From: a virus
Lineage: Duplodnaviria > Heunggongvirae > Uroviricota > Caudoviricetes
DNA length: 39,816 nucleotides
IMG/VR virus record: IMGVR_UViG_2541047807_000001
Location: 1-39,816 of that record
Strand: one strand, 5' to 3'
In this document: in pieces, positions 1 through 39,816 of the stretch
Layout of the letters: the number at the start of each line of letters is the position of its first letter
Position numbering within the stretch: position 1 is the first letter of the stretch
The notes under the pieces: generated by a model
Seen by the model: only the letters and a program-made list of their open reading frames with translations
Databases searched by the model: none
Told to the model about the DNA's origin: nothing
Position numbers and translations under genes: made by a program

Positions 1-461
1 GTTTTTGTCCTGCTCTCCCTCTCTTGGTTAAATGACTGGTTATATGACTGGTTCTGGATCCCGTTTTTGGGATCATTCAACATCCCGTTTTTGGGATCAT
101 TCAACATCCCGTTTTTGGGTATATTCCCGTTTTCGGTAACATTACCGTTTTCGGGTTCATTACCCCCTTCCCGGTCGCCTTTAATGTTCCCGTTTTTGGT
201 TATATTAAGAGAGAAAACCCGCACTCTTTTCGTCGCTCCCTTTCTCTCTCCGGTATCTGAAATAAGCCCCATTTTCATGAGCGATATAAGTCCGGCCTGC
301 ACGGTTTTTTTATTCAGGCAAGTGTCTTTAACGAGGCGTTCTATGCTGGGGTAGCAGAGGTTATATTCATCGGCTCTGTCAGCCATCGAGAGCAGTATGA
401 GCTTTAATGACGAGCTACCTGGATCTGTCTCCCAGGCCCAATCTGTTGCATGTCTGCTCAT
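1..461 (-). CDS. Replication initiator, lambda O-like, N-terminal part (continues as 39367..39816 across the circular junction)
   Basis: Minus-strand frame from ATG at 461..459 reads MSRHATDWAWETDPGSSSLKLILLSMADRADEYNLCYPSIERLVKDTCLNKKTVQAGLISLMKMGLIS, a winged-HTH typical of phage replisome organizers. It then runs through iteron-encoded PKNGMLND repeats and joins in frame with the ORF 39367..39804. Two stops (474-479) separate it from the upstream ORF. Confidence 0.75.
   Translation of the reverse strand, partial: MSRHATDWAWETDPGSSSLKLILLSMADRADEYNLCYPSIERLVKDTCLNKKTVQAGLISLMKMGLISDTGERKGATKRVRVFSLNITKNGNIKGDREGGNEPENGNVTENGNIPKNGMLNDPKNGMLNDPKNGIQNQSYNQSFNQERESRTK
60..205. repeat. Origin-like iterons (CCCGTTTT(T/C)GG core, about 6 copies, including an exact 24-bp tandem duplication) inside the O-like gene
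   Basis: cccgtttttgggatcattcaacat occurs twice in tandem (60-107), followed by further cccgttttcgg / ccgttttcggg / cccgtttttgg copies at 18-24 bp spacing. Location inside the initiator gene matches lambdoid ori architecture. Confidence 0.6.
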
Positions 462-476
462 GATTAATCTCCGCTA

Positions 477-713
477 TCAGCTTGAATGTTGTGGGGAGGA
501 ATTAATCATGATCTGCTTAATCTCTGCCCTGATACGACGGTTTGATTCCATGGTGCACTCAACACAGTGTCCGTTGTAAACCCAGCGTTCACTGTCATGT
601 CCGTGCTTACATGTTTTTCCGGTGTAGTAGCGTTTAAGTCCGCGCTTTGCGGCATCAATACGTGTAATGATTTCCATGGTAAGCCCTGTTATTAGTATTG
701 GGATTACGGTCAT
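477..713 (-). CDS. Small zinc-ribbon protein in the cII position (function unknown)
   Basis: ORF between the Cro-like and O-like genes. Contains C-x-H-G-H ... C-V-E-C (TCKHGHDSERWVYNGHCVEC). Start uncertain: ATG at 713 or 677, or TTG at 740. Confidence 0.4.
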   Translation of the reverse strand: MTVIPILITGLTMEIITRIDAAKRGLKRYYTGKTCKHGHDSERWVYNGHCVECTMESNRRIRAEIKQIMINSSPQHSS

Positions 714-827
714 TTTGTGCTGACACAAAAAAAAGATCAACCAGATTTGGTTTTTTATTACCTTTGAGGTGCGAATAGATATGAAAAGACCGCCGGGTGG
801 CGGTCTACAGAGGGTTGTAGCTGGATA

Positions 828-1058
828 TCATGAGTAGAAGAAGTATGCCAGTTCTGCTTTTGAGCGCAGCCATTGTCTTGTTTTACAGGCTTTAAAAAGC
901 CCATTCATCAATACTTTACCTGGCATTTTGCGCTTACCTGTTAAGTGAGTCTGGATATAGTGACTCGTCGTTCCGGCTTCCTGTGCGAAGGCTTCACGCT
1001 CATCCGGAGTAAGTGCAAGCCAGTGCTTTTTGAAATCGAAATGTCCGTTATCGCTCAT
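828..1058 (-). CDS. Cro-like HTH regulator
   Basis: 76 aa with HTH segment EAFAQEAGTTSHYIQTHLTGKR. Divergent from the repressor gene across an operator cluster and first gene of the rightward O/P operon. Confidence 0.6.
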   Translation of the reverse strand: MSDNGHFDFKKHWLALTPDEREAFAQEAGTTSHYIQTHLTGKRKMPGKVLMNGLFKACKTRQWLRSKAELAYFFYS

Positions 1059-1094
1059 AGCTATTGCCTGATATTTATTTCAGATAATAAATAT

Positions 1095-1157
1095 TCACCC
1101 ATAAGGTAACAAAAATCAAGGATAGTTACCTATGAGGTGCATTTACCTGTTGGGTAA
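1095..1157. promoter_or_regulatory. OR-like operator cluster (three TTACC-N5-GGTAA-type sites) between the Cro-like and repressor genes
   Basis: TCACCcataaGGTAA (1095-1109), TTACCtatgaGGTGC (1126-1140), TTACCtgttgGGTAA (1143-1157) in the divergent intergenic region. Confidence 0.6.
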
Positions 1158-1212
1158 TATTGCTTTAAATTGAATCATCTACTGATTCATATATGAGGCG
1201 ATTTTCCAGAAA

Positions 1213-1797
1213 ATGAAAAGTATCCAGGACGTCCGCAGGCAAAATCTCAACGACTTGATCGACCGTGAATTCAATGGTGTTCAGACGCGGATGGCAGAAA
1301 AACTTGGAACTCAGGCAAATCTGGTAAACCGCTGGGCTCTTGGCAAGAAGGTTATCGGCGACCAGGTTGCGCGAAAAATTGAAGCTGCCGCCAATAAACC
1401 CCGTAACTGGCTTGATATTGATCGTTCGCTTTCTCAGGAGGGTTTTCAGCCTGTCGGCCCGAGCGATATAGGTCAGCTGGCGGCTCACAACCTGGAACGC
1501 TGGATGAGCGAAAGCCGCGACCTTTCAACACAGGGAAAACTTCACCGCGCATCCGGCGTCGCCCAGGTGACAATCAGCCGTCTGTTAAACAATGAGGTCA
1601 GCGTTTCCATTTCCACCCTGGAGAATGTTGCATCCGCATTCGGGCGTCACGGATATGAATTACTGATTCACCCGCACGACCCCGCGACTATCAACTATGA
1701 CCGCTCGCGCTACGCATTGTTACCTGAAACAGAGAAGGCAAAGATCGAAAGTTACATTGAATTTGTCATCAACCAGAACGAAAAAAGCAAACAATAA
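1213..1797 (+). CDS. CI-like immunity repressor with tandem HTH domains and no S24 peptidase domain
   Basis: N-terminal XRE-type HTH (QTRMAEKLGTQANLVNRW) and a second HTH (ASGVAQVTISRLLNNEVSVSISTLENVASAFG). No Ser/Lys autocleavage domain recognisable. Divergent from the Cro-like gene. Confidence 0.65.
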   Translation: MKSIQDVRRQNLNDLIDREFNGVQTRMAEKLGTQANLVNRWALGKKVIGDQVARKIEAAANKPRNWLDIDRSLSQEGFQPVGPSDIGQLAAHNLERWMSESRDLSTQGKLHRASGVAQVTISRLLNNEVSVSISTLENVASAFGRHGYELLIHPHDPATINYDRSRYALLPETEKAKIESYIEFVINQNEKSKQ

Positions 1798-1817
1798 AAC
1801 TATAGTTTTCAGCAAGT

Positions 1818-1842
1818 AAGCCGCCTTCTGGCGGCTTTTTTA
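1818..1842 (+). terminator. Rho-independent terminator after the repressor gene
   Basis: aagccgcc-ttct-ggcggctt hairpin followed by a T-run. Confidence 0.6.
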
Positions 1843-1854
1843 TTGCCAGACAGA

Positions 1855-1930
1855 TTACCTTATGGGTAATTTTTTTAACTCATATCTATTGACATCAAAC
1901 CAGATACGCATAATTATTACCTCAACGGTA
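1855..1930. promoter_or_regulatory. OL-like operator pair upstream of the plus-strand early operon
   Basis: TTACCttatgGGTAA (1855-1869) and TTACCtcaacGGTAA (1916-1930), followed by RBS gaggtg and the first early ORF. Confidence 0.55.
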
Positions 1931-1949
1931 ACAGACCGAGGTGACAAGT

Positions 1950-2102
1950 TATGCAGTGGAAAATCATCAACGGTTGGTACTGCGTTACTGCATGCGGATT
2001 CATGAGCTGGAAGTTCCGCACCTTACAGGAAGGCATTAAGTGGGCTTTCGTCAGCAAAGAAGCTCGCGATGTAGCCAACGATAACGAGATATGGGAGGGC
2101 TG
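1950..2102 (+). CDS. Small hypothetical protein, first gene of the early-left operon
   Basis: 50-codon ORF (MQWKIINGWYCVTACGF...) directly downstream of the operators with an RBS-like gaggtg. Below the ORF-track size cutoff. Confidence 0.3.
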
Positions 2103-2105
2103 ATA

Positions 2106-2405
2106 ATGAACGTTAATCAGCAGAAAAATCTTCAAAAAATCATGCTGGCATTCGACAAGGACTACCGCCTGTCAGAACAGCTATATGACCGACAAGTTGA
2201 ACTGATTGAGAGTATCCGGCTTCATCAACTGGCATCAACTTTCGACGCTGTAACAGTTAAAGGCGTTCGCCAGGAAGTACTGGAGGCCGCTAAAGACAGT
2301 CCAGAGTTCGAAGAACTGATGGATTCCTACCGGCGCGAGGCAATGGCAATTATCGCCCGCTGGGATCTGGCTGATCAGCTTGATGGGCAGAGGGACGCGG
2401 CATGA
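2106..2405 (+). CDS. Hypothetical protein
   Basis: ORF with RBS gggaggg 8 nt before ATG 2106; translationally coupled to the next gene. Confidence 0.5.
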   Translation: MNVNQQKNLQKIMLAFDKDYRLSEQLYDRQVELIESIRLHQLASTFDAVTVKGVRQEVLEAAKDSPEFEELMDSYRREAMAIIARWDLADQLDGQRDAA

Positions 2406-2608
2406 AACCAACACTCCTCTCATTGCTGCGAGGTGGAAAACACAGCATCCGAGATATGGCAAAGATTCTTGGTATCTCAAGATCGAAGGTTTCTTGGTTC
2501 ATCGCTGAGCTTGAACGTCGCAAATGGGTAGAGGTAACCAGGAGCGCAATATATTTCCACGATGGAACCAGATCCAACAAGCAGAACGAATACAAGGTTA
2601 AGTTATGA
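2402..2608 (+). CDS. Small HTH DNA-binding protein
   Basis: HTH-like segment IRDMAKILGISRSKVSWFIAELERRKW; start overlaps the stop of the upstream gene. Confidence 0.5.
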   Translation: MKPTLLSLLRGGKHSIRDMAKILGISRSKVSWFIAELERRKWVEVTRSAIYFHDGTRSNKQNEYKVKL

Positions 2609-3426
2609 ATACTGGCATCTATTTCGACATCAGCAATGAGGACTACCACGCCGGTGACGGCGTGAGTAAGTCGCAACTAGACATGGTTGCCAAGAATCCG
2701 GCGCTTCTTAAATGGGTTCAGGCAGCACCAGAAGACGAAGAGAAAAAGTCTGCACTGGATATGGGAACCGCATTGCACTGTCTGCTTCTGGAGCCTGGAG
2801 AATTCAACAAACGCTTCATTGTTTCACCGAAATTCGATCGTCGGACGAAACAAGGTAAAGCTGACGAAGAAGCATTTCTTCGTGATGTAGCGGATATGGG
2901 GATTACGGTACTTGATGCCGAGCAGTGGCGGAAACTGGAGCTGATGCGTGATAGCGCAATGGCTCACCCGGCGGCACGCTGGATGCTGGAAGCACCTGGT
3001 TACTGCGAAGCATCAATGTACTGGAATGATGAAGAGACTGGTGAGTTGTGCCGCATTCGTCCAGACAAATGGCTGAACGAGCACAACGTGATCGTCGACG
3101 TGAAAAAGGTTGCAGATATGGACCGTTTTGCACGCCACATCGAGGAATTCCGCTACCACGTGCAGGACGCAATGTACCGCGAAGGAGCGATGAGGGTTAC
3201 TGGTCAGTCGCATGGTTTTTTCTTTCTTGCCGTGAGCGAAAGCATTGATTGTGGTCGGTATCCGGTACGCGTGTTCGAGCTGGATGCGCCGGATGTCGAT
3301 GCCGGGCACGCCCTGTTCCGCCGGGATCTGAATACCTATCACGAATGCCGCATCAATGATGAATGGGGCGGCGTGGAAATTATTAAACGCCCTGACTGGG
3401 CACGTAAACAGGATATGTACGTATGA
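2605..3426 (+). CDS. PD-(D/E)XK exonuclease (YqaJ / lambda Exo-like recombination exonuclease)
   Basis: RPD...VIVDVKK motif (PD-x12-DVK), size about 270 aa, immediately upstream of and coupled to a RecT-like gene. Confidence 0.6.
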   Translation: MNTGIYFDISNEDYHAGDGVSKSQLDMVAKNPALLKWVQAAPEDEEKKSALDMGTALHCLLLEPGEFNKRFIVSPKFDRRTKQGKADEEAFLRDVADMGITVLDAEQWRKLELMRDSAMAHPAARWMLEAPGYCEASMYWNDEETGELCRIRPDKWLNEHNVIVDVKKVADMDRFARHIEEFRYHVQDAMYREGAMRVTGQSHGFFFLAVSESIDCGRYPVRVFELDAPDVDAGHALFRRDLNTYHECRINDEWGGVEIIKRPDWARKQDMYV

Positions 3427-4304
3427 GCAATGATATCGCAATCACATCACAACCAGGCGCAACTGTAGGTACTGCTGCGGCAATCTTCAGCCCGGAGGGC
3501 ATGAATCAACTGGTGCGTTTCGCGGAGTTGATGTCACAAAGCAAAGCGACTGTACCGAAACATCTTGAAGGCAAACCTGCCGATTGTCTGGCGGTGACCA
3601 TGCAGGCGGCACAGTGGGGAATGAACCCTTTCGCCGTGGCGCAGAAAACGCATATGGTAAACGGAACGTTAGGCTACGAAGCACAGTTGGTAAACGCGGT
3701 CGTATCCTCTTCCAGCCTGCTAGCGACACGCCTGAATTATCGCTGGAGCGGTGACTGGTCGAATGTTAACGGCAAAACAGATAAATCACCGAATCTGACG
3801 GTAACTGTGTCAGCAGTTCTTAAAGGAGAAGCAGAACCCCGTGAGCTTACCATCAGTATGGCGCAAGCCGGAGTGCGTAACTCTCCATTGTGGGAACAGG
3901 ATCCGCGCCAGCAGCTTGCCTATCTTTGCACGAAACGATGGGCTCGCCTGCACGCTCCTGATGTACTTCTCGGTGTTTACACCCCTGACGAATTACAGGA
4001 AACGGCACCGCGCGTTGAGCGAGACATTACTCCGCAAACGACTACTGCTGCGGGAATGAACAGTCTGATCAACGCTAAACCAGTGAAAAAGCCTGATGAG
4101 CAAACGCGTAAAGCGGATAGCCGTGATCCAGAAGAAATGCTGATGGCCTTTACCAGCGCAGCGATGAATTACAGCACTGTCTCCGAACTGGATAAGGCTT
4201 ACAAATACATTGCACAAAAACTTTCAGATGATGACGAACTGCTGGCAAAAGCCACCGACGTTTACAGCGTTCGTCGGGAAGAATTAAACGAAACATCTAT
4301 GTAA
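3423..4304 (+). CDS. RecT-family single-strand annealing protein
   Basis: Conserved RecT-like core (PADCLAVTMQAAQWGMNPF ... NGTLGYEAQLVNAVV); paired with the upstream exonuclease. Confidence 0.7.
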   Translation: MSNDIAITSQPGATVGTAAAIFSPEGMNQLVRFAELMSQSKATVPKHLEGKPADCLAVTMQAAQWGMNPFAVAQKTHMVNGTLGYEAQLVNAVVSSSSLLATRLNYRWSGDWSNVNGKTDKSPNLTVTVSAVLKGEAEPRELTISMAQAGVRNSPLWEQDPRQQLAYLCTKRWARLHAPDVLLGVYTPDELQETAPRVERDITPQTTTAAGMNSLINAKPVKKPDEQTRKADSRDPEEMLMAFTSAAMNYSTVSELDKAYKYIAQKLSDDDELLAKATDVYSVRREELNETSM

Positions 4305-4353
4305 CCACCACCGCGGCGCCACGCGCGCCGCACTGCAACCAAGAGAGGTATTT

Positions 4354-4602
4354 ATGAAAGGTGCATTAGGTAAGAAGGAACTCCTGGCGGTGGTGCCACT
4401 GTCATGGAGCACTATCGACCGTATGGAGCGCGCAGGGGAATTTCCTAAACGCTGGTATATCACTGACAAACGCTGCGCATGGAACCGTGACGAAGTTGAG
4501 CGTTGGCTTGATGAACGTCAGGCAGCAAGCCCGGCAGAGTTCCAGGGTAAAAAGCCTCCTGTTCAGCAACGTGTATATCGTCCTGTGAGCAACGCTGCAT
4601 GA
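4354..4602 (+). CDS. AlpA-family excisionase / transcriptional regulator
   Basis: ELLAVVPLSWSTIDRMERAGEFPKRWYITDKRCAWNRDEVERWL matches the AlpA/Xis HTH pattern. Confidence 0.65.
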   Translation: MKGALGKKELLAVVPLSWSTIDRMERAGEFPKRWYITDKRCAWNRDEVERWLDERQAASPAEFQGKKPPVQQRVYRPVSNAA

Positions 4603-4711
4603 GTGCGCTGCTAAGGCACTGGAGCAAATGGTCAGGATGGTACTTATTCCTGGCCTCTGTTTCAGCATGGCTTTATCTGCTGGCATTAATTTTCAGAGAG
4701 GGTTGGATTAA

Positions 4712-5011
4712 GTGAGAAAGTTAAGCCGACTTGAAAAATATCACATGAACAAGGTTTCAATGCGCCGTCCTTCAAAGGTTATCGCCGTTACTCCTGCGGC
4801 GATAGAGTTCGAAAAACGCGCGATTGAAAGAGAGAAAAAAGGGCAGTTCCGCATTGCCGCTCACCTTTGGCTTCAGTGTATGGATGTTGCTTCTGGTGAT
4901 GTTGAACGTGCAAGGATCGCGGTTCGCAGGGACCAATGTATCACAAAAGGTAACGGCCTTCGCCGTGGCGACTATAGCGGCATAGGATGTTGTGGGGTGG
5001 TTTATGACTAA
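4712..5011 (+). CDS. Hypothetical protein (start uncertain)
   Basis: ORF only; GTG at 4712 or ATG at 4745. Confidence 0.3.
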   Translation: MRKLSRLEKYHMNKVSMRRPSKVIAVTPAAIEFEKRAIEREKKGQFRIAAHLWLQCMDVASGDVERARIAVRRDQCITKGNGLRRGDYSGIGCCGVVYD

Positions 5012-5654
5012 GAAATACACACTAATCTATGCAGATTCACCCTGGGTATACCGGGACAAAGCCGCAGATGGTAATCGCGGTGTCGGTTTTAAATATCCGG
5101 TTATGAGTGTGCTGGATATCTGCCGCCTTCCTGTGTGGGATTTGGCCGATGAAAACTGTCTGTTGGCCATATGGTGGGTGCCAACACAACCACTCGAAGC
5201 ACTAAAAGTTGTTGAAGCCTGGGGATTCCGTCTGATGACCATGAAGGGCTTCACGTGGATAAAATGTGGTAGTCGACAACCAGATAAACTGGTTATGGGT
5301 ATGGGACACATGACTCGCGCCAATAGTGAAGATTGCCTGTTTGCGGTAAAGGGAAAACTACCTCCGCGCATTAATGCAGGTATCGTTCAGTCATTTACCG
5401 CACCGCGGCTTGAGCATTCAAGAAAACCAGATGTCGTTCGTGAAAAACTTGTGCAATTGTTAGGCGATGTTTCTCGCATTGAACTGTTCGCCCGCCAGTC
5501 GTCTCATGGCTTCGATGTTTGGGGTAATCAGTGCGAAGACCCGGCAGTGCAACTACACCCTGGATACGCGTTGGATATTGGCGGATTAACAAATGCATTC
5601 AGCAATGCTCCGCTGTCACTAACAGACAACCAGGGGCGGGAGCGTGCTGCATGA
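5004..5654 (+). CDS. Phage Dam-like / MT-A70 family DNA N6-adenine methyltransferase
   Basis: IYADSPW (DPPW-like catalytic motif) near the N-terminus and conserved C-terminal IELFARQSSHGFDVWGNQ. RBS ggggtgg before ATG 5004. Confidence 0.7.
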   Translation: MTKKYTLIYADSPWVYRDKAADGNRGVGFKYPVMSVLDICRLPVWDLADENCLLAIWWVPTQPLEALKVVEAWGFRLMTMKGFTWIKCGSRQPDKLVMGMGHMTRANSEDCLFAVKGKLPPRINAGIVQSFTAPRLEHSRKPDVVREKLVQLLGDVSRIELFARQSSHGFDVWGNQCEDPAVQLHPGYALDIGGLTNAFSNAPLSLTDNQGRERAA

Positions 5655-5845
5655 ACAGGGCATCACCAGCAGATTTAAGAAAATGCCTTGAAACTGCAAA
5701 CATGCTTGCACACAGCGGGATCAGGTTTGTTCCAATTCCCGCTGTCACTGATGCTGAATTTGCAACACTGTCAGCAATATTCGAAAACAAAATTGAATCA
5801 CTGGCAGCAGAAGCAGAGATGGAAGAAAATCAGCAGAACTATTAA
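5651..5845 (+). CDS. Small hypothetical protein
   Basis: 64-codon ORF, start coupled to the methyltransferase stop; convergent with the integrase. Confidence 0.4.
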   Translation: MNRASPADLRKCLETANMLAHSGIRFVPIPAVTDAEFATLSAIFENKIESLAAEAEMEENQQNY

Positions 5846-5848
5846 ACG

Positions 5849-7099
5849 TTATTCCCCCGCCATCCACTTCTCAAACTTCGACGGGGAGAACGGAATCAGA
5901 TCCGTATGCTCCCCGTTAATCCAGGAATCAATCATATCGGCCCACTGCTGCAACATGTAGGCGCGCTGTCTGGCGTATTCCGCTTTGTTATATACGGCGC
6001 GCACACCTTTCTGCTCATGTGCCAGAGCCTTTTCAATCCAGTCTGAAGGATAACCAGCCTCATGCAACAACGTACTGGCTGTACGGCGCATATCGTGTAC
6101 GGTGAAGCCCTGAATATGCTCACCATCTTCATTTATTATTTTCACCGTTCTGTCGATCAGAGAGTTCAGCGCGGCATTAGATAATGGCTTCCGGAAATTG
6201 TAACGACCAGGAACCAGATATTCACTTCCACCAGCGCACATCTGCAACCCAACCAATATATCCTGTGCCTGTTTAGGCAGGTAAATAACGTGCGCCCGGC
6301 TTCCCTTCATGCGGTCTGAAGGAATTGTCCATGTCCATTTTTTAAAATCTATTTCATCCCACGTTGCATTGGTGAATTCGCCTTTACGAACCATAGTGAT
6401 AAGCACCAGCTTTAAAGCCATTTTCATAGTGCCCATAGCACCAATGGCATCCAGCGTGCGGAAGAACAGGCCAATTTCTTCTGGTGTCAGTGTTCGCTCT
6501 CGTGGTTTAAATATGGCGATAGACGAAGGTTTAATGTCAGCCGCAGGATTAAACAAACCATGACCACGGTCATTGGCGTGACGGTATACGCTGCTGATGA
6601 TCTCCCTGGCCTGTACTGCTGTTGCCCGACCACCGCGTTCGACAATCCGGTCACACAAATCACGAACCATCGATGTGGTAATTTCAGCCATCATTTTGTT
6701 GCCAAGAACCGGAAGTATGTCACGGTCGATCACCGCCTGCTTCATTGCGCGGGTACTGTCAGCCAGGATGACGTGTTTCATATAACTGTCGGTATGTACC
6801 GCAAACGTCTCGGCACCACGAATCTTTTTGATACCGTCACGTTTAGCCGCAGCCGGCGACTGGCCTGCTTTAAGCAGCTTCTTTGCAGCAATCAGTTCTT
6901 CTCGCGCTTCTGCCAGGCTGATACCGTCACGCCCATACTGCCCGATTACCAGTGTTTCGCGGCGACCGTTGATACGGTAGTCATAGCGAAACGAGACCGT
7001 GCCTGACGTAAGCACAGCTACATACAGCCCGTCACGATCGGAGACCTTGTACAGTTTGTCCTGCGGCTTGAGGTTTTTTAATTTTGTATCGGTAAGCAC
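5849..7099 (-). CDS. Tyrosine recombinase, phage integrase (P4-type with N-terminal arm-binding domain)
   Basis: 416 aa. N-terminal LTDTKLKNLKPQDKLYKVSDRDGLYVAV (arm-binding type) and C-terminal catalytic region with HDMRRTASTLL and a conserved Tyr. Confidence 0.85.
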   Translation of the reverse strand: MLTDTKLKNLKPQDKLYKVSDRDGLYVAVLTSGTVSFRYDYRINGRRETLVIGQYGRDGISLAEAREELIAAKKLLKAGQSPAAAKRDGIKKIRGAETFAVHTDSYMKHVILADSTRAMKQAVIDRDILPVLGNKMMAEITTSMVRDLCDRIVERGGRATAVQAREIISSVYRHANDRGHGLFNPAADIKPSSIAIFKPRERTLTPEEIGLFFRTLDAIGAMGTMKMALKLVLITMVRKGEFTNATWDEIDFKKWTWTIPSDRMKGSRAHVIYLPKQAQDILVGLQMCAGGSEYLVPGRYNFRKPLSNAALNSLIDRTVKIINEDGEHIQGFTVHDMRRTASTLLHEAGYPSDWIEKALAHEQKGVRAVYNKAEYARQRAYMLQQWADMIDSWINGEHTDLIPFSPSKFEKWMAGE

Positions 7100-7130
7100 A
7101 ATTCACCCGTATAGAAACCATTTTCATGAC

Positions 7131-7160
7131 GGTATGAGAGTATACCTTTAAGGTAATACC
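7131..7160. promoter_or_regulatory. Operator-like palindrome cluster upstream of the integrase
   Basis: GGTATgagagtATACCtttaaGGTAATACC: overlapping inverted repeats containing a TACC-N5-GGTAA site (7143-7156). Confidence 0.45.
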
Positions 7161-7210
7161 GTCACCTGTACCGCCGAAAAATATGGTGTAGAGTGAATAG
7201 AAATGAATAC

Positions 7211-7243
7211 ATAAAAACAAAAACCCTCTGCAAAAACAGAGGG
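7211..7243 (-). terminator. Terminator of the lysis operon (minus strand)
   Basis: ccctctg-caaaaa-cagaggg hairpin with an A-run on the plus-strand 5' side (U-run for the minus transcript), downstream of Rz. Confidence 0.5.
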
Positions 7244-7416
7244 TTGAGTTGGCATCTGAATAGGAATGATTTGCTATGAGTTAGCTGTTAATCATTCCCA
7301 CTCAATTATTTACGACATGCATAACCAATTGACTGATAACAACTTTCTGCAACCTGATTTTCACCGTACCGTTTTATATACCGTCACCGGAAATCAGTAC
7401 CATGAAAAATGCCATG

Positions 7417-7899
7417 CTATCTGGTCAGGGTGTCGTACTGTTTTTCACAGACTCTTCCGGCTTCGGCTGCCCGGTCAGCATACTCTGCCAGTTGTCTGTT
7501 TCTCTCGAGAGATTTGCTGAGCACGTTGGCAAGCAAAACTCCGGTGTCTGCGGCTGACGTCCCAGCGCCGATAATGGCGTTATACTGCCTGAGCTGCTCA
7601 CGGATGGCAACGAGCTGTTGCTGCAACCGGCCAGCGCGAGCGGCAGCATCAAGAGCATCATTGCGCGCCTGGTCGATCCTCTGCTGCGCTTTGCGTTCAT
7701 TGATCGCTTTCTCCTGTTCGTAGTGCTGACGAACTTTCTCATCTTCGGCTTTTCGCTCTTCCTTCGCCTGCGCATACCCGGCGTCGTACTGACGACTGCC
7801 GTGTGCATTCCAGGCTACAACTCCTGATATGACCAGAACAGCAAGCATCGCCATGATAACCAACTGTTTCCAGTATGCTTTTGCGAATGCCCAGATCAT
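7417..7899 (-). CDS. Rz-like i-spanin
   Basis: N-terminal TM helix ([18 protein letters not shown]) followed by a charged coiled-coil region; last gene of the lysis cassette. Confidence 0.6.
7425..7661 (-). CDS. Rz1-like o-spanin (lipoprotein) embedded in the +1 frame of Rz
   Basis: Alternate-frame ORF reads [13 protein letters not shown] with lipobox LAGC, followed by a Pro/Ser-rich sequence, entirely inside the Rz gene. Confidence 0.5.
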   Translation of the reverse strand: MMLLMLPLALAGCSNSSLPSVSSSGSITPLSALGRQPQTPEFCLPTCSANLSRETDNWQSMLTGQPKPEESVKNSTTP

Positions 7900-8525
7900 A
7901 CCGCCAGCACCTTACTGGCAGTGATGTATCGCGCGCGCCGGTCATCAATGCCGTTCCGGCCACCATTGATAAGCAGAGTTACACGTGCAATATCTCCGGT
8001 ATACTTCATGCAGCCTTTGCTGGAGAAGAACCAGGCCGCGCTACGAGCCGCGTATTCGTCCTGTGCCAGCAGTTCAGGATTCTCCAGCAGGTCAACTTTC
8101 AGACCGTTTCCGCAGTCACGATAGTTATTCAAACCGGTAATCTGGATAAGCCCGCGCCCACGGTAATTCCAGCCATCGCCGGGAGCATTGTTACCCATGC
8201 GTTTGCTGTATACCAGATTTGCAATCGCGCGCTGGCGCTCAAGTGGCAATGGTGGTTCACCAACGCGGCGCCCCAGTGCATTAGCCTGTCCCTGGGTGAG
8301 GCGTCCAGTCCGGACAAAGCTTGCCAGTCCGGTAACGCTGTAGTTGAAATTCTCCTGCAACCTGGTGAACCCCCCAGACTCATGCCCAACTTGAGCAATA
8401 AACATTGCCTGATCTTCTGCTTTGCTGATACCAAACTCTTTCATCGCAGAAGTTATATGCGAGAACCAGCGAGCGGCCAGCGCCTCGCTAATACCAGCAG
8501 CTCGCTGGAATTGTTTAATCTCCAT
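7896..8525 (-). CDS. Endolysin, glycoside hydrolase family 19 (chitinase-like lysozyme)
   Basis: [12 protein letters not shown] ... [23 protein letters not shown] are GH19-type endolysin signatures. Confidence 0.75.
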
Positions 8526-8823
8526 GTTTAGACCTCGTTATTTTGAAAATCTGAACGACGTTACCGCGCGTTTTAATAACCGCAGCAAGCATGACAGCGT
8601 TGATAATGACTTCAGATAAATCCACAGCCATTGGCGTGCGTAACCAGATTGCATAGACGACACGAACTGGAATACTGGCTGCAGCAACAATCAGGAAATA
8701 AGCAAGCCACCCCCCCCATCTTCGGTGTTGTGAACCGTTACGCCGGAAAGTGACAACGCGAATTGCTATGCCAGTACAAATAACTGCATTGGTGATAAGC
8801 AAAAAAAACTCATGCGTTACCAT
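8515..8823 (-). CDS. Holin-like small membrane protein
   Basis: 102 aa with hydrophobic segments, directly upstream of the endolysin. Confidence 0.45.
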
Positions 8824-9226
8824 CGTCTTTTCTCCCCGGAATTAACTCGCGTGGGTTATCGGAACGGTGATAGAGCCAGATGCCAATTCGTACTGCGACG
8901 ATTGCTGACACAAATGCGCCAGCAGAGAAAACAATCCCTTTCTCGAAAGAGTCCTGCGTGATGGTAGGTATCAGGCTGGCTATGCCGATAAGAATTGATG
9001 CTGCTGGTTTGTAGAAAAGAAGTCCGCAGAGAAAACTAAGCATCGACAAGAGTACGCGACGACGAATTGGGTGCTCTACCGCAGAGGTAACAAAAATTAC
9101 CGCGCCAGCCAAAGCTCCCAAAGCAACCTCAGGAGGCACTCCTGCTATCACCGCCGCCAGAGAACTCATGCTAAGCCACTGATTTAATGTTTCACTGGTT
9201 AGTTGAGCTGACATATTTTCCACCAT
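8810..9226 (-). CDS. Holin-like membrane protein
   Basis: 138 aa with multiple predicted TM helices; first gene of the lysis cassette. Confidence 0.45.
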   Translation of the reverse strand: MVENMSAQLTSETLNQWLSMSSLAAVIAGVPPEVALGALAGAVIFVTSAVEHPIRRRVLLSMLSFLCGLLFYKPAASILIGIASLIPTITQDSFEKGIVFSAGAFVSAIVAVRIGIWLYHRSDNPRELIPGRKDDGNA

Positions 9227-9435
9227 TTATATGCATAACGACCCCCTAAATAGTAAAGCACCATGCATGATAAACCATTTATGGTTTTTTGTTACCCTAG
9301 CATCGTAAATCCCCTGCCTTTGATGTCGATAATAAGGCTCGCCTTTTACATAACTCTGAAGAGATTGCAGTACAGAAATTATTTAAAATATAGAGGCTTA
9401 GTTGAATTCCGCGCCATCAAATGGCGCGGTAGCAG

Positions 9436-9720
9436 TCAAATATAGAAATAAACACCAAAACAAACAGTAACAGGAACAACAAAGTCAAACAGGCTTCCAA
9501 CATCCCATACGCGCGGATCAAAACCTCCCCACCACGGCATATTCATACGCTTGCCATGCCCGAACATTTCAATCCAGCGATATTCTGCCTGGGTGTGTTC
9601 ACGCGCAATGAAGAACGTACAACCAGCTATCGCTCCGTAAGCCCAGTTTCCGGTAAAAAGGCCAATCAGTACCTGCGCAGCCACAGCACAAAACGCATGA
9701 AGGAAAGGTGTTATATCCAT
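9436..9720 (-). CDS. Small multi-pass membrane protein (function unknown)
   Basis: Strong RBS AAGGAG 5 nt before ATG 9720; 94 aa with about 3 hydrophobic helices; sits between tailspike and lysis genes. Confidence 0.45.
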   Translation of the reverse strand: MDITPFLHAFCAVAAQVLIGLFTGNWAYGAIAGCTFFIAREHTQAEYRWIEMFGHGKRMNMPWWGGFDPRVWDVGSLFDFVVPVTVCFGVYFYI

Positions 9721-9754
9721 TATCGCTCCTTTAACATAAGGATAAATAAACACT

Positions 9755-12070
9755 TCATAAAATAGATTTCGTCTTTGTAACAATAATATCTACAAAATCA
9801 CCTGTAGATATAGCTGATGGTACTGTATCTGCAAGAGTAATCTTTTCTGAAGAGATGTTTTGCACATCTAATAATTTATTTTCAACCCCATCCGTATATA
9901 CCAATTTGACATCACTGAATGGAGGGTAATAAGTGACTGTTCCTTGGTATACATATATTTCACTGCCTGAAATTGATTTCACTACATACCTGCCCCTTAC
10001 AAGATTAATTTTGAGTTCAGATAAATCGGTTTTATAACAGGTAATTCCTGAACCAATGTTAGCCATACTAATATCAGTATCACTATAATAAGTAATTGCT
10101 TTTCCTTGTTTTAAGGTGAAGTTATCTTTGCTTTTCCTTGGCAAGGATGTGCTATTTTTGTAATATCTACCAGTTAAGCATAGCCATGAAAATGCAGTAT
10201 TCGCTACATTACCACCAGAATACACAGCTAAACGAATTGCACTAACTGGAACCCCTTCATTATTAATCCTGATCTTAATGGAAGAAATGTTAGCAACAGT
10301 AGCATATCTATGGTTAGATGAATCCCATTGCATAGAAGAAGTTATTGCTTCTGTTTGTGAAGTTATGACATTCCCATCTCCATCTAATGCATACAGGTAA
10401 ATGCGAAACGATGCCGTATCTGCTGAGAATGTAAACATATCACCATTTCTTACTGGTACATCTCCAGATTCCCATAACAACCCAAAATTCCGCATAAAAG
10501 CAAACTTAGAAGAAACTAGGTGACGGATATTATATAAACCATCTACATCTGTTTGATATGCTAATACACCAACTTCTCCATTGTTGGCACTGGATATAAA
10601 TGGGGTGTTAGCATTTAAAGAAAACAATGTTACTTCATCGGATATATTTTCCTGAACATGAAATACTGCATTCCCCTTGCCATTATCAGTTACCTCTACA
10701 TAAGTGTAAGGTGATGGATTGTATGGTTCATTTGTATAGTAAGGAGAACTTAACCATGAAGCCTCAATTGAGTTATTCCACGTATATTCACCAAAGTTAA
10801 TTATCAACTGTTGGTTAGTTGGGGATGATGGATATCGTTCAAAACGAAACCCGTAGAAGTAATTGTTATCACCTCTTTGAATATCAATTTTACCTGCCCC
10901 CTCCATAGTTCCACCATAAAACTTATTGTGGTTATGATGATATGGATTATCAGCGAAAATGATATTATTCGTACGATTCAGATAAAAATAGTTTTCATTT
11001 ATCCATCCGTTCTCAACTCCAAGAAAATGAATTGTATCGACCTTTTTCAGGTTAAAGGTTGAGTATGCTATTGAATAATCCGTCGATGCCACCGAAGCAT
11101 TATAATTTGCATATAACTGTAAGTAGTCGCAACGCTCAATGTTAATATGCTGCCCTTTTGCCCCGATAATACGAATATCCGGTGTCGTTTCAGATGAAAT
11201 ACCAGAATTTCTGATAATCGTTCCGAAGTTTTGTCTTGGGTTGTTAGGGTTTGATGCATTCCCGCCAAGCAATACCCCTATTCCTGAGTGGGATATGGTA
11301 AAAACAGCATTGGTCATTTCGAGGCTGACATTACGAAGATTTAATGTCTCCGTAATAATAAAATTACCTTCCGCTCGTAATGTTCTGGATGATTCTCGTG
11401 CATATTCTGCAGCCAGGATCAATGCAGATGTATCATCTGTTATACCATCGCCTTTTGCCCCAAAATCGCGAACACTAACGGTGTCTCTCATCTTATCCTG
11501 GAACGTTCGGTATACTGCTCCAGAACCATACTGAATAAACCAACCAAAACCACCAACAACCCCGGCGATTGCAGCATCGACATAATTACGCATTGAGCGA
11601 TTATTTACAGCGTCCTGCTCAAGTGATGGATCTGCAAGGTTAGAAATTTTGTTTTGCTTTGCATCGTAATATTTTGCAAGCAAAGATGGTTTCATCAATG
11701 CACGTCTGAACCACCCAAAACATTGCTGGATCAGCATCGTCAGGTAGTCAAAAGCATCTTCATGCACTTCGGGGAAAAATTTTCCCTGATTGCGAAGATC
11801 TGTCTCCTGCACTACATCAAGCACACGATCTATCGTAATTCGCCAGCCAGCAGCAAGCGGAGACGGCAGAACCACTGAACCGCCACTATAAGTGCCCGCC
11901 CCAGTTACCGTATAACCGGTATCCAGAACCAATTCTGTTACGTTCCCGTTCAGGTCAGACACCTGAACAACCAGGTCTGATTTTCTGAAAATTCGAAAAG
12001 TATACGGAAACGATGTCGTAACGCCGTTACCTGTGTATTCGTTGTGGTCAACTTCGGTTGAGACCGTCAT
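9755..12070 (-). CDS. Tailspike / receptor-binding protein with T7 gp17-like N-terminal adaptor and pectate-lyase-like beta-helix
   Basis: N-terminus MTVSTEVDHNEYTGNGVTTSFPYTFRIF is tail-fiber-adaptor-like; VRDFGAKGDGITDDT is a beta-helix depolymerase signature. The gene is visibly AT-rich versus its neighbours. Confidence 0.8.
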   Translation of the reverse strand: MTVSTEVDHNEYTGNGVTTSFPYTFRIFRKSDLVVQVSDLNGNVTELVLDTGYTVTGAGTYSGGSVVLPSPLAAGWRITIDRVLDVVQETDLRNQGKFFPEVHEDAFDYLTMLIQQCFGWFRRALMKPSLLAKYYDAKQNKISNLADPSLEQDAVNNRSMRNYVDAAIAGVVGGFGWFIQYGSGAVYRTFQDKMRDTVSVRDFGAKGDGITDDTSALILAAEYARESSRTLRAEGNFIITETLNLRNVSLEMTNAVFTISHSGIGVLLGGNASNPNNPRQNFGTIIRNSGISSETTPDIRIIGAKGQHINIERCDYLQLYANYNASVASTDYSIAYSTFNLKKVDTIHFLGVENGWINENYFYLNRTNNIIFADNPYHHNHNKFYGGTMEGAGKIDIQRGDNNYFYGFRFERYPSSPTNQQLIINFGEYTWNNSIEASWLSSPYYTNEPYNPSPYTYVEVTDNGKGNAVFHVQENISDEVTLFSLNANTPFISSANNGEVGVLAYQTDVDGLYNIRHLVSSKFAFMRNFGLLWESGDVPVRNGDMFTFSADTASFRIYLYALDGDGNVITSQTEAITSSMQWDSSNHRYATVANISSIKIRINNEGVPVSAIRLAVYSGGNVANTAFSWLCLTGRYYKNSTSLPRKSKDNFTLKQGKAITYYSDTDISMANIGSGITCYKTDLSELKINLVRGRYVVKSISGSEIYVYQGTVTYYPPFSDVKLVYTDGVENKLLDVQNISSEKITLADTVPSAISTGDFVDIIVTKTKSIL

Positions 12071-12175
12071 GTTAAATCTCCAGATAGTCGCAGCACCCGT
12101 TGCGCCGCATATCTGGTTATTCTATTACCCATAAAACCATATATGGATAGAAAGACTGTGAATATGAATAGATAT

Positions 12176-12190
12176 TACCTTTCAGGTAAT
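12176..12190. promoter_or_regulatory. Repressor operator-type site TTACCtttcaGGTAA
   Basis: Perfect TTACC-N5-GGTAA palindrome upstream of the antirepressor-like gene. Confidence 0.5.
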
Positions 12191-12228
12191 TTGCAAAACG
12201 TGCTGGATAGCAAACAAATTATTTGCTA

Positions 12229-12244
12229 CTGTATAAATATACAG
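12229..12244. promoter_or_regulatory. LexA (SOS) box
   Basis: CTGTATAAATATACAG matches the CTGT-N8-ACAG LexA consensus, about 20 nt upstream of the ORF start. Confidence 0.65.
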
Positions 12245-12266
12245 TTATTGCATGGAGAAGATTAAG

Positions 12267-12524
12267 ATGCAGCAGTATCACTATCCACTGGAAGACGGAT
12301 TTACCGAAAGGATTCACACGCCGGGAGGCGTCAGGTCACTGGTGGAGGGATCGCACTTGATGAAATTACTCCGGGATCTCGATAAGGATGGATTTAATGT
12401 CGATGGCCCACTTGCCGAACTGACTGCACTGATTAACTACGTCACCAGCTCACAGATGTCTATGCAGGATCTGCAAACACATCTCGACTATTGTGCCGAA
12501 CAATTACGAAAGCAAACCAGATAA
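12267..12524 (+). CDS. Small antirepressor-like protein (stand-alone paralogue of the antirepressor C-terminal domain)
   Basis: HLMKLLRDLDKDGFNVDGPLAELTALINYVTSSQMSMQDLQTH parallels LLMNLLNQLQEDGHDVSGAAAELTTMFCYIVGVSKCLRDIQTH in the downstream antirepressor. Preceded by the LexA box. Confidence 0.5.
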   Translation: MQQYHYPLEDGFTERIHTPGGVRSLVEGSHLMKLLRDLDKDGFNVDGPLAELTALINYVTSSQMSMQDLQTHLDYCAEQLRKQTR

Positions 12525-12555
12525 GGTTTGCAATTACCAAGTGGAGTGCTTATAT

Positions 12556-12570
12556 TTACCTTTGCGGTAA
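12556..12570. promoter_or_regulatory. Repressor operator-type site TTACCtttgcGGTAA
   Basis: Perfect TTACC-N5-GGTAA between the two antirepressor-like genes. Confidence 0.45.
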
Positions 12571-12663
12571 ATTTACATCGCACTCCTCTTGTGCCATAGT
12601 AATCAGGCACTGGCAAAATCCAGTGCCGGGATTGGCGTCCCGGGTTACTACAGAGGCACATAT

Positions 12664-12687
12664 GCCGCATAAGCGGTTTTTTTATGT
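12664..12687 (+). terminator. Rho-independent terminator
   Basis: ccgc-ataa-gcgg hairpin followed by a run of seven T. Confidence 0.5.
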
Positions 12688-12837
12688 GTAAAGCGCACCT
12701 ATTCTATGGTGGGCTGTGTGGGGGCACCGAAAGGTGCGCCGGGTCCTTTGTAGCCGGTTACGCCAACCCTGCACAGTTCACCACCAACCGATTGGCGTCG
12801 GTAGTGGTGATTAACCTAACTACAAAGGTGATCACTA

Positions 12838-13523
12838 TGACTGCTAACGTAACCCCATCTGTTTTTCATTTTGAATCAGAAGCAACCATTCGAGCCATTG
12901 TTATTGATGGAAATCCTTGGTTTGTTGCCAAAGACGTTATTAAAGCTCTTCAACTGACAAACCCCACTATGTCAATAAAATCTCTTGATGATGATGAAAG
13001 GGCTAAATTTAACTTAGGCCGTCAAGGCGAAACCAATATTATCAACGAGTCAGGCCTCTACACACTGATCCTCCGCTGCCGCGACGCAGTGACACCAGGC
13101 ACTATCCCCTACCGCTTTCGTAAATGGGTTACAGGTGAGGTTCTTCCTCAGATCCGCCGCACCGGAAGTTACATTAAAAACTCGCTCCCGCAGGAAGAAC
13201 GCATAAAGATGGTTGCCGACCAGGTAGCCAACGCCATAGCATCAGCAGTGATGCAGGCAATGAAGATAGAGAACAAAACCTACAGTGCCCCGCTGAAGCC
13301 CGGCTACCGCAGTCTGATTCATTCGCCGTCGGGTGTTCTCGGCCTGACGGAGAACTCACTGCTGATGAATCTGCTGAACCAGTTACAGGAAGACGGGCAT
13401 GACGTATCGGGCGCGGCGGCGGAGTTGACCACCATGTTCTGCTACATCGTCGGTGTGAGCAAATGCCTGCGTGATATCCAGACCCACGCGGAGTACATCA
13501 ACGACAAGGCAGGGTTCTTCTGA
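12838..13523 (+). CDS. Antirepressor (Bro-N / AntA-type N-terminal domain)
   Basis: FHFESEATIRAIVIDGNPWFVAKDVIKALQLTNP is a Bro-N/Ant signature. RBS aaggtga before ATG 12838; the longer ORF-track start at 12684 lies in the terminator T-run. Confidence 0.7.
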
Positions 13524-13594
13524 CGGCGGCGGCACAGGGATGTGCCTTTAAATAATTCTGTACAGATTGCAGACTGTGGGTGAATAGCGTACTA

Positions 13595-13609
13595 TTACCT
13601 CAAGGGTAA
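13595..13609. promoter_or_regulatory. Repressor operator-type site TTACCtcaagGGTAA
   Basis: Perfect TTACC-N5-GGTAA upstream of the toxin-like module. Confidence 0.45.
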
Positions 13610-13669
13610 ACGGATTGGTTTCATTTTTATTAATCCGTGTAATGAACTTATGAGATATGAGGTAATGTC

Positions 13670-13849
13670 ATGCGAAACGAAAAATTGCAGATGCGTAGAG
13701 CGCAAGCTGCCGCAAGACGTTCTTTCAATGGAAGCGTAGAGTACGTAAAAGTTACTATGACAAAAGATCACGCAAGTCGCGTATCCCGCGCTTTCTTTGA
13801 TTCTCGTAACAATAAGGAAAATTATGAGTTCGTCTGCGTCGCAGAATGA
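13670..13849 (+). CDS. Small basic protein overlapping the start of the toxin-like gene (candidate partner or antitoxin)
   Basis: 59-codon ORF with RBS gagg 8 nt upstream; overlaps the next gene by 26 nt. Confidence 0.35.
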   Translation: MRNEKLQMRRAQAAARRSFNGSVEYVKVTMTKDHASRVSRAFFDSRNNKENYEFVCVAE

Positions 13850-14369
13850 TAAAAATCAAATTGTCAGATATAAGGGTCGAGTGTTGCATACGCAAAATTT
13901 CTCGGCCCTTTGTGCATCTGATCTTGAGCTGAAGAAAGTATCTGATGCCTTTACCCAGTATTGGAAAACGGGATACCATCCATCTCTTGGTAAAGATGCT
14001 GCATTTGCTCGTCCGACAGAAATGCTTAAACTAAATGTCAGGCATACTCATGTCGATAACCAAGACTATATTCCAGAAGATAGTGATAAAAAACACACTG
14101 GTAAAAAATCATCTTGGGATGCATGGAAAAATATAGCGTCTGTACAAGTAAAATGCATACCAACAAGTGATTGCTTTTTAGTTTATTCGGTAAATCACAA
14201 TCGTGATGCGCTGGTTATGTTTTTTGTTGACGCAGATGCTCACAACATAACTGAGCAAGAAGAGTTTAAAGAGGAAGCAATCACTATCAGTTATCAATTC
14301 TTTGAGAAAACAAAAACAGAACCAATGCCTTTAGAAGAAGATCTTTTTTCTGATAAATGGAAGGAATAG
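13824..14369 (+). CDS. YafO-like toxin family protein (candidate ribosome-dependent mRNA interferase)
   Basis: Three blocks in YafO order: YWKTGYHPSLGKDAAF, LNVRHTHV, CFLVYSVNHNRDALVMFFVDADAH, matching my recollection of E. coli YafO (...FGRDALY.., ..ERVAHIHL.., ..AHLVYCQGAFDEQAWLLIAILKPEPH). RBS aaggaaaa before ATG 13824. Confidence 0.5.
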   Translation: MSSSASQNDKNQIVRYKGRVLHTQNFSALCASDLELKKVSDAFTQYWKTGYHPSLGKDAAFARPTEMLKLNVRHTHVDNQDYIPEDSDKKHTGKKSSWDAWKNIASVQVKCIPTSDCFLVYSVNHNRDALVMFFVDADAHNITEQEEFKEEAITISYQFFEKTKTEPMPLEEDLFSDKWKE

Positions 14370-14390
14370 CCCGCAGCGCGGGCTTTTTTG
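14368..14390 (+). terminator. Rho-independent terminator
   Basis: agcccgc-agc-gcgggct hairpin followed by six T. Confidence 0.55.
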
Positions 14391-14460
14391 TGGACGAAAC
14401 AAAAGTCAGTGCTACACTCATTGACGCCACATTGAGGTGGCTTATAGATGGAAATTTCAC

Positions 14461-14623
14461 AATGAAAAAAGCATTTGCTGCACTGTTCGTTTTGTTGTCT
14501 CTGGTAGCTTCAACTCAGGCCTTTGCCGGTCGTTGTCAGCACGACAGCGATACTGCTGCTGACGGCTCCCGCTGCGGTGGGCGTTCTGCGGATTCCCGTC
14601 CGGGCGGCGGTGGCATTCGTTAA
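14461..14623 (+). CDS. Small secreted peptide with signal peptide, Cys-containing and Gly-rich
   Basis: MKKAFAALFVLLSLVASTQAFA signal peptide, then a 31-aa mature part. Own sigma70-like promoter TTGACG-16-TATAGA just upstream. Confidence 0.45.
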
Positions 14624-14659
14624 AAACAAGGCCGCGAAAGCGGCCTGTGACATGTCACG

Positions 14660-15109
14660 CTACTTGCGAAATCTTTCTTTACCCTTCCAGCCAGTAGATG
14701 TTAGTTCAGGATGAATGGTTCCCAATATAAAGCCAACCATAGCGGAGCGAGGATCTTCTATTTTATCCGTTAATTCTTCGGCATAACTCACAGGCAACCA
14801 AGCAACAAGATCACCAATCCTCAGCTTTGGTCCTTTGCTGTAAGATGAATCGGCAATAACAAAAAATCCACCATCAGCTGAGCACACCTTCAGCATTGCC
14901 CTTTGTCTTCCAGAATCTAGCAAAACTGGCTGTTCCCCACTGGGACCAGGTATGATGATGGCTGGCATTGGTTTATTGGCTGAAAGGCTTGTGTCAAGAT
15001 ACTTACACGCATACTCAAAAGCTGAAAAGTTATCCTTAAAGATAAGAGGTTGAATTTTATTGCTAACCTCCTTACCACCGATTAATCTGTTGATCATCTT
15101 CTTGAACAT
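14660..15109 (-). CDS. Hypothetical protein (AT-rich accessory gene)
   Basis: ATG at 15109 with RBS aggtga; about 150 aa; opposite orientation to flanking accessory genes. Confidence 0.5.
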   Translation of the reverse strand: MFKKMINRLIGGKEVSNKIQPLIFKDNFSAFEYACKYLDTSLSANKPMPAIIIPGPSGEQPVLLDSGRQRAMLKVCSADGGFFVIADSSYSKGPKLRIGDLVAWLPVSYAEELTDKIEDPRSAMVGFILGTIHPELTSTGWKGKERFRK

Positions 15110-15121
15110 AAAGGTCACCTA

Positions 15122-15562
15122 ATGATTAAGCCGATGCACGCTATTACAGCTACCGTTTTGTTTATCCTACCAATTTTTTCGTTTGCAAACGACATATGTT
15201 TTAAGAATTTAATAAATGAGGATATGTGTGCACATGCAAACAAAATCGCATCAGAAGCAGGAAAGTCACTTCCCATAAAATTGAATGATAATATGTCTAT
15301 TGTTTCAATAAATGCAATACTAAACAAACTTTTAGTTGTAGCGCATCTTAATTACAACAACAGCTATTTATCAAAAGTTTATAATGGTGATATAACCTTA
15401 GAAAATAAATTAAAGAGTGTGATGCGAAATTATTCAAAATCGAGCATTTGCTCCAACAGGCAAATGAAAGCATTTATTCACCTTGGCGGAGAGATTGAGT
15501 ATAGGTATGTATTTAGTGATGGCAATATATTTGATACATACGCCATCACTAATTGTGAATAG
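15122..15562 (+). CDS. Hypothetical periplasmic or exported protein (AT-rich accessory gene)
   Basis: N-terminal hydrophobic signal-like segment ITATVLFILPIFSFA, four Cys, low-GC composition. Confidence 0.5.
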   Translation: MIKPMHAITATVLFILPIFSFANDICFKNLINEDMCAHANKIASEAGKSLPIKLNDNMSIVSINAILNKLLVVAHLNYNNSYLSKVYNGDITLENKLKSVMRNYSKSSICSNRQMKAFIHLGGEIEYRYVFSDGNIFDTYAITNCE

Positions 15563-18500
15563 CTATTTCATCTGCTCTTCAACTTTATTTAGTAACGGTG
15601 ATATCGCCCACAGGTTCTGAAAAGGTAGCATTTTACGGACCGCGTGGGTTTGCTGGCTGTCAAATTCTCCGTTAAGTACACCATTCGCAACCGTCGCGGC
15701 ATCACCGCCAAGATCAAAGGTAGGACCAAGTAAAGCACCAATAGCATTACGACTCTGAAACCTTGATACCGGAGGCGCACCAAACATCGCGCCAAGACCA
15801 AACCTACCGCCGCTTATGTTCTCAACGGTATTCAGCGGCTCAGAGAGCCAGCCAAGCATTCCGCCCCGGTCGATCCCCTCTTTCACAAGGTTATTCCAGC
15901 TGTAGTCGATATCGCGACCGCTTAACTTCTGTTTCATCATATATACCATTGAGCCAAGCGCAATCGTGCCAAGCGCACCAAGATAGAATGCAGCATCGCC
16001 CTGCTGGATACCAGATACCAGCACCCTGTTATGCTGTGCGAAGATAAACGTTTTGAACTGCGTGATCATCTTCCAGCCTTCTTTACTAAAAAACAGCGGT
16101 GTATCACCTACGCCAGGCGTTACAATCACTGAGTCTACATCTTTCAGCACTGCAGACTGGAAAATCTCTCTAGCGAAACGGTCATCCCACAGATGACTAT
16201 GCCCGGTTAACAGCCCGTCCATATCCTCTCCGTGCTTCCCGAATTGCTCCCCGATTCGGCGCAGAACATCTTCATTGATGCCGACCTGTGCCATCTTCCG
16301 CATTTCACTTTTGGAGAGCGTGCCACCAGCAGAAACTTGGCGAGCCGCGTCAAGTATCCTCGACTGCACTATCATCCCGGACCATGATTTAAGTGCGCTG
16401 TTCCACTGATTCATCAGCGTCCAGTTACCGAATTTCTGCGTCATCCAGTTCAGACCTCGCTCAGCGGCGCTTCTCCGGCTATAGGGGTCAGTAAGATCCG
16501 CTATAGCCTTTGTACGCGTAGACAGGACATAATCAAGCCCAACGGCCATTTCTCGCAAATCCCTAGTTGCAATTTTCACTGAGTCCATATTTTTAAGCAT
16601 GCTTACCATTGGTCCGAGAGATTTTCTCAGGCCATGCTGCATCATCGGTCGCATCAGATCAGTTGCAGCGGAGACAGTCATTCCACCAAGCAAACGGAGG
16701 AAGTTAATATTCCTAGCAACTCGCCCGGCACGAACAAAGAAACTGCGTGGATCTTGAGGTGCGCCGTAAGTACCAAGCAGTCGATCACGCATAGCCGTAA
16801 TATCCCTAATATCAGCCTCCCGTTGCTTCTCAAGAACTGCACGTCGTTTAGGTGTTTTAGCCTCTTTTATTAGCCGGGTATATTCCTCACTAACCTGACG
16901 GATTTGCTCCCCCATATCTTTACGGCCAAACTGCGCAGTCAGCTCAATTTCTGGTGCCACCTGCCGGAGATAACTTTCCATGATGTAGTTAACATCTGAT
17001 TCAAGAAAATCTTCTATACGCTCATCAGGAATAAGCAGCGTTCTGCTTTTAGTGAAACCAGCCCGACCAACGAGTCTCTCTGGGATAATATCGGCTGGTA
17101 CAAGCCCGGAAGGTGCGCCTATTATTTTATTCACGATCTCGTCAGCAGCGTCCTCTGCTTCCTCTCGGGATAGAGGCTCCATCTGCTTCAGTGCTCGTTC
17201 GCGGCTTGCATTCAGCCTTGTGGTTGAATTTGCCCGTTTTTGCAGTCGGCGAAGCTCAGAACGATATTTCCGTGGATTATCCAGCAACTCCATATGGCGC
17301 TGATAGACAGGAAGCTCACTCTTTGCCTGCGCTATATCATCAAGGCGTGTTTTAAGGTCAGAGCTTTCTTTCATCATTCTTGCCTGAAGTTTTTCTGATG
17401 AAGTCTCGGCCAACTCTTTTTCTATTCTTGTAAGACGCGCCTGTGTGTCAGTCTCCTGAGATATAAGCTTATTTCGTTTATCCAGTTCTTCCATGAGTAG
17501 AATTTTTTTACCAGACCATTTCTCCGCTTCAGCGATTTCACTAGCGAGAGCATCAGCGCGCGGTGCCGATTCCTCTGCAGTTTTTAGCAATGAATTTATC
17601 CTTTCAATTCGCTGACCTGCTTTGTCAGCACCTTTGGCACTAATCCCTTGTATCCAGTTGGCAATTCGCCCTCTGAATTCAGTGCGGTCGGAAAGTATCT
17701 TATCGAACTTATAAATGCGGGGAAGATAACTTTTCGCCGTCACGACATCGATATCCTCAGGAAGGATCCCCAGTTCCTGCATACGGGCTTTTGTGGTCTC
17801 GAAAATGGGGCGGATTCTGGCGGCTGCTTGTGAAACCTCAGGAATATCACTCTGATCACCACGGCGCATAGCCATGCCAACAGCTTCATTGAAATCAATA
17901 AAGTTCATCCTCTTCACGCCGCGGGCGCTAACAGATTTGCTGTACTGCTGGTAAGCATCACGAGTGGCTTCCATCTGCTTATAAAGCATGGCGTCGTATT
18001 GCTTAATCTTAGTCTCGACTGCCGTAAACGTAGCCAACCCCTCATCATTTTTGGCGAAGAAATAGTTATTTTCGGCAAGCTGCTGGTTAATCTGACGGGA
18101 GACAAGAGATGGTGATTGAGCCAAGCGGCCAGCAGGAGTGACACTCAACGTTTTGTTAGCAAGTCCAAGTCCAGCGAGCTGTTCCTGATCGAGTGTGGTA
18201 TTGAAAACCTGAGCTGCACCAATGCTTTGAGGAGAATCCATACCTCGCAAATGATTACCTACTGAGTTAACCACTGCCTCGCGCGCGCTAGGTCCAGCAA
18301 GTAGCTGTGCACCAGCACCAAGGATCCCACCAACGAGAGCATCAACAACAACGTTCGATACGCTCTCCATCGGTGAGCGAGCTTCCTGAGTGGCCTGTAA
18401 TGCGGCTTCTGATACTCCCCCACCAGCAGCATTCGCCAGGGCAAAACGCCCTGCCGTCTCAGCAATACTTCCTCCACGCGCTACCGCCCCTACAGGGATA

Positions 18501-18952
18501 AACATTGCAGCCACATTAACCGGGTCTATCATTCCCATTGCTAAGCTTGAAATAGTACCAGCACCACCCATTTCAGATAGATATTCTCTATCTGTTCTTT
18601 GCTTATCGATTCGATGTTTAATTGCCATTGTTTCTTCATGCGAACCGGAGTTGATAAACGAATCTGCAAAATCTTCATAGCCTTTAATATCTGCTGCATC
18701 GTTATCAAATGGGTTATATCCTTCAACCCTGTCAAACTGACTGAAAGGAGCACTGGCAATAAAGCTACCCAGCGTGTTATCTATACGAAATGCTGCTTGT
18801 CTAGACCTTTGAACGCGTTGATCACTGGTAAATGGGTTCACAGCAGAAAGCAAAGAAGGTGTTTCCATATAGAAATTACTGTCATCAGGTGCTGCTATTT
18901 GCTGAATATCCTCGCCAAGCAACTCTTTAGGATCCTGTTCATATATCGGCAT
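15563..18952 (-). CDS. Large internal virion / DNA-ejection protein (T7 gp16-like position)
   Basis: 1129 aa with a long coiled-coil central region, upstream of the tailspike in the structural operon. Confidence 0.55.
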   Translation of the reverse strand: MPIYEQDPKELLGEDIQQIAAPDDSNFYMETPSLLSAVNPFTSDQRVQRSRQAAFRIDNTLGSFIASAPFSQFDRVEGYNPFDNDAADIKGYEDFADSFINSGSHEETMAIKHRIDKQRTDREYLSEMGGAGTISSLAMGMIDPVNVAAMFIPVGAVARGGSIAETAGRFALANAAGGGVSEAALQATQEARSPMESVSNVVVDALVGGILGAGAQLLAGPSAREAVVNSVGNHLRGMDSPQSIGAAQVFNTTLDQEQLAGLGLANKTLSVTPAGRLAQSPSLVSRQINQQLAENNYFFAKNDEGLATFTAVETKIKQYDAMLYKQMEATRDAYQQYSKSVSARGVKRMNFIDFNEAVGMAMRRGDQSDIPEVSQAAARIRPIFETTKARMQELGILPEDIDVVTAKSYLPRIYKFDKILSDRTEFRGRIANWIQGISAKGADKAGQRIERINSLLKTAEESAPRADALASEIAEAEKWSGKKILLMEELDKRNKLISQETDTQARLTRIEKELAETSSEKLQARMMKESSDLKTRLDDIAQAKSELPVYQRHMELLDNPRKYRSELRRLQKRANSTTRLNASRERALKQMEPLSREEAEDAADEIVNKIIGAPSGLVPADIIPERLVGRAGFTKSRTLLIPDERIEDFLESDVNYIMESYLRQVAPEIELTAQFGRKDMGEQIRQVSEEYTRLIKEAKTPKRRAVLEKQREADIRDITAMRDRLLGTYGAPQDPRSFFVRAGRVARNINFLRLLGGMTVSAATDLMRPMMQHGLRKSLGPMVSMLKNMDSVKIATRDLREMAVGLDYVLSTRTKAIADLTDPYSRRSAAERGLNWMTQKFGNWTLMNQWNSALKSWSGMIVQSRILDAARQVSAGGTLSKSEMRKMAQVGINEDVLRRIGEQFGKHGEDMDGLLTGHSHLWDDRFAREIFQSAVLKDVDSVIVTPGVGDTPLFFSKEGWKMITQFKTFIFAQHNRVLVSGIQQGDAAFYLGALGTIALGSMVYMMKQKLSGRDIDYSWNNLVKEGIDRGGMLGWLSEPLNTVENISGGRFGLGAMFGAPPVSRFQSRNAIGALLGPTFDLGGDAATVANGVLNGEFDSQQTHAVRKMLPFQNLWAISPLLNKVEEQMK

Positions 18953-21699
18953 TATTTGCCCCCTGCGTATATATTGCTCGGAAGGTAATTGGCTGAACCA
19001 TAACCGAATGGTTTGGTCAGATCTGGAGGAGTATATCCATCTTTATTGCTGAACTGCGGCAGCGGATTGCCTTCTCTCCGCACTCTAGCCTCATCAACAC
19101 GTTGTTGCTGGAACTGAATGGTTTGCCTGTACATTGGAGATGTCAGCTGATCCGGCTTGAAACGAACAGGGAGACCATTTTCTCCAATATAATTTCTCGG
19201 TTCTATCGCTCCGTTTGCGTCAGGCTGTAAAACCATAACAGCATAACTCCTATCCCTTGCCGTAAGGCCATCAGAAACAAGTATTAAGTCCGTATCACTG
19301 CGAGGACCGCCAAAGGATTTTGATTTAAGCTCGCGTTTTTCCTGCTCCCACTGCCCCTGTATCCAGTTACCAGCACCATTATTTACTCCGTACAATGCCT
19401 CAGGTGCATACTTCATAACCTCTGCTTTGCCATTAACCGTAGAAACTCCCCAGGTGGTTCTGATCATGGCATTGGTCATTTTCTCAGCCTGTTCTGCATC
19501 GCCACCTGTCTGTACAAAGTTAGCATCGTAAATTGTCTGGTAATCTCGCTGATAGGCCGCATTTGATTTTCCTGGATCGGTAATATCCGGAGACCACGAA
19601 CCAAAGGAAGTCAGACTGCTGGCGTTATTTTGTGCAGCAGTTGCCCTCGCCGCGACATATTTTTTGTCTCGCATGGCAGTGGAAAGCATCTGTTTCATTC
19701 GGTCATCCTGTTGGAACACCTGGCTGTAAGCCATATCAACAGCCTTATCCTCCGGCACGCCAGCGCGGGAATAATCGTAAACCTTGCCGTAAAATGCCAT
19801 CGTACTTTTATCAAGTGTTGCCGCTGCCGCCGGATTATTATCGAATAACTGACCGTAGAATTTTGCCATCGGGACAACCAGCGCAGGATCTCTTGATGTT
19901 GCTCCACTGTTAAGCATTGTTTTAACCTGAGTTGGTATCATGCCGCTTTTAGTTGTGACGGTGACCAGTGTATTGATGCTCTGCGGATCAGATATGGAAA
20001 ACGAAGGCGCGATATCCTGCGCGAAATAACGGTCTACCGCTGCCTGATTGTTTTTGTCGTTCGGGTCCAGCGGGAAGTTATTTTGCATTGAAGACACGAA
20101 CCTGTTTCTTCCCTGCTGAATCTCCCACTCCCTATCCATCTCTTTAAATTTGGCCTGCATTTTCTCCCAGCGTTGCTGGTTAGCTGCAAATCCAGGAGCG
20201 TTTGGATCCTGTGGACGTAAACGTTCAAGAATGTCTTGTCGTCCTTCTGGAGTGAGGTCTTTAGCGGCACCAATGACACCTCCATATTGTATCTGCGCCT
20301 GCATATCCTTCCACTTCATAGCGCCAATGCGCGGACCATTGGCCCGGATAAAATCGTCCTCAGAAGGTAACTTCTCAGGTTTCAATCCTTCATCAAGGGC
20401 TGAATATGCATCTTTAACTACGGTGCTAAGCTGGTCCGCATACTGCTGGCGGTACTGATTTCTCAGCTCATTAGCCTGCCTCAATGCCTGTATTTGCATT
20501 TGAGGGCTCATAGCATCAAATGCCGCATTGCCCGTATAACGCTTAGGTGAATCAAGGTTAGTTAGACCAAGGGCTGCCGAGATACCAGTTTCAAGCTGTT
20601 CGGTGCTATAAGGCATACTGCCATTTTCGTGTTTAATAATCCCAGCACATAAAGCAGCTAGTGTCTTTGGGTTAGAGATATCAAGCTGATCATTCTCCCC
20701 AACACCAAGCTCACCACACAATGCCCTAATATAAGCATCAGTATTATTACCATCACTAGCCGGAGCATAGCGATTAACAATCTCGCTAACGGTGTCATAG
20801 CCTTGACGCTGGTAAGACAACATATTTTTACCCAACGCGCGGATTCCATGCTCAGGGGTAGCAAACGTTGCAAAACGTCCATCGCTACCGATCTGACCTT
20901 CCCACGGGTTAGATTTGCTCGCTTCAATATTACCAGGGTTATTATTACGTAAACCACGAGCATCCAATGAATTACCATGTGATATTGCACGACTCACACC
21001 ATCAAGATCCCCTGGCTCTCCATTAACCTGAAGAAACTCGTTGTATTTTTGAGCGATATTTCCTATCCATGCTTGCTGCCCCATTTGTTCCTTGAGCTGA
21101 GTTTTCTGCTGAACACGCCACTCATCAGGAAGCCCATGCGCATCAGCGTATTGATCAATAGATTCAAATCGCTGCTTGGCTAAATCGACAAATGCTTGGT
21201 TATCGCTATATAGCCCCGCAGACTGAGTGACAGCCAATGCATTTCCTGACAAATACGTTTGATCTTGGAATTGCTGAAACTGCCCAACTTCATATCGACG
21301 TGCCTGATTGTAATAAGACTGCATAGACTGCTGGAGTTGAAAGGATAATTTATTCCTTTCCTCACTTTCAGGAATTGAGCCTAATAATGCCTGAGCCCTT
21401 TCCTGCATATTTTTCATAACAGCGTCACTCTGACCAAGAGCGTTTTTACCCTGTTTAGAAATCAGCCCACTTTCAGGGTTGTTAATCTGGTCATCTGCAA
21501 ATTGGTTAAATTGCAGTAACGCCTCCTGGGCCATAGCAACATTCGCTTTCTGCCTGGCTTCACCATATGCCACCGCATACTGATCTGCGACATTCGCCAG
21601 CACCTGACCTGCTTGAGGAACATCGAAGATCTGAAAACCACCGGTTTGCACACCACGACTTTGCACCTGGCGTCCGGATGTAGTAGGAACAACAGGCAT
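18952..21699 (-). CDS. Internal virion / core protein (T7 gp15-like position)
   Basis: 915 aa structural-operon gene; contains a RGLRNNNPGNIEAS...W.G segment that may be a cell-wall-interacting domain. Confidence 0.55.
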   Translation of the reverse strand: MPVVPTTSGRQVQSRGVQTGGFQIFDVPQAGQVLANVADQYAVAYGEARQKANVAMAQEALLQFNQFADDQINNPESGLISKQGKNALGQSDAVMKNMQERAQALLGSIPESEERNKLSFQLQQSMQSYYNQARRYEVGQFQQFQDQTYLSGNALAVTQSAGLYSDNQAFVDLAKQRFESIDQYADAHGLPDEWRVQQKTQLKEQMGQQAWIGNIAQKYNEFLQVNGEPGDLDGVSRAISHGNSLDARGLRNNNPGNIEASKSNPWEGQIGSDGRFATFATPEHGIRALGKNMLSYQRQGYDTVSEIVNRYAPASDGNNTDAYIRALCGELGVGENDQLDISNPKTLAALCAGIIKHENGSMPYSTEQLETGISAALGLTNLDSPKRYTGNAAFDAMSPQMQIQALRQANELRNQYRQQYADQLSTVVKDAYSALDEGLKPEKLPSEDDFIRANGPRIGAMKWKDMQAQIQYGGVIGAAKDLTPEGRQDILERLRPQDPNAPGFAANQQRWEKMQAKFKEMDREWEIQQGRNRFVSSMQNNFPLDPNDKNNQAAVDRYFAQDIAPSFSISDPQSINTLVTVTTKSGMIPTQVKTMLNSGATSRDPALVVPMAKFYGQLFDNNPAAAATLDKSTMAFYGKVYDYSRAGVPEDKAVDMAYSQVFQQDDRMKQMLSTAMRDKKYVAARATAAQNNASSLTSFGSWSPDITDPGKSNAAYQRDYQTIYDANFVQTGGDAEQAEKMTNAMIRTTWGVSTVNGKAEVMKYAPEALYGVNNGAGNWIQGQWEQEKRELKSKSFGGPRSDTDLILVSDGLTARDRSYAVMVLQPDANGAIEPRNYIGENGLPVRFKPDQLTSPMYRQTIQFQQQRVDEARVRREGNPLPQFSNKDGYTPPDLTKPFGYGSANYLPSNIYAGGK

Positions 21700-22274
21700 C
21701 AGTAACCTCCTATTTTGAATCGGGAGTCAGAATTCATAAAACCTGAGTTAGATAACATTGGCGTCCCACCACTAGATGTACTTCCTTTAGAGAACGGACT
21801 CCACGTCCCACCAAACATCTGGTACGCACCGTATGCCTTCAGAGGCGCAGTGAGTAAAGTTGTTGCTGCTCCCACATTCCCCTGTTTACGGGCTGAACTG
21901 GCTTCTGCTTTATAGTTGGCAGCCTGAACCTGATAACCGTAAGCCTCGCGTTGCGCGTTATTCACCGTCGTCAGAGAATCAAGAGCGCCAAACTGGGCAG
22001 TGTCGCCAAATATATCCAGCGCGTTACCTGTAGATAAATCAGCGCCGGTAGCCCCCATTGTCGCCGCCTGTGTACCAAGCCGCTGTCGGGTCTCTCTGCG
22101 TCGTTGCTCAGCTTCAGCGTTACCTCTGTTTATTGCATCATTTGCCTGAGCTGTGGCTATATCTGCGTTCGCTTCTGCAACCTTCGAGGCATACTTTCCC
22201 TGTTGGTACTGGGTGTATGCCTGAATGCCACTCATGGCGAGCATTGCGCCACCAGCAATAACCGGATCGCACAT
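21699..22274 (-). CDS. Internal virion protein (gp14-like position)
   Basis: 191 aa, Ala/Gln-rich; start overlaps the upstream gene stop. Confidence 0.45.
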   Translation of the reverse strand: MCDPVIAGGAMLAMSGIQAYTQYQQGKYASKVAEANADIATAQANDAINRGNAEAEQRRRETRQRLGTQAATMGATGADLSTGNALDIFGDTAQFGALDSLTTVNNAQREAYGYQVQAANYKAEASSARKQGNVGAATTLLTAPLKAYGAYQMFGGTWSPFSKGSTSSGGTPMLSNSGFMNSDSRFKIGGY

Positions 22275-22738
22275 TATTTTCTCTCCATGTGAAATCTGTG
22301 GAAATTAAGACCAAGAGCACCATAAGGCGCGGCTTCTTCAAGCCTGAATCCAAGCCAGTGGAGCCATGCTTTGGCAACATGGTTTCGCTCGTCGACGTAG
22401 TTTTCCAGGCGCGGATAAACTGCCAGCATCTGCCGCAATACAGGGTGGCAGTGGCGAAGAAATGTCTTCTGATATTTTTCAATACGGCTGGTCCCGACCA
22501 GCCAGGGCGTACCATTGCCACCGATCATTGACGCCGGAGATACACCAAACATGGTTACCAGTTCTCCGTTCGCGAACCCTGACCAGGCCATAGTCGCAGT
22601 GCGCAGACCAACACGCAGCGCATCTTCGGTAGTCATCAGCGATACCGCATACAGTTCGTCAATATCAGCCTGACGAACATCCGGCAAAATCATCTGAAGA
22701 TGCTCTTCGGTAGCGGGAATAATTTGAACATCGATCAT
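22274..22738 (-). CDS. Virion-associated protein (gp13-like position)
   Basis: 154 aa, coupled within the structural operon. Confidence 0.4.
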   Translation of the reverse strand: MIDVQIIPATEEHLQMILPDVRQADIDELYAVSLMTTEDALRVGLRTATMAWSGFANGELVTMFGVSPASMIGGNGTPWLVGTSRIEKYQKTFLRHCHPVLRQMLAVYPRLENYVDERNHVAKAWLHWLGFRLEEAAPYGALGLNFHRFHMERK

Positions 22739-25209
22739 CAGAATCCCCCAACAGTAAGGCGAGGAATAACGGCAAGAACAGACAGCGGCAACGGGTCAAG
22801 CTGACGGATTTTTACACGCCCGTTTTTGCCCCAGTTACTGTCCAGTTTCACTTCTACTTTTCCGGTAGCATCATCAACAGGATCATCGTAGAACTCGAAT
22901 TCACGCTGTGGATATTCGTACCATTTACCGCCGGGCGTAGTCGCCCAGATGCCGCGACTGGCATTCACAACCAGAGTAACGGACGGGATCACCTGTTTTT
23001 TGTCCAGCAGCGTTTCCTGTCCGTTAATGTTGATATCCAGTGTTTCGAATTCAGCAGTTATTGGCAGGCCGATGTGCACAACAGCCCCCGGTGATTCCAG
23101 CGTGACGGCACCTCCGGAAACCACTTTTTGTGGTTCCACGTTCGCATCAGAGAGGATGTTTACGGTCTGGCCTTCAAGATGAGACAAGCCGCCAAATGTC
23201 CGGCGCGCCATCTGCCAGTTCGTGGTGGCCACATTCCTGAGGGATGGCGGGACGTTCCTGTTAGCACGAACCACTACTGCGGTATTGCTGGTTACAGAAA
23301 TAATGTCGCAACGTAATTCTTTTGACACTTCATAGCCAGTATCAGGATTAGCTCCGGTATAAGGGAACTGTAGTTGCGCACCAACATCACTACTGGTGAA
23401 GTACGCACCACCAGAAACACTGATTGTATATTCCGCGCGGTAATCCCATTCGCCAGAACCACCAGTGATGGTCATCGTTCTGTCAGACGTGTTTCTTCCA
23501 TCATAGCTAAGGCCAGAATCAACAAAGAAAGCATCTTCATCGCTGGTAAATAAACGGCTGGACAGTCGCTCGATGTATCTCACTGTTTGCCCGTTAACGG
23601 TTCGGTTAACGACGAAATACACCGCATCTTCATTTCCTTCGCTGATACTGCATGTGCTTTCATATTTTCCGGTACTGGATTGTGGTGCCCATGCAAAAAC
23701 CTGCTGATCACGCAAATAGGTCATCACCAGTAATTTACCGTCATCACGAATGCAGAAGGCGCTGGAGTAAGGGACAATAGAGAAGCACCAGTCAACAATG
23801 CTGTGCTTCTGAAAAAGATGATTGGCAAGGATGGTCAGGTCGTTCCCCTGATAGCCGTCAACATCGAATGAGTAGGCCAGATCACGGACAACACTGCCTT
23901 TCTCCTGGACGAACAGAGCAATATTCGCCACGGCAATTGGTGGGACGTTGCTTGAGCCATTTGATCCCTGAGAGCTGAATGCAAATGATGATGGGGTTAA
24001 CACTTTGTTCTGGTCGCCGGTGATGACGTACTCACCTCCGGAAGTCAGTGCCACCAGCGAACCGACATCAATCAGGTGGCGGATCTCATTAACCTGACGC
24101 CCGGCATAGGTGTAGATAATTCTGTCGTCATCCTGCGTAGGATTGCTTTTGCCAAAATCCTTATAATCCACAGTACGGCTGGCCCAGATAGTCTGAGGGA
24201 ACGCTGTCGATGCGGCGAAGTAAAGACGTTGTTGATAATAAACAACCGTGCCAGGATAACCGTTAACACTGTTCCAGGCATATTTAGCCCATTTATAGCT
24301 GGCATTATCCTCGCCAACGACCTGCGAAGGGATATAGGAAATCACCTCAGCAGTTGCAGTAGTGCCATTTGCAGCAGTGATACGGGCAATGCCAAAACCA
24401 CTGTGCAGATACTCCCACTCAATGCCAGTATCATCATCACCGGATCCGCCCCAGCCATCCCATGATGTGCCTTCTGTATGCGAAGGGCGCAAAGTACCTG
24501 TTTTGCCTGCTGTAACGGCGCGATAGTAGTTACTGTCTGCACGGCGAATATCGCCAATCGACGTACTCTTACTGGTTTCCCATACCGGCACAGAATCCAC
24601 TGCAGGCTGTTCCAGATAGAACAATTTGCCTACCTGCTCCGCGCCAAAAATAGAGGCGCTTGCCGTTAACGTAATTGTCCCGGTGCTGGCGCTGGCATAA
24701 ACCGTCACTGACTCGTCAATATTGATATCTTCAAATGGCCCGTTCTTCGTTACCACATCAACCAGTTGCCAGTTGTCATGAGCATATCTGCGCAGCTCTT
24801 TCGGCGGGTATGCCGGGTGAACCAGCGTAAGCACGTCGGCGCTTTGCGTGAATTTAATTCGGAACAGATCGGCTTCAGTATATGGCGTGGCAATTTCATA
24901 AATAACATTGCTGCTGTTCAGCACCAACGCACCATCTTTGATAACGCGCATGTACTGGTGTCCGAACTCCAGAGCATAGGTCTGAACCGTCGAGAACTGG
25001 AACGGGATCAGGCGGCATTTCCGATTTGGGTATTTGGCGGCACCGACAAAACGCGTACCAGGTCGATTCTCAACGCCGCCATACTGCCGCACGATAAAGT
25101 TATCGCACTTGCGCAATGCCACCTGGTACTTCGCCATGTCGATACGACCGTACAACGACGGTCCAATCTCACCACCGGCAAAGCTGGGCTGTATCCAACT
25201 GATAGCCAT
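22738..25209 (-). CDS. Tail tubular protein B-like (nozzle)
   Basis: 823 aa, comparable in size and position to T7 gp12; immediately downstream of a ~200-aa adaptor-like gene. Confidence 0.55.
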   Translation of the reverse strand: MAISWIQPSFAGGEIGPSLYGRIDMAKYQVALRKCDNFIVRQYGGVENRPGTRFVGAAKYPNRKCRLIPFQFSTVQTYALEFGHQYMRVIKDGALVLNSSNVIYEIATPYTEADLFRIKFTQSADVLTLVHPAYPPKELRRYAHDNWQLVDVVTKNGPFEDINIDESVTVYASASTGTITLTASASIFGAEQVGKLFYLEQPAVDSVPVWETSKSTSIGDIRRADSNYYRAVTAGKTGTLRPSHTEGTSWDGWGGSGDDDTGIEWEYLHSGFGIARITAANGTTATAEVISYIPSQVVGEDNASYKWAKYAWNSVNGYPGTVVYYQQRLYFAASTAFPQTIWASRTVDYKDFGKSNPTQDDDRIIYTYAGRQVNEIRHLIDVGSLVALTSGGEYVITGDQNKVLTPSSFAFSSQGSNGSSNVPPIAVANIALFVQEKGSVVRDLAYSFDVDGYQGNDLTILANHLFQKHSIVDWCFSIVPYSSAFCIRDDGKLLVMTYLRDQQVFAWAPQSSTGKYESTCSISEGNEDAVYFVVNRTVNGQTVRYIERLSSRLFTSDEDAFFVDSGLSYDGRNTSDRTMTITGGSGEWDYRAEYTISVSGGAYFTSSDVGAQLQFPYTGANPDTGYEVSKELRCDIISVTSNTAVVVRANRNVPPSLRNVATTNWQMARRTFGGLSHLEGQTVNILSDANVEPQKVVSGGAVTLESPGAVVHIGLPITAEFETLDININGQETLLDKKQVIPSVTLVVNASRGIWATTPGGKWYEYPQREFEFYDDPVDDATGKVEVKLDSNWGKNGRVKIRQLDPLPLSVLAVIPRLTVGGF

Positions 25210-25817
25210 CAGGACAACCTCGCAATGGTAAACTCGTCAACCGGTGGCTGTGGTTCCTGTGATTCATTCTGGCTATGCGAGCCAGCACTAAGAATCACGC
25301 GATTGTACATATTGAGGGCAAACGTACCGAGGTCTGCATTCCCAGTCAGCGCCATGTTAATAGCTGCCGCAAGACGCCAGGCCAACGCCTCCATAAAAAT
25401 GGCATCAAACATGTTCACATCTGTAACGCGAGAGACATACTTGAGCCATGCCTGAGGCTGGTCTGTGTAGATCAACTTTCCTGTTCCGTTGGTGTCTACA
25501 CCTACTTCGTACTGAACGCGCATTGCTGCTGTTGGATTGCGTACACCAGGAAGCATAATTTCAGTAATGCGCAGACAATCGGACGGGTACTGATACGCAT
25601 ATTCCCAGTCAGGCGGTGGATTGCTCGTATCTGCAAGCGCCACGCGTTTGGTAGCAAAGTTCCAGTCAAAATCAGAAAGCACAGCATCACGGCAGGCCTC
25701 AAAGTGCAGCGAACATTCCCCCGCTTCCTTGCTGGCTTCCGTCAGGCTGTTAATGCTGCGGCTGTTGCCAATATTGGACAGCGCACGATTACAGATCTCT
25801 ACTACAGAGGCCATCAC
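25209..25817 (-). CDS. Tail tubular protein A-like (adaptor)
   Basis: 202 aa, comparable in size and position to T7 gp11. Confidence 0.45.
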   Translation of the reverse strand: MMASVVEICNRALSNIGNSRSINSLTEASKEAGECSLHFEACRDAVLSDFDWNFATKRVALADTSNPPPDWEYAYQYPSDCLRITEIMLPGVRNPTAAMRVQYEVGVDTNGTGKLIYTDQPQAWLKYVSRVTDVNMFDAIFMEALAWRLAAAINMALTGNADLGTFALNMYNRVILSAGSHSQNESQEPQPPVDEFTIARLS

Positions 25818-26143
25818 TCACCTCCGTTACCGTACAGAGTTTCAGCCGCTGATTTTTCTACATCCCCGGAAACAGGAGCGATCGCCATATCAGTGATCTG
25901 CAGATCGGCGCTGCGATTAACACCATCGTCAGTTTCTCTGGCAGACAGGCCTCGAATAACAGCTTTTGCAGTTATCATCACTTCTGTTCCGACGCCCTGA
26001 GGTTGCGCCTTCAGCTTATTCAATGTGTCGTTATTAAGAGTGATGCACAGCCCCCACGGGTATTCATCGCGAGTTCTGGTTTCTCCGCTCTCATCCTGGT
26101 AGCTGTCAGTGCCGGTTTTGAGGTTTACGAGTTCCATATACAC
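25814..26143 (-). CDS. Small structural-operon protein
   Basis: 109-aa ORF coupled to the downstream gene. Confidence 0.4.
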   Translation of the reverse strand: MYMELVNLKTGTDSYQDESGETRTRDEYPWGLCITLNNDTLNKLKAQPQGVGTEVMITAKAVIRGLSARETDDGVNRSADLQITDMAIAPVSGDVEKSAAETLYGNGGE

Positions 26144-26187
26144 TCCTGCAATAAAGGGGCTGAAGCCCCTTGTCGGATTCGCGAGGC

Positions 26188-26532
26188 TTACACGCCTAGT
26201 TCTTTACGCTTATCTGCGATCTTCTCGCGGAGCGTTTCGGCTTTAGCGTTATGGTGTGGCTTCTCGTTAAAGAGCAATTCGTACTCTTCACGGAGCTTAT
26301 CCAGTTCACCATCATCTGACACATCGTTGATGATTTTGGTGCTGGTTGCTGCCATTGACACCTTTCCTGCAACTTTTGCTTTTGCCTGTCTGGCTGCATC
26401 GTTAACAGGTTCCAGTGCGCTACCAGGCTCACCTTCGTATTCGATTTCTGCCCCCTCCGGCCACAGAGTGTTATGGATATGAGAGAGGCGCAGAACGCGG
26501 TATCTTGGTTTCTCACCTGACATCGATATCAC
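26188..26532 (-). CDS. Small structural-operon protein
   Basis: 114-aa ORF between the decoration-like and adaptor-like genes. Confidence 0.4.
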   Translation of the reverse strand: MISMSGEKPRYRVLRLSHIHNTLWPEGAEIEYEGEPGSALEPVNDAARQAKAKVAGKVSMAATSTKIINDVSDDGELDKLREEYELLFNEKPHHNAKAETLREKIADKRKELGV

Positions 26533-26533
26533 C

Positions 26534-26971
26534 TTAACCAGTTACTTTTGAGCGGATCGGATACGGCGTATTGGCATCAACATCAAGACTGATACCAGCA
26601 GTGAATTCGCCAGCCGTTAGTGGGCCAGTTGCGACGGAGTAGTTAACACGCAGATATCGCTGAACACCGGCAGGCACCTTTGCAGAAATAACTCGTTTAC
26701 CTGCTGTCAGGGTGGTCTTTGCCAGTGCACCACTATCATAAATAGTGGTCCATGAGCTGTTATCCTCACTCGTCTGCAACTGGATGTTTACAGTTGCATC
26801 ACCGCTTGCTGCGGCGGCTGTGTTAACCAGCGCCCAAAACTCAAGCGGGTAACCCACGCCGATATCACGACGTTTTCCGTCAATTGGACCGAGATCGATT
26901 ACGTCAGTAGAAGCCGCGGTATCAGTTACCGCCTGTGCTTCGGAGAACATCAACAGTTTGTCGGTGATCAT
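26534..26971 (-). CDS. Putative capsid decoration / Ig-like surface protein
   Basis: 145 aa, Thr/Ala/Gly-rich beta-type sequence directly downstream of the major capsid gene. Confidence 0.4.
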   Translation of the reverse strand: MITDKLLMFSEAQAVTDTAASTDVIDLGPIDGKRRDIGVGYPLEFWALVNTAAAASGDATVNIQLQTSEDNSSWTTIYDSGALAKTTLTAGKRVISAKVPAGVQRYLRVNYSVATGPLTAGEFTAGISLDVDANTPYPIRSKVTG

Positions 26972-27022
26972 CTTCTTTCTCCATTAGTGGGTCTGTTACG
27001 ACCCACAGGTTAATAACAGGCG

Positions 27023-28015
27023 TTACACCACGCGGGCTTCTGTTTCCAGAAGCGCATCAGTTTCACGGATTGGTACACCACGGAATGAAGTCCACCACTC
27101 GCCTTCTGTCTCTTTTACGCTGATCGCCAGAGATGTTTTCTCCAGAGATTGCAGATCAAGAGCCTGGCCTACAGTGCGGTTCATGTAGAACACCGGGCGA
27201 CCCATGCCACGATTTGGAATGCGATGCAGTGCTTTAACCATCAACTTCGCAATATTTGCGGCAGAGGAAGGTTCTGAAAGATTGCTGACATCGATGTTTG
27301 CAATGCGAACAACATAACGCCAGTCACGCAGAGCAAGTCCGTTATCCCATTTGTAATGGGTGCGATAGCCTTCGTACTTGCCGCCATTAGCATCTTCCAG
27401 TGTCACCTGGCCTTTATCTTCCATTTGGATGCCAGCCTTCTGCCCTTTCGGGAAGATGCCATGCACGGTGTTTTCGCCCCACACCACTAACCAGATTGAG
27501 GTGTTATCTGTACCCGTGCCACCAGCATCAATGATGTTCTGAGCATTACCCGCAGACAGGCTGGAATAGCGGGAGGACAGTCCCATAAACTGCTGAGGGT
27601 TAACGCTGGAATCACCATAAAACAGCGTCTGCGCCATCTGCTGATTCATCGCTTCAATAAATGCGCGGTCTTCAGACAGGCGGAATTCGGCGGTATTGCC
27701 GTTCAGATCAGCCAGTGACTTATCGACTTCCGCATAGGTTTCCAGCATGCCAACGGAATCGGTTACCTGTACTGTGGTTGATTTGCTTGGCTGTACGCCA
27801 TAGTTCAGCAAACGCCAGGTAGCTGAAGGTAAACCAGAACGAATGGTGGTTCGGTGTCCGGTAGGAAGGTTCCCTTCGACAAAAGGCATATCCTGAAGGA
27901 TCGGGTTAGTTTGACCGAGAAGCTCGATAATCTTATCGACTTTCCCGTTTGGATCGACGCGCTTACCCCAGTCAGCCAGCGTTAGCGCAGTTAAGCCTTT
28001 AACAGCCATTGTCAT
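27023..28015 (-). CDS. Major capsid protein (HK97 fold inferred)
   Basis: 330 aa, downstream of the scaffold gene; size and position typical of a major capsid protein. Confidence 0.7.
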   Translation of the reverse strand: MTMAVKGLTALTLADWGKRVDPNGKVDKIIELLGQTNPILQDMPFVEGNLPTGHRTTIRSGLPSATWRLLNYGVQPSKSTTVQVTDSVGMLETYAEVDKSLADLNGNTAEFRLSEDRAFIEAMNQQMAQTLFYGDSSVNPQQFMGLSSRYSSLSAGNAQNIIDAGGTGTDNTSIWLVVWGENTVHGIFPKGQKAGIQMEDKGQVTLEDANGGKYEGYRTHYKWDNGLALRDWRYVVRIANIDVSNLSEPSSAANIAKLMVKALHRIPNRGMGRPVFYMNRTVGQALDLQSLEKTSLAISVKETEGEWWTSFRGVPIRETDALLETEARVV

Positions 28016-28023
28016 TTCCTCTC

Positions 28024-28719
28024 TTATTTGCCATAGAGCACTTCGGCCGCACTACGCTGGCCTTCATTACCACCGGTGACCATGCCATCTTCAGACATCG
28101 CCTTTCCGATTTTCACGAACGTTTTGACCAGATCAGGGTGATTACCCAGTCCGGTGGTGTTCAGATATTCTTTGAGTTCAGGTGTCCCGAACTGGTCAAG
28201 CGCACGCTGTGCGGCGCTAAGGTTAGAAATCAACTTGTCGCCACCGATTTCTTTGTCAGCTTTTACATCCGCAGCCCACTGCTCGGTTGTTTTCTGCCAG
28301 GCTTCTGCCTGGCGCTGCTGAACACCTGCCAGAATCTTCGGATAAGCATCAACCAGCTTTTGCGCTTGCTCGTTGGTCAGGTTAAGTTCTCGCGCCACCG
28401 GCTCGAATTCCTTCAACGCTTCTGTATCCAGCTCTACGCCTTCGGCAGCCTGAAACTCGTACTTCTCAGGCGCACCCTCTGGTTTATCGCCGTCCTTTTT
28501 TTCATCCTGCTTATCGTTTTCAGGCTTTTTGTCATCAGCAGGTTTATCGCCATCAGCAACAGGTTGTGGCTTATCACCTTCCAGTTGTGATGGATCACCA
28601 ACTGGAGCAGGGTTATCACCTGCAGGCGCTGACGGTTCTGACGCAGCCGGAGCTGCTCCGCCATCAACTGGTTGCTCATTGCAAAGACGGCGATACAGCA
28701 AACGCTCAAATAAATTCAT
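28024..28719 (-). CDS. Scaffolding protein
   Basis: Acidic, Pro/Asp/Lys-rich low-complexity N-terminal half and helical C-terminal half, between portal and capsid. RBS GGAG before ATG 28719. Confidence 0.6.
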   Translation of the reverse strand: MNLFERLLYRRLCNEQPVDGGAAPAASEPSAPAGDNPAPVGDPSQLEGDKPQPVADGDKPADDKKPENDKQDEKKDGDKPEGAPEKYEFQAAEGVELDTEALKEFEPVARELNLTNEQAQKLVDAYPKILAGVQQRQAEAWQKTTEQWAADVKADKEIGGDKLISNLSAAQRALDQFGTPELKEYLNTTGLGNHPDLVKTFVKIGKAMSEDGMVTGGNEGQRSAAEVLYGK

Positions 28720-28721
28720 AA

Positions 28722-29018
28722 TCACTCCTGTTCACTGGCCTCTTTGGCCATCTTCAAATACTGTTCAGGGCAATGCGCCATAACGCGCTGAAACAGTTCA
28801 AGCGCCAGATTGCGTTGCCCCTCATTAAATGCCATTGCCATAGCGTCCATCGGTGAGATAGCGGAAAACACACGGCCTTTCTCCAGCACCGACCAGACAA
28901 CGCGCCGCCCCTGTTCACTGCTCATGACAAAGCGAATGTCATCAATTTCACGCTGCGCCATGTCACGTTGCTTACGGGCGTTTTCTTCTTTCAGTTGATC
29001 GTCTTCGTAATCTGTCAT
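28722..29018 (-). CDS. Hypothetical protein
   Basis: 98-aa ORF coupled between the portal and scaffold genes. Confidence 0.45.
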   Translation of the reverse strand: MTDYEDDQLKEENARKQRDMAQREIDDIRFVMSSEQGRRVVWSVLEKGRVFSAISPMDAMAMAFNEGQRNLALELFQRVMAHCPEQYLKMAKEASEQE

Positions 29019-30694
29019 TGTGATTGCCCACCCTGACCACTAACTGCATTCGCCATAGCTGACAAAACACTCGGATCCGAAGTTTTAGCTTCGCTTAGCG
29101 TCTTGGCGCCCTGTGCCGCCGCCATCCCCATCGCCATCATTTGTTGCTGCTGTTGCTGCTGTGCCCGTTGCTGGCGAGCCTGCTCAACCTGTTCCTGCGG
29201 AACAATGACGGTTGGAGACACTCCGGACATATCAGCGAATGCATCGATCGCCTGATCAACGTTGAGTTTGTCGAGAGCTTCTGGTTTCGCTTGCGCAAGT
29301 TGACCAATGAAGTTGACCGTGGATGCCAGACTGGACAGGCCGATAGACTTCTGCGCCTGAGCCATGACGGAAATGTATTCGACCTTCAGGGGCATACCTT
29401 CCATCACGTCTGGCGGTGGCGGCAGCATGTTTTTACGCACCATCATCGAGAAAGAGCGATCAATGAGAGGATTAAGACATTCGTCGTTCAGGCGCTCCAG
29501 AACCGGCCCCAACATCAGAAGTTTTTCTTCTTTCATTTCGATCACCGCTTCAACAGGCATCGAGCGGGTATTGATGTTCTGCAACATCATGAACAGATCG
29601 ACAAAGTAGGCGCTGTTAATGATTTGACGAGTGTCCTGAATGTCTGCTACCAAATCTGCTGTACTGGGGTTAACCAGATAAGCAGGCCTGAAGCCATCCT
29701 GACCAGTAATCTGATCGATATACGTGATGTCGCCAGGAAGAAGGGAGGCGCGCTGATTCTTGAGGGAAGTCGGAGCAACCATCGGCGGATTGGTTGCTTT
29801 ATCAATCAACTGCGACTTGCGCTTCTGGAGAAGCTGCAATGCCTTAACAGGTCCAAGCGCCAGCATACCCGGGCATGATGATCCATAAACATCTTCGCCG
29901 TTAACTTCCCAGCGCGGAGCCATAATTGGAAACTCATCGAATCCGGACTCACGCAACAACTTGTCGTTATCGCCACCAACCTCGTAATAAACCGATTTGA
30001 ATGGCTTGTTCTTGCTATCCAGCTTCGATGTATCGCGGTCAATGTTCGGGTAAACCGAATGCATCACTTCAATCCACTTCTCGTAGGTGCCGCTTTCCCA
30101 CATGCTTTTTACGGATTCGCTGACGTTATTTAGCCCGAACTCCTGAACAAGCTGACGAACAGTCATAGAGAACTTGCGAAAACAGGTGTCCACACTGCCA
30201 CGAGGTGAGTTAGCCAGGTAGTAACTGCCTATCGGGAATGGCATTGTGCGAATGATGTCCTCGTCATCCTCCAGCACTGCCATTGCACCAGTGCTGTATG
30301 TGCCGAGGCTTCCGTATAACTGCGGCAGCGACTGATAGAGATTCGACTTATTGAACATATCGTTCATGCGGTTCTGCACGGCCTCAAGCCACAACTTAAC
30401 AGGGCCATAATCCATCATTTCAGGATCTGGCGTAGCCAGGCGAAACCACGGACGCGCGGGGCTTGTGATGCCTGACATCATGCCGCTGGCGAGAGTGCGC
30501 GCCGCCATAGTCCCGGTCGAATCAATAATGCGTGTATTGCGTCGATCGTTACGGTTGACCTCAGAAGTCAGAAAGCGGGAACCACGCGGGTTGATGTAAT
30601 CACTCAACTCGCGCCAGTGCGGCTCGAACGACTGACGCTCGCTTTCAAGTTGTGCGAACTGTTTGTTCAATCGCTCTTTAGTTGTTTCCGCCAT
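29015..30694 (-). CDS. Portal protein (podovirus head-to-tail connector type)
   Basis: 559 aa, N-terminus MAETTKERLNKQFAQLESERQSFEPHWRELSDYINP, Gln-rich C-terminal tail; size and position fit a portal. Confidence 0.8.
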   Translation of the reverse strand: MAETTKERLNKQFAQLESERQSFEPHWRELSDYINPRGSRFLTSEVNRNDRRNTRIIDSTGTMAARTLASGMMSGITSPARPWFRLATPDPEMMDYGPVKLWLEAVQNRMNDMFNKSNLYQSLPQLYGSLGTYSTGAMAVLEDDEDIIRTMPFPIGSYYLANSPRGSVDTCFRKFSMTVRQLVQEFGLNNVSESVKSMWESGTYEKWIEVMHSVYPNIDRDTSKLDSKNKPFKSVYYEVGGDNDKLLRESGFDEFPIMAPRWEVNGEDVYGSSCPGMLALGPVKALQLLQKRKSQLIDKATNPPMVAPTSLKNQRASLLPGDITYIDQITGQDGFRPAYLVNPSTADLVADIQDTRQIINSAYFVDLFMMLQNINTRSMPVEAVIEMKEEKLLMLGPVLERLNDECLNPLIDRSFSMMVRKNMLPPPPDVMEGMPLKVEYISVMAQAQKSIGLSSLASTVNFIGQLAQAKPEALDKLNVDQAIDAFADMSGVSPTVIVPQEQVEQARQQRAQQQQQQQMMAMGMAAAQGAKTLSEAKTSDPSVLSAMANAVSGQGGQSQ

Positions 30695-30708
30695 TTCAAT
30701 GACTCCGG

Positions 30709-30915
30709 TTACTGACCAAGTAGCGTTTTACCGCTGGTATTAGCGGTTGATGTGTCGCCCTGAGAACCGGTAAGCAGCGTAGAACTACGACCAGCAGCAG
30801 CGCGACGGCGACGTGTTTCTTCGTCGCGGGCATCAACAACAGCGGCATCCTGCTCCTGTGGTGCTGCCTGAACTTCTGGTGTTGCAGGCACTGATGGTGA
30901 GCTACCCATGCACAT
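30709..30915 (-). CDS. Small hypothetical protein upstream of the portal
   Basis: 68-aa low-complexity ORF with SD GGAG about 9 nt upstream. Confidence 0.3.
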   Translation of the reverse strand: MCMGSSPSVPATPEVQAAPQEQDAAVVDARDEETRRRRAAAGRSSTLLTGSQGDTSTANTSGKTLLGQ

Positions 30916-30983
30916 ATCAATGACTCCGTACGCAATTAAATTATTACCAATTTAACCACATATGATTTATTTATCGTAGATAG

Positions 30984-31020
30984 TTGACATTTAACGCACG
31001 AATTATTACCTTTCAGGTAA
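30984..31020 (+). promoter_or_regulatory. Promoter-like element with overlapping repressor operator
   Basis: TTGACA (30984-30989), 17-nt spacer, weak -10 TACCTT overlapping TTACCtttcaGGTAA (31006-31020). Reads toward the leader, tRNA and moron gene. Confidence 0.4.
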
Positions 31021-31342
31021 GCAAAGAGTTCATTCCGGTTATTAACCTGACTGGCTTGTCGTTAAATTGAACAGGTGGAGTGAGCTTTTATTTTGAGCAG
31101 TACGGCGTATGGCACATGCGCCGATAGCGGTCTGGATACGTTTAAGGGGCACCCTCCCTTGCTCGGGCAAACGAACCAGGTAGCCGGAATGTGCAAGTCG
31201 AGCGGTTTTATTCCGCGCACGGGGATTCACCATCCCGGCGATTCGGTGTGACGCCTCGGAAGAGACGAGGGTACAACGATGAGAGCATTTATGGAGCCGC
31301 GACAAAGTGTGGCGCCTTAACAGGCTAAGTGCTCTCAGCGTT

Positions 31343-31419
31343 GTGGCATTAGCTCAGTTGGACAGAGCAACCGCCTTCTAAGCGGTTGGTTGCAGGTTCG
31401 AATCCTGCATGCCACGCCA
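31343..31419 (+). tRNA. tRNA-Arg (anticodon TCT)
   Basis: Hand-folded cloverleaf: acceptor GTGGCAT/ATGCCAC, D-stem GCTC/GAGC, anticodon stem ACCGC/GCGGT with loop CTTCTAA, T-stem GCAGG/CCTGC with loop TTCGAAT, 3' GCCA. 77 nt. Confidence 0.85.
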
Positions 31420-31462
31420 GAATCACGCCTAAGGACCGTGATGCCAGAAGTTCCAGGTGCTT

Positions 31463-31506
31463 GGCGGTGATGGTTTCCCTTGAAGGACTATCACCGCCCT
31501 TTTTAC
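31463..31506 (+). terminator. Terminator-like hairpin after the tRNA
   Basis: ggcggtgatggtttcccttgaaggactatcaccgcc stem-loop followed by ctttttac. Confidence 0.45.
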
Positions 31507-31582
31507 AGCAGGACGCCATTGCGATGACTTCATGCTGTAAACCAGTACAGCCACGGAAGGCATAACTCATTGCTTCCAGTTC

Positions 31583-31606
31583 GCCCGGTTCGCCGGGCAT
31601 TTTTTT
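31583..31606 (+). terminator. Intrinsic terminator / attenuator-like hairpin immediately upstream of the moron RBS
   Basis: gcccgg-ttcg-ccgggc hairpin followed by at plus seven T, ending about 11 nt before ATG 31618 with only the RBS aaggtgag between. Confidence 0.5.
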
Positions 31607-31617
31607 AAGGTGAGATC

Positions 31618-32037
31618 ATGAAGACAATTGATATGTTGGCTAAGTATCTAAATGAATGGCCATTAAAATATTCTCGTATCGTTCAGGCTGAAGACTGCAT
31701 TTTTTATGGCGTTTTTGCTGGTAATGAAATGCATTACGAAGTAATTCAGAGTGAGGGACTGGCCGGGTTAACTCTTAGCGAAGACCATGGTACTAGCGTT
31801 ACGTTCCATGACTGGATAACAGCACAACGTTATGAAATGGAAAAAGGCGATGTGTTTGATATTTCTCGATCTGTTTACGCTAAAGCAAAAAGTGATAATG
31901 ATTACATGAGCGAACACTTATACAACATGAAGTTACAATGCCTGCATGCGGCGCTTATTCAGAATGGGCACTTCGATAAAACAAGTGCCATCAATATTGC
32001 GGAAGCCATCAACGCTGGATTTAATGCCATTAAGTAA
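31618..32037 (+). CDS. Hypothetical moron protein (AT-rich, opposite orientation inside the late operon)
   Basis: 139-aa ORF with RBS aaggtgag; AT-rich; followed by a palindrome and terminator. Confidence 0.55.
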   Translation: MKTIDMLAKYLNEWPLKYSRIVQAEDCIFYGVFAGNEMHYEVIQSEGLAGLTLSEDHGTSVTFHDWITAQRYEMEKGDVFDISRSVYAKAKSDNDYMSEHLYNMKLQCLHAALIQNGHFDKTSAINIAEAINAGFNAIK

Positions 32038-32057
32038 CACCGTGACATGTCACAAAC

Positions 32058-32084
32058 AGCCAGCCGATGAGCTGGCTTTGTTTT
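32058..32084. terminator. Bidirectional rho-independent terminator between the moron and large terminase
   Basis: agccagc-cgatga-gctggct hairpin flanked by AAA on one side and TTTGTTTT on the other. Confidence 0.55.
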
Positions 32085-32127
32085 ATCCTCATCAGAGGAT
32101 ATCAACGACATTATCCCCACCAGCGGA

Positions 32128-33603
32128 TTAAGCATAGGGATCGTAATCTGTGATGGCCTTGCCTTGCTGGTTCTGCTGCCCGGGAATTCGCAGACGCTTC
32201 GACACAGGGAACGCAAACGTCAGCAGTAGCGCATCGCCTTTACCCGGCGAACGCCCAAGCCGCTCCTTGATATCTTCCTTCGGTTCGATAACGATTTTAC
32301 CGTCCACGCGAACTTTGTACTCTGCCGCCGACAGGTCGTCTGCTGTTTCCTGGTCATCCAGCATGCCGCCCAGCCTCAGCCATGTCTTGCATGAATTGAA
32401 CATCTCCCCACGCTTGTTAAGCATCTGCGGGTCAGTAGACGCGCCACCGAACGGAACAAGTTGCCATGTACGACCCCAGCCATCACCGATTGACTTCAGA
32501 CCAGTTCCGTAACCGAAGTCGATGAACACTGCGTCAGCCTGGTACTGGTCTTCAAAGTCAGCGATACGCTTCGCCATAATCAGATCGTCGGTAGTCTTGT
32601 TGCCAGTCCACAGCACCTTACTGTGTAGCCCCTGCCGTAGGTATATCACCGCGTCATCAACGCCTGAATATGCCGGGTCAACACCGATTATCACCGGAGC
32701 ATGCGCCACCTGCGCAGCGGTTACCACCCGTTTCATTGCCTCATCAGTAAGACCGGTAGGGATAAACTGCAATTCAGATGCATCAGGGAATATGCCGCGC
32801 ACACGGATTTTAACGAAGTCGCTGTCTTCCCCGTAGTCATCAACCCATTTCTGCAACTGCTGTTTGTTAGTGCCTTCCACCGTCCGGCTGTCAATCTGCG
32901 CAGTTTTCCAGCGGTGTTTATATTTGCGGAAACATTCGCGGAAACGCCCGGTGTTACGTGTAGGGTTTCCGAACGCCACCCAGATAATCTCAGTGTCTTC
33001 GTCCGTAAGCGCACCCTCAGCAACTTCCCACACCAGATCCGCAATGTTCGACGCTTCATCGAATACCACGATGATGCGTTTGCGCTCGTTGTGTAGTCCG
33101 GCAAATGCCTCAGTGTTGTGCTCAGACCAGGGGATTGCGTCAGCTCGCCAACGCTTGTCGTGCCCAGGGTCATTGCTGTACATCGCGGTAGCGGTACAGG
33201 TAAACCAGTCTTTCGTGATAGCAAGGTTCGACCACTTGATAATTTCCGGCCAGGTCTTCGTTCGTAGCTGGTTGTCGGTGTTGGCAGTCACCACGACCTT
33301 ACAATCCTCGCAAGTGGACATGCCCCAGTTGATCAACATTGAGATGAATGCTGATTTACCAATACCGTGACCCGAAGCACGTGCCAGCATAAGCGGCTGA
33401 TAGCGCGTCTCGGGATTCTGCAGGTGATCACGTATCTCTCGGAACGCATCAGCCTGCCACTGACGTGGGCCGGTAGCATGTGCCAGTTCAGTCCCCTCTT
33501 CCCCCCACGGGAACGCATAGAGGGAATAGCCAAGCGGATCGTGAGTGAACCCTGCAATATCCTCGATCAATTGCTCTTCAGGAGATAACGCTGTATCTGT
33601 CAC
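32128..33603 (-). CDS. Terminase large subunit
   Basis: 491 aa. Walker A-like GHGIGKS near the N-terminus with VVFDEASNI (Walker B-like), and a C-terminal nuclease-like region. Follows the small terminase with overlapping start. Confidence 0.85.
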   Translation of the reverse strand: MTDTALSPEEQLIEDIAGFTHDPLGYSLYAFPWGEEGTELAHATGPRQWQADAFREIRDHLQNPETRYQPLMLARASGHGIGKSAFISMLINWGMSTCEDCKVVVTANTDNQLRTKTWPEIIKWSNLAITKDWFTCTATAMYSNDPGHDKRWRADAIPWSEHNTEAFAGLHNERKRIIVVFDEASNIADLVWEVAEGALTDEDTEIIWVAFGNPTRNTGRFRECFRKYKHRWKTAQIDSRTVEGTNKQQLQKWVDDYGEDSDFVKIRVRGIFPDASELQFIPTGLTDEAMKRVVTAAQVAHAPVIIGVDPAYSGVDDAVIYLRQGLHSKVLWTGNKTTDDLIMAKRIADFEDQYQADAVFIDFGYGTGLKSIGDGWGRTWQLVPFGGASTDPQMLNKRGEMFNSCKTWLRLGGMLDDQETADDLSAAEYKVRVDGKIVIEPKEDIKERLGRSPGKGDALLLTFAFPVSKRLRIPGQQNQQGKAITDYDPYA

Positions 33604-34196
33604 TGATTGCCATCCTGACGTTCTTTCAGTCTCTTCCTGGCTGCCGCTATGCGATCAGCAATTGTCACATTCACATTAACATCCAGGCGTTCTTTGAATG
33701 CATTGACATCGACGTGCTTACCAATCAGCTCAAGGTTCTTCACCTTGTCAGGCCATTTAATTTTTTTGAGGATTGTCTCTATCGAATCCTCGTTCATGTT
33801 CATGATGGTCGATGACAGATCAAAGCCGCTAAGCGTAGTGCGCCAGATTTTCGGCCACTCGCGGATTGGCTTAAGGCTCCCATCGTCGTTGAGGATGTCG
33901 ATCACGTCCATCTGGTCGATCTCCACCAGGCGCATGAGAACGTAATCAGCACTGACGCGCATTCGTTTGTTGCGCTCCTCCATCAACTCGGCAATCCGTT
34001 TTTGAATGCGTTCATCGCGCATCATGACACTGGCTTTAACTGCCGCTGTATTTGGGGAGAATCCTGCATTAATCGCTGCCTGAGTCTGGTTTTCAGGCGT
34101 TTTGATGTATGACTGGCAATAAGCCTCCTGCATTGCTGTTAGTGGCTTAAATTGCGTTGATTTGCGTTTATAGGTTTTAGGTTCAGCAGGCATCAT
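33600..34196 (-). CDS. Terminase small subunit
   Basis: MPAEPKTYKRKSTQFKPLTAMQEAYCQSYIKTPENQTQAAINAGFSPNTAAVKAS is a small-terminase N-terminal pattern. Start ATG at 34196 or 34193; the longer ORF-track start includes 5' UTR repeats. Confidence 0.65.
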   Translation of the reverse strand: MMPAEPKTYKRKSTQFKPLTAMQEAYCQSYIKTPENQTQAAINAGFSPNTAAVKASVMMRDERIQKRIAELMEERNKRMRVSADYVLMRLVEIDQMDVIDILNDDGSLKPIREWPKIWRTTLSGFDLSSTIMNMNEDSIETILKKIKWPDKVKNLELIGKHVDVNAFKERLDVNVNVTIADRIAAARKRLKERQDGNQ

Positions 34197-34313
34197 AACC
34201 ACCGTGGTAATAGTTACCGTTGTGGTAATAGTACCATGCAAAATAAAGCCGCCATAGTTGGCGGCAGTATTCAAAACCATCAAATTCATCATGCATAATC
34301 TACTCGTGACATG

Positions 34314-34655
34314 TCACACTATTAATTTCGTTTCATGCCAGCCTTTAGTCACCCAGCATTGCGAGTCACCATTACACGGGCATGAATTAACGGGAACTCT
34401 CTCGCCGCACTTACCGCAACATTTTCTGCTGATCGATTTTATACGCCCGCGCACGCGTGCATCATCCTGGCGGATCAGTAACGCTATATACTCACCAAAT
34501 TCGTAAGGCGCACGCCCGGGGCGACGCGTGGCACAGTTACGCTCCAGCATTTCAATTTCCTGAGCATCAAGCACAATTTCCAGCTTACGCACACCAGATG
34601 CAGCTTGTCTGGCTCTCTGAGCGGCTTTGCGCTCTGCTGCTGATTTAGCCATCAA
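34314..34655 (-). CDS. Hypothetical protein with Cys-rich C-terminus
   Basis: 113 aa ending in CCGKCGERVPVNSCPCNGDSQC; last gene before the late operon. Confidence 0.45.
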   Translation of the reverse strand: MMAKSAAERKAAQRARQAASGVRKLEIVLDAQEIEMLERNCATRRPGRAPYEFGEYIALLIRQDDARVRGRIKSISRKCCGKCGERVPVNSCPCNGDSQCWVTKGWHETKLIV

Positions 34656-34926
34656 TATTCACCTTTATCGCGAATACCTTTACCGGTTTATCGCCGAAGT
34701 GCGGATGTGTGATTGTCTTGATTTCATATCCGTCATACGGAACATCAATTCTACGGCTGGAATCGTCGCGCTTCGGATATCCCTTTGTGATAATCAGGCG
34801 GTCATACTCCCGGAACATAATTCGCTTATTCCAGTAGTCATTACACAGGCGATACTCTTCCGTTTTCTCTCCGCGAATCATGGCATCGAAGTATTCACCT
34901 TTGACGGCAAGTTGCAGGTTAGCCAC
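34645..34926 (-). CDS. ASCH-domain-like protein
   Basis: N-terminal GEKTEEYR matches the ASCH GxKxxExR signature; 93 aa. Confidence 0.45.
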   Translation of the reverse strand: MANLQLAVKGEYFDAMIRGEKTEEYRLCNDYWNKRIMFREYDRLIITKGYPKRDDSSRRIDVPYDGYEIKTITHPHFGDKPVKVFAIKVNIDG

Positions 34927-35512
34927 GGTTAACCTCCTGCGGCGGTTCTGGTAGCGGCATCCAGTGGGTTACCTCTTTGAGATACAGGTCTTCGCCACCA
35001 CCGTCATCCCAAGTGGGATTGCCATCATTAAACCAGTCGCCATATACGCCGACCTGAGTGTTGGGGATGTTTGGTGGGTAGTTGTTTTTAAAGTCAGCCG
35101 CTAACACATAGCATTGTCGCTCTCCCATTTCTGGCATTAGCTCACTACAGCTTATCCAACCATCCGGAGTTACCGGAGAGTTGCCATTTATATCGAAGTT
35201 TGGTTCTGCGTCCTGAACCAGGAGGATGTAACCATTCTTGGCAGTATCAAGTTCTAACGCCTCGGTGACGGTACCGAAATAGCGATTACCTAAATCCGCA
35301 TCACAAGTGCTTACATCAATGGAAACCTCCATGCCTTCGATTAATTCTGGCAAGTTGTAAGTTTGGCTTACAGGCTCTGCTTCCAGCGATACCAGTGCAA
35401 TTCGTGCCAGTTCTTCCGCTTCTTCTGCTGGCAGTACAACGTTGCTATCAGGTCCGTATGTTTCGCGCCACTGCTTGATTGTCAGCAGTCGCTCTTTGGT
35501 AATAGTGATCAT
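34919..35512 (-). CDS. DUF551-like early protein; N-terminal module shared with the gene at 36026..36439
   Basis: First ~45 aa (MITITKERLLTIKQWRETYGPDSNVVLPAEEAEELARIAL) nearly identical to the paralogue; C-terminal PDGWISCSELMPE segment. Confidence 0.5.
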   Translation of the reverse strand: MITITKERLLTIKQWRETYGPDSNVVLPAEEAEELARIALVSLEAEPVSQTYNLPELIEGMEVSIDVSTCDADLGNRYFGTVTEALELDTAKNGYILLVQDAEPNFDINGNSPVTPDGWISCSELMPEMGERQCYVLAADFKNNYPPNIPNTQVGVYGDWFNDGNPTWDDGGGEDLYLKEVTHWMPLPEPPQEVNRG

Positions 35513-36024
35513 GCCGCGTTTCCTTCTTTCTTATTAACAATTACACCGTCATATATTTCATTAAGGTGCCCTCTCAACTCCATGCGCCTTAATGCAGATA
35601 ACATGTAATCGCATTCAACCTGCTTATTCCCAATAAAAGGTTTATCTTCAGGGTTACCCCAACAGCAATTACCCTTGGGCCACCCATGTACTTTCCGTAC
35701 TCTTCCGTTAACAACGTGAAGTAATCCCCAGCCAGGTGGTAAATCCTCAATTGAAATAATTCCCGGCTCACTAATAAAGAATCGCCAGTCGCCCATTCCA
35801 AGAGACGGATTTTTACGAAAACGCTTTTTTCTATCTGCCAACAAGTCAGCACGAGAACACTTCGCCTCTATCAGGCATGATGCTGAATTTCTGAATCCCA
35901 TAGCATCTGGCTGTTCTCCGGTACTGGTTACAGCAACAAAGCGGTCATGAAAGCAAACCTTGAACCCGTTGCGCTTAAGGAACTTGTACGCAATCTGACA
36001 GAGTTCGTGGTGTGTTAACGCCAT
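35509..36024 (-). CDS. Putative PD-(D/E)XK-fold nuclease-like protein
   Basis: GEQPDAMGF...CLIEAKCS fits a PD-x(n)-E-x-K arrangement. Strong RBS AAGGAG before ATG 36024. Confidence 0.4.
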   Translation of the reverse strand: MALTHHELCQIAYKFLKRNGFKVCFHDRFVAVTSTGEQPDAMGFRNSASCLIEAKCSRADLLADRKKRFRKNPSLGMGDWRFFISEPGIISIEDLPPGWGLLHVVNGRVRKVHGWPKGNCCWGNPEDKPFIGNKQVECDYMLSALRRMELRGHLNEIYDGVIVNKKEGNAA

Positions 36025-36025
36025 A

Positions 36026-36439
36026 TCACTCTCCTTTACCCTGAAGCATGGCGGCGCGGCAGGCGTTCCATATTTCGGCAGCAATATCGCGCTCGCTATC
36101 GGTTAATTTGTACGTTGAAACATAGCCAGAGAGCATTTCTACGTTTTCCGGAGTTGCTTCTTCAGGCACTACCGGTGCTGGAGGGGCGGCGTAAATGCCC
36201 TCTATCACTAAATGTTTGCGCTCAAAATCATCTGGCTCTCGATGATATACGTAACTCCAATCACCAAGGTTATCATTGCGCCTGCAACGGAAACCTATCG
36301 GCTCGACTTCCAGCGCTGCCAGAGCAATCCGCGCCAGTTCTTCCGCTTCTTCTGCTGGCAGTACAACGTTGCTACCAGGTCCGTATGTTTCGCGCCACTG
36401 CTTGATTGTCAGCAGTCGTTCTCTGGTAATAGTTGTCAT
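36026..36439 (-). CDS. Hypothetical early protein; N-terminal module shared with the gene at 34919..35512
   Basis: MTTITRERLLTIKQWRETYGPGSNVVLPAEEAEELARIALAAL, then a divergent C-terminus. Confidence 0.5.
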   Translation of the reverse strand: MTTITRERLLTIKQWRETYGPGSNVVLPAEEAEELARIALAALEVEPIGFRCRRNDNLGDWSYVYHREPDDFERKHLVIEGIYAAPPAPVVPEEATPENVEMLSGYVSTYKLTDSERDIAAEIWNACRAAMLQGKGE

Positions 36440-36449
36440 TTGTTATGCC

Positions 36450-36647
36450 TCAATACACAAAATCTGTTTTAAATTCATGGTTACATTCTGGACAGCATGT
36501 TTCGTAACCTTTTATTTCTTCACATGCCTGTTTAGCTCCAGAAAACTCCCAGAAATCTGGATCACAAAGCAGATCGAAATTGTGACCACATTTGGGACAT
36601 TCGGTATCAAGTGACAGACTCCAGTAGGCAGTGATGTTTTTATCCAT
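36450..36647 (-). CDS. Small zinc-ribbon protein
   Basis: CPKCGH ... CCPECNH pairs of Cys motifs. Same 17-nt translation initiation region as the nuclease-like gene. Confidence 0.45.
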   Translation of the reverse strand: MDKNITAYWSLSLDTECPKCGHNFDLLCDPDFWEFSGAKQACEEIKGYETCCPECNHEFKTDFVY

Positions 36648-36648
36648 A

Positions 36649-37251
36649 TCACTCTCCTTTGATGCGAATGCCAGCGGCGCGGATAGATTTCCATTGTTCC
36701 CACATTCGGTTGAAGTCTGTGCCTGATAAGGTTGCGTTACGGTATCCAGTTTCGGTACGCAATCCTTCAAGCGTCGATTTGGAGATACAAATTGAATGCA
36801 TTACCCATGATTCAAACAAATCACGCTCCCGAGCTTCGCAACTTTGCTTACTCATATATTCGATACGATCAGCCATCGCAGCGCACTCTTCAAAGTTGCT
36901 AAATGCCTTTCGCTCCCATTCAGCGCATTGTTTTCTAAGCTCTGCAATCAGCTTGTCTTTGCCTTCCAGCTCAACTCGTAGCTTCCCAACCGTTAGCGCA
37001 ATATCCTCGTTCTCCTGGTCGCGGCGTTTGATGTATTGCTGGTTTCTTTCCCGTTCATCCAGTAGTGCCAGCACGGTTTCTGGTCCGGTCAGAAATTTGA
37101 AGGCGTTGAGCGCATCAATATCCACACCGTAATCTTTAAGTTCCTGTTCACTTAACAAATCATCATCAGCTGGCAACATTAACAGGAGTTCCATTGCTGG
37201 AATTGCACGTTCCGCCGCCTCACGCAGTGCCTGGTAATTAATTTCGCTCAC
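36649..37251 (-). CDS. Hypothetical early protein
   Basis: GTG start at 37251 with strong SD GGAGG 7 nt upstream, overlapping the stop of the previous gene. Confidence 0.45.
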   Translation of the reverse strand: MSEINYQALREAAERAIPAMELLLMLPADDDLLSEQELKDYGVDIDALNAFKFLTGPETVLALLDERERNQQYIKRRDQENEDIALTVGKLRVELEGKDKLIAELRKQCAEWERKAFSNFEECAAMADRIEYMSKQSCEARERDLFESWVMHSICISKSTLEGLRTETGYRNATLSGTDFNRMWEQWKSIRAAGIRIKGE

Positions 37252-37552
37252 TGGTTGCCTCCTTTGCTGGGCTTTCGAACTTCTGAGTGGTTGTATCAAA
37301 CTCAAACAACTTAACCACGTCATCAAACAGGACATAATCGCCATCAGAATCTTCAGTCATGTCAGCGCCACAATCCTGACCGCACGAGTCACAACCACCC
37401 ATATCAAGCTCGTATCGCTTCAGGTTTGCGATATTTGATAAATTCAGCGCCAGTACAGCCAGGTCATAAACCTCTTCGGCAGTGACATCGCTGTTCAGTC
37501 CCATTTCATGGCGATATATGATTTTTTCTACTTGTTGTTTTGTGATTGTCAT
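37238..37552 (-). CDS. Hypothetical early protein
   Basis: 104-aa ORF, acidic, coupled within the early-right operon. Confidence 0.45.
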   Translation of the reverse strand: MTITKQQVEKIIYRHEMGLNSDVTAEEVYDLAVLALNLSNIANLKRYELDMGGCDSCGQDCGADMTEDSDGDYVLFDDVVKLFEFDTTTQKFESPAKEATSERN

Positions 37553-38061
37553 TTTTGCTCACCTCCCTGTTCTTCCAGAAAAATACGCATAGCCTCAAGC
37601 ATCTCTTCGGTGTCATATGGTGACAACTTGTCACGCAGGATGTGTTCAATGCTGTTAATGAACTTGCGGATTGCTTTGCGTTCAATTTCAGCCAGGAAAG
37701 CATCTGTAGCCAGGGTTTGCGGCATACCTCCGTCTGTTGCGCAGATATACGCATCAGATATTTCATCCTGCTCGCCATTAAACACATAGCAACTCTGTAC
37801 GATAAATTTATTCAGCTCCGCATTCTCCGCCGCCAGCGCCGAAAACTTCTCGTGTGCCAACTTAACAGCCGCATCAGCCTGCTTAATTGACTCAATCGCT
37901 CTCTGGTGGTCTTCGGCCAGCTCATTAGCACGCACCAACTGAACTTCCAGTTGCGCTGCCAAACAGCGAACAAGCACGGATGGTGCGCCTGTCATGTCGT
38001 CAGCTAACGCATGCCCTGATGCCACTAAATCTTTGATCATACCTTCAGCCATACTTTCCAT
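37549..38061 (-). CDS. Hypothetical early protein
   Basis: 170-aa ORF coupled to the downstream gene. Confidence 0.5.
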   Translation of the reverse strand: MESMAEGMIKDLVASGHALADDMTGAPSVLVRCLAAQLEVQLVRANELAEDHQRAIESIKQADAAVKLAHEKFSALAAENAELNKFIVQSCYVFNGEQDEISDAYICATDGGMPQTLATDAFLAEIERKAIRKFINSIEHILRDKLSPYDTEEMLEAMRIFLEEQGGEQK

Positions 38062-38122
38062 CTTTACCCTCGCTTATCCACATAACTTATTGATTACATT
38101 GATAACTAAAAAGATCGTCGAT

Positions 38123-38467
38123 TCAGAACTCTTCGATTTTCCAGCCACCACCTGCTTTCTTTGGCTTAACAGTTACCCCGATGATTCGGAACGGATATTG
38201 ATCTGCGGCGACTTTGGTTTTCACCCTGGCGTCGTCGGTCCAGAAACCTTTCACTTCGTGCAGTTCCATCTCTCCGGTGGCGAGCATCACAGCGAAATCT
38301 GGCGTATAGAACGTGTTATCAGCTAACCGCAGCTTGATACCCTCGAATCGATACCAGGCGATTTCCCCTGCACGTTTACGCAGCTCAAGGTGCTGGCAAT
38401 ACGCAGATTCTGTTTTGTTCATCTGGCCTGTTTTGAGTCGACCAAGAGCCTGTATCTGTTTTCTCAT
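38123..38467 (-). CDS. Small PD-(D/E)XK-like protein (DUF1064-like)
   Basis: YTPDFAVMLATGEMELHEVKG fits PD-x(n)-E-x-K; 114 aa. Confidence 0.4.
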   Translation of the reverse strand: MRKQIQALGRLKTGQMNKTESAYCQHLELRKRAGEIAWYRFEGIKLRLADNTFYTPDFAVMLATGEMELHEVKGFWTDDARVKTKVAADQYPFRIIGVTVKPKKAGGGWKIEEF

Positions 38468-38470
38468 GAT

Positions 38471-38537
38471 TTACCCCTGAGGTAATTAAAAACCACATAA
38501 GACACGAAATCAATAGAGTTTAGAATATTTTATTACC
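38471..38537. promoter_or_regulatory. Operator pair between the P-like gene and the next early gene
   Basis: TTACCcctgaGGTAA (38471-38485) and TTACCcagcaGGTAA (38523-38537). Confidence 0.45.
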
Positions 38538-38584
38538 CAGCAGGTAATTATCAAGACGTAAAAAAATGCGCTATCGCGCTGGTA

Positions 38585-39385
38585 TTACTTGATAAATCCT
38601 GCCGCCTTTCCCCGCCTGTATTCCTCCATCAGCCACTGCGCCGGTGTTATTCCCCCCAAGGTAGCGGCGTTAGGCATACACCCGAAACTTCGCCCTGGTG
38701 GATGGTAAACGTCTCTCCCTGTGTCCGGAGGCGTACTCATGGGTTCTGGCTTTGCCTGTATGCTGATCACCGGATCGGGTATCTGCTGTCCGGAAGCCAC
38801 CTTTTTCGCCCAATCATCAAGCAGCCTGCGCGCATGTTTCTCAACCTCAATCTCGCTAAGCTGGCGCTGATACATTGCACGGCGGGTATCACATACGACC
38901 CAGTACATAACCGGATGCCGCCACGGGAATCTTTCGGGACCACCAGGATATAAACTTTTTTCCTTGCTGTACCGGTGAAACTCCGCCATCACATCGTCAA
39001 TGGTGACGCCAAGAACCATCTTGCTGTCTTTACACCACTTGATAAATTGCCCTGGCGACGGCCAGAACGGAGATTCACTGGCGCGGGCGTGGCGCATACC
39101 AGCAGAAACCTGTTCACGGGTTCGGATCCCCCCTTCGGCAAACGCAGCAATCCACTGCTGTTTTGCAGCAACTTCCTGCTCTGGCGTCTTCAGGTTGGTT
39201 ACCACTGCCGCCGGAAACAGTTGTTTCAGCTGTTTGAAAAGGACATCAACAAGCCTCTCTGCTGACATGTTCACCACATTGTCATTGTTGACGTACTGAT
39301 GCTCATAACCTGACATGCGAGAAAGGGCTTCTCCGTCACGGTTTTGTATCGCGGTAAAAACGTTGTTCACAAGAAATCCTCCCAC
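38585..39385 (-). CDS. Replication protein P-like helicase loader
   Basis: QQWIAAFAEGGIRTREQVSAGMRHARASESPFWPSPGQFIKWCKDSK parallels lambda P (RRQWVLAFRENGITTMEQVNAGMRVARRQNRPFLPSPGQFVAWCRE) as I recall it. Overlaps the O-like stop; start codon uncertain. Confidence 0.7.
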   Translation of the reverse strand: MGGFLVNNVFTAIQNRDGEALSRMSGYEHQYVNNDNVVNMSAERLVDVLFKQLKQLFPAAVVTNLKTPEQEVAAKQQWIAAFAEGGIRTREQVSAGMRHARASESPFWPSPGQFIKWCKDSKMVLGVTIDDVMAEFHRYSKEKSLYPGGPERFPWRHPVMYWVVCDTRRAMYQRQLSEIEVEKHARRLLDDWAKKVASGQQIPDPVISIQAKPEPMSTPPDTGRDVYHPPGRSFGCMPNAATLGGITPAQWLMEEYRRGKAAGFIK

Positions 39386-39816
39386 GCTTCAGGGCTGTTC
39401 CAGTGCGGAACGTTGTTATCAGGTAATGTTGATTGCTTCTGTCTGCTAATCTGCAGCCGCCTTGCCAGCTTCTGCTCCCACTGTGCCTGATGGTATGCCT
39501 TACCCTCAGCCATCCAGTAAATTCTGAACTCTGCAAGTTCCTGTGCCGTTGGCAGACTGTCCAGGTAGATCCCCTGCAATGAGCTTTTCCGAAGAAAGTC
39601 ATCTGATGGCTGCCATTGTTCATGCATGACAAATTTGCCTAATTGCCCTGGCCCACCAGGAGGAACAAAGTTATTCATCACGGCGTTGTTTGCGCCGGGG
39701 TCATGAGGCACAGAATCCCCGGTTTTTGTCCTGCTCTCCCTCTCTTGGTTAAATGACTGGTTATATGACTGGTTCTGGATCCCGTTTTTGGGATCATTCA
39801 ACATCCCGTTTTTGGG
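39367..39816 (-). CDS. Replication initiator O-like, C-terminal part (N-terminal part is 1..461 across the circular junction)
   Basis: In-frame continuation of the iteron-encoded repeats (MLNDPKNG...); C-terminal domain directly upstream of the P-like gene, as in lambdoid O-P pairs. Confidence 0.75.
   Translation of the reverse strand, partial: PKNGMLNDPKNGIQNQSYNQSFNQERESRTKTGDSVPHDPGANNAVMNNFVPPGGPGQLGKFVMHEQWQPSDDFLRKSSLQGIYLDSLPTAQELAEFRIYWMAEGKAYHQAQWEQKLARRLQISRQKQSTLPDNNVPHWNSPEAWEDFL
39722..39816. repeat. Terminal overlap, identical to nt 1-95
   Basis: Exact identity of the last 95 nt with the first 95 nt. Confidence 0.9.

What the first reader, a model, noticed from the sequence alone, without database searches (positions are those of the whole stretch)
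14660..15562. Back-to-back AT-rich gene pair with almost no intergenic space
The minus-strand gene 14660..15109 and the plus-strand exported protein 15122..15562 start only about 12 nt apart and are both AT-rich relative to the flanking structural genes. This indicates recent horizontal acquisition, with promoters necessarily embedded in each other's coding sequence. Neither product matches a family I recognise, so they may be a superinfection-exclusion or defence pair.
Basis: partly seen in the sequence, partly recalled or inferred. Interest (0 to 1): 0.6.

Follow-up and report, generated by a model that had tools for sequence, protein, structure and literature searches.

The report
Head-to-head prophage accessory gene pair
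Two real but uncharacterised cargo genes sit start-to-start, 12 bases apart, in a swap-prone slot of an E. coli prophage: one makes a secreted periplasmic protein at the spot where phage P22 keeps its superinfection-exclusion gene, the other a cytoplasmic beta-barrel protein, and they are separable modules, not a fixed pair.

Summary
The OB-fold gene (14660-15109, minus) and an exported-protein gene (15122-15562, plus) start 12 nt apart. Their GC is 42% and 32%, against 50.3% for the late genes. Both are under purifying selection.

The window is an epsilon15/phiV10-like prophage. The pair lies between the last ejection-protein gene and the late terminator. Relatives carry other cargo there, and only 14 of 5,426 complete E. 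coli genomes carry either gene, the same 14 for both.

The genes are not an obligate pair. Each occurs without the other, the exported partner comes in at least three forms, and Klebsiella relatives have a P22-type mnt/arc/ant module inserted between them.

- **Minus protein:** a generic OB-like barrel from an unannotated family of at least 307 clusters. Function unknown.
- **Promoter:** a sigma-70-like promoter for the plus gene is predicted inside the minus gene's disordered first 17 codons. It recurs at the same position in 7 of 8 loci with a divergent exported partner.

Superinfection exclusion is plausible for the plus gene but untested.

The parts
14660..15109 (-). Gene for a 149-aa cytoplasmic protein with an OB-like beta-barrel. 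Residues 1-20 are disordered; residues 21-149 form an N-terminal helix plus barrel. It is phrog_9944, and the broader family has no Pfam model.
15122..15562 (+). Gene for a 146-aa Sec-exported soluble periplasmic protein with an AspS/PA3611-like alpha/beta fold and four invariant cysteines. It is phrog_8772.
15122..15190 (+). Signal-peptide coding segment (MIKPMHAITATVLFILPIFSFA|ND). This DNA block is shared with a relative (L014) whose mature exported protein is unrelated by BLAST.
   Evidence: Sequence. AxA-type cleavage site conserved in all 18 family members, Cys only at +3 to +5, no lipobox. BLASTn similarity to L014 stops at window position 15195. L014 partner sequence.
15110..15121 (.). 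12-nt spacer AAAGGTCACCTA between the two start codons. It carries both Shine-Dalgarno elements as a near-palindrome.
   Evidence: Direct reading of the sequence. Same 12-nt spacing in L014, L022 and L072; 12-13 nt in L069; 19-23 nt in L005 and L015.
15060..15088 (+). Predicted sigma-70 promoter of the plus gene (TTGCTA-17-TAATCT), inside codons 8-17 of the minus gene. Implied transcription start near 15095, giving a 27-nt leader.
   Evidence: PWM scan score 9.2. An equivalent element with its -10 ending at nt 22 of the minus gene occurs in window, L022, L014, L069, L072, L073 and L005 (scores 9.2-11.7). None scores above 6.3 in loci where the genes are not adjacent. 3.3% of random 100-nt windows reach 9.2. 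Not verified experimentally.
15498..15525 (-). Strongest sigma-70-like match on the minus strand (TTGCCA-16-TATACT), 389 nt upstream of the minus gene and inside the plus gene. Candidate only.
   Evidence: score 12.5. Weaker at the same position in L022 (8.7). AT-rich DNA yields many such matches: the tool's scan found 2 sites against 5.3 expected.
15345..15374 (-). Second minus-strand promoter-like site (TTGATA-18-TAAGAT), 236 nt upstream of the minus gene. Candidate only.
   Evidence: score 11.9.
14629..14646 (-). Intrinsic terminator for minus-strand (late-direction) transcripts: a GC hairpin followed by TGTTTTT. It is unidirectional, with no T-run on the plus strand.
   Evidence: The homologous 61 nt in phiV10 contain an annotated terminator right after its last late-operon gene. 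The same hairpin follows the OB gene in Klebsiella L020.
15563..18952 (-). Last ejection/internal-virion protein gene (1129 aa), the end of the structural late block. It is convergent with the plus gene, with no bases between the two stop codons.
   Evidence: phrog_342, internal virion protein. Annotation in L001.
14462..14623 (+). 53-aa exported peptide gene (phrog_14503, 'membrane associated protein', moron category). It is convergent with the minus gene across the terminator.
   Evidence: Candidate promoter TTGACG-16-TATAGA at 14421-14448.

Best explanation
These are two independently mobile accessory (moron-type) genes stacked in the variable slot that epsilon15/phiV10-like prophages keep between the last ejection-protein gene and the late-operon terminator. 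That region corresponds to sieA/immI in P22.

**Shown**
- Both are real genes, under purifying selection, compositionally foreign and rare.
- Each occurs without the other. The exported partner exists in at least three forms not alignable by BLAST. Klebsiella relatives have a complete mnt | arc-ant module between them.
- The plus product has a cleavable Sec signal and a confident AspS-pilotin/PA3611 fold, without lipid anchor.
- The minus product is a cytoplasmic OB-like barrel from a large unannotated family, with no conserved neighbours.

**Inferred**
1. The plus gene is expressed in the lysogen. Its orientation is antisense to the late operon, like P22 sieA. In Klebsiella it sits 11 nt behind a Mnt-like maintenance repressor gene. 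In this window it would use a promoter embedded in the dispensable, disordered first ~17 codons of the minus gene.
2. Its product acts in the periplasm by binding a partner in a hydrophobic groove, as AspS binds the secretin S-domain. The most likely effect is blocking envelope passage of superinfecting phage DNA (the ejection-protein conduit). I put this function at about 0.3.
3. The minus gene is transcribed in the late/lytic direction, by read-through from the ejection-protein gene across the antisense of the plus gene, ending at the terminator at 14629-14646. Its product binds a nucleic acid or small ligand. What it does is unknown.
4. The two transcription units interpenetrate, so strong late transcription should silence the plus gene by occlusion and antisense RNA. 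The two genes would then be expressed in opposite phases.
For: **Identity of the element and slot:**

**Rarity and co-presence in E. coli:** 14 of 5,426 genomes for each gene, the same genomes, against 533 genomes matching the 14400-15700 query, mostly in its flanks.

**Composition:**. **Purifying selection:**

**Separability**
- Plus homologue alone in Providencia, Morganella and Salmonella.
- Plus homologue present in Klebsiella but separated from the OB gene by an immI module.
- Minus homologue alone at the end of the late operon in phiV10-like contigs.
- Alternative exported partners in L014, L015, L069 and L073.

**P22 synteny:** 16 -> sieA(-) with its own promoter, mnt(-), arc/ant(+), then gene 9. 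[quoted passage not shown]

**Plus protein fold**
- Its topology matches the published AspS/PA3611 description, including PA3611's extra helix (PMC3542185). The cysteine positions (Cys110 in the alpha2-equivalent helix, C-terminal Cys145) are compatible with the published alpha2/C-terminal disulfide.
- Sub-threshold PF16549 hits in 2 of 18 members.

**Embedded promoter:**. The Klebsiella OB protein lacks exactly the N-terminal 16 residues that carry it, and those residues are disordered in the model.

**Late read-through geometry:** no strong terminator-like site between 15563 and 15109, only one weak hairpin at 15466-15445; a terminator at 14629-14646.

**A distant OB homologue** sits directly behind a cI-like repressor in an Acinetobacter prophage.
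Against: - No expression or phenotype data exist.
- All promoters are consensus matches in AT-rich DNA, and the tool's own scan found fewer matches than shuffled controls.
- Promoter conservation is confounded by shared ancestry and by protein-coding constraint on the INRLIG motif. L073 keeps the element although its partner gene is 234 nt away.
- The sieA analogy is positional only. SieA is a multi-pass inner-membrane protein and this protein is soluble, with no sequence similarity.
- The plus family occurs in Salmonella and Klebsiella, which as far as I know lack AspS-type secretins. The pilotin fold therefore does not identify the target.
- The same ejection-protein type occurs with different partners or none, so there is no covariation pointing to the ejection proteins.
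- The OB gene sits behind a repressor in Acinetobacter but in the late direction here, so its expression phase is ambiguous.
- In E. coli the two genes are always found together, which leaves room for a functional link.
Confidence: 0.4

Rival explanations
1. The two genes form one functional two-component unit, such as a defence or abortive-infection system or a toxin-immunity pair. The periplasmic and cytoplasmic proteins would work together, and the tight head-to-head layout would be selected to keep them co-inherited and co-regulated.
For: In complete E. coli genomes the two genes occur in exactly the same 14 genomes. A divergent layout of the OB gene with an exported-protein gene recurs in about 8 loci down to 57% OB identity, in Cedecea. 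Some metagenomic relatives of the OB domain are fused to Zeta-toxin/AAA_33 kinases.
Against: - Plus homologues occur alone in four genera; OB homologues occur alone in phiV10-like phages.
- The exported partner is replaced by proteins not alignable by BLAST while the OB gene stays.
- A 1.6-kb immI module separates the two in Klebsiella.
- The broader OB family has no conserved neighbour in 25 genome loci.
- There are no PADLOC hits.
- The two products sit in different compartments, with no membrane-spanning component linking them.
Confidence: 0.12
2. The plus protein is a secretin-directed factor: a soluble pilotin-like chaperone or decoy. It would bind the S-domain of a host secretin (T2SS GspD-beta, or HofQ) and so alter secretion or virulence. 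That is lysogenic conversion, not phage exclusion.
For: The best structural matches are the T2SS pilotins AspS (Vibrio, ETEC) and PA3611. Two family members give weak PF16549 T2SSS_2 hits. PA3611 was itself proposed to bind secretins in the periplasm (PMC3542185). It has also been reported as a secreted factor acting on host cells (PMC8860233, title seen).
Against: - There is no lipobox, so it cannot pilot a secretin through the Lol pathway.
- No secretion-system gene lies in any of the loci examined.
- Family members occur in Salmonella and Klebsiella, which to my knowledge lack AspS-dependent secretins. This was not tested here.
- Sequence membership in PF16549 fails (E 0.055, below the cutoff).
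Confidence: 0.12
3. The plus protein is an orphan periplasmic immunity protein. It would protect the lysogen from an interbacterial periplasm-acting toxin (a T6SS/CDI effector or a colicin-type toxin), not from phage.
For: It is small, Sec-exported, disulfide-bonded and fast-evolving (dN 5-7 times that of the neighbouring ejection-protein gene). It is swapped between several types at one locus and carried on a mobile element. All these traits are typical of immunity genes.
Confidence: 0.1
4. The genes are ordinary late or virion genes of this phage type, expressed only during lytic growth, with no role in the lysogen.
Against: - Most related phages lack both genes, including phiV10, TL-2011b and EC.W1-9. 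Neither gene has a close match in 50,697 phage records; the only hit is a 29%-identical OB homologue in an Acinetobacter phage.
- The plus gene is antisense to the late operon and its product is Sec-exported.
- The OB family is mostly chromosomal in Alphaproteobacteria, with unrelated neighbours.
Confidence: 0.05

Closest known systems
P22 sieA locus (superinfection exclusion A) and the immI region between gene 16 and gene 9
   Same: - Same genomic logic: a small prophage accessory gene directly downstream of, and convergent with, the last ejection-protein gene. It is antisense to the late operon and precedes antirepressor genes, the tailspike and O-antigen conversion genes.
- In Klebsiella relatives the plus gene directly follows a Mnt-like gene that faces arc-ant, a P22-type immI module.
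- Like SieA, the family exists as several host-associated types with low mutual identity (PMC10883804).
   Different: SieA is a multi-pass inner-membrane protein with a cytoplasmic FxRYPxEAxxFNK motif. This protein is a soluble periplasmic alpha/beta domain with a cleaved signal peptide and no sequence similarity. P22 sieA has 22 nt and its own promoter region around it, not a gene 12 nt away. No exclusion phenotype has been tested here.
AspS (GspS-beta/YghG) T2SS pilotins and Pseudomonas PA3611 (PDB 4FTF, 5ZDH, 3NPD; Pfam PF16549 T2SSS_2)
   Same: - It has the extra helix after beta3 seen in PA3611.
- Invariant cysteines lie in the alpha2-equivalent helix and at the C-terminus, which may correspond to the family's conserved disulfide (PMC3542185).
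- Like PA3611, it has a signal peptide without a lipobox.
   Different: - Sequence identity is 14-16%, and Pfam membership is not reached.
- It has a second invariant cysteine pair near the N-terminus and no C-terminal helix alpha4.
- It is encoded in a prophage, not beside a secretion system.
- Secretin binding is untested.
Phage 'morons' (Hendrix-type accessory transcription units)
   Same: Foreign base composition, presence/absence polymorphism among otherwise near-identical prophages, location at a recognised variable position between functional modules, and products plausibly useful to the lysogen.
   Different: A classical moron carries its own promoter and terminator in flanking non-coding DNA. 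Here there is essentially no non-coding DNA. The predicted plus promoter lies inside the neighbouring gene, the plus gene has no terminator (its stop codon abuts a convergent gene), and the minus gene appears to borrow the late operon's terminator.
Convergent (face-to-face) promoter switches with transcriptional interference, such as coliphage 186 pR/pL (from my own knowledge, not checked here)
   Same: If the minus gene is also served by a start point inside the plus gene, or by late read-through, the two transcription units run into each other and overlap at their 5' ends. That is the geometry producing mutual interference in such switches.
   Different: Here the transcripts encode cargo genes, not regulators. 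Only the plus-strand promoter has comparative support, and no interference has been measured.

Membership tests
AspS/PA3611 family (Pfam PF16549 T2SSS_2) | Alpha/beta fold: alpha1, beta1-3, alpha2-3, beta4-5 | tested here: met
   [not shown]
AspS/PA3611 family (Pfam PF16549 T2SSS_2) | Sequence-profile membership above the Pfam gathering threshold | tested here: not met
   No hit for the window protein. Best hit among 18 family members is E 0.055, in 2 members. The PDB sequence-profile search does not find 4FTF or 3NPD.
AspS/PA3611 family (Pfam PF16549 T2SSS_2) | Conserved disulfide linking helix alpha2 to the C-terminal region | tested here: inconclusive
   Cys110 (in helix 91-111) and Cys145 (C-terminus) are invariant in 18 sequences, which is compatible with the published disulfide. 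Model coordinates could not be inspected for the S-S distance.
T2SS pilotin (functional class) | Lipoprotein signal (lipobox with +1 Cys) for Lol-dependent outer-membrane targeting | tested here: not met
   The signal peptide ends with an AxA-type site (SFA|ND). The first Cys is at +3 to +5 in all 18 members, and there is no L-[AS]-[GA]-C motif.
T2SS pilotin (functional class) | Genetic linkage to a secretin or T2SS operon | tested here: not met
   All loci examined place the gene in epsilon15-like prophages, between ejection-protein and antirepressor/tailspike genes.
T2SS pilotin (functional class) | Binding of the secretin S-domain | not testable with these tools
   Needs binding assays or complex modelling.
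P22 SieA-type superinfection exclusion | Located between the last ejection-protein gene and the tailspike gene, antisense to the late operon | tested here: met
   Window layout compared with the P22 annotation. Klebsiella relatives have mnt/arc/ant adjacent.
P22 SieA-type superinfection exclusion | Multi-pass inner-membrane protein with the conserved FxRYPxEAxxFNK motif | tested here: not met
   There is a single cleavable signal peptide and then a soluble domain. The motif is absent from the sequence (motif taken from PMC10883804).
P22 SieA-type superinfection exclusion | Expressed from the prophage and blocks DNA injection by related phages | not testable with these tools
   Needs lysogen transcriptomics and phage challenge experiments.
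Moron (independent accessory transcription unit) | Deviant composition and presence/absence among close relatives | tested here: met
   GC 0.320 and 0.420 against 0.503 +/- 0.014 for the late genes. 14 of 5,426 genomes carry the genes, against 533 that match the slot query, mostly in its flanks. Alternative cargo in IHE3034, EC.W1-9 and phiV10.
Moron (independent accessory transcription unit) | Own promoter and own terminator flanking the gene | tested here: inconclusive
   A predicted promoter for the plus gene is embedded in the minus gene. No terminator follows the plus gene, since the stop codons abut. The minus gene is followed by the late terminator shared with phiV10.
Known anti-phage defence systems or toxin-antitoxin pairs | Match to a catalogued defence/TA protein family, and obligate co-occurrence of the components | tested here: not met
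   No PADLOC, Pfam or NCBIfam hits. The components are found separately and with swapped partners.
OB-fold nucleic-acid-binding proteins (for the minus protein) | Five-stranded closed beta-barrel of OB topology | tested here: inconclusive
   [not shown]
OB-fold nucleic-acid-binding proteins (for the minus protein) | Binding of ssDNA, RNA or an oligosaccharide/ligand | not testable with these tools
   Only indirect hints: pI 9.25, and fusions to Zn-ribbon and AAA_33/Zeta-type kinase domains in a few metagenomic relatives.

The most novel reading that the evidence does not exclude
The plus gene defines a new class of superinfection-exclusion factor: a soluble periplasmic protein of the pilotin (AspS/PA3611) fold that captures part of the incoming ejection-protein conduit of epsilon15-like podophages. 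In this reading it replaces the membrane protein SieA at the same genomic position. It is wired head-to-head with a lytic-phase OB-fold gene so that interpenetrating transcription units form a minimal lysogeny/lysis expression toggle, with the exclusion gene's promoter written into the disordered N-terminus of its neighbour. If true, this would also give the orphan PA3611 family its first mechanistic function.
Probability: 0.2. Interest if true: 0.65.

Novelty: new variant of a known kind. Interest (0 to 1): 0.42.

Why it matters
Prophage cargo slots are where new phage-exclusion and host-conversion functions keep turning up.

- **A concrete candidate.** The plus gene is cheaply testable. It is a secreted protein of the pilotin fold sitting at the sieA position of a different podophage lineage. 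If it excludes phage, periplasmic (not membrane) interception of the ejection conduit becomes a mechanism to study, and the uncharacterised PA3611-type proteins gain a function.
- **An unnamed family.** The minus gene exposes a widespread single-domain family (at least 307 clusters at 50% identity) with no Pfam model.
- **Genome compaction.** Two ribosome-binding sites share a 12-nt near-palindrome, and a promoter is apparently carried inside the dispensable first codons of the neighbouring gene. This is a clean example of how phages compress regulation.

If none of this holds, the pair remains an ordinary pair of hypothetical moron genes.

Tried and rejected
**Family and sequence searches with no informative result**
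1. Pfam, NCBIfam and PADLOC on both proteins gave no usable hits. PHROGs only returned 'unknown function' families.
2. PDB sequence-profile searches for both families found nothing relevant.
3. tblastn against 50,697 phage genomes gave no hit for the plus protein and one distant hit for the minus protein.

**Structure searches for the minus protein**

**Guilt by association for the OB family**
5. The GTDB genome scan with the close alignment found nothing. With a distant sub-alignment it gave 38 loci.
6. Their neighbours share no conserved family and are mostly housekeeping genes.
7. N-terminal extensions of 47 longer relatives have almost no Pfam or PADLOC domains. Only a few show Zeta-toxin/AAA_33 or Zn-ribbon domains.
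8. IMG/VR scans returned few loci.

**Other specific tests**
9. The 283-aa gene that fills the slot in IHE3034 is not related to the OB gene (hhalign probability 0.06%).
10. The alternative exported partner (L014/L015 type) could not be shown to be a diverged homologue of the plus family. The 95% hhalign probability was driven by the shared signal peptide and falls to 4% for the mature parts. Homology is not established.
11. Covariation between exported-protein type and ejection-protein type was not found. The same 1129-aa protein occurs with three different slot contents.
12. The tool's own promoter scan found no plus-strand promoter in the minus gene, because it demands 9 of 12 consensus matches. 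My PWM scan found one, so it should be treated as a moderate-strength prediction.
Full report
**What is in the sequence.**
- The minus-strand gene runs 14660-15109 from an ATG preceded by AGGTGA. A GTG at 15118 would extend it by three codons but is less well placed.
- The plus-strand gene runs 15122-15562.
- NCBI's PGAP pipeline annotates the same two CDSs (WP_000473936, WP_000595048) in a 99.5%-identical prophage of E. coli F2_407_2_2.
- The 12-nt spacer AAAGGTCACCTA carries both Shine-Dalgarno elements as a near-palindrome.
- At the other end, the plus gene's TAG (15560-15562) directly abuts the stop codon of the 1129-aa internal-virion/ejection protein gene (15563-18952, minus strand). No non-coding DNA exists on that side either.

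**Composition.**
- The plus gene has GC 0.320 (GC3 0.320). It is the lowest of 36 genes in the window, and only 0.5% of same-length windows are as low.
- The minus gene has GC 0.420. That is unremarkable against the whole window (z -1.3) but about 6 SD below the 13 late structural genes (0.503 +/- 0.014).

**Both are real genes.** The minus protein has 13 close homologues. The plus protein has 20 family members after a profile search. Pairwise dN/dS against diverged orthologues is 0.04-0.24 for both. Their dN is 5-7 times that of the adjacent ejection-protein gene, so they evolve fast but under constraint.

**Where this is.** The window is an epsilon15/phiV10-like (Uetakevirus-type) prophage. 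The order, read in the late-operon direction, is:
1. portal, capsid, T7-gp14-like core protein, and 915-aa and 1129-aa ejection proteins;
2. the pair;
3. a hairpin-plus-T-run terminator at 14629-14646;
4. an island of opposite-strand accessory genes: a 53-aa exported peptide, a YafO-like toxin and a Bro-N antirepressor-like protein preceded by isrK and C4 antisense RNA;
5. tailspike, holins, endolysin.

The 61 nt containing the terminator match phiV10. There an annotated terminator directly follows the last late-operon gene, a 46-aa membrane protein. The pair therefore sits between the last ejection-protein gene and the late terminator.

**The slot is variable.**
- IHE3034/APEC-O18-type prophages and phage EC.W1-9 carry a single 283-aa gene there. 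It is unrelated to the OB gene.
- phiV10 carries the 46-aa gene alone.
- Other contigs carry the 46-aa gene plus the OB gene.
- Among 5,426 complete E. coli genomes, 533 match the 14400-15700 query (mostly in its flanks), but only 14 carry the plus gene and only 14 carry the minus gene, the same 14.
- Neither gene has a close match in 50,697 deposited phage genomes. The plus protein has no hit, and the minus protein only a 29%-identical one in an Acinetobacter phage.
- Horizontal acquisition into a cargo hotspot is well supported.

**Not an obligate pair.**
- The plus-family gene occurs without the OB gene in Providencia, Morganella and Salmonella prophages. It is always convergent with the last ejection-protein gene.
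- The OB gene occurs without any exported partner at the end of the late operon in phiV10-like contigs.
- Where the OB gene does have a divergent exported partner, that partner comes in at least three forms:
  - the plus family itself, in sub-types only 28-38% identical;
  - a 143-147-aa protein (L014, L015, L069);
  - a 194-aa protein (L073).
- The L014 partner shares the window's signal peptide almost residue for residue. DNA similarity between the two loci stops at 15195, the signal-peptide/mature boundary. The mature parts are not demonstrably related (hhalign 4%).
- Most tellingly, Klebsiella prophages (L020, L021) carry both genes with a complete P22-type immI module inserted between them.
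  - The plus homologue lies 11 nt downstream of a Mnt/Arc-like RHH gene.
  - That gene faces an arc-like gene and a P22_AR_N antirepressor across an operator-rich intergenic region.
  - The OB gene follows the antirepressor.

**The plus protein.**
- It has a classical Sec signal peptide ending SFA|ND. All 18 aligned family members keep an AxA-type site, with the first cysteine 3-5 residues later. There is no lipobox.
- Four cysteines are invariant.
- AlphaFold2 on the 18-sequence alignment gives pLDDT 84.8, above 90 for the mature domain.
- The element order (helix, three strands, short helix, two helices, two strands) matches the published AspS description, including PA3611's extra helix. Cys110 and Cys145 may correspond to the conserved alpha2/C-terminal disulfide. 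PA3611, like this protein, has a signal peptide but no lipoprotein signature (PMC3542185).
- Sequence-level membership is not reached. There is no Pfam hit for the window protein, and PF16549 T2SSS_2 appears only at E 0.055 in 2 of 18 members.
- I therefore file it as 'AspS/PA3611 fold, PA3611-like soluble form', not as a pilotin. The lipid anchor and the secretin linkage that define a pilotin were tested and not met.

**The minus protein.**
- It is cytoplasmic (no signal peptide or transmembrane segment) and basic (pI 9.25).
- An exhaustive profile search found 307 cluster representatives (171 at E <= 1e-10). Most are stand-alone proteins of about 150 aa. Some carry the domain at the C-terminus of longer proteins, and a few are fused to Zeta-toxin/AAA_33 kinase or Zn-ribbon domains.
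- No Pfam, NCBIfam or PADLOC model covers it.
- The AF2 model is confident (pLDDT 92.2). Residues 1-20 are disordered, followed by a helix and a beta-barrel.
- In 25 genome loci, mostly Alphaproteobacteria, its neighbours share no family.
- A 29%-identical homologue lies directly behind a cI-like repressor in an Acinetobacter prophage, and one locus is next to a GmrSD-type nuclease gene. These are isolated hints.
- Its function remains open. I commit only to 'stand-alone cytoplasmic OB-like binding module'.

**How the pair is probably transcribed.** For the plus gene there is comparative support.
- A PWM scan finds TTGCTA-17-TAATCT at 15060-15088. Its -10 ends 34 nt before the plus ATG, implying a 27-nt leader that contains the SD.
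- An equivalent element, with its -10 ending at exactly nt 22 of the OB gene, is present in window, L022, L014, L069, L072, L073 and L005 (scores 9.2-11.7). L005 is the Cedecea locus, whose OB protein is only 57% identical.
- L015 has a shifted, weaker version.
- The two lineages in which the OB gene is not next to an exported gene (phiV10-like L009/L070, Klebsiella L020) score no higher than 6.3.
- Only 3.3% of random 100-nt windows of this phage reach 9.2.
- The element occupies codons 8-17 of the OB gene. That segment is disordered in the model, and the Klebsiella protein lacks it entirely. The N-terminal extension therefore looks dispensable for the protein and may persist because it carries the neighbour's promoter.

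Caveats: the loci share ancestry, the INRLIG peptide motif constrains the same bases, and nothing has been measured.

For the minus gene the evidence is weaker.
- The strongest sigma-70-like matches on that strand lie 389 and 236 nt upstream, inside the AT-rich plus gene. Such DNA generates matches freely.
- A weak element recurs about 52-55 nt upstream, in the signal-peptide coding block.
- The alternative is that late-operon transcripts simply continue from the ejection-protein gene, across the antisense of the plus gene, into the OB gene and stop at 14629-14646. The geometry fits: the stop codons abut, only one weak hairpin (15466-15445) intervenes, and the late terminator sits just after the OB gene.
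- There is precedent in the layout of P22: sieA and mnt lie in the opposite orientation between gene 16 and gene 9. From my own knowledge, not checked here, gene 9 is expressed by late read-through.
- Either way the two transcription units interpenetrate, so strong late transcription should antagonise plus-gene expression.

**What it most likely does.** The closest analogy is the P22 sieA/immI region.
- P22 order: gene 16 (last ejection protein), then sieA on the opposite strand with its own promoter, then orf59a and mnt, then arc-ant, then tailspike gene 9, then gtrCBA.
- The plus gene occupies the sieA position and orientation. In Klebsiella it even follows the mnt-like gene.
- SieA blocks DNA injection, and escape mutations map to the ejection proteins gp16 and gp20. 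It exists as three types less than 30% identical, and it is found only at this position (PMC10883804).
- Three features of the plus protein fit the same job done from the periplasmic side:
  - it is soluble and periplasmic;
  - its fold family is known to clamp a helical peptide segment;
  - it diversifies in host-associated types at the same position.
- I rate that specific function at about 0.3. The general statement (an envelope-acting accessory protein expressed from the prophage, independent of the OB gene) I rate considerably higher.
- Against it: the resemblance to SieA is positional only. I found no covariation with ejection-protein type. The AspS fold points equally to a secretin-related role or to an immunity-type role.

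**Comparison and novelty.**
- The kind of thing is known: moron-type cargo at the late-operon/immI boundary of a temperate podophage.
- What is new in detail:
  - an unannotated exported family with the pilotin/PA3611 fold at the sieA position;
  - an unannotated OB-like family of at least 307 clusters;
  - an unusually compact head-to-head layout with a shared palindromic ribosome-binding spacer and a promoter apparently embedded in the neighbour's disposable N-terminus.
- I class it as a new variant of a known kind, of moderate interest. Its value depends on simple experiments that have not been done.

Noticed in passing
window 12607-12788 (+): Rfam finds isrK Hfq-binding RNA (12607-12683, 74.7 bits) directly followed by C4 antisense RNA (12702-12788, 79.5 bits), just upstream of and overlapping the long ORF that contains the Bro-N domain (12684-13523). 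This looks like a P1/P7-type immI antirepressor control module. The true Bro-N start is probably downstream of C4, as PGAP annotates a 236-aa protein in L001.
   Followed up: partly
window 13670-14369 (+): A 59-aa ORF (13670-13849) overlaps the start of a YafO-family toxin-like gene (13797-14369; Pfam PF13957, E 9e-6; GC 0.368). A strong terminator follows at 14368-14384. This is a probable type II toxin-antitoxin cassette. The same 59-aa/YafO-like pair recurs in L009, L016 and L069.
   Followed up: partly
Klebsiella loci L020/L021, about 3024-5432: A complete P22-like immI module sits exactly between the OB homologue and the plus homologue: a Mnt-like 77-aa RHH gene, palindromic operators, an Arc-like 53-aa gene and a P22_AR_N antirepressor with its own terminator. 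The OB protein there lacks the N-terminal 16 residues present in the window.
   Followed up: yes
L014 4545-4988, L015 4546-4977, L069 3544-3987, L073 493-1077: Alternative exported proteins (143-147 aa and 194 aa) take the place of the plus gene next to the OB gene. L014 and L069 reuse a nearly identical signal peptide, and the similarity breaks exactly at the signal-peptide/mature junction. All end in a C-terminal Cys, as the plus family does. Whether they share its fold could not be tested.
   Followed up: partly
window 31343-31419 (+): A tRNA-Arg(TCT) gene that reads AGA. Five of the 7 Arg codons in the OB gene are AGA/AGG, including the AGA that forms part of the predicted embedded -10 element.
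   Followed up: no
window 9755-12070 (-) and 31618-32037 (+): Two other low-GC modules. The 771-aa tailspike gene has GC 0.387. A 139-aa opposite-strand gene (GC 0.393) sits between the packaging and head genes; its counterpart in L001 is annotated 'Gp49 family protein'. It may be another moron.
   Followed up: no
window 14462-14623 (+): A 53-aa gene encodes a signal peptide plus a ~29-aa Gly/Arg/Asp-rich mature peptide with two Cys (phrog_14503, 'membrane associated protein', moron category). It is conserved next to the late terminator in E. coli and Klebsiella relatives. The terminator hairpin has no T-run on the plus strand, so transcripts of this gene could read into the antisense of the OB gene.
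   Followed up: no
L013 (Acinetobacter phage MD-2021a) 4195-5387: A 163-aa homologue of the OB protein (29% identity) lies immediately downstream of, and co-oriented with, the cI-like repressor gene, opposite cro. This is the classic position of prophage-expressed exclusion genes such as lambda rexAB.
   Followed up: partly
L001 16167-17395: In the near-identical prophage of E. coli F2_407_2_2, the tail protein gene is interrupted by an IS3-family element and the adjacent glycosyltransferase is truncated. That copy of the prophage is probably defective.
   Followed up: no

What the first reader, a model, noticed from the sequence alone, without database searches (positions are those of the whole stretch)
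30984..32084. tRNA-Arg(UCU) island with operator-controlled promoter, long structured leader, attenuator-like terminator and an inverted moron gene
Between large terminase and portal, a plus-strand unit interrupts the minus-strand late operon. It comprises a TTGACA promoter overlapped by a repressor operator, a ~260-nt GC-rich non-coding leader, tRNA-Arg(TCT), a terminator-like hairpin, a second intrinsic terminator ending 11 nt before the RBS of a 139-aa AT-rich gene, then a palindrome and bidirectional terminator. A terminator abutting an RBS suggests attenuation or regulated readthrough of the moron.
Basis: partly seen in the sequence, partly recalled or inferred. Interest (0 to 1): 0.7.

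Follow-up and report, generated by a model that had tools for sequence, protein, structure and literature searches.

The report
Conserved early-leader RNA of temperate phages
The "GC-rich leader" in front of this prophage's tRNA-Arg belongs to a widespread, unannotated, pseudoknotted RNA family that sits at the start of repressor-controlled early transcripts in three unrelated groups of temperate phages, and it most likely lets RNA polymerase read through the terminators that follow it.

Summary
The described features are all present. They are a TTGACA promoter overlapped by a repressor operator, a structured non-coding leader, tRNA-Arg(UCU), two terminator hairpins, an AT-rich 139-aa gene, a palindrome and a final terminator.

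The leader is the important part. Window 31099-31278, extended by a closing helix to 31343, is one member of a conserved RNA family. The family has five or six helices and a pseudoknot, all supported by compensatory changes, plus an invariant 19-mer. No Rfam 15 family matches it, and I found no description in the searchable literature.

It occurs once per element:
- in epsilon15/phiV10-like podophages;
- in N-less lambdoid phages, directly after OL/PL;
- in P1-like phage-plasmids, between trnI and ban.

It is present in 1840 of 5426 complete E. coli genomes and is never annotated. The tRNA is optional (41 of 119 contexts) and the downstream gene is a variable cargo, Tad2-like in one Klebsiella phage.

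A conserved terminator (T1) follows the RNA at a variable distance in 72 of 98 contexts.

Best explanation (inferred, about 0.4): a cis-acting, put-like processive antiterminator RNA, not homologous to HK022/HK639 put.

Rivals: a stable trans-acting early RNA, a riboswitch, or a processing scaffold.

The parts
30984..30989 (+). -35 hexamer TTGACA of the island promoter
   Evidence: Read directly from the sequence. TTGAC(A/C) followed by 17 nt and TACCTT recurs upstream of the core in podophage-type relatives. The consensus scan does not call it because the -10 is weak.
31007..31012 (+). weak -10-like hexamer TACCTT, inside the operator
   Evidence: It matches TATAAT at 3 of 6 positions, including A2 and T6. 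That this is the -10 is an inference.
31006..31020 (.). repressor operator palindrome TTACCTTTCAGGTAA
   Evidence: There are 16 sites with up to 2 mismatches in the window, against 0.9 expected. The identical copy at 12175 precedes the ant/C4/isrK operon. epsilon15 annotates a repressor site at the equivalent position.
31021..31098 (+). 5' leader module with hairpin 31035-31054 and a GTCGTTAAAT motif
   Evidence: Homologous module in Tyrion and PAT1. The hairpin was found by the scan. The corresponding stretch is annotated 'RNaseIII' in epsilon15.
31099..31278 (+). core of the conserved structured RNA (match to covariance model R1)
   Evidence: 149.7 bits, E 5.7e-46, and the only hit in the window. 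In the family alignments 94-95% of cells are paired, against 27-47% for slid controls. 12-14 pairs change on both sides, and 0 of 500 shuffles reach the observed values.
31103..31123 (+). helix P1 hairpin CGGCGUAUG-GCA-CAUGCGCCG
   Evidence: G-C to A-U swap in 30 of 77 distinct sequences, plus C-G and U-A variants.
31127..31184 (+). helix P2 (GC..UCUGG / CCAGG..GC) enclosing a variable arm with a YCCYUU loop motif
   Evidence: Pair 31133:31178 is U-A in 31 sequences and C-G in 44. The loop motif occurs in 111 of 118 contexts.
31179..31197 (+). invariant 19-mer GGUAGCCGGAAUGUGCAAG
   Evidence: Invariant in the 30 diverse sequences of alignment A2. Its 17-mer sub-string retrieved at least 120 viral contigs.
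31202..31216 (+). variable hairpin P3 (GCGG-UUUUAUU-CCGC)
   Evidence: Length and sequence vary across the family. It is locally self-complementary in the window.
31222..31236 (+). helix P4 GGGAU-UCACC-AUCCC
   Evidence: Three pairs change on both sides.
31228..31248 (+). pseudoknot: P4 loop CACC (31228-31231) pairs with GGUG (31245-31248)
   Evidence: 99.7% of cells paired and three of four pairs covary. C-G becomes A-U in 10 sequences. L041 carries a full swap, UGGUC/GACCA.
31254..31270 (+). helix P5 CCUCG-GAAGAGA-CGAGG
   Evidence: Four of five pairs change on both sides and 98.7% of cells are paired.
31274..31343 (+). long-range closing helix P6 (CAACG.AUGAGAGCA ... UGCUCUCA.GCGUUG) with internal hairpins
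   Evidence: Predicted by RNAalifold and by minimum-free-energy folding. Multiple compensatory variants among 39 distinct strand pairs. Absent in P1-likes.
31343..31419 (+). tRNA-Arg(UCU) with encoded CCA; its G+1 is also the last base of P6
   Evidence: ARAGORN and Rfam, 73.2 bits. AGA is used at 7.0 per 1000 codons in a crude gene set of the window.
31422..31443 (+). conserved hairpin AUCACG...CGUGAU
   Evidence: Conserved in Tyrion, PAT1 and L047.
31461..31506 (+). terminator T1: UUGGCGG-stem-CCGCC followed by CUUUUUAC
   Evidence: Found by the scan. The same element, with covarying stems, is on the same strand downstream of the core in 72 of 98 contexts, at +230 to +755 nt.
31507..31582 (+). 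conserved inter-terminator segment; hairpin UUUACAGCA...UGCUGUAAA overlaps the T1 tail
   Evidence: fold z-score -3.7 for 31420-31612.
31583..31606 (+). terminator T2: GCCCGG-UUCG-CCGGGC, then A and a run of 7 U
   Evidence: Found by the scan. A T2-like element is conserved in 32 of 34 contexts with the podophage-type operator and in 5 others.
31607..31613 (+). Shine-Dalgarno AAGGUGA abutting the T2 U-run
   Evidence: Read directly from the sequence. The same T2-to-RBS junction precedes different genes in Tyrion and PAT1.
31618..32037 (+). 139-aa variable cargo gene (phrog_4846, function unknown)
   Evidence: No Pfam or PADLOC hit. Matches phrog_4846. GC 39%. The structure model is poor (pLDDT 70) and Foldseek gives no match. 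The slot holds other genes in relatives, including a Tad2-like protein.
32042..32053 (.). 12-bp perfect palindrome GTGACATGTCAC
   Evidence: Three exact copies in the window, at 14647, 32042 and 34306. Conserved at the same place in relatives.
32058..32084 (+). terminator T3 ending the island
   Evidence: Found by the scan on the + strand only.

Best explanation
**Shown.**
- Window 31099-31343 encodes a member of a conserved, non-coding, pseudoknotted RNA family, about 170 nt of core plus an optional closing helix.
- The RNA is transcribed on the + strand as the first element of a repressor-controlled transcript.
- It is followed by tRNA-Arg(UCU), two intrinsic-terminator hairpins (T1 and T2) and a variable cargo gene whose ribosome-binding site directly abuts T2.

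**Inferred.**
- On infection or prophage derepression, RNA polymerase starting at the TTGACA promoter makes this RNA.
- The folded RNA then acts in cis on the transcribing polymerase, as HK022 put RNA does. The polymerase becomes resistant to termination and reads through T1 and T2.
- In the lambdoid phages the same effect would carry it through the terminator that blocks the whole early-left operon, and probably through Rho-dependent termination on the long untranslated leader.
- The result is early expression of the tRNA and the cargo gene.
- RNase P cleavage at the tRNA 5' end (31342/31343) would release the RNA. For put RNA, a tether to the transcript is not needed for activity.
- The tRNA supplies AGA decoding. 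The cargo gene is probably an early accessory or anti-defence function.
For: **Real structured RNA.**
- 94-95% of cells are paired, against 27-47% in slid controls.
- 12-14 pairs carry compensatory changes, and 0 of 500 shuffles reach the observed values.
- The pseudoknot covaries, including a full swap in L041.
- P6 shows compensatory variants.
- No reading frame is conserved.

**Position at the start of repressor-controlled transcripts.**
- In the window, the operator overlaps the promoter.
- In mEp460, OL-type operators shared with OR lie about 60-100 nt upstream of the RNA, after the cI terminator.
- A CI-like repressor gene lies directly upstream in mEp460, Stx2a_WGPS2, 1720a-02, mEp390 and an E. 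coli prophage.
- P1 carries the RNA inside the C1-controlled ban operon.
- Promoter-like sites with a TTGAC -35 lie 7-125 nt upstream.

**Terminators downstream, at a distance.**
- T1 is on the same strand in 72 of 98 contexts, at +230 to +755 nt, with covarying stems.
- T2 is present in 32 of 34 podophage-type contexts.
- The T1 tail motif occurs 0.94 times per context downstream in sense, 0.04 in antisense and 0 upstream.

**No protein antiterminator nearby.**
- The first genes after the leader match no N-like PHROG.
- No ORF lies between PL and T1.

**Literature context.**
- N-less lambdoid phages, including relatives of phage 2H10, which carries this RNA, are said in the literature to need an unknown put-like mechanism (PMC12315714).
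- put RNA acts far downstream and without tethering to the transcript (PMC9378689).
Against: - No transcription data are available. Every functional step is inferred.
- P1-like and Stx2a_WGPS2-type contexts have neither T1 nor any terminator detectable by the scan before the next gene. The RNA's function therefore cannot depend on T1.
- Each phage has a single copy, so nothing comparable serves a PR-side operon.
- In P1 the RNA lies 2.3 kb from the annotated promoter.
- It is not detectably related to HK022 or HK639 put RNA, and it is two to three times larger.
- BoxA-like words are not consistently present (12 in 90 contexts).
- The -10 hexamer of the window's promoter is weak.
- A tRNA or tRNA-like module fused to the 3' end would suit a released, stable, trans-acting RNA equally well.
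Confidence: 0.4

Rival explanations
1. The RNA is a stable, trans-acting early non-coding RNA. It is cut out of the primary transcript, by RNase P at the 3' tRNA or tRNA-like module and by tRNA 3' processing upstream in P1. It then binds a highly conserved host component, for host takeover or anti-defence. T1 and T2 simply end the RNA gene, and the cargo gene is expressed by leaky readthrough.
For: - The invariant 19-mer and other invariant blocks hold across hosts and phage types, which suggests a conserved host partner.
- A tRNA is fused exactly at the end of P6. tRNA-like modules with a 7-bp acceptor-like stem occupy that slot in lambdoid leaders. P1 has tRNA-Ile 14 nt upstream.
- The core is kept in P1-likes, where there is no nearby terminator.
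- A neighbouring slot carries a Tad2-like anti-defence gene in a Klebsiella phage, so the locus is an early anti-defence neighbourhood.
Against: - In lambdoid phages an efficient T1 would then silence the entire early-left operon downstream.
- 78 of 119 contexts have no canonical tRNA for processing.
- No partner has been identified, and no complementarity to a target was tested.
Confidence: 0.25
2. The core is a riboswitch-type sensor. It binds a small molecule or ion that reports host physiology, and it sets the level of early transcription through T1/T2. This would be a lysis-lysogeny or timing input.
For: - It is an aptamer-like architecture: a multi-helix junction, a pseudoknot and many invariant unpaired nucleotides.
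- It lies in a 5' untranslated region with terminators downstream.
Against: - There is no adjacent expression platform. The distance from core to T1 varies from 230 to 755 nt, with tRNAs and repeated modules in between.
- P1-like copies have no terminator.
- No Rfam riboswitch family matches even at E up to 10.
Confidence: 0.12
3. This is an ordinary phage tRNA/accessory-gene island. Its leader is a processing and stability scaffold, with RNase III/E/P sites and a 5' stabiliser, or a self-cleaving element. It has no effect on RNA polymerase.
For: - epsilon15 annotates an RNase III site in the homologous 5' region.
- A long chain of hairpins runs through the leader.
- tRNA adjacency occurs in 41 of 119 contexts.
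Against: - A stabiliser or cleavage site does not need about 60 invariant nucleotides, a covarying pseudoknot and conservation across three phage lineages.
- Most copies lack any tRNA.
- No known ribozyme family matches.
Confidence: 0.1

Closest known systems
HK022 putL/putR and the HK639 putL-like antiterminator RNAs
   Same: - Non-coding RNA placed directly downstream of a repressor-controlled early promoter (PL) in lambdoid phages that have no N gene.
- Followed by terminators that must be passed.
- Acts at variable and long distance. This is established for put (PMC9378689) and inferred here.
   Different: - put is about 70 nt with two stem-loops, and the HK639 element is annotated at 126 nt. 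This RNA has a 154-186-nt core with five helices and a pseudoknot, plus an optional 70-nt closing helix.
- Model R1 gives no hit on HK022 and negative bit scores on HK639 putL.
- There is one copy per phage rather than putL plus putR.
- It is also found in podophages and in P1, outside PL contexts.
Lambda N / nutL (boxA-boxB) early antitermination
   Same: The same genomic slot, first after PL and upstream of the first early-left terminator, and the same regulatory logic.
   Different: - There is no N-like gene.
- The boxA word is not conserved.
- The RNA is far larger and more conserved than a nut site.
GOLLD / ROOL large structured RNAs of prophages
   Same: Structured RNAs of unknown function that sit in prophages, often next to tRNA genes (from my own knowledge of those families).
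   Different: - Those RNAs are 500-800 nt, occur in other bacterial phyla, and are in Rfam.
- No Rfam match was found here.
- This RNA is tied to early promoters and terminators.
Phage-encoded tRNA-Arg(UCU) genes (argU-like, e.g. in Stx phages) and morons
   Same: - A functional-looking tRNA-Arg(UCU), with AGA and AGG each at about 7 per 1000 codons in the window.
- An AT-rich accessory gene that varies between relatives.
   Different: - The tRNA and the gene share one operator-controlled promoter and lie behind two terminators.
- The gene has no promoter of its own, so it is not a self-contained, lysogen-expressed moron.

Membership tests
tRNA (RF00005), Arg-UCU | Cloverleaf scoring above the family threshold, with anticodon UCU | tested here: met
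   ARAGORN finds tRNA-Arg(tct) at 31343-31419. Rfam gives 73.2 bits against a gathering score of 29. The CCA end is encoded.
HK022-type put antiterminator RNA | Located just downstream of an early, repressor-controlled promoter in a phage lacking N | tested here: met
HK022-type put antiterminator RNA | Sequence or structure homology to putL/putR (about 70 nt, two stem-loops) | tested here: not met
   R1 finds nothing in HK022 beyond a 6.6-bit chance hit, and gives negative bit scores on the annotated HK639 putL-like RNA. The architecture differs.
HK022-type put antiterminator RNA | Promotes factor-independent readthrough of downstream terminators; blocked by RNA polymerase beta-prime zinc-binding-domain mutations | not testable with these tools
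   This needs in vitro transcription or reporter assays.
Lambda N/nut system | An N-family protein gene, plus boxA and boxB in the leader | tested here: not met
   The first genes after the leader match no N-like PHROG. The boxA 8-mer is present only 12 times in 90 contexts.
Riboswitch (transcriptional) | Conserved aptamer whose 3' part overlaps an adjacent terminator or antiterminator | tested here: not met
   Aptamer-like conservation is present, but the terminator lies 230-755 nt away with variable inserts, or is absent. No Rfam riboswitch matches.
Any curated RNA family (Rfam 15) | Covariance-model match | tested here: not met
   No hit on the core at E up to 10 in the window, mEp460 or P1 versions.
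Moron (autonomous accessory gene unit) | Present or absent, or replaced, between otherwise collinear relatives; atypical base composition | tested here: met
   Different genes occupy the slot in epsilon15, Tyrion, PAT1, SPN1S and Klebsiella phages. GC is 39% against 48% for the window.
Moron (autonomous accessory gene unit) | Own promoter, allowing expression from the repressed prophage | tested here: not met
   The T2 U-run abuts the RBS (31606/31607). No promoter was called. The only upstream promoter carries the repressor operator.
Intrinsic terminators T1, T2, T3 | G+C-rich hairpin followed by a U-run | tested here: met
   Found by the scan. The T1 stem covaries across 72 contexts. Termination activity itself was not tested.

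The most novel reading that the evidence does not exclude
This is a previously unrecognised class of RNA-polymerase-modifying antiterminator RNA, structurally unrelated to put. It would be the missing early antitermination device of the many N-less lambdoid phages, including Stx2a- and Stx2c-converting phages. It has also been recruited by P1-like phage-plasmids and by epsilon15/phiV10-like podophages to drive early expression of tRNAs and anti-defence cargo.
Probability: 0.35. Interest if true: 0.85.

Novelty: new variant of a known kind. Interest (0 to 1): 0.78.

Why it matters
- **Scale.** A highly conserved RNA with a pseudoknot sits unannotated in about a third of complete E. coli genomes. 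It is also in phage P1, in Shiga-toxin-converting phages and in Salmonella, Klebsiella, Enterobacter and Citrobacter prophages.
- **Mechanism.** If it modifies RNA polymerase, it answers a standing question: how lambdoid phages without N or put get past their early terminators. It would also give a second, larger natural example of RNA-only processive antitermination for structural work.
- **Pathogens.** It would be a control point for early gene expression, and so for induction, in Stx phages.
- **Genome mining.** It marks a cargo slot where early accessory and anti-defence genes, such as a Tad2-like protein, can be looked for.
- **Annotation.** Several ORFs currently annotated over it are probably spurious.

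Tried and rejected
1. **Rfam.** Gathering threshold on the whole window, and E up to 10 on the window, mEp460 and P1 versions. Only the tRNA, C4 and isrK were found; nothing matched the leader.
2. **Homology to put.** R1 against the whole HK022 and HK639 genomes, and with filters off on HK639 putL. Negative. Shared words such as ACGGCG..CATGCGTCG and GGAAGAG look superficial.
3. **BoxA / Nus recruitment.** TGCTCTTT lies in the 3' strand of some P6-like modules, but only 12 times in 90 contexts and not in the window. Dropped.
4. **Coding hypothesis.** ORFs of 52, 45 and 87 aa in the window, and the annotated mEp460_037 and mEp390_036. Every frame is interrupted in 50-77 of 77 homologs, core lengths are not multiples of three, and there is no PHROG hit.
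5. **Leader as a tRNA-specific feature.** Rejected: 78 of 119 contexts lack a tRNA.
6. **Genome-contig scan with a 14-mer.** Mostly chance hits. Only Citrobacter (two genomes), Pseudescherichia vulneris (two loci), Superficieibacter and one likely contaminant contig were real. The weak Pseudomonas hit lies in a coding region.
7. **E. coli K-12.** The CPS-53 yfdO-yfdP intergenic region has lost the element, so there is no K-12 literature handle.
8. **Literature.**
   - Searches by sequence word, put/HK639, processive antitermination, P1 ban operon and yfdP found no description of this RNA.
   - King et al. 2011 (PMC3187212) is not held in the library.
9. **Cargo protein.** No Pfam or PADLOC hit, and only a PHROG of unknown function. 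The AlphaFold model has pLDDT 70 and pTM 0.38. Foldseek against PDB gives nothing below E = 1.
Full report
**Setting.** The window is an epsilon15/phiV10-like (Uetakevirus) prophage of E. coli. The stretch 30900-32130 is 99% identical to many E. coli chromosomes. It is 95-99% identical, over part of its length, to phiV10, TL-2011b and related phages. The small terminase (33600-34292, Pfam Terminase_2), the large terminase (32128-33603), a 68-aa gp3-like ORF (30709-30915) and the portal (29015-30694, Pfam Head-tail_con, E 2.7e-187) all lie on the - strand. The interval between the large terminase and gp3 carries a + strand unit.

**Check of the observation.** Every listed feature is present.
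- tRNA-Arg(tct) lies at 31343-31419 (ARAGORN; Rfam 73.2 bits).
- The scan finds + strand terminator-like hairpins at 31463-31498, 31583-31598 (followed by seven T) and 32058-32077.
- TTGACA lies at 30984-30989. After a 17-nt spacer comes only a weak -10 (TACCTT), so the consensus scan reports no promoter. The same TTGAC(A/C)-17-TACCTT arrangement is conserved in relatives.
- The palindrome TTACCTTTCAGGTAA (31006-31020) overlaps that -10. The pattern TTACCTnnnAGGTAA has 16 sites with up to 2 mismatches in the window, against 0.9 expected.
- The sites cluster around an HTH repressor-like gene (1213-1797). The only other perfect copy, at 12175, precedes an antirepressor operon that also holds isrK and C4 antisense RNA.
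- epsilon15 annotates a repressor-binding site at the equivalent distance from gp3.
- The 139-aa ORF has 39% GC, against 48% for the window.
- The last terminator is called only on the + strand, so "bidirectional" is not supported by the scan.

**The leader is a conserved RNA, independent of the island.** The leader 31102-31345 finds similar DNA in very different phages, and the matching DNA is unannotated in nearly all of these records:
- phiV10-like podophages;
- lambdoid phages such as mEp460, cdtI, 2H10, Ayreon, and Stx2c- and Stx2a-converting phages;
- P1, P7, D6, SJ46, RCS47 and hundreds of P1-like plasmids;
- Klebsiella, Enterobacter and Salmonella phages.

Alignment shows invariant blocks separated by arms that vary in length and sequence. 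The blocks are UAUGGCACAUG, AGCGGUC, the 19-mer GGUAGCCGGAAUGUGCAAG, UCACCA, GGCG..GGUGUGAC and GGAAGAG. A 17-mer from the invariant block retrieved at least 120 IMG/VR contigs.

**Structure.**
- On 30 diverse sequences, a hand-derived structure of four nested helices (P1, P2, P4, P5) plus a pseudoknot is 94.3% paired, against 27-46% when partners are slid. Twelve pairs change on both sides, and none of 500 shuffles reaches the observed values.
- A covariance model (R1) finds exactly one copy in the window (31099-31278, 149.7 bits). It finds exactly one in each of 100 related loci.
- On that alignment of 77 distinct sequences, 95.4% of cells are paired and 14 pairs are compensatory. The pseudoknot (P4 loop CACC with GGUG) covaries at three of four pairs, including a complete swap to UGGUC/GACCA in one contig. 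That alignment was fitted to the model, but the independent MAFFT alignment gives the same picture.
- A long-range helix P6 (31274-31343) closes the RNA in most members. It shows many compensatory variants and is absent in P1-likes.
- G-U pairs, and the lack of any reading frame that stays open across homologs, indicate that the + strand RNA is the functional product.
- No Rfam 15 family matches the window, mEp460 or P1 version, even at E = 10.

**Distribution.**
- The core is present in 1840 of 5426 complete E. coli genomes, at 2472 places of which 554 are on plasmids. No annotated feature lay under the match in any of the 40 records listed.
- Outside E. coli, strong R1 hits occur in Citrobacter, Pseudescherichia and Superficieibacter genomes. 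It also occurs in Salmonella, Klebsiella and Enterobacter phages, and in one phage assigned to Stenotrophomonas.
- E. coli K-12 CPS-53 has lost it.

**Context.**
- In lambdoid phages the RNA follows the CI-like repressor gene on the same strand.
- In mEp460 the order is: cI stop, a terminator, two operators of the same type as those between cI and cro (TTGCnnnnnnnGCAA), a PL-like promoter, and then the RNA about 40 nt later.
- That is the slot of N/nutL in lambda and of putL in HK022. No ORF lies there, and the first genes downstream (YfdP/YfdQ-type) match no N-like family.
- In P1 the RNA lies between trnI and ban, inside the C1-controlled ban operon.
- Promoter-like sites with a TTGAC -35 lie 7-125 nt upstream of the core more often than in control windows.
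- Among 95 unique, fully flanked contexts, 34 carry the podophage-type operator, 54 are of other types (mostly lambdoid) and 7 are P1-like.

**What follows the RNA.**
- The tRNA is optional. Of 119 unique contexts, 78 have none, 29 have tRNA-Arg(UCU) downstream, and 11 (P1-likes) have tRNA-Ile2(CAU) upstream.
- In the window, G31343 is both the last base of P6 and the +1 base of the tRNA. RNase P cleavage would therefore release the RNA with a 3' end at 31342 (inference).
- Lambdoid leaders carry, in the same slot, tRNA-like modules with a 7-bp acceptor-like stem, and one to three repeats of P6-like hairpins.
- A long hairpin terminator, T1 (UUGGCGG ... CCGCC CUUUUUAC; window 31461-31506), lies on the same strand in 72 of 98 contexts. 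It sits 230-755 nt from the core, and its stem covaries. Its tail motif is essentially absent upstream and on the other strand.
- T2 (31583-31606) is conserved in 32 of 34 podophage-type contexts. It is always followed directly by an AAGGUGA ribosome-binding site and then a gene that differs between relatives: Gp49/Sf6-gp66 family in epsilon15, DUF551 and unknowns in Tyrion, a Tad2-like anti-Thoeris domain protein in a Klebsiella phage, and phrog_4846 (unknown) in this window.
- The window's protein has only hypothetical Enterobacterales homologs, a weak structure model and no fold match.

**Mechanism.** The most economical reading is a cis-acting processive antiterminator. The arguments for it:
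- The RNA is the first thing made from a repressor-controlled promoter.
- Strong terminators follow at variable distance.
- In lambdoid phages T1 stands between PL and the entire early-left operon, with no protein antiterminator encoded in between.
- In the podophages two tandem terminators abut the cargo ribosome-binding site, with no room for another promoter.
- Distance-independence and action on several terminators are the hallmarks of polymerase modification, as with HK022 put RNA. Put RNA works without staying tethered to the transcript (PMC9378689).
- A 2025 survey notes that N-less lambdoid phages, naming a relative of phage 2H10 (which carries this RNA), presumably use an unidentified put-like mechanism (PMC12315714).

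I put this at about 0.4. The arguments against:
- P1-like and Stx2a_WGPS2-type copies have no nearby terminator.
- There is only one copy per phage.
- The RNA is not homologous to put.
- Nothing here measures transcription.

Alternatives are a released, stable, trans-acting early RNA that targets a conserved host component (0.25), a riboswitch-type sensor (0.12), and a processing or stability scaffold or ribozyme (0.1).

**The tRNA and the cargo gene.** AGA and AGG each make up 7.0 per 1000 codons, 11% of Arg codons each, in a crude 53-ORF gene set of the window. From my own knowledge that is roughly three times the E. coli average, so a supplementary tRNA-Arg(UCU) is plausible. The cargo gene contains neither codon. 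Because its only promoter is operator-controlled, it is better described as an early accessory gene, possibly anti-defence by analogy with the Tad2-like neighbour, than as a lysogen-expressed moron.

**Novelty.** I found no description of this RNA in Rfam 15 or in the searchable literature. The library is incomplete, and King et al. 2011 could not be read. As a kind of system, an early leader RNA upstream of terminators, it resembles put/nut. As an RNA family it is new. The functional claim needs the experiments listed under next steps.

Noticed in passing
window 14647-14658, 32042-32053, 34306-34317: The 12-bp perfect palindrome GTGACATGTCAC occurs exactly three times in the window; the chance expectation is about 0.005. 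One copy lies 14 nt upstream of the terS start, and one between the cargo gene and T3. It is conserved at equivalent places in epsilon15, Tyrion, SPN1S and many IMG/VR relatives, often as two copies flanking terS and terL. It is a candidate site for a late-gene regulator or for packaging.
   Followed up: partly
window 12175-13523: An immI-like module. A perfect copy of the island's operator lies at 12175. It is followed by a 90-aa ORF, isrK (12607-12683), C4 antisense RNA (12702-12788) and a BRO-N/Ant antirepressor (12684-13523). The same repressor apparently controls both this operon and the RNA island, as C1 does in P1.
   Followed up: partly
window 31140-31165 and 31470-31490; related loci: A pyrimidine loop motif YCCYUU(G) sits in the apical part of core arm P2 (111 of 118 contexts) and in the loop of terminator T1 (70 of 81). 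In SPN1S and PAT1 the two loops share an identical 13-mer. The T1 5' arm (UGGCGGU) resembles the P2 5' strand (AGCGGUC). The motif looks like the anti-Shine-Dalgarno sequence. Its meaning is unknown.
   Followed up: partly
L002 (epsilon15) 2542-2633: epsilon15 itself carries only a 92-nt remnant (R1, 39 bits). It looks like a deletion between the similar P2 and T1 loops that removed most of the core and the tRNA. It is a natural core-deleted relative that could be used for comparison.
   Followed up: partly
L006 2511-3032 (Klebsiella phage ST512-KPC3phi13.3): The cargo slot after the RNA, tRNA and terminators holds a protein with a Tad2-like (Thoeris anti-defence 2) domain, Pfam PF11195, E 4e-26. 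This suggests the slot collects early anti-defence genes.
   Followed up: no
L003 2740-2880; L011, L013, L047 downstream of the core: Lambdoid and some podophage leaders contain tRNA-like modules (GTGGTGA-AT-GCGC..GCGC ... CCGG..CCGG-TCACCAC). These alternate with one to three repeats of P6-like hairpins (CACAAC..AAGAGCA...TGCTCTT..GTTGTGG). The shared CACAAC/GTTGTGG words could pair either way.
   Followed up: partly
L003 2443-2811 (mEp460_037, - strand); L012 2011-2253 (mEp390_036): The annotated hypothetical proteins that overlap the RNA core are probably spurious. No frame is conserved across the family, and mEp390_036, the one scanned, has no PHROG hit.
   Followed up: yes
L220 (contig labelled Bacillota MAG, 1.7 kb); L007 (phage assigned to Stenotrophomonas): A 155-bit copy of this enterobacterial-type RNA sits on a tiny contig binned as Bacillota, which is probably mis-binning. 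The Stenotrophomonas phage copy is nearly identical to the Klebsiella-type copies, so its host assignment may deserve a check.
   Followed up: no

Follow-up and report, generated by a model that had tools for sequence, protein, structure and literature searches.

The window that we analysed, a stretch of 39,816 nucleotides of tailed-phage DNA taken as a whole, is placed by BLAST in the phiV10/epsilon15-like Uetakevirus group, with 98-99.6% identity across the region discussed here. Between the portal-side genes and the terminase, both carried on the minus strand, lies a plus-strand island made of a structured element, a tRNA-Arg(TCT) at 31343-31419 and an ORF of 139 amino acids. An initial annotation had pointed to a GC-rich stretch with AT-rich flanks at 31080-31340, and sequence and contrast are as it described: GC content is 0.55-0.60 over 31100-31500, against 0.32-0.38 at 30900-31100 and 0.34 at 31600-31700. 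The unit extends beyond those limits, past the tRNA to a terminator, and it stands behind a repressor-controlled early promoter. In order, it consists of the promoter, a pseudoknotted core, a long hairpin (P6), the tRNA-Arg, a second conserved hairpin (P7) and the terminator. The features that surround the core and P6 are the following.

30984-31012, plus strand: candidate sigma-70 promoter, read from the sequence, with -35 TTGACA at 30984-30989, a 17-nt spacer and -10 TACCTT at 31007-31012.
31006-31020, no strand assigned: operator-like palindrome TTACCTTTCAGGTAA, overlapping the -10 and the predicted transcription start.
1143, 1855, 1917, 12175, 12556, 13595, 31006, 34214, 38471 and 38533, 15 nt each: sites of the form TTACC-N5-GGTAA.
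31343-31419, plus strand: tRNA-Arg (anticodon TCT) with encoded CCA, called by ARAGORN and scoring 73 bits with the Rfam tRNA model.
31422-31442, plus strand: conserved 3' hairpin P7, AUCACG-CCUAAGGAC-CGUGAU, which many relatives have after the cargo slot, irrespective of its content.
31463-31505, plus strand: intrinsic terminator from a terminator scan, with a 14-bp stem GGCGGUGAUGG...CUAUCACCGCC (31463-31498) and a U-run.
31506-31606, plus strand: conserved hairpin ACAGCA...UGCUGU, then, ahead of the next gene, a second intrinsic terminator (31583-31598 plus a T-run).
31618-32037, plus strand: ORF of 139 amino acids, phrog_4846, function unknown, the sole same-strand gene downstream.

The candidate promoter has a weak -10 and a predicted start near 31019, and a stricter consensus scan did not call it. 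The same arrangement, TTGAC(A/C)-17-TACCTT, is nevertheless found about 90-97 nt upstream of helix P1 in 32 distinct Uetakevirus-type upstream sequences. The palindrome that covers its -10 belongs to a series: TTACC-N5-GGTAA occurs at 10 exact sites in the window for 0.02 expected. To judge from sequence, these ten palindromes resemble the scattered operators of a primary repressor like C1 of P1. An 18-mer at 12173-12190, identical to the copy at the element promoter, lies upstream of an isrK/C4 immunity-type region. There, Rfam models detect an isrK Hfq-binding RNA at 12607-12683 directly followed by a C4 antisense RNA at 12702-12788, a P1/P7-type immI arrangement that is found here in an epsilon15-group podovirus.

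At the 3' end of the unit, 156 of 181 distinct loci have a terminator-like hairpin with a T-run behind the element, among which a GGCGG.../...CCGCC stem recurs. The ACAGCA...UGCUGU hairpin begins within the U-run of the first terminator, which it could sequester, and it recurs after the terminator in two other loci (L039 and L080). Phage cdtI has a longer analogue of this hairpin after its own terminator (L001, 3404-3500). Nothing resembling a promoter was found in the stretch that separates the element from the ORF at 31618-32037.

Structure and conservation of the RNA

When the sequence was folded by itself and compared with shuffles, z-scores of -2.1 (plus strand) and -2.8 (minus strand) were obtained. 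Because the folding energy beats the shuffles only modestly, the case for structure rests on comparison with relatives. We built a structure by hand (P1, P2, P4, P5 and the pseudoknots PK1 and PK2) and tested it on alignment A2, which holds thirty sequences, each less than 94% identical to the others. In this alignment 97.8% of the cells are paired, and at 11 pairs both partners change; no shuffle out of 500 reaches the covariation score or paired fraction observed, and sliding the partners by 1-3 columns as a control lowers pairing to 28-49%. A model-free ranking by mutual information brings the same helices to the top, including PK2, at 93-100% Watson-Crick pairs. The outcome was the same when a covariance model made from A2 realigned 62 distinct sequences, chromosomal ones included. 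Compensatory changes thus go beyond the controls, as for a structured non-coding RNA in general. A covariance model of the element (R1) finds one copy in the window, at 148 bits, the next best match reaching 6.8 bits.

The region 31102-31343 of the window is a conserved, non-coding, structured RNA, composed of a 170-nt core and the long hairpin P6. The core has four covarying helices and two pseudoknots, of which PK1 is predicted. Its parts, and P6, are laid out as follows.

31103-31123, plus strand: hairpin P1, CGGCGU/GCGCCG (31103-31108 with 31118-31123), with the invariant loop AUGGCACAU.
31112-31117 with 31189-31194, plus strand: predicted pseudoknot PK1, GCACAU with AUGUGC.
31131-31180, plus strand: helix P2 (31131-31135 with 31176-31180), enclosing a tip of variable length.
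31179-31197, plus strand: near-invariant 19-mer GGUAGCCGGAAUGUGCAAG, which holds the 3' strand of PK1.
31202-31216, plus strand: small hairpin P3, GCGG-UUUUAUU-CCGC, seen in alignments, in a region that aligns poorly.
31222-31248, plus strand: H-type pseudoknot formed by P4 and PK2.
31222-31225 with 31233-31236, plus strand: P4, with both-side changes in three of four pairs.
31228-31231 with 31245-31248, plus strand: PK2, CACC with GGUG.
31254-31270, plus strand: hairpin P5, CCUCG-GAAGAGA-CGAGG (31254-31258 with 31266-31270), with a conserved loop.
31274-31343, plus strand: long hairpin P6 with a variable tip, its last base being the first base of the tRNA.

Individual pairs show how the helices are maintained. 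In P1, the column pair 7:19 changes from G-C to A-U in 11 of 30 and 26 of 62 sequences and ranks among the top mutual-information pairs; in P2, the pair 33:87 changes from C-G to U-A in 11 of 30 and 17 of 62. Among 104 sequences, a pair of PK2 reads C-G 76 times and A-U 28 times, and so is always Watson-Crick, while three to four of the five P5 pairs change on both sides. P3 varies in both sequence and length. For P6, RNAalifold on 18 diverse sequences gives 16 pairs, and compensatory double changes occur in 8 of these; the replacement of entire stems is visible among relatives. PK1 is of another kind. Its six complementary bases are invariant on both strands in 30 of 30 sequences, and RNAalifold picks the same pairing; since this invariance leaves no covariation, PK1 stays a prediction. 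The 19-mer that holds its 3' strand, GGTAGCCGGAATGTGCAAG, is identical in 115 of 123 elements that were retrieved via a different anchor, among the matches listed.

Folding and covariation in homologous phages had been proposed as a check by the initial annotation, and the helices do covary. In fact, three of the four inverted repeats that it had quoted are conserved helices with compensatory changes: ggcgtatggcacatgcgcc is helix P1, cggggattcaccatcccg is P4 and gacgcctcggaagagacgaggg is P5. The fourth, gggcaccctccc, lies within the length-variable tip of P2.

Three open reading frames overlap the element.

31093-31251, plus strand: TTG/GTG-start ORF of 52 amino acids.
31191-31328, plus strand: TTG/GTG-start ORF of 45 amino acids.
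31042-31305, antisense: Arg-rich ORF of 87 amino acids.

The earlier statement that no plus-strand ORF exceeds about 25 codons thus holds for ATG starts, but not for TTG or GTG starts. None of the three frames is conserved among homologues, several of which have stop codons in all six frames. Moreover, length differences among homologues are spread over the three classes modulo 3 (12/9/9), so that indels are not multiples of three. A protein-coding gene was rejected on these grounds. The initial annotation had itself named a conserved coding frame as evidence that would speak against a structured non-coding region; none was found in the homologues, and its reading of the region as structured non-coding RNA is borne out by covariation together with the lack of a conserved frame. 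Hypothetical proteins are annotated over the element in the GenBank records of mEp460, mEp390, Ayreon, Tyrion, JL22 and others. Because no frame is conserved, these are likely spurious ORF calls.

Cargo, carriers and genomic position

The tRNA is an optional cargo of the element. Among the matches listed, an adjacent same-strand tRNA is present in 44 of 126 loci and absent from 82, and where present it is either Arg-TCT, located 3' of the element, or Ile-CAT, located 5' of it. In relatives with other cargo, the slot is flanked by GUUGUGG and CCAC(A)AC. What it holds differs: a tRNA-Arg(TCT) in Uetakeviruses and some others, a pseudo-tRNA in L072, nothing in the type represented by L005 (phage BUCT708), and in many lambdoids a module of 100-130 nt with two hairpins whose loops are complementary. 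The latter module (L013, L011, L053, L080 and others) sits between GUUGUGG and CCACAAC and is closed by a 9-bp stem. Its loops read GCUGAU:AUCAGC, and both are changed in L080, to GCUAAU:AUUAGC; from these two sequence variants, the module looks like a kissing-loop, tRNA-elbow-like module. With ARAGORN, default settings gave nothing on the non-tRNA cargos, and relaxed settings gave noise besides the L072 pseudo-tRNA. Phage P1 has the core only, 15 nt past a tRNA-Ile(CAT) and ahead of ban, with no terminator. Throughout, the core is more strongly conserved than any cargo.

Several other arrangements were seen. Pseudo-tRNAs or lone T-arm hairpins (GGTTCGATTCC) occur at helix tips, in L099 and L095 at the tip of P6 and in L072 in the slot. 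The minus strand of L022 carries two cores about 800 nt apart, at 3995-4154 and 4802-4959, the second being more divergent (114 bits). A degenerate tRNA array was considered and rejected, as the tRNA model matches nothing in 31085-31342.

The element is widespread. Distant BLAST matches of 31085-31342, at 70-83% identity, lie in very different phages. Lambdoid carriers include cdtI, mEp460, mEp390, 2H10, Ayreon and Stx2c- and Stx2a-converting phages; O157 typing phages also carry it, as do P1, P7, D6 and SJ46, Klebsiella and Enterobacter phages and one reported Stenotrophomonas phage. Stenotrophomonas, the recorded host of BUCT708, is an outlier. Scans of IMG/VR with two independent anchors returned at least 120 loci each. 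Among complete E. coli genomes, 1066 of 5426 (about 20%) contain the element, where RefSeq annotates the tRNA alone. When one genome per species was scanned, matches came from Escherichia, Citrobacter, Klebsiella, Enterobacter, Kosakonia, Kluyvera, Phytobacter, Buttiauxella, Erwinia and relatives. The exact 19-mer is also present on short contigs of two metagenome-assembled genomes that bear the labels Oscillospiraceae and Bacillota (L196 and L208), probably through contamination with enterobacterial phage DNA during binning.

The element is probably an undescribed RNA family of temperate phages of Enterobacterales. The Rfam/Infernal scan suggested by the initial annotation returned no RNA family for 31080-31340 besides the neighbouring tRNA. 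In fact, Rfam 15, applied at the gathering score and at E <= 10 over 30900-31650, gave the tRNA only, and no GOLLD, ROOL, tmRNA, RNase P, T-box, group I intron or Y RNA. By eye, the region had some likeness to SRP RNA, RNase P RNA and Y RNA, but no model supported these readings and they were dropped. A literature search by sequence string and by topic retrieved no description of the element. A large catalogue of unnamed viral RNA candidates may include it: among its 10,006 entries is a motif that sometimes overlaps tRNA-Arg (PMC10690425).

The position of the element in lambdoid phages is well defined. In cdtI, the stop of cI is followed by a terminator, a promoter (TTGACA-16-CATAAT), the element, a further terminator and the plus-strand early genes. 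The spacer of this promoter contains a copy of a palindrome that is found three times in the cI-cro intergenic region, and because of this match we identify the promoter as PL/OL. The same operator-bearing PL arrangement, with different operators, is present in mEp390 and BUCT708. Thus, the element lies directly behind a CI-operator-controlled PL in lambdoids of three immunity types. It starts about 45-55 nt past the predicted transcription start, and no promoter-like site was found between the cdtI element and the early-left genes. More generally, the nearest upstream gene is a CI-type repressor in 94 of 176 loci. A lysogenic moron in the rex position, co-transcribed with cI, was rejected as an explanation because a terminator and an operator-bearing promoter intervene. 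In phage P1, the core lies in the ban operon, which is annotated in the record as C1-controlled at Oban. The RNA is therefore found behind a prophage-repressor promoter in three unrelated architectures, which suggests that it would be made at induction or infection and not in the lysogen.

Downstream of the element, an intrinsic terminator and then genes on the same strand are the rule. The ORFs behind the element are unrelated between loci, forming 34 clusters in 163 loci. The early-left genes of cdtI and Stx2a_1447 share hypothetical proteins, one of them in the PHROGs 5'-nucleotide phosphatase family, and by protein family they appear to match the yfdP/yfdQ/yfbR set contained in LLS-type early-left operons (PMC12315714). 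In Uetakeviruses, just one or two small ORFs follow, and in L084 the core is succeeded by a bidirectional terminator and a convergent gene. With the cargo, the distance from core to terminator shifts by hundreds of bases, and no alternative pairing between core and terminator was seen. No homologue of N or Nun was detected in 216 loci, in a search that used approximate N queries and, as a positive control, Nun. Likewise, no N-like protein was found among the first downstream ORFs, and no protein partner is shared across lambdoids, P1 and Uetakeviruses.

Possible functions and comparison with known systems

To explain these results we tentatively propose, with somewhat less than even confidence, that the element is a large, cis-acting and processive antiterminator RNA, put-like in action but outside the put family. 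We favour this reading because of the put-like map position, the absence of N, and the fact that mEp460 carries the element at that very place. Upon loss of the repressor, the RNA would be transcribed at once. The invariant 19-nt strand of the core and its P1 loop, joined by the predicted PK1, would keep the core bound to the polymerase that is transcribing it, and the modified polymerase would resist the downstream terminator or terminators. As an outcome, the early-left genes would be licensed in lambdoids, and the ORF at 31618-32037 in the phage studied here. A larger and unrelated fold would then perform the task that put RNA has in HK022. The tRNA would travel as a passenger within a guaranteed early transcript, from which RNase P would cut it out at 31342/31343, also freeing the 5' domain. 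Several points fit with this proposal: phage P1 has a core-only copy within an operon, the element is restricted to Enterobacterales and its presumed interface is extremely conserved. In addition, the variable distance between core and terminator fits better with a processive modification of the polymerase than with a switch between alternative hairpins. Other points stand against it, namely the conservation of P6, cargo stem, P7 and terminator along with the core, the recurrent tRNA-like modules, the tiny Uetakevirus operon, the convergent gene in L084 and the weak promoter in the window.

Conservation of P6 and P7 and of the cargo and terminator stems suggests that the finished RNA molecule itself matters. 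The main and serious rival, which we hold to be less likely, is that the RNA is a stand-alone, trans-acting early non-coding RNA, whose product would be either a terminated transcript of about 400-480 nt or a 5' domain of about 240-320 nt released by RNase P. Such an RNA would bind a protein or self-assemble, with tRNA or tRNA-like modules serving as functional decorations, and would be comparable to GOLLD and ROOL. The unit does have its own promoter and its own conserved terminator, with conservation and covariation reaching P6, the cargo stem and P7; it exists in cargo-less (L005) and core-plus-terminator (L084) forms, tRNAs, pseudo-tRNAs and T-arm-like hairpins have been inserted recurrently at its helix tips, and the genes behind it are unrelated. 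However, a stand-alone RNA would leave unexplained both the link to repressor-controlled early promoters in three unrelated phage groups and the passage of terminators in N-less early-left operons. It also has to contend with the P1 copy, a core alone inside an operon and without a terminator, and Rfam shows no similarity to GOLLD or ROOL. A dedicated tRNA leader, in which the 5' domain would stabilise, fold or time the maturation of tRNA-Arg(UCU), is quite improbable. The initial annotation had offered a tRNA precursor leader among its possibilities, and the label is literally true in this phage because element and tRNA share one promoter and one terminator; in fact, the 5' domain stops precisely where RNase P would cut a high-scoring, CCA-encoding tRNA, and a same-strand tRNA adjoins 44 of the 126 listed loci. 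It is not the defining trait of the element, though: the 82 listed relatives that have no adjacent tRNA, some with an empty slot, largely refute it as a general explanation, the tRNA of phage P1 is upstream of the core rather than downstream, and no cargo is as conserved as the core.

The invariant pseudoknotted core upstream of an intrinsic terminator and genes could also be read as a sensing attenuator, in which a ligand, a protein or an uncharged tRNA sets the terminator, or as a nut-like site with P5 as boxB for an unrecognised N-like protein, given that P5 is a covarying stem with a fixed GAAGAGA loop that resembles GAAGA, which we take to be the boxB loop of lambda nutL. We consider either version improbable. 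The attenuator is at odds with a core-terminator distance that varies by hundreds of bases and with the lack of any alternative pairing; the nut-like site would have no common protein partner. A boxA/Nus-type signal was rejected, as the UGCUCUU-like string is the 3' strand of P6, which varies freely and covaries, and in L084, L028 and L041 the exact boxA-like strings belong to the tails of terminators. A gene-specific 5' UTR or riboswitch does not agree with the 34 downstream clusters and the variable terminator spacing. It is very improbable, finally, that the locus is a small protein gene or a site acting at the level of DNA (an attachment site, a recombination hotspot or the end of a mobile element). 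ORFs of 45-87 codons do overlap the element, some GenBank records annotate proteins over it and its mosaic contexts suggest horizontal movement, but homologues have six-frame stops and indels that break any frame. Compensatory substitutions, including those in a pseudoknot, are the pattern of paired RNA, the element keeps its strand relative to promoters and terminators and no integrase is adjacent, so the recombination target that the initial annotation had envisaged finds no support.

Many lambdoid phages, Stx2-converting ones included, have no N, and the mechanism of their early antitermination is an acknowledged gap (PMC12315714). If true, the antiterminator reading would explain early antitermination in LLS/mEp460-type phages. 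We envision that the element could represent a new class of polymerase-modifying antiterminator RNAs with a double-pseudoknot core of 170 nt that is unrelated to put, licensing the early operons of N-less lambdoid, P1-like and epsilon15-like phages and carrying tRNAs or tRNA-like modules at induction, a view that we regard as possible rather than probable. To our knowledge, the put RNAs of HK022 are the sole natural family of phage RNAs that confer protein-free terminator resistance on RNA polymerase. A conserved and easily mutated RNA, located exactly between PL and the first terminator, makes N-less antitermination directly testable. Adding the element to RNA family databases would stop the spurious annotation of ORFs over it, and the tolerated tRNA inserts suggest a natural scaffold for RNA expression.

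Known phage RNAs offer several points of comparison. GOLLD and ROOL adjoin tRNAs and at times contain them. Like the element, they are large, multi-helix, pseudoknotted and phage-borne RNAs of unknown function, whose structures have been described (PMC12286853). The element is smaller (about 330-480 nt), belongs to Enterobacterales rather than to Lactobacillales or rumen metagenomes, and is fixed behind repressor-controlled promoters. The species 1 and 2 RNAs of T4 are structured and non-coding, have no assigned function and come from precursors that also contain phage tRNAs. They are similar to the element in being borne on a tRNA precursor, with release by RNase P expected; however, T4 is virulent, and its two RNAs are encoded inside a tRNA cluster instead of forming promoter-proximal leaders.

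Closer in position are the RNAs found between PL and the early genes, nutL in lambda and putL in HK022. The nut sites of lambda (nutL/nutR) are likewise the first transcribed element of the early-left operon, and P5 of the element has a purine-rich, GAAGA-type loop. Unlike nut, the element has no N homologue nearby and no conserved single-stranded boxA, and it is also present in P1 and Uetakeviruses. With putL/putR of HK022 and the putL-like RNA of HK639, it shares a position behind a CI-controlled PL, in N-less phages and ahead of terminators, and both put and the element are restricted to enterobacterial phages. The HK639 record (L214) annotates a putL-like antiterminator RNA at 6188-6313 and an 'M3-like RNA' at 9911-9970, downstream of cII. 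The sole resemblance is between helix P1 of the element (CGGCGUAU/AUGCGUCG) and stem I of put (CGGCGCGU/AUGCGUCG). The put RNAs are about 70 nt long, fold into two stem-loops with a triplex and attach to the beta' zinc-binding domain (PMC9378689). In contrast, four helices and two pseudoknots make up the 170-nt core of the element, which also has P6, the cargo slot and its own terminator and is 2.5 to 6 times longer. Also unlike put, no second copy was found on the PR side. Homology to put was sought by covariance model and went undetected: R1 has no match at HK022 putL, HK022 putR or HK639 putL, its best score being 8.9 bits in an AT-rich stretch elsewhere, and Rfam contains no put family. 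A promoter-proximal phage RNA that governs early transcription is a kind of RNA known from put, and it is to this kind that the element most likely belongs.

What the first reader, a model, noticed from the sequence alone, without database searches (positions are those of the whole stretch)
34200..34317. Tandem repeat, hairpin and palindrome cluster in the leader of the terminase operon (candidate late promoter or pac region)
Immediately upstream of the small terminase start are two tandem copies of GTGGTAATAGT(T)ACC (34204-34235), a GC hairpin gccgccatagttggcggc (34250-34267) and the GTGACATGTCAC palindrome (34306-34317). No Q-like antiterminator gene is evident, so late-gene control may act here. 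Alternatively this may be the packaging recognition region.
Basis: seen in the sequence. Interest (0 to 1): 0.45.

Follow-up and report, generated by a model that had tools for sequence, protein, structure and literature searches.

The report
Repressor-controlled start of phage terminase operon
The repeat, hairpin and palindrome upstream of the terminase genes of this phiV10/epsilon15-type phage are real: they are most likely two binding sites for the prophage repressor over a promoter, an ordinary transcription terminator, and a conserved 12-base site tied to the small DNA-binding protein encoded just upstream.

Summary
All three features exist; the hairpin is 34248-34265, 2 nt from the stated position. 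The genes lie on the minus strand.

- **"Tandem repeat".** It is the left halves of two adjacent 17-bp palindromes, ATTACC-N5-GGTAAT (34213-34229 and 34195-34211). This motif occurs 10 times in the window against 0.06 expected. It flanks the repressor gene, a homologue of SPC32H Rep, and the epsilon15 GenBank record annotates it as repressor-binding, including upstream of terS. A conserved extended -10 (TGgTACTAT) abuts the first operator in the same register as at PL. The second operator covers the ribosome-binding site.
- **Hairpin.** It is a rho-independent terminator on the gene strand that ends the early-right operon.
- **GTGACATGTCAC.** It occurs exactly three times in this genome and in epsilon15. 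Each copy lies between a stop codon and a terminator.
- **Link to the upstream gene.** GTGAC-NN-GTCAC sits at the 3' end of the upstream gene in 63 of 80 diverse viral loci and in N15. The protein has a ribbon-helix-helix fold plus a zinc-binding domain. I infer that the palindrome is this protein's DNA site.

"Late control acts here" is partly right. A pac role is neither supported nor excluded. The operator/terminator layout is a known kind; the palindrome-protein pairing appears undescribed.

The parts
34314..34652 (-). Last gene of the early-right (nin-like) operon: a 112-aa ribbon-helix-helix plus Cys4 zinc-domain protein (epsilon15 gp49 / N15 gp46 family, phrog_536)
34306..34317 (.). PAL-C: 12-bp palindrome GTGACATGTCAC overlapping the TGA stop (34314-34316) of the RHH-Zn gene; inferred DNA site of that protein
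   Evidence: As an RNA hairpin it gives only -2.9 kcal/mol, z -0.15.
34266..34305 (-). Variable non-coding spacer. Its 3' part (about 34266-34290) is the remnant of a 70-aa gene that is intact in about a quarter of close relatives. It is the source of the spurious long terS ORF.
   Evidence: One search shows 1-nt length polymorphism (GATGG / GATGGG / GATGTG) that breaks the frame. One search shows the intact gene in L021.
34239..34265 (-). Rho-independent terminator: stem-loop 34248-34265 and U-tract 34239-34247
   Evidence: Annotated at the same place in epsilon15. Replaced by unrelated terminators in other lineages.
34228..34236 (-). Predicted extended -10 promoter TGgTACTAT (hexamer 34233-34228) for the terS operon; predicted start near 34221
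   Evidence: TG, TA and TAT are invariant in 10 divergent leaders while the other positions vary. The -10/operator register is the same as at PL and at 13590. This is an inference; no TSS data.
34213..34229 (.). Operator Oa, ATTACCACAACGGTAAC on the minus strand (1 mismatch to ATTACC-N5-GGTAAT)
34195..34211 (.). Operator Ob, ATTACCACGGTGGTTAT on the minus strand (1 mismatch); it covers the SD GGTGG (34199-34203) and ends 2 nt before the conserved ATG
33600..34193 (-). terS (197 aa; Terminase_2)
   Evidence: Pfam PF03592 at E 1.6e-29. The start is conserved as ATGCC in all relatives. The length matches the TL-2011b, Tyrion and epsilon15 annotations.
32042..32086 (+). PAL-B (32042-32053) plus terminator (hairpin 32058-77, T-run 32078-86), 4 nt after the stop of the opposite-strand gene 31618-32037 and downstream of terL
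14622..14658 (-). PAL-A (14647-14658) plus terminator (hairpin 14630-45, U-run 14622-29) at the end of the structural operon
1213..1797 (+). Prophage repressor Rep, homologue of the SPC32H repressor (PDB 5D50)
   Evidence: E 3.5e-42.
1854..1932 (+). PL region: operators at 1854-1870 and 1916-1932 flanking TTGACA(1889)-17-AATTAT(1912). This is the reference architecture for the -10/operator overlap.

Best explanation
The 120-bp leader is the junction between the early-right operon and the packaging operon of a phiV10/epsilon15-type (Uetakevirus) temperate phage. Read 5'->3' on the minus strand it contains four elements:

1. A 12-bp palindrome, GTGACATGTCAC, overlapping the stop codon of the last early gene. 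That gene encodes a ribbon-helix-helix plus zinc-domain protein. The palindrome is most likely this protein's own DNA site.
2. A rho-independent terminator that ends early transcription.
3. An extended -10 sigma-70 promoter, TGgTACTAT.
4. Two abutting 17-bp operators, ATTACC-N5-GGTAAY, for the prophage repressor Rep. They cover the -10/+1 region, the Shine-Dalgarno sequence and the edge of the terS start.

Proposed mechanism: the terminator insulates the terminase operon from upstream transcription. In the lysogen, Rep holds the operon off directly. It fires from its own promoter when Rep is inactivated, presumably by the LexA-controlled antirepressor, as in SPC32H.

Shown: the motif statistics, the conservation patterns, the terminator fold, the Rep homology and the RHH fold.
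Inferred: Rep binding, promoter activity, and the palindrome's binding partner.
For: Operators:
- 10 sites against 0.06 expected.
- They lie on both sides of rep and upstream of terS, the portal cluster and the tail-fibre gene.
- The epsilon15 record annotates the same motif as 'repressor' protein_bind at 7 sites, including 12-27 just upstream of terS.
- The window's Rep matches the SPC32H repressor 5D50 at E 3.5e-42.
- Genomes with a Rep homologue have 9-11 sites. Omnitron and Chlobot have no Rep homologue and 0 sites.
- In 10 divergent leaders the half-sites are invariant and the N5 spacers vary.
- The operator pair stays glued to terS in BUCT554 and KpST11 even where a umuD-like gene separates it from the palindrome.

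Promoter:
- TG/TA/TAT are invariant, with variation at the non-critical positions.
- The -10 hexamer ends in the first two operator bases exactly as at PL (TTGACA-17-AATTAT|TACC) and at 13567 (TTGCAG-17-TACTAT|TACC).

Terminator:
- -15.8 kcal/mol, z -4.4, with a U-tract.
- Annotated in epsilon15.
- Analogous but unrelated terminators occupy the same place in other lineages.

Palindrome:
- 3 exact copies here, and 3 in epsilon15 at homologous places.
- 63 of 80 diverse family loci carry GTGAC-NN-GTCAC within about 45 nt of the gene's stop, against 3 elsewhere in 253 kb. There are 51 different downstream contexts.
- N15 gene 46 shows the same arrangement; lambda has none.
- The protein has an RHH fold.
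Against: - There are no binding, TSS or 3'-end data for any member of this group in the literature I could read. The SPC32H and epsilon15 primary papers were not held.
- The promoter has no recognisable -35, and the generic promoter scan did not report it.
- Both operators carry one mismatch to the consensus.
- A repressor-gated promoter alone does not explain temporal delay of late genes, so an activator or read-through contribution may exist.
- The palindrome's partner is inferred from co-location and fold only. A host protein cannot be excluded, and 13 of 80 family loci lacked the site near the stop.
Confidence: 0.58

Rival explanations
1. Operators act as a roadblock only. There is no promoter in the leader. 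Late genes are transcribed by read-through of the terminator from the early-right promoter. Rep bound at Oa/Ob merely blocks leaky read-through in the lysogen.
For: - There is no -35 element, and the promoter scan did not call a site there.
- In BUCT554 and KpST11 no terminator separates the upstream genes from terS, so read-through does reach terS in those phages.
- Ob lies over the RBS and start codon rather than over a promoter.
Against: - TGnTAnTAT is conserved with exactly the pattern expected of an extended -10.
- Its register with the operator is identical to that of two good sigma-70 promoters in the same genome.
- A strong terminator directly upstream would starve the operon unless antitermination exists, and no antiterminator was found.
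Confidence: 0.2
2. A lambda-Q-like late switch. The RHH-Zn protein binds the palindrome and modifies RNA polymerase so that it reads through the terminator that follows. The same would happen at the two other palindrome-terminator pairs. This would turn on late genes in a phage that lacks Q.
For: - The gene sits where Q sits in lambda, directly upstream of a terminator and the late genes.
- All three palindromes lie between a stop codon and an intrinsic terminator.
- The family profile weakly matches the zinc-finger region of TraR and YbiI (E 0.023-0.037). From memory, these are DksA/TraR-family proteins, of which TraR binds RNA polymerase.
- GTGACA resembles a -35, and epsilon15-type leaders have TAAATT 17 nt downstream.
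Against: - The same gene plus palindrome occurs in a lambdoid phage and in N15-like phages that carry a bona fide Q, and in a Mu-like phage.
- Many loci have the palindrome followed directly by an RBS and no terminator.
- Omnitron's extra sites are intragenic.
- A -10 at fixed spacing is not conserved outside the epsilon15 lineage.
- The TraR match is below significance, and Pfam finds no DksA/TraR domain.
Confidence: 0.1
3. The repeats and/or the palindrome are the pac recognition site, where small terminase binds to start headful packaging.
For: - pac sites of headful phages usually lie in or next to terS (general knowledge of P22, SPP1, Sf6, P1).
- The relative Tyrion has terminally redundant, circularly permuted DNA (PMC5754475).
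- TerS is of the Terminase_2 type.
Against: - None of the elements is unique to this locus. The repeat motif occurs 10 times, including the immunity region, and tracks the Rep type, not the terminase type.
- The palindrome occurs 3 times and follows the RHH-Zn gene into phages with unrelated terminases.
- The deposited genome ends of phiV10, epsilon15 and Tyrion in this region differ from each other. They look like annotation conventions rather than mapped ends.
Confidence: 0.07
4. The repeat is coding: either an N-terminal extension of TerS (..TITTTVTITTVV..) or a Thr/Ile-rich leader peptide for attenuation at the hairpin.
For: - In this window an ATG at 34292 is in frame with terS.
- The phiV10, PAT1 and SPN1S records annotate long terS genes.
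Against: - A 1-nt length polymorphism among near-identical relatives shifts the frame.
- The ORF would run through a terminator.
- The Pfam and PHROG matches start at residue 35 or later.
- Only the ATGCC start is conserved.
- The upstream ATG lies in the remnant of a deleted gene.
Confidence: 0.02

Closest known systems
Repressor-binding sites annotated in Salmonella phage epsilon15 (NC_004775) and the Rep/Ant immunity system of SPC32H (PDB 5D50)
   Same: - The same 17-bp motif, ATTACC-N5-GGTAAT.
- The same position just upstream of terS (epsilon15 12-27), and also upstream of the portal and tail-fibre clusters and in the immunity region.
- A homologous repressor.
- An ant-like gene with a LexA box is present.
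   Different: - In this lineage both sites of the terS pair match the motif with at most 1 mismatch and share an 11-nt extended left half. The second epsilon15 site has 2 mismatches and is not annotated.
- Binding of Rep to this motif could not be checked in the primary papers, which were not held.
Lambda late switch (Q gene - PR' - tR')
   Same: The last gene of the early-right operon is followed by a regulatory DNA site and an intrinsic terminator in front of the late genes.
   Different: - No Q-family protein was found.
- The promoter lies after the terminator, not before it.
- Repressor operators sit on the late promoter.
- The RHH-Zn gene coexists with Q in other phages.
Phage P1 C1 regulon: one repressor with operators dispersed over the genome (from memory, not tested here)
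   Same: A single immunity repressor with about 10 operators scattered in front of several operons, including morphogenesis-related ones.
   Different: - P1 late genes additionally need the activator Lpa; no counterpart was identified here.
- The repressor families are unrelated.
MatP/matS of Enterobacteria
   Same: - Identical 5-bp arms, GTGAC...GTCAC (matS = GTGAC[AG]N[TC]GTCAC; PMC3603311).
- A few sites are spread over a replicon.
   Different: - The centre is 2 nt, not 3, so the site is 12 bp rather than 13 bp.
- No true matS occurs in any of the phage genomes examined.
- Profile comparison with my recalled MatP sequence is not significant (E 0.064).
- The phage protein has a zinc domain instead of MatP's four-helix bundle and coiled coil.
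pac sites of headful phages (SPP1 pacL/pacR, P22 pac, P1 pac; from memory)
   Same: Location at the terS gene; short repeats.
   Different: The repeats here belong to a genome-wide operator family. No sequence similarity or unique site was shown.

Membership tests
Rep (epsilon15/SPC32H-type) operator | 17-bp palindrome ATTACC-N5-GGTAAT | tested here: met
   34213-34229 and 34195-34211 each have 1 mismatch. The half-sites are invariant in relatives while the spacers vary.
Rep (epsilon15/SPC32H-type) operator | Motif over-represented and clustered around the repressor gene and at promoters | tested here: met
   10 sites against 0.06 expected. Sites at 1142 and at 1854/1916 flank rep. The motif overlaps the PL -10.
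Rep (epsilon15/SPC32H-type) operator | Cognate repressor encoded; motif absent where the repressor is absent | tested here: met
   Rep matches 5D50 at E 3.5e-42. Omnitron and Chlobot have no Rep homologue and 0 sites.
Rep (epsilon15/SPC32H-type) operator | Physical binding by Rep and repression in vivo | not testable with these tools
   Needs EMSA or footprinting and reporter assays. The only support is the curated annotation of the epsilon15 record.
Rho-independent terminator | GC-rich stem-loop followed by a U-tract on the transcribed strand | tested here: met
   7-bp stem with 6 GC pairs, a 4-nt loop, then UUUAUUUUG; -15.8 kcal/mol, z -4.4.
Rho-independent terminator | Conserved or functionally replaced in relatives | tested here: met
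   The same hairpin occurs in epsilon15, SPN1S, Tyrion and PAT1. A G-U-compatible change occurs in L007. Unrelated terminators occupy the same place in Omnitron, L103, L116-119, L150 and L188.
Rho-independent terminator | RNA 3' ends at the U-tract | not testable with these tools
   Needs Term-seq or 3'-RACE.
Extended -10 sigma-70 promoter | TGn immediately upstream of a TAnnnT hexamer | tested here: met
   TGgTACTAT at 34236-34228. Relatives have TGTTACTAT, TGATAGTAT and TGGTATTAT.
Extended -10 sigma-70 promoter | Transcription initiation about 7 nt downstream | not testable with these tools
   No transcript data are available.
Lambda-type Q antitermination module | Q-family antiterminator protein | tested here: not met
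   No Q family was found among the ORFs of the early-right operon scanned with Pfam and/or PHROGs. The RHH-Zn protein has no Q-like fold.
Lambda-type Q antitermination module | Promoter with a factor-binding element upstream of the terminator | tested here: inconclusive
   GTGACA-18-CATGAT here scores 9/12, no better than chance. TAAATT at 17 nt occurs only in the epsilon15 lineage.
pac site | A unique terminase recognition/cleavage site that defines the packaging series | not testable with these tools
   Needs mapping of virion DNA ends. The candidate elements are not unique in the genome.
matS (MatP site) | 13-bp GTGAC[AG]N[TC]GTCAC | tested here: not met
   The site is 12 bp with a 2-nt centre. 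No 13-bp matS occurs in the window or in 4 related genomes. The consensus is from PMC3603311.
Ribbon-helix-helix DNA-binding proteins (upstream gene product) | beta-alpha-alpha fold matching solved RHH domains | tested here: met

The most novel reading that the evidence does not exclude
GTGAC-NN-GTCAC is the cognate site of a widespread, uncharacterised phage protein that combines a ribbon-helix-helix domain with a TraR-like zinc finger. In the Q-less epsilon15/phiV10 phages, this DNA-bound protein would control read-through, or enforce termination, at the three intrinsic terminators that each follow a copy of the site. That would make it a site-specific regulator of termination of a kind not described. 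A related variant: it is a phage matS/MatP-like system that organises phage DNA.
Probability: 0.2. Interest if true: 0.7.

Novelty: new member of a known kind. Interest (0 to 1): 0.42.

Why it matters
phiV10 and epsilon15 relatives are used as reporter and typing phages and as structural models, yet their late-gene control is not worked out.

The data suggest the terminase operon is gated directly by the prophage repressor through a double operator on an extended -10 promoter. It is shielded from early transcription by a terminator. That is simpler than the lambda Q paradigm and gives precise targets for engineering: the operators, the -10, and the cargo-insertion hot spot just after the palindrome.

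Separately, the tight pairing of a 12-bp matS-like palindrome with an uncharacterised RHH-zinc protein makes a concrete, cheap hypothesis about a common phage protein of unknown function. The pairing holds across podoviral, lambdoid, N15-like and Mu-like phages.

Tried and rejected
- **Rfam on 33000-36000.** Only a sub-threshold rseX hit (29.6 bits against a gathering score of 50, E 0.58). Treated as noise.
- **Coding or leader-peptide reading of the repeat (TITTTVTITT, reminiscent of thrL).** Rejected on frame-shifting polymorphism and conservation.
- **Palindrome as an RNA hairpin.** -2.9 kcal/mol, no better than shuffles.
- **Palindrome as a conserved -35.** -10-like hexamers at 16-18 nt are enriched only within the epsilon15 lineage, not across the 51 contexts.
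- **DksA/TraR domain.** Profile hits at E 0.02-0.04, but no Pfam support. Kept as a lead only.
- **First AF2 run on a shallow alignment.** Unusable, pLDDT 53.6. Foldseek against the PDB gave nothing significant.
- **afdb50 fold search.** Unavailable.
- **Primary papers.** The SPC32H papers (PMC4983836, PMC3807360) were not held, nor was my guessed id (PMC2698709) for the epsilon15 genome paper. The ZX5 and the 2025 epsilon15 papers contain nothing on late control or packaging ends.
- **Literature search for the 12-mer.** 0 papers.
- **Single-protein scans of viral contigs with distant homologues.** Returned only self hits. The 45-sequence alignment was too divergent to scan with.

Full report
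**Context**

The window is a phiV10/epsilon15-type (Uetakevirus) temperate phage genome. The 33600-34700 stretch is 97-98% identical to E. coli phages PAS61, TL-2011b and ZX5, and over part of its length to phiV10. It is more distantly related to epsilon15, SPN1S, PAT1, Tyrion, BUCT554 and Klebsiella prophages.

The genes in this part of the window lie on the minus strand:
- terL, 32128-33603.
- terS, ending at 33600.
- Upstream, a 112/113-aa gene at 34314-34655 that RefSeq calls 'transcriptional regulator' (epsilon15 gp49).

All elements of the finding are therefore read on the minus strand.

**Observation**

- The direct repeat is GTGGTAATAGT at 34204 and 34222.
- The hairpin is at 34248-34265, 2 nt off the stated coordinates.
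- The palindrome is at 34306-34317.

All three are present.

**The long terS ORF is not real**

The window has an ATG at 34292 in frame with terS, which would make the repeat coding. Four observations argue against it:
- Near-identical relatives differ by 1 nt (GATGG / GATGGG / GATGTG) inside this stretch, which shifts the frame.
- The stretch is the remnant of a 70-aa gene that is intact in about a quarter of relatives.
- The ORF would cross a terminator.
- Only the ATGCC start at 34193 is conserved in ten divergent leaders.

terS is therefore 33600-34193 (197 aa), as annotated in TL-2011b, Tyrion and epsilon15.

**The tandem repeat is a pair of repressor operators**

On the gene strand the region reads ...TGGTACT-ATTACCACAACGGTAAC-T-ATTACCACGGTGGTTAT-GATG. 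It holds two abutting 17-mers of the form ATTACC-N5-GGTAAT, each with one mismatch.

*Motif statistics and distribution*
- The motif has 10 matches in the window against 0.06 expected; 0 of 100 shuffles reached 10.
- The other sites lie on both sides of the repressor gene (1142; 1854 and 1916), inside the early-right operon (38470 and 38532), upstream of the portal cluster (31005), next to the tail-fibre and ant genes (12174), and at 13594.

*Link to the repressor*
- The epsilon15 GenBank record annotates seven copies of this motif as 'protein_bind: repressor', including 12-27 immediately upstream of terS.
- The window's ORF 1213-1797 is a clear homologue of the SPC32H repressor (PDB 5D50, E 3.5e-42).
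- The motif tracks the repressor. The window, BUCT554 and epsilon15 have a Rep homologue and 10, 9 and 11 sites. Omnitron and Chlobot have none of either.

*Conservation across relatives*
- The half-sites are invariant and the 5-nt spacers vary, as expected for a dimer-recognised operator.
- The pair stays attached to terS in BUCT554 and KpST11, where a umuD-like gene has been inserted further upstream.

A secondary source says Rep binds DNA as a tetramer (PMC9638917). I could not read the primary papers.

**A promoter overlaps the first operator (inference)**

- Immediately upstream of Oa, the bases TG-n-TA-n-TAT are invariant in all ten leaders. The n positions vary (G/T/A and C/G/T). This is the signature of an extended -10 promoter.
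- The last two bases of the hexamer are the first two of the operator. Two canonical promoters in the same genome have the same register: PL, TTGACA-17-AATTAT|TACC (1889-1917), and TTGCAG-17-TACTAT|TACC (13567-13595).
- The predicted start is near 34221. Oa covers -10/+1, and Ob covers the SD GGTGG and abuts the ATG.
- There is no -35, and the generic scan did not call this promoter. It therefore remains an inference.

**The hairpin is a terminator**

- On the gene strand the sequence is GCCGCCAACUAUGGCGGC followed by UUUAUUUUG: -15.8 kcal/mol, z -4.4.
- It is annotated as a rho-independent terminator in epsilon15.
- In other lineages unrelated terminators occupy the equivalent place.
- It ends the early-right operon, whose scanned ORFs (ten of eleven; 34645-34926 by Pfam and PHROGs, the others by PHROGs) contain replication genes, a RuvC-like gene, DUF551 and similar genes. 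I found no Q-type antiterminator.

**The palindrome**

*In this genome and its close relatives*
- GTGACATGTCAC occurs exactly three times in the window (14647, 32042, 34306).
- It occurs three times in epsilon15, and at the three corresponding positions in BUCT554, where the copy after the RHH-Zn gene has a changed centre (GTGACCTGTCAC). About 0.04 are expected per genome.
- Each copy lies between a stop codon and an intrinsic terminator on the strand of that gene:
  - After the RHH-Zn gene.
  - After the opposite-strand gene 31618-32037 next to terL.
  - At the end of the structural operon.
- As RNA it folds no better than shuffles, so a DNA site is more likely.

*Association with the upstream gene family*
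- The arms GTGAC/GTCAC with a variable 2-nt centre are found at the 3' end of homologues down to about 44-47% identity, in unrelated genomic settings (L102, L103, L105, L108/109, L111/112). The same holds for N15 gene 46, whose identity to the window protein I did not compute.
- In a set of 80 diverse viral loci encoding family members, 63 have the exact arms within about 45 nt of the stop, and 4 more have one mismatch. Only 3 other copies occur in 253 kb. There are 51 different downstream sequences.
- The offset to the stop varies (-23, -4, -1, +2, +4, +6), so this is not a codon effect.
- Lambda, which lacks the gene, has no such site.

*The protein*
- It has no Pfam family.
- With a 58-sequence alignment it models at pLDDT 92.8.
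- The C-terminal half carries a conserved Cys cluster. It weakly resembles the TraR/YbiI zinc finger (E about 0.02-0.04).
- An RHH dimer recognising a 12-bp palindrome is the natural inference, but it is untested.

*What the protein is not, and an unexplained resemblance*
- The family is not a general Q substitute. It coexists with Q in a lambdoid phage (Omnitron; the gene sits in the nin region) and in N15-type phages. It also occurs in a Mu-like phage.
- The arms are identical to those of matS (GTGAC[AG]N[TC]GTCAC; PMC3603311), but the centre is one base shorter. No significant MatP homology was found.

**Packaging**

Tyrion DNA is terminally redundant and circularly permuted (PMC5754475), so this group packages by the headful mechanism and has a pac site somewhere. 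Nothing in the leader is unique enough to nominate it. The deposited genome starts of phiV10, epsilon15 and Tyrion differ and look conventional rather than mapped.

**Verdict**

- This is the control region of the terminase operon. The control is most likely direct repression by the prophage repressor at a double operator over an extended -10 promoter, downstream of an insulating terminator.
- This layout is already annotated, in part, for epsilon15, so it is a new member of a known kind.
- The palindrome and its protein partner are the part worth an experiment.

Noticed in passing
window 14622-14658 and 32042-32086: Two further exact copies of GTGACATGTCAC. Each sits between a stop codon and an intrinsic terminator, at junctions where late genes converge with opposite-strand accessory genes. 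The same arrangement occurs in epsilon15 and BUCT554.
   Followed up: yes
L195 (N15 30000-46375): 9270-9281 and 3238-3249: N15 gene 46 (same protein family) ends in GTGACTGGTCAC at the same -4 offset. An identical second copy lies inside the replication gene repA.
   Followed up: partly
window 12229-12244: A perfect LexA box (CTGTATAAATATACAG) lies just upstream of a 90-aa gene (12252-12524, +) with a weak anti-repressor PHROG match. It is next to operator 12174 and the tail-fibre gene. This fits a LexA-controlled antirepressor, as in SPC32H.
   Followed up: partly
window 1854/1916 and 38470/38532; epsilon15 32554/32616 and 35906/35968; BUCT554 11579/11641 and 14643/14705: Operator pairs recur at exactly 62 bp start-to-start (about 6 helical turns). 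At terS, and in the rep-cro interval, they abut (17-20 bp). This may reflect tetrameric Rep bridging two sites.
   Followed up: no
window 38532-38560 (minus strand): An internal early-right promoter candidate, TTGATA-16-TAAAAT, has an operator in its spacer. A second operator covers the RBS of the RuvC-like gene 38123-38467.
   Followed up: no
L021:2851-3070, L085/L087 (BUCT554, KpST11), many of L146-L190: The position just after the palindrome is a cargo hot spot. It holds a 70-aa gene in some relatives. In others it holds a umuD-like gene with its own TTGACT promoter and LexA box (TACTGTTTAAATGTACAGTA).
   Followed up: partly
records of phiV10 (675 nt), PAT1 (672 nt), SPN1S (669 nt): terS is annotated with an N-terminal extension that runs through the operators and the terminator. 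The conserved start gives about 594-597 nt, so these annotations are probably too long.
   Followed up: partly
window 34314-34652 product, residues about 48-109: The family profile gives its best PDB sequence hits to TraR (E 0.023) and YbiI (E 0.037), which from memory are DksA/TraR-type zinc-finger proteins (TraR binds RNA polymerase). The hits are below significance but in register with the CxxCG..LP motif.
   Followed up: partly
L088/L098 (phage Chlobot 17206-17505): A lambdoid phage carries a partial copy of the RHH-Zn gene near xis/int (tblastn matches residues 20-112; the record annotates only a 141-nt CDS there). The palindrome is intact but displaced 8 nt beyond a new stop codon.
   Followed up: partly
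L106/L107 (homologue P0133): A 50%-identical family member from an AT-rich contig lacks GTGAC arms. It has a different palindrome, TATAAAT-GTT-ATTTATA, overlapping its TAA stop. This may be a diverged cognate site.
   Followed up: no

Follow-up and report, generated by a model that had tools for sequence, protein, structure and literature searches.

Positions 34645-36024 of the window (the whole stretch of 39,816 nucleotides analysed here) contain three ordinary accessory genes, which encode an MmcB-related nuclease, a DUF551 protein and a small ASCH protein. The phage that carries them is a Uetakevirus-like temperate coliphage of the epsilon15/phiV10 kind. No finding of this study links the three genes to anti-phage defence or counter-defence. 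The reading favoured here, which as a whole has about an even chance of being right, is that a repair or recombination nuclease and an ASCH protein acting on modified bases are co-transcribed, are shuffled independently of each other and do not form a two-component system. Of this reading, the folds, motifs, operon structure and independent assortment were demonstrated, and the substrates and biological role are inferred.

Layout of the early-right operon

The following features were recognized within and around the interval.

34248-34265, minus strand: GC hairpin with a trailing T-run, terminator-like, in the gap that separates the regulator gene from the probable start of terS
34314-34655, minus strand: basic regulator-like protein of 113 aa with a C-terminal cysteine cluster (phrog_536 'transcriptional regulator', E=8.5e-55)
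34645-34926, minus strand: standalone ASCH protein (PUA-like beta-barrel) of 93 aa, recognized from its ORF and RBS, an AF2 model, Foldseek and the NCBI name
34849-34872, minus strand: ASCH octapeptide G19-E-K21-T-E-E24-Y-R26 (GEKTEEYR, residues 19-26), recognized from conservation in homologues
34919-35512, minus strand: very acidic protein of 197 aa (pI 4.05, charge -24) with an N-terminal shared module and a C-terminal DUF551
35373-35512, no strand: direct repeat, copy 1, 140 nt
35509-36024, minus strand: PD-(D/E)XK nuclease of 171 aa, basic (pI 9.1), related to MmcB-like proteins
35860-35907, minus strand: nuclease catalytic core, from D40 (35905-35907) to E53-A-K55 (35860-35868), recognized from conservation and alignment with 3dnx
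36026-36439, minus strand: acidic hypothetical protein of 137 aa (phrog_60, phrog_5117, phrog_3323)
36300-36439, no strand: second copy of the 140-nt direct repeat, with 91% identity to copy 1

The nuclease, DUF551 and ASCH genes are translationally coupled and occupy the distal end of the early-right operon, which is post-replication and nin-like. Start and stop codons of neighbouring genes overlap along the run, as with the ATG of the DUF551 gene and the stop codon of the nuclease gene, and RBSs are present. The first-pass annotation gave the limits of the interval exactly, and its placement in the early-right region downstream of replication agrees with a lambda-P-like gene at 38585-39385 and terminase genes at 32128-34292. 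The methyltransferase that it called Dam-like is likewise present, being encoded at 4992-5654 and belonging to the MT-A70 family. Past the three genes follow the regulator-like gene, the terminator-like hairpin and the terminase genes; the hairpin is placed in the intergenic gap because TerS is shorter in phage TL-2011b. The regulator-like gene is the final one of the operon, and in 40 of 80 related loci a phrog_536 regulator gene stands directly after the ASCH gene.

No promoter-like or terminator-like site was found between the genes on the coding strand, and over the whole region the counts of such sites did not exceed those of shuffled controls. Being coupled and lacking a promoter and terminator of their own, the genes are therefore not lysogenic-conversion genes of the moron type. 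This layout also bears on the possibility of a prophage-encoded defence or superinfection exclusion acting from the lysogen. The phage is indeed temperate, as indicated by its integrase (5849-7099), and accessory regions of prophages often hold defence genes; such a function is nevertheless extremely unlikely given the coupling within a lytic operon, the lack of a PADLOC match at E<=0.1 for ten proteins of the region (nuclease, ASCH protein and neighbours included) and the homologues in obligately virulent phages. In the virulent Kuttervirus phage 38 the nuclease gene abuts that of the DNA primase, and in the virulent Deseoctovirus C1 the ASCH gene is flanked by those of a helicase and a primase. 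The presence of both families in replication modules of virulent phages speaks against a defence function in the prophage and favours a part in lytic DNA or nucleotide metabolism.

The PD-(D/E)XK nuclease

The PD-(D/E)XK-like fold proposed in the first pass for the 171-aa protein proved to be right. The protein has the alpha-beta-beta-beta-alpha-beta core of the superfamily, in which strands 2 and 3 carry the (P)D...(D/E)-x-K motif in the form of P39-D40 and E53-A-K55. Amongst 101 diverse members of the family D40 is invariant, and conservation is 90% or higher for E37, P39, E53, K55 and an S57-R58-x-D60-F61 motif that is common to MmcB-like proteins. A longer version of the gene starting from a TTG at 36084 was dropped, as the homologues begin with MALTH and the ATG at 36024 is preceded by an AGGAG RBS.

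The closest relative by both structure and profile is a bona fide MmcB-like member. The family profile matched 3dnx (SPO1766) in the PDB at E=1.6e-5, with D40, E53 and K55 aligned to its D...ECK residues, and chains of Hjc followed at E=0.065-0.09. The significance of the 3dnx match depended on a diverse profile built from a search of 1.8 billion representative proteins, since a shallow profile of close homologues reached 3dnx at E=0.42 only. The 171-aa protein itself gave no match to the Pfam MmcB-like model (PF06319) even at E<=10 and none to Hjc (PF01870); in Pfam and NCBIfam scans it was below threshold for these and every other family. Weak Pfam matches were seen amongst the 101 family members, 17 of them to Hjc and 10 to MmcB-like (best E=2.9e-4). 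Clustering at 50% identity divides the family into no fewer than 3,260 groups, and it is without a Pfam model of its own.

Taken from profile and alignment, the 171-aa protein is most likely a relative of the MmcB-like DNA-repair endonucleases, with a more remote relationship to the Hjc resolvases. In Caulobacter, the PD-(D/E)XK endonuclease MmcB is under SOS control and gives protection from mitomycin C and cisplatin (PMC9578287). The phage nuclease differs from the MmcB-like proteins in being only 24% identical to 3dnx and below the Pfam threshold, in its conserved GMGDWRF, GWGLL and KPF..NKQAE..SALRR motifs and C-terminal helical extension, and in being phage-borne, whereas MmcB is chromosomal and SOS-regulated.

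The distant Hjc similarity raises the question of whether the protein might be a housekeeping Holliday-junction resolvase or debranching enzyme, which, like Hjc, T7 endonuclease I or Rap, would resolve concatemers before packaging. The first-pass annotation had itself named a confident assignment of this kind as the outcome that would refute its proposal of a defence role. The nuclease leans that way because its nearest characterised relatives are MmcB and then Hjc, although the match is too distant for confidence. The structural match to archaeal Hjc is much weaker than that to the MmcB-like proteins, and the phage gene, unlike Hjc, can be absent and is found alongside other genes of the resolvase type. 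A housekeeping resolvase appears unlikely.

The most likely role, judged from sequence comparison, is that of an accessory structure-specific or lesion-specific DNA endonuclease for replication and recombination. The protein is predicted to be an active metal-dependent phosphodiesterase that would incise branched or lesion-containing DNA arising when the phage replicates and recombines, and would thereby assist its RecT/DUF3799 and DUF1064 functions. Two other PD-(D/E)XK proteins, DUF3799 and DUF1064, are encoded by the same phage, and there is no obvious need for a third nuclease of recombination or repair. In lambdoid loci related to this one the nuclease gene is found downstream of O/P-type replication genes, and its neighbours there presumably include NinB-like, NinG/Rap-like and DnaB-type helicase genes, as identified by eye.

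The ASCH protein

The first pass had recognized an ASCH protein from its GEKTEEYR signature, and this assignment is now supported by conservation, by structure and by the name 'ASCH domain-containing protein' already given in NCBI/RefSeq. The ORF has a GTG start with GGAGG 6-7 nt upstream. In 44 homologues G19, K21, E24 and R26 are all invariant, giving the G-x-K-x-x-E-x-R octapeptide. The Pfam ASCH model (PF04266) matched residues 6-28 only and below threshold (14.3 bits where 21.2 are required, E=0.067), NCBIfam likewise gave no match above threshold, and a PDB profile search with the family returned chance matches only. The AF2 model (pLDDT 88.1) is a PUA-like beta-barrel in which strand 1 leads into a helix, its elements being E2-8, H10-17, E23-27, H30-36, E41-48, E59-63, E67-72 and E82-88. 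The best 12 Foldseek matches of this model in the PDB are all ASCH proteins, including 3iuw, 2z0t, ZmASCH, PF0470 and YqfB, and are followed by YTH and EVE domains.

E. coli YqfB (1te7/9kyf), an N4-acylcytidine amidohydrolase, is a standalone ASCH protein of about 100 aa that shares G19, K21 and R26 with the phage protein. Its G19RK21TIT24IR26 motif has the same numbering as the phage octapeptide, and the phage model compares with it at a Foldseek TM-score of about 0.55. The YqfB-type catalytic set consists of Lys21, Thr24 (the nucleophile), Arg26 and Glu74, with K21 and R26 demonstrated as catalytic (PMC9599836); in the phage family the nucleophile is replaced by the invariant Glu24, and the set is thus incomplete. 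An hhalign comparison of the ASCH alignment with YqfB gave no profile-level similarity and no aligned counterpart of Glu74, a result that is uninformative because the Neff of the alignment is only 1.5.

K21, E24 and R26 line the pocket in the TRIP4-like clade and in human EOLA1, an ac4C deacetylase; position 7 is reportedly Ser or Thr in every case in the TRIP4-like clade (preprint 10.64898/2026.08.01.741249). The phage protein is likewise a standalone barrel with these three residues at the same numbers, and its predicted pocket is of the TRIP4/EOLA1 type and not of the YqfB type. It differs from that clade in being shorter, at 93 aa, in showing no detectable sequence similarity to the EOLA1 clade outside the octapeptide, and in having Ala at position 7, which is invariant in the 44 homologues. 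With the register taken from residue numbering, Ala7 in place of Ser/Thr7 suggests that the protein may be a binder rather than a hydrolase. Most likely, as far as its conserved residues indicate, it binds and perhaps deacylates a modified base. The K21/E24/R26 pocket would take up a free or flipped-out base, possibly an N-acylated or alkylated cytosine or adenine, which would be bound or have its modification hydrolysed, and the protein may thus serve as an accessory of nucleotide or RNA metabolism in lytic growth. A literature search found no biochemical characterisation of any member of this phage family or of the nuclease family.

Assortment of the genes and the question of defence

A two-gene system of ASCH protein and nuclease was ruled out by co-occurrence: none of 80 nuclease loci has an ASCH gene within 4 kb, and the nuclease is present in 4 of 80 ASCH loci. 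Each of the three genes is a cassette of its own, and recombination at sequence modules held in common shuffles them. An N-terminal module of about 47 aa is common to the 137-aa protein and the DUF551 protein; the latter also matches phrog_60 and phrog_3323, with Pfam DUF551 (E=6.3e-19) covering residues 118-192. The whole arrangement was found in only 18 of 5426 complete E. coli genomes and parts of it in 3004 of them, the carriers of parts including Stx phages and P1-like phage-plasmids. The stretch is hypervariable, and near-identical phages differ in the presence or absence of accessory genes. Accessory genes of the lambdoid nin region and the P22 ea region (EaA/DUF551, Ea22, NinX) show the same mosaic neighbourhood and swapping behaviour, although these groups are positional classes and not functional families, and are mostly uncharacterised. 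In phage TL-2011b the place of the ASCH gene is taken by a DUF2591-family gene, which we take to correspond to P22 NinX.

The two repeat copies flank the nuclease gene together with the C-terminal part of the 137-aa gene, and with the sporadic distribution amongst near-identical phages they could point to a selfish, free-standing homing-type endonuclease cassette that would cut nuclease-free alleles of related phages. Homing endonucleases of the PD-(D/E)XK type exist. The repeats are, however, protein-coding modules common to the neighbouring genes and typical of lambdoid mosaic joints, and no separate DNA-recognition domain is evident within the 171 aa. Members from many genera moreover retain 60-97% identity, and in Ackermannviridae the gene seems to be fixed, where it adjoins the primase. 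A homing cassette is accordingly very unlikely.

The sporadic, cassette-like distribution suits arms-race genes equally well, and one or both proteins might neutralise a host immune system: the nuclease by destroying defence-associated nucleic acid or repairing DNA damaged by defence, the ASCH protein by removing or masking a base modification to which a modification-dependent system responds. The hypervariable setting and the occurrence of both families in virulent phages are compatible with this, and ASCH/PUA-like domains are modified-base readers that recur in restriction-modification and toxin-antitoxin contexts (PMC7641849). No homology to known anti-defence proteins was found, however, and a literature search for ASCH or DUF551 together with anti-defence returned no functional study of the phage proteins and no such link. 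In virulent phages the genes lie within replication modules and not in early anti-defence clusters. Both proteins are also basic and enzyme-like, whereas their acidic neighbours more closely resemble classical inhibitor or DNA-mimic candidates; the DUF551 protein and other acidic neighbours are no less plausible in an anti-defence role. Counter-defence by the nuclease or the ASCH protein is therefore improbable. A particular form of it, in which a nuclease of the MmcB-like family would excise adducts or crosslinks inflicted by the host (for example by DNA-modifying toxin or defence systems) and the ASCH protein would erase a modification read by a sensor, appears quite improbable. The first-pass interpretation thus stands for the two folds and the hypervariable accessory position; its proposed defence or anti-defence function has no support from the PADLOC scan, the operon layout, the co-occurrence counts or the virulent homologues.

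The gain in annotation is modest. The ASCH name was already known from RefSeq, and its placement in the K21/E24/R26 (TRIP4/EOLA1-type) clade narrows the set of substrates worth testing. What is added is the MmcB-like assignment of the nuclease: a very common prophage protein, labelled 'hypothetical' wherever its annotation was seen, RefSeq included, can be described as a relative of MmcB-like proteins within the PD-(D/E)XK nucleases, and its catalytic residues can be named as targets for mutation. The ASCH and nuclease genes should not be handled as a single system.

Gene order and expression of the early-right operon

In a megablast of 34000-38600, the Escherichia phages TL-2011b, phiV10, PAS61 and ZX5 matched as a mosaic at 94-97% identity, as did stretches of Stx-converting and P1-like phages; no record reached 80% query coverage. 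On this basis we class the window as a temperate podophage of the epsilon15/phiV10-like (Uetakevirus) type, as we take the named phages to be. Every gene from 39804 down to 32128 lies on the minus strand, and the features relevant here are as follows.

1213-1797, HTH regulator (Pfam)
2605-4304, DUF3799 PD-(D/E)XK exonuclease (2605-3426, plus) and RecT (Pfam)
4992-5654, plus, MT-A70 methyltransferase (Pfam E=3.2e-20)
5849-7099, integrase (Pfam)
39367-39804, minus, 145-aa replication protein, upstream of the P-like gene
38585-39385, minus, lambda-P-like replication protein (Pfam)
38123-38467, minus, DUF1064 protein (phrog_190, 'Holliday junction resolvase')
37549-38061 and 36649-37344, minus, two Ea22-like proteins
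37238-37552, minus, small acidic protein (104 aa)
36450-36770, minus, small acidic Zn-ribbon protein (106 aa)
36026-36439, minus, 137-aa protein
35509-36024, minus, 171-aa protein (nuclease)
34919-35512, minus, 197-aa DUF551 protein
34645-34926, minus, 93-aa protein (ASCH)
34314-34655, minus, 113-aa phrog_536 'transcriptional regulator'
33600-34292, minus, TerS
32128-33603, minus, TerL

The interval 34645-36024, singled out in the first-pass annotation, is the exact span of the 171-aa, 197-aa and 93-aa genes. Ribosome-binding sites were found 7 nt ahead of the nuclease ATG at 36024 (AGGAG) and ahead of the ASCH GTG at 34926 (GGAGG). The 137-aa gene ends one base short of the nuclease ATG, the nuclease stop codon is overlapped by the DUF551 ATG (ATGA), the ASCH GTG lies within an 8-nt overlap with the DUF551 gene, and the regulator gene begins inside the ASCH gene. 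As successive genes abut or overlap, those from the 137-aa gene to the regulator form a translationally coupled operon.

Promoter-like and terminator-like sites in 33500-39816 were no more frequent than in shuffled sequence. Just two of them are suggestive, one resembling a promoter upstream of DUF1064 (38554-38527) and the other a GC hairpin followed by a T-run (34265-34248). No site of either kind on the coding strand separates the nuclease, DUF551 and ASCH genes, which are thus predicted to be expressed within the lytic early-right operon and not as autonomous morons. The terminator-like hairpin (34248-34265, minus; GCCGCCAACTATGGCGGC, then the T-run) follows the regulator gene, which ends at 34314, and precedes the likely real start of terS, near 34193; it is probably where the early-right operon gives way to the late one. 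The 230-aa TerS reading frame as listed probably begins too far upstream, given that TerS of TL-2011b is 594 nt. The 113-aa protein is a candidate late-gene regulator because, in 40 of 80 related loci, its gene sits immediately ahead of the terminase genes. It is basic, has a C-terminal cysteine cluster and shows a weak N-terminal likeness to a LexA-regulated protein family (NCBIfam NF008671, E=0.052).

Fold and family of the two enzyme-like proteins

The 171-aa protein is 'hypothetical' in essentially every source, matches nothing in Pfam, NCBIfam or PADLOC, and falls into phrog_9263 and phrog_631, both of unknown function. A PD-(D/E)XK fold had been proposed for it, and correctly so. P-D40 and E53-A-K55 were located, and D27, E37, D40, E53, K55 and further motifs are invariant in 57 close homologues. 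The AlphaFold2 model (pLDDT 87.9, pTM 0.82) has an alpha-beta-beta-beta-alpha-beta core, and its Foldseek matches in the PDB, although weak (E about 0.02), are exclusively PD-(D/E)XK proteins (R2 RLE domain, AF1548, HincII, Hjc, XisH and Bax1).

A profile search over 1.84 billion representatives (E<=1e-3) recovered at least 3,260 family members. In a diverse 101-sequence alignment D40 is invariant, and E37, P39, E53, K55, S57, R58, F61, D64, K67 and R70 are at least 90% conserved. The resulting profile matched PDB structure 3dnx at E=1.6e-5, aligning the D, the E-C-K and the following S-R-x-D-F-x-x-D helix, against E about 0.07 for Hjc chains; the 3dnx sequence is a clear member of Pfam PF06319, 'DNA repair protein MmcB-like' (E=4.7e-34). 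Weak Pfam matches amongst the 101 members were to Hjc in 17 and MmcB-like in 10. Together, fold, motif, profile and Pfam evidence assign the protein to an uncurated phage family of predicted PD-(D/E)XK nucleases, closest to MmcB-like proteins yet outside the MmcB-like model. MmcB of Caulobacter is an SOS-regulated PD-(D/E)XK endonuclease that confers protection from mitomycin C and cisplatin; crosslink repair alongside translesion polymerases has been proposed for it (PMC9578287).

The window encodes two more PD-(D/E)XK-type proteins, the DUF3799 exonuclease paired with RecT (2605-3426, plus) and DUF1064 (38123-38467, minus), so that the MmcB-like nuclease brings the phage's enzymes of this fold to three. 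It has an intact, conserved active site, a basic surface charge (pI 9.1) and replication and recombination genes as neighbours. It would incise branched or lesion-bearing DNA intermediates, accessory to the RecT/DUF3799 and DUF1064 functions. An essential resolvase role is unlikely, since the gene is dispensable amongst close relatives and other resolvase-type genes co-occur.

The 93-aa protein belongs to phrog_625 (function unknown) and had no match in the NCBIfam scan. Its Pfam ASCH match, over residues 6-28, is below threshold (E=0.067, 14.3 bits against 21.2). The ASCH call, made earlier from the octapeptide GEKTEEYR (residues 19-26), is nevertheless sound. Homologues fill 670 clusters at 90% identity (E<=1e-3), and G19, K21, E24 and R26 are invariant across 44 of them. 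The first 12 PDB matches of the AlphaFold2 model (pLDDT 88.1) are all ASCH structures, including 3iuw, 2z0t, ZmASCH, PF0470 and YqfB (probability up to 1.00, TM-scores 0.47-0.59), followed by PUA-like YTH and EVE domains. The assignment is already public, as NCBI and RefSeq E. coli genomes name homologues 'ASCH domain-containing protein' or 'RNA-binding protein'.

The catalytic residues of E. coli YqfB are Lys21, Thr24, Arg26 and Glu74 (PMC9599836), within G19-R-K21-T-I-T24-I-R26 (verified against 1te7). The phage protein has Glu24 instead of Thr24 and is therefore not YqfB-type. Its K21/E24/R26 pocket is exactly that reported for the TRIP4-like clade, to which human EOLA1, an ac4C deacetylase, belongs; in this clade E24 is reported to be absolutely conserved and position 7 always to be Ser or Thr (2026 preprint, 10.64898/2026.08.01.741249). 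In contrast, position 7 is an invariant Ala in the phage family, with the register taken from residue numbering only. The protein would bind a modified base, free or flipped out, and may remove an N-acyl group by hydrolysis, in the manner of EOLA1 and YqfB. In an EHEC prophage, an N-acetyltransferase gene has as its neighbour a gene with an ASCH-domain annotation (PMC8553066), a pairing which, by analogy, would be compatible with an acyl-base-related activity; the window holds no acetyltransferase partner of this kind.

Gene association and role

The nuclease and ASCH genes do not constitute one system. None of the 80 best nuclease-matching viral contigs has an ASCH homologue within 4 kb, and only four of the 80 best ASCH-matching contigs (all 97-100% identical E. 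coli phages) carry the nuclease. In the latter sample DUF551 lies just upstream in 48 and the regulator and terminase genes just downstream in 40, while a DUF2591-family gene fills the ASCH slot in TL-2011b. Of 5426 complete E. coli genomes, 3004 contain parts of the interval (median two places each), and only 18 have the whole arrangement, mostly on P1-like plasmids of ~95-100 kb. A 140-nt direct repeat (35373-35512 and 36300-36439, 91% identity) encodes an N-terminal module of ~47 aa common to the DUF551 and 137-aa proteins. Because it brackets the nuclease gene and the C-terminal part of the 137-aa gene, it is an obvious route for cassette gain or loss and is the probable means of cassette exchange. 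The 104-aa protein (37238-37552) opens with a third copy of the module, a weaker one (phrog_3323).

Both families were also found in virulent phages. The nuclease N-terminal domain occurs across Ackermannviridae and also in phages of Vibrio and Acinetobacter; in Kuttervirus phage 38 (Salmonella phage 38, NC_029042) the nuclease directly precedes the DNA primase, ending at its start codon. The tblastn match there (3001-3597) begins ~144 nt upstream of the annotated SP38_165 start, which may thus be placed too far downstream. Elsewhere among lambdoid contigs the nuclease gene follows the O/P replication genes on their downstream side, and its neighbours include what are presumably NinB-like, NinG/Rap-like and DnaB-type helicase genes, as recognised by eye. 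The ASCH family extends to Guernseyvirinae-type Salmonella phages and to Ralstonia, Erwinia and Klebsiella phages, and in Deseoctovirus C1 its gene lies between those for helicase and primase.

The first-pass annotation had both folds right, but the defence or anti-defence role that it attached to them finds no support in the PADLOC scan, which gave no matches, or in the lytic-operon and virulent-phage context. The methyltransferase at 4992-5654, which it called Dam-like, belongs to the MT-A70 family and not to the Dam Pfam family. Counter-defence by either protein is conceivable, with nothing specific in its favour and no literature found linking either family to it. ASCH and PUA-like domains serve as modified-base readers in restriction-modification and toxin-antitoxin contexts (PMC7641849).

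The same operon encodes a series of strongly acidic small proteins (34919-35512, 36026-36439, 36450-36770, 37238-37552 and 37549-38061), with the DUF551 protein at pI 4.05 and charge -24 and the others at -9 to -15. DNA mimics and protein inhibitors are typically charged in this way, and as candidates for anti-defence these proteins are no less plausible than the two basic enzyme-like genes.

What is new here is the family-level assignment of the nuclease, a modest novelty. For both genes, the occurrence in virulent phages and amongst replication genes speaks against a function in prophage defence and favours one in DNA or nucleotide metabolism during lytic growth.

What the first reader, a model, noticed from the sequence alone, without database searches (positions are those of the whole stretch)
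35415..36439. Duplicated N-terminal module (~100 bp, about 95% identical) at the start of two different genes flanking a nuclease-like cassette, plus a repeated 17-nt translation initiation region
35415-35512 and 36343-36439 are near-identical direct repeats encoding the same first ~35-45 aa of two proteins with unrelated C-termini. The PD-(D/E)XK-like gene 35509..36024 lies between them. A 17-nt block CCATATCACTCTCCTTT (RBS plus start context) is also repeated at 36021-36037 and 36644-36660. Such repeats are plausible substrates for RecT-mediated module exchange or cassette insertion and excision.
Basis: seen in the sequence. Interest (0 to 1): 0.55.

Follow-up and report, generated by a model that had tools for sequence, protein, structure and literature searches.

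The report
Shuffled accessory-gene modules sharing conserved joints
The two repeats are real, but they are standard "connector" sequences of a large, heavily reshuffled family of phage accessory genes, not the ends of a mobile nuclease cassette. This is a clear example of a known way that phage genomes become mosaics.

Summary
Both repeats exist and are not chance. The window is a whole 39.8-kb E. coli phiV10/epsilon15-like phage contig. The repeats lie in its accessory region between the replication and terminase genes.

**The ~140-nt repeat** encodes a 47-aa N-terminal module:
- It is found, nearly invariant, at the start of more than 440 otherwise dissimilar protein clusters.
- After the hinge …ALASLEAEP, dozens of alternative C-terminal modules follow.

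**The 17-nt repeat** is a universal gene joint, read as K-G-E-stop / Shine-Dalgarno / ATG:
- It precedes at least 8 different genes and follows at least 10 different protein tails.

**The two window copies are separately acquired alleles, not an in-situ duplication.** They are 91% identical to each other, the pool mean is 94%, and one copy has 99.3% matches in other phages.

**The gene between them has a PD-(D/E)XK nuclease fold:**
- None of 80 other loci has it flanked by the N-module on both sides.
- The same modules occur in every order elsewhere.
- E. coli MB53 carries exactly the window minus the 927-bp repeat-to-repeat unit.

The phage encodes RecT. Homologous exchange at conserved linkers is the best explanation, inferred rather than shown. 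This is a known kind of phenomenon and is of modest interest.

The parts
36644..36660 (-). Junction J2: the last codons K-G-E plus TGA of the Ea22-like gene, the Shine-Dalgarno AAGGAG, and the ATG of the zinc-ribbon gene
   Evidence: It is an exact 17-mer repeat. The same AAAGGAGAGTGA[T/G]ATG occurs in 90 related loci.
36649..37251 (-). Ea22-like gene ending …GIRIKGE*. The start is probably the GTG at 37251, not the ATG at 37344 that the ORF list gives.
   Evidence: Pfam Ead_Ea22 E = 5e-28. The translation reads …QPV-SEINYQALREAAERA, matching the MSEINYQ… starts of homologs.
36450..36650 (-). Small CxxC…CxxC zinc-ribbon-like gene (66 aa). It is one of the alternative small genes that follow the junction.
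   Evidence: It matches phrog_4173 and gives weak zinc-binding hits. It is present in 60 IMG/VR loci in varied contexts.
36026..36439 (-). 137-aa gene: N-module copy B (36300-36439) plus a C-part ending …NACRAAMLQGKGE*
   Evidence: The C-part is 99% identical in E. coli SY033, where it lies downstream of the nuclease-like gene.
36300..36439 (-). N-module copy B (47 codons plus hinge)
   Evidence: Its best match in the pool is 95.7%.
36021..36037 (-). Junction J1: K-G-E plus TGA of the 137-aa gene, the Shine-Dalgarno sequence, and the ATG of the nuclease-like gene
   Evidence: It is an exact 17-mer. Homology to EC.W1-9 and TL-2011b ends at 36037/36038. Bin 36020-36039 holds the most breakpoints, 86.
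35509..36024 (-). PD-(D/E)XK-fold ('nuclease-like') gene, 171 aa. It has no Pfam, NCBIfam or PADLOC family.
34919..35512 (-). 197-aa gene: N-module copy A (35373-35512), a middle module, and a DUF551 C-terminal domain ending …PEPPQEVNRG*
   Evidence: Pfam DUF551 E = 6e-19. The identical protein P0356 is on record from a 39,816-bp NCBI E. coli contig.
35373..35512 (-). N-module copy A. Its ATG overlaps the TGA of the nuclease-like gene.
   Evidence: It has 99.3% matches in L075, L014 and L034.
34645..34945 (-). Third type of joint plus the next gene. The tail codons Q-E-V-N-R-G contain AGGAGG and the GTG start of the ASCH-type gene (34645-34926).
   Evidence: The sequence was read. The ASCH name comes from the annotation of 98%-identical phiV10 gp54.
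37238..37552 (-). 104-aa gene starting MTITK…, a possible distant third N-module-type gene (tentative)
   Evidence: Residues 1-47 match phrog_3323 at E = 3.8e-4. There is no BLASTP similarity to the 137-aa protein.
2605..4304 (+). The phage's own recombination module: a PDDEXK-like exonuclease (2605-3426) and RecT (3423-4304)
   Evidence: Pfam DUF3799 E = 2.7e-22 and RecT E = 2.9e-31.

Best explanation
The accessory region is built from interchangeable modules. These are joined by a small set of conserved connector sequences.

**Connectors**
- J: …K-G-E-stop / Shine-Dalgarno / ATG.
- The gene start ATGACCACTATTACC (M-T-T-I-T).
- An in-gene hinge ATTGCnCTGGCATCnCTGGAAGCnGAnCC (…IALASLEAEP).
- RBS-containing C-terminal tails such as …PQEVNRG*.

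**Layout of the window.** It holds two such units in tandem:
- J2 – zinc-ribbon gene – N-module::137-aa gene.
- J1 – PD-(D/E)XK gene – N-module::DUF551 gene.

So both the junction and the N-module appear twice. The two copies are separately acquired alleles from a gene pool shared by lambdoid, P22-like, P1-like and epsilon15-like phages of Enterobacterales.

**Inferred mechanism.** Homologous or homeologous recombination occurs within these connectors. It is catalysed by phage single-strand annealing recombinases (this phage has RecT) or by host RecA, during co-infection or with resident prophages. This swaps, inserts and deletes modules. The same repeats could also delete 927 bp or 623 bp within this genome.

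**Shown versus inferred**
- Shown: the anatomy, the family-wide distribution, the permuted and deletion-type natural variants, and the clustering of breakpoints.
- Inferred: the enzyme, the direction of the events, and that the connectors cause recombination rather than merely surviving it.
For: 1. The 47-aa N-module matches 568 cluster representatives (441 at E <= 1e-10) at 83-96% identity. It sits at residues 1-47 in nearly all, and the sequences are unrelated after …EAEP.
2. Among 80 loci with the nuclease-like gene:
   - 81/81, counting the window, carry J.
   - The upstream genes differ but end in …IKGE* or …TKGE*.
   - The downstream genes are 63 distinct proteins, all starting M(I/T)T(I/L/F)T.
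3. J precedes at least 8 different genes.
4. About a dozen unrelated alternative N-modules share the same 18-nt 5' linker and ~27-nt hinge.
5. The same modules occur in all orders:
   - nuc–Nmod–ZnR–Nmod, Nmod137–ZnR–…, and ZnR–Nmod137–reg in IMG/VR loci.
   - SY033 has nuc–Nmod::137C at 99% identity.
6. E. coli MB53 has Ea22–J–ZnR–Nmod::DUF551–ASCH, which equals the window minus 927 bp, as one contiguous 434-nt match at 97.0%. Its N-module is a patchwork of A and B diagnostic sites.
7. 46% of 946 homology breakpoints fall in the 5.4% of the region made up of the connectors, including the intragenic hinges. The homology edges of EC.W1-9 and TL-2011b lie at 36037/36038.
8. Copy A versus copy B is 91.4%, the pool mean is 94.2%, and A has 99.3% matches elsewhere.
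9. RecT and an exonuclease are encoded in the window. Rad52-like recombinases are reported to make mosaics on short, diverged homologies (PMC3945230). 'Short conserved boundary sequences' are an established proposal (Clark 2001 and Susskind & Botstein 1978, as cited in PMC3029335).
Against: - No recombination event was observed. Everything is comparative.
- The 17-nt J is shorter than the quoted minimal pairing segment for Red-beta (23-27 nt), so exchange exactly there should be inefficient. Beyond the 17-mer, identity is only 22/39.
- The loci were retrieved through the nuclease-like and zinc-ribbon genes, and many are near-identical prophages. The breakpoint counts are therefore not independent, and edges of those two genes are enriched by design.
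- Connector conservation also has plain functional reasons:
  - J carries a ribosome-binding site and supports translational coupling.
  - The N-module is a protein domain under purifying selection (third-position diversity 0.118 versus 0.029 and 0.037).
- Selection after random joining could therefore give a similar picture.
Confidence: 0.75

Rival explanations
1. Illegitimate recombination plus selection (the Hendrix-type model). Joints form at random. Only those that fall at gene or domain boundaries survive. The shared connectors are conserved for function: ribosome binding, translational coupling and a folded N-terminal domain. They are not the sites where strands are exchanged.
For: - J contains a canonical AAGGAG with 7-nt spacing and a stop/start overlap.
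- The N-module shows protein-level purifying selection.
- J is below the pairing length quoted.
- The literature notes that boundary sequences are absent at most mosaic joints (PMC3029335).
Against: - The connectors are identical at nucleotide level, including the spacer AGTGAT and the base after the ATG, in front of at least 8 unrelated genes.
- Unrelated N-modules share the hinge at nucleotide level.
- The MB53 N-module is an A/B patchwork, as expected from exchange inside the module.
- Exactly permuted and deleted variants join in register at the repeats.
Confidence: 0.15
2. The PD-(D/E)XK gene is a selfish, homing-endonuclease-like free-standing nuclease. It cuts related phages near the junction or N-module. 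It thereby drives its own insertion and the local mosaicism, and the repeats are the homology arms used for repair.
For: - It has a nuclease fold with invariant D40, E53 and K55.
- It is present or absent at a constant position between J and an M-T-T-I-T gene. 'Empty' sites, where J is followed directly by an N-module-type gene, do exist.
- It is unusually well conserved (96-99% aa) amid hypervariable neighbours.
- It co-travels with the type-1 N-module (about 58 of 80 loci).
Against: - In 0 of 80 loci is it flanked by the N-module on both sides.
- The region is just as mosaic in relatives that lack the gene.
- The zinc-ribbon gene and four other small ORFs occupy the same slot.
- No activity or target is known, and there is no match to known homing-endonuclease families.
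Confidence: 0.07
3. In-situ tandem duplication of one ancestral gene start within this genome, followed by divergence or replacement of the C-termini.
For: There are two direct copies 927 bp apart on the same strand.
Against: - The copies are less alike (91.4%) than a random pair from the pool (94.2%).
- Copy A is 99.3% identical to alleles in other phages.
- The C-termini are unrelated.
- Each half of the arrangement exists separately elsewhere at 96-99% identity.
Confidence: 0.03

Closest known systems
Short conserved 'boundary/linker' sequences between modules of lambdoid phages (Susskind & Botstein 1978 modular theory; Clark et al. 2001, phage HK620), as cited in PMC3029335
   Same: Short sequences are shared at the joints between otherwise unrelated modules. 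They lie at gene ends and overlap stop, RBS and start signals. They are proposed as sites of homologous exchange.
   Different: - Here one connector lies inside a coding region (the hinge after a 47-aa N-module).
- The scale could be quantified: more than 440 protein clusters, and at least 8 genes behind one junction.
- I could not read the HK620 paper itself, so I cannot say whether these very sequences were described there.
Mosaic ea22 genes of lambda and Stx phages (PMC10834534)
   Same: They lie in the same genomic neighbourhood and follow the same principle. A shared N-terminal segment and coiled coil carry interchangeable C-terminal domains, including DUF551. In the database the window's DUF551 C-part also occurs fused to Ea22-type N-termini.
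   Different: The N-module here (MTTITKERLLTIKQWRETYGPGSNVVLPAEEAEELARIALASLEAEP) is a different module from the Ea22 N-terminus and coiled coil. No function or structure is known for it.
Relaxed homologous recombination by Rad52-like phage recombinases (Red-beta, RecT, Erf) between phages and prophages (PMC3945230, PMC2327257)
   Same: - It supplies the enzymology assumed here.
- It works on short and ~10% diverged homologies.
- It exchanges segments of about 100 bp within genes.
- The window encodes RecT.
   Different: That was shown for lambda and phi80 with defective prophages. Nothing has been shown for this phage or these connectors.
Mycobacteriophage Island3 gene 68 insertion, flanked by ~50-bp repeats that encode the same C-terminal 18 residues (PMC3029335)
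   Same: An inserted gene is bounded by a repeated gene tail. This matches the 623-bp unit here, bounded by the …KGE*/J repeats.
   Different: It involves a different phage group, was reported as a single case, and is not a family-wide connector.

Membership tests
Mosaic modules joined at short conserved boundary sequences (lambdoid-type modular exchange) | The same short sequence is present at joints between different, unrelated flanking modules in different genomes | tested here: met
   J lies in front of at least 8 genes and behind at least 10 tails. The 5' linker and the hinge are shared by about 12 unrelated N-modules.
Mosaic modules joined at short conserved boundary sequences (lambdoid-type modular exchange) | Homology between genomes breaks at the boundary sequence | tested here: met
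   The homology edges of EC.W1-9 and TL-2011b lie at 36037/36038. 46% of breakpoints fall in 5.4% of the sequence. The sampling is not independent.
Mosaic modules joined at short conserved boundary sequences (lambdoid-type modular exchange) | Natural variants exist that differ by gain, loss or permutation of whole modules in register at the boundaries | tested here: met
   MB53 equals the window minus 927 bp. SY033 and the IMG/VR loci show permuted orders.
Mosaic modules joined at short conserved boundary sequences (lambdoid-type modular exchange) | Exchange is catalysed by homologous recombination at these sequences | not testable with these tools
   Only indirect evidence is available. RecT is present. 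The perfect runs of 43 and 42 nt exceed the published pairing minima.
PD-(D/E)XK nuclease superfamily (for the gene 35509-36024) | An alpha-beta-beta-beta-alpha-beta core fold similar to restriction endonucleases and resolvases | tested here: met
PD-(D/E)XK nuclease superfamily (for the gene 35509-36024) | Conserved D…(D/E)xK catalytic residues | tested here: met
   D40, E53 and K55 are invariant in 33 homologs of 59-88% identity. Their placement on the fold was not checked residue by residue.
PD-(D/E)XK nuclease superfamily (for the gene 35509-36024) | Nuclease activity | not testable with these tools
   No curated family matches. There are only sub-threshold Hjc hits.
Mobile cassette or homing-endonuclease element bounded by the repeats | The element is flanked by the same repeats wherever it occurs | tested here: not met
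   In 0 of 80 loci is the N-module on both sides of the nuclease-like gene.
Mobile cassette or homing-endonuclease element bounded by the repeats | Presence/absence polymorphism at an otherwise conserved site | tested here: inconclusive
   The gene is present or absent between J and M-T-T-I-T genes. The flanks are themselves variable, and other genes occupy the same slot.
Transposon or insertion sequence | Terminal inverted repeats, target-site duplication and a transposase | tested here: not met
   No meaningful inverted repeats flank the unit. No transposase domain is present in the region.
In-situ tandem duplication | The copies are each other's closest relatives | tested here: not met
   Copy A versus B is 91.4%, whereas A reaches 99.3% against other phages. 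44 of 48 pool alleles are closer to A than B is.
Known anti-phage defence systems (PADLOC) | A profile match of any of the nine region proteins | tested here: not met
   There were no hits at E <= 0.01.

The most novel reading that the evidence does not exclude
The 47-aa N-module may be more than a recombination handle. It could be a constant docking or adaptor domain that is genetically and translationally coupled to the small gene just upstream (ATGA overlap).

The exchange unit most often seen is [J – PD-(D/E)XK gene – first 47 codons of the next gene]. The N-module therefore travels with its upstream neighbour rather than with its own C-terminus.

This would make the locus a combinatorial 'constant head, variable payload' effector system of temperate phages. 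It would be analogous in logic to polymorphic toxins: hundreds of C-terminal payloads (DUF551, DUF550/pyrophosphohydrolase-like, and others) delivered to one partner. The nuclease-like protein might also stimulate the local recombination that creates the diversity.
Probability: 0.1. Interest if true: 0.7.

Novelty: new member of a known kind. Interest (0 to 1): 0.3.

Why it matters
How phage mosaics arise is an old argument: homologous exchange at conserved linkers versus random joining followed by selection. This locus is an unusually clean natural test bed for it:
- It has three defined connector types.
- The phage encodes its own RecT.
- Both repeat pairs are present in one genome.
- Natural genomes match the predicted products (MB53 for the 927-bp unit, and many phages for the 623-bp unit).

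The finding also flags that a very large family of "DUF551 / EaA / hypothetical" prophage proteins shares one near-invariant 47-aa head of unknown function. The module's DNA is found in about 16% of complete E. coli genomes, including Stx phages and P1-like plasmids.

It does not reveal a new kind of element.

Tried and rejected
- **N-module search in the 5.8-billion-protein index.** It returned only short or partial proteins. I replaced it with the exhaustive representative search.
- **tblastn of the N-module against phages.** The low-complexity filter masked residues 25-47, so I used only the counts.
- **AF2 model of the 197-aa protein.** At pLDDT 39.8 it is unusable, so there is no structural statement on the N-module beyond a helix-loop-helix tendency. 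No fold search was attempted on it.
- **Rfam scan of 33500-39816.** It gave nothing, so a known RNA element is rejected.
- **Promoter and terminator scan.** The counts are at chance level. The antisense promoter-like hexamers inside both N-modules are not above background.
- **Curated family searches.** PADLOC, NCBIfam and Pfam give no curated family for the nuclease-like, 137-aa or 104-aa proteins.
- **Sequence searches of PDB.** There were no significant hits. Only the fold search was informative.
- **Search for the window's own 137C|J|nuclease joint in 5,426 E. coli genomes.** The eight listed top hits are two separated pieces (opposite gene order). I did not check all 80 high-coverage records, so the uniqueness of this joint is probable but not proven.
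- **Literature searches for EaA and phiV10 accessory regions.** They found nothing specific.
- **Rejected readings.** In-situ duplication, transposon, shufflon/invertible segment (the repeats are direct and there is no invertase), and integron-like cassette.
Full report
**1. Observation**

All genes in 34300-38500 are on the minus strand.

- **The 140-nt repeat.** The repeat finder reports a 140-nt direct repeat, 35373-35512 versus 36300-36439, with spacing 927 and 91% identity.
  - In register this is 128/140 identical, and 95/100 over the first 100 nt from the ATG.
  - It encodes residues 1-48 of a 197-aa protein (34919-35512; C-terminal DUF551) and of a 137-aa protein (36026-36439).
  - BLASTP aligns only those 48 residues (85% identity) and nothing significant after them.
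- **The 17-mer.** CCATATCACTCTCCTTT occurs exactly twice, at 36021-36037 and 36644-36660.
  - There are no extra copies at up to 2 mismatches and none in 100 shuffles.
  - On the coding strand it reads AAA GGA GAG TGA T ATG G. That is the last three codons (K-G-E) and stop of the upstream gene, with the Shine-Dalgarno AAGGAG embedded in them, then the next gene's ATG.
  - Beyond the 17-mer the two tails are still 22/39 identical. They encode related ends, …RAAMLQGKGE* and …RAAGIRIKGE*.

**2. Context**

- The window is a phiV10/epsilon15-like (Uetakevirus-type) E. coli phage. Phage EC.W1-9 covers 84% of 15000-39816 at 97%, and PAS61, TL-2011b, O157 typing phages 9 and 10, phiv142-3, ZX5 and phiV10 follow.
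- The identical 197-aa protein is on record from an NCBI E. coli contig of exactly 39,816 bp, so the window is a whole contig.
- The repeats lie in the accessory block between the replication genes (lambda-P-like 38585-39385; DUF1064 38123-38467) and the small terminase (33600-34292).
- In eight relatives, everything between the DUF1064 gene and the regulator next to terS is different.
- Pieces of this block are 95-97% identical to hundreds of lambdoid/Stx phages, P22-like Salmonella phages and P1/P7-like phage-plasmids. No record holds 80% or more of 34600-37400 in one place.

**3. What the 140-nt repeat is**

- **Distribution.** A HMMER scan of 1.84 billion cluster representatives with the 47-aa module found 568 hits (441 at E <= 1e-10).
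  - The representatives are under 50% identical to one another overall, yet they carry the module at 83-96% identity.
  - In nearly all of them it sits at residues 1-47.
- **What follows it.** Directly after …ASLEAEP the sequences switch to dozens of alternative blocks that are themselves reassorted, with several alternative C-terminal ends. Examples of these ends are DUF551 …HWMPLPEPPQEV…, …NACRAAMLQGKGE and …KMARALLPLV….
- **Size of the family.** The 197-aa protein alone has more than 8,000 related clusters at 90% identity, mostly singletons. Its C-part also occurs behind Ea22-type N-termini.
- **Occurrence at the DNA level.** The module's DNA is in 895 of 5,426 complete E. coli genomes, with up to 7 copies per genome and 269 places on plasmids. 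The module is also found in 187 phage records, many Stx2a phages having two copies.
- **Selection.** Codon-position diversity among 49 alleles is 0.029 / 0.037 / 0.118, so the module is a protein domain under purifying selection.
- **Function.** Its function is unknown. The AF2 model of the whole protein failed (pLDDT 39.8).

**4. Not a local duplication**

- The two window copies are 91.4% identical, less than the mean pair in the pool (94.2%).
- Copy A has 99.3% matches in other phages, and 44 of 48 pool alleles are closer to A than B is.

**5. What the 17-mer is**

- In 80 IMG/VR loci retrieved with the nuclease-like protein, all 81 sequences including the window carry AAAGGAGAGTGA(T/G)ATG immediately before its start. 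The upstream genes differ, though.
- Over all loci held, J occurs in 90 loci.
  - It is followed by at least 8 different genes: the nuclease-like gene, the zinc-ribbon gene, four other small ORFs, and two N-module-type genes directly.
  - It is preceded by at least 10 different tails, such as GIRIKGE, HLRTKGE and MLQGKGE.
- The K-G-E tails are therefore the ribosome-binding site of the next gene read as codons.
- A second joint of the same logic ends the DUF551 gene. …CAG GAG GTT AAC CGT GGC TAA holds AGGAGG and the GTG start of the ASCH-type gene. A third joint probably precedes the Ea22-like gene, with a GTG at 37251.

**6. More connectors**

- Genes of this family always start M(I/T)T(I/L/F)T.
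- About a dozen internally unrelated N-modules exist, and they share two sequences: an 18-nt 5' linker (ATGACCACTATTACCARA) and a ~27-nt hinge (ATTGCnCTGGCATCnCTGGAAGCnGAnCC).
- A 104-aa gene in the window (37238-37552) may be a distant third member. It has a weak PHROG profile match only.

**7. The gene between the repeats**

- It has no curated family, and all its homologs are 'hypothetical' proteins of Enterobacterales prophages.
- D40, E53 and K55 are invariant.
- 12 of 33 homologs give sub-threshold Hjc hits.
- 'Nuclease-like' is therefore justified as a fold. Activity is untested.

**8. Is it a cassette bounded by the repeats?**

No.

- About 58 of 80 loci have the type-1 N-module right after the gene, at +512 with an ATGA overlap. 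None has a full copy upstream.
- In loci retrieved with the zinc-ribbon gene, the same modules occur in many orders: nuc–Nmod–ZnR–Nmod; Nmod::137C–ZnR–altNmod::DUF551mid–ASCH; ZnR–Nmod::137C–regulator; and ZnR–Nmod–DUF551C.
- E. coli SY033, a prophage of the same phage type, has J–nuclease–Nmod::137C, with the 137C part 99% identical. This is the opposite order to the window.
- The window is best described as two units in tandem, [J2–ZnR–Nmod::137] and [J1–nuclease–Nmod::DUF551]. That is why both connectors appear twice.

**9. Presence/absence variants**

- I built the sequence expected if the two N-module copies recombined: ZnR – N-module – DUF551 middle part.
  - E. coli MB53 has it as one contiguous 434-nt match at 97.0%, in the arrangement Ea22–ZnR–Nmod::DUF551–ASCH. 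This is the window minus 927 bp.
  - Its N-module mixes A-type and B-type diagnostic sites, BAAAABBABAAA.
- The product expected from J1 × J2, Ea22–J–nuclease–Nmod gene, is the commonest arrangement among the nuclease loci.

**10. Breakpoints**

- Of 946 BLAST homology ends between 34000-38600 and all loci, 46% lie in eight connector intervals that make up 5.4% of the region.
- The top bins are 36020-36039 (J1), 35360-35379 (hinge A) and 36420-36439 (start of N-module B).
- Caveat: the loci were chosen through two genes of the region and are not phylogenetically independent.

**11. Mechanism**

- The window encodes RecT (3423-4304) next to a PDDEXK-like exonuclease.
- Copies A and B share perfect runs of 43 and 42 nt (derived). 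These exceed the minimal efficient pairing segments quoted for Red-beta (23-27 bp) and RecA (31-34 bp) (PMC3945230).
- That paper also reports frequent exchange of ~100-bp intragenic segments and a major role of Rad52-like recombinases on short, diverged homologies.
- J alone (17 nt) is below those minima, so exchange there should be rarer.
- I therefore commit to homologous or homeologous exchange at the connectors as the generator of this mosaic (confidence about 0.75). The main rival is random joining plus selection (about 0.15). A homing-type role of the nuclease-like gene (about 0.07) and in-situ duplication (about 0.03) are much less likely.

**12. Comparison with what is known**

- Conserved boundary sequences between lambdoid modules are an old proposal (Susskind & Botstein 1978; Clark 2001; cited in PMC3029335).
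- Mosaic ea22 genes with a shared head and swappable C-terminal domains, including DUF551, are published (PMC10834534).
- A repeat-flanked gene insertion has been described in a mycobacteriophage.
- The present locus is a well-resolved new example. It adds an intragenic hinge connector and a very widespread 47-aa head module that I did not find described.
- It is not a new kind of system. Interest 0.3.

Noticed in passing
window 1-39816: The window is a whole NCBI E. coli contig of 39,816 bp (from the P0356 record). It appears to be a complete phiV10/epsilon15-like temperate phage genome with integrase (5849-7099), an MT-A70 methyltransferase (4992-5654), a Bro-N protein (12684-13523) and a YafO-toxin-like protein (13797-14369).
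   Followed up: partly
window 39779-39792 and 39803-39816: An exact 14-nt direct repeat, ATCCCGTTTTTGGG, occurs twice 24 nt apart at the very end of the contig, upstream of the replication genes. It could be iteron- or operator-like.
   Followed up: no
window 35479-35506 and 36406-36433 (+ strand): Both N-module copies contain the same promoter-like pair TTGTCA-16-AATAGT, antisense to the genes. The overall count of such sites in the region is at chance level.
   Followed up: partly
window 36649-37344: The ORF list starts the Ea22-like gene at the ATG at 37344, overlapping the upstream gene by 107 nt. Homologs start MSEINYQ…, so the real start is probably the GTG at 37251, behind an AAGGAGG embedded in the upstream gene's tail.
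   Followed up: partly
nuclease loci L009-L088 versus ZnR loci L089-L148: The type-1 N-module follows the nuclease-like gene in about 58 of 80 loci but follows the zinc-ribbon gene in only about 9 of 60. So the first 47 codons of the downstream gene tend to travel with the upstream gene. This is linkage across a gene boundary.
   Followed up: partly
P0090, P0379; phage Lys8385Vzw (H11): Several database records name proteins of this family 'Valyl-tRNA synthetase'. One phage record names its match 'dTDP-6-deoxy-L-hexose 3-O-methyltransferase' (phi191, H129). These look like propagated mis-annotations.
   Followed up: no
L152 (E. coli SY033, NZ_CM185152.1 1392101-1398009): In this sibling prophage several genes of the block are annotated as frameshifted or truncated pseudogenes (a DUF551 gene split in two, and a hypothetical gene after Ea22). 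This suggests decay, or errors made by recombination in this region.
   Followed up: no
P0011, P0047-P0054: Stand-alone ~73-aa versions of the N-module (the module plus a short tail) recur in Citrobacter, Salmonella and E. coli, in clusters of up to 25 members. The module may therefore exist as an independent small protein.
   Followed up: no
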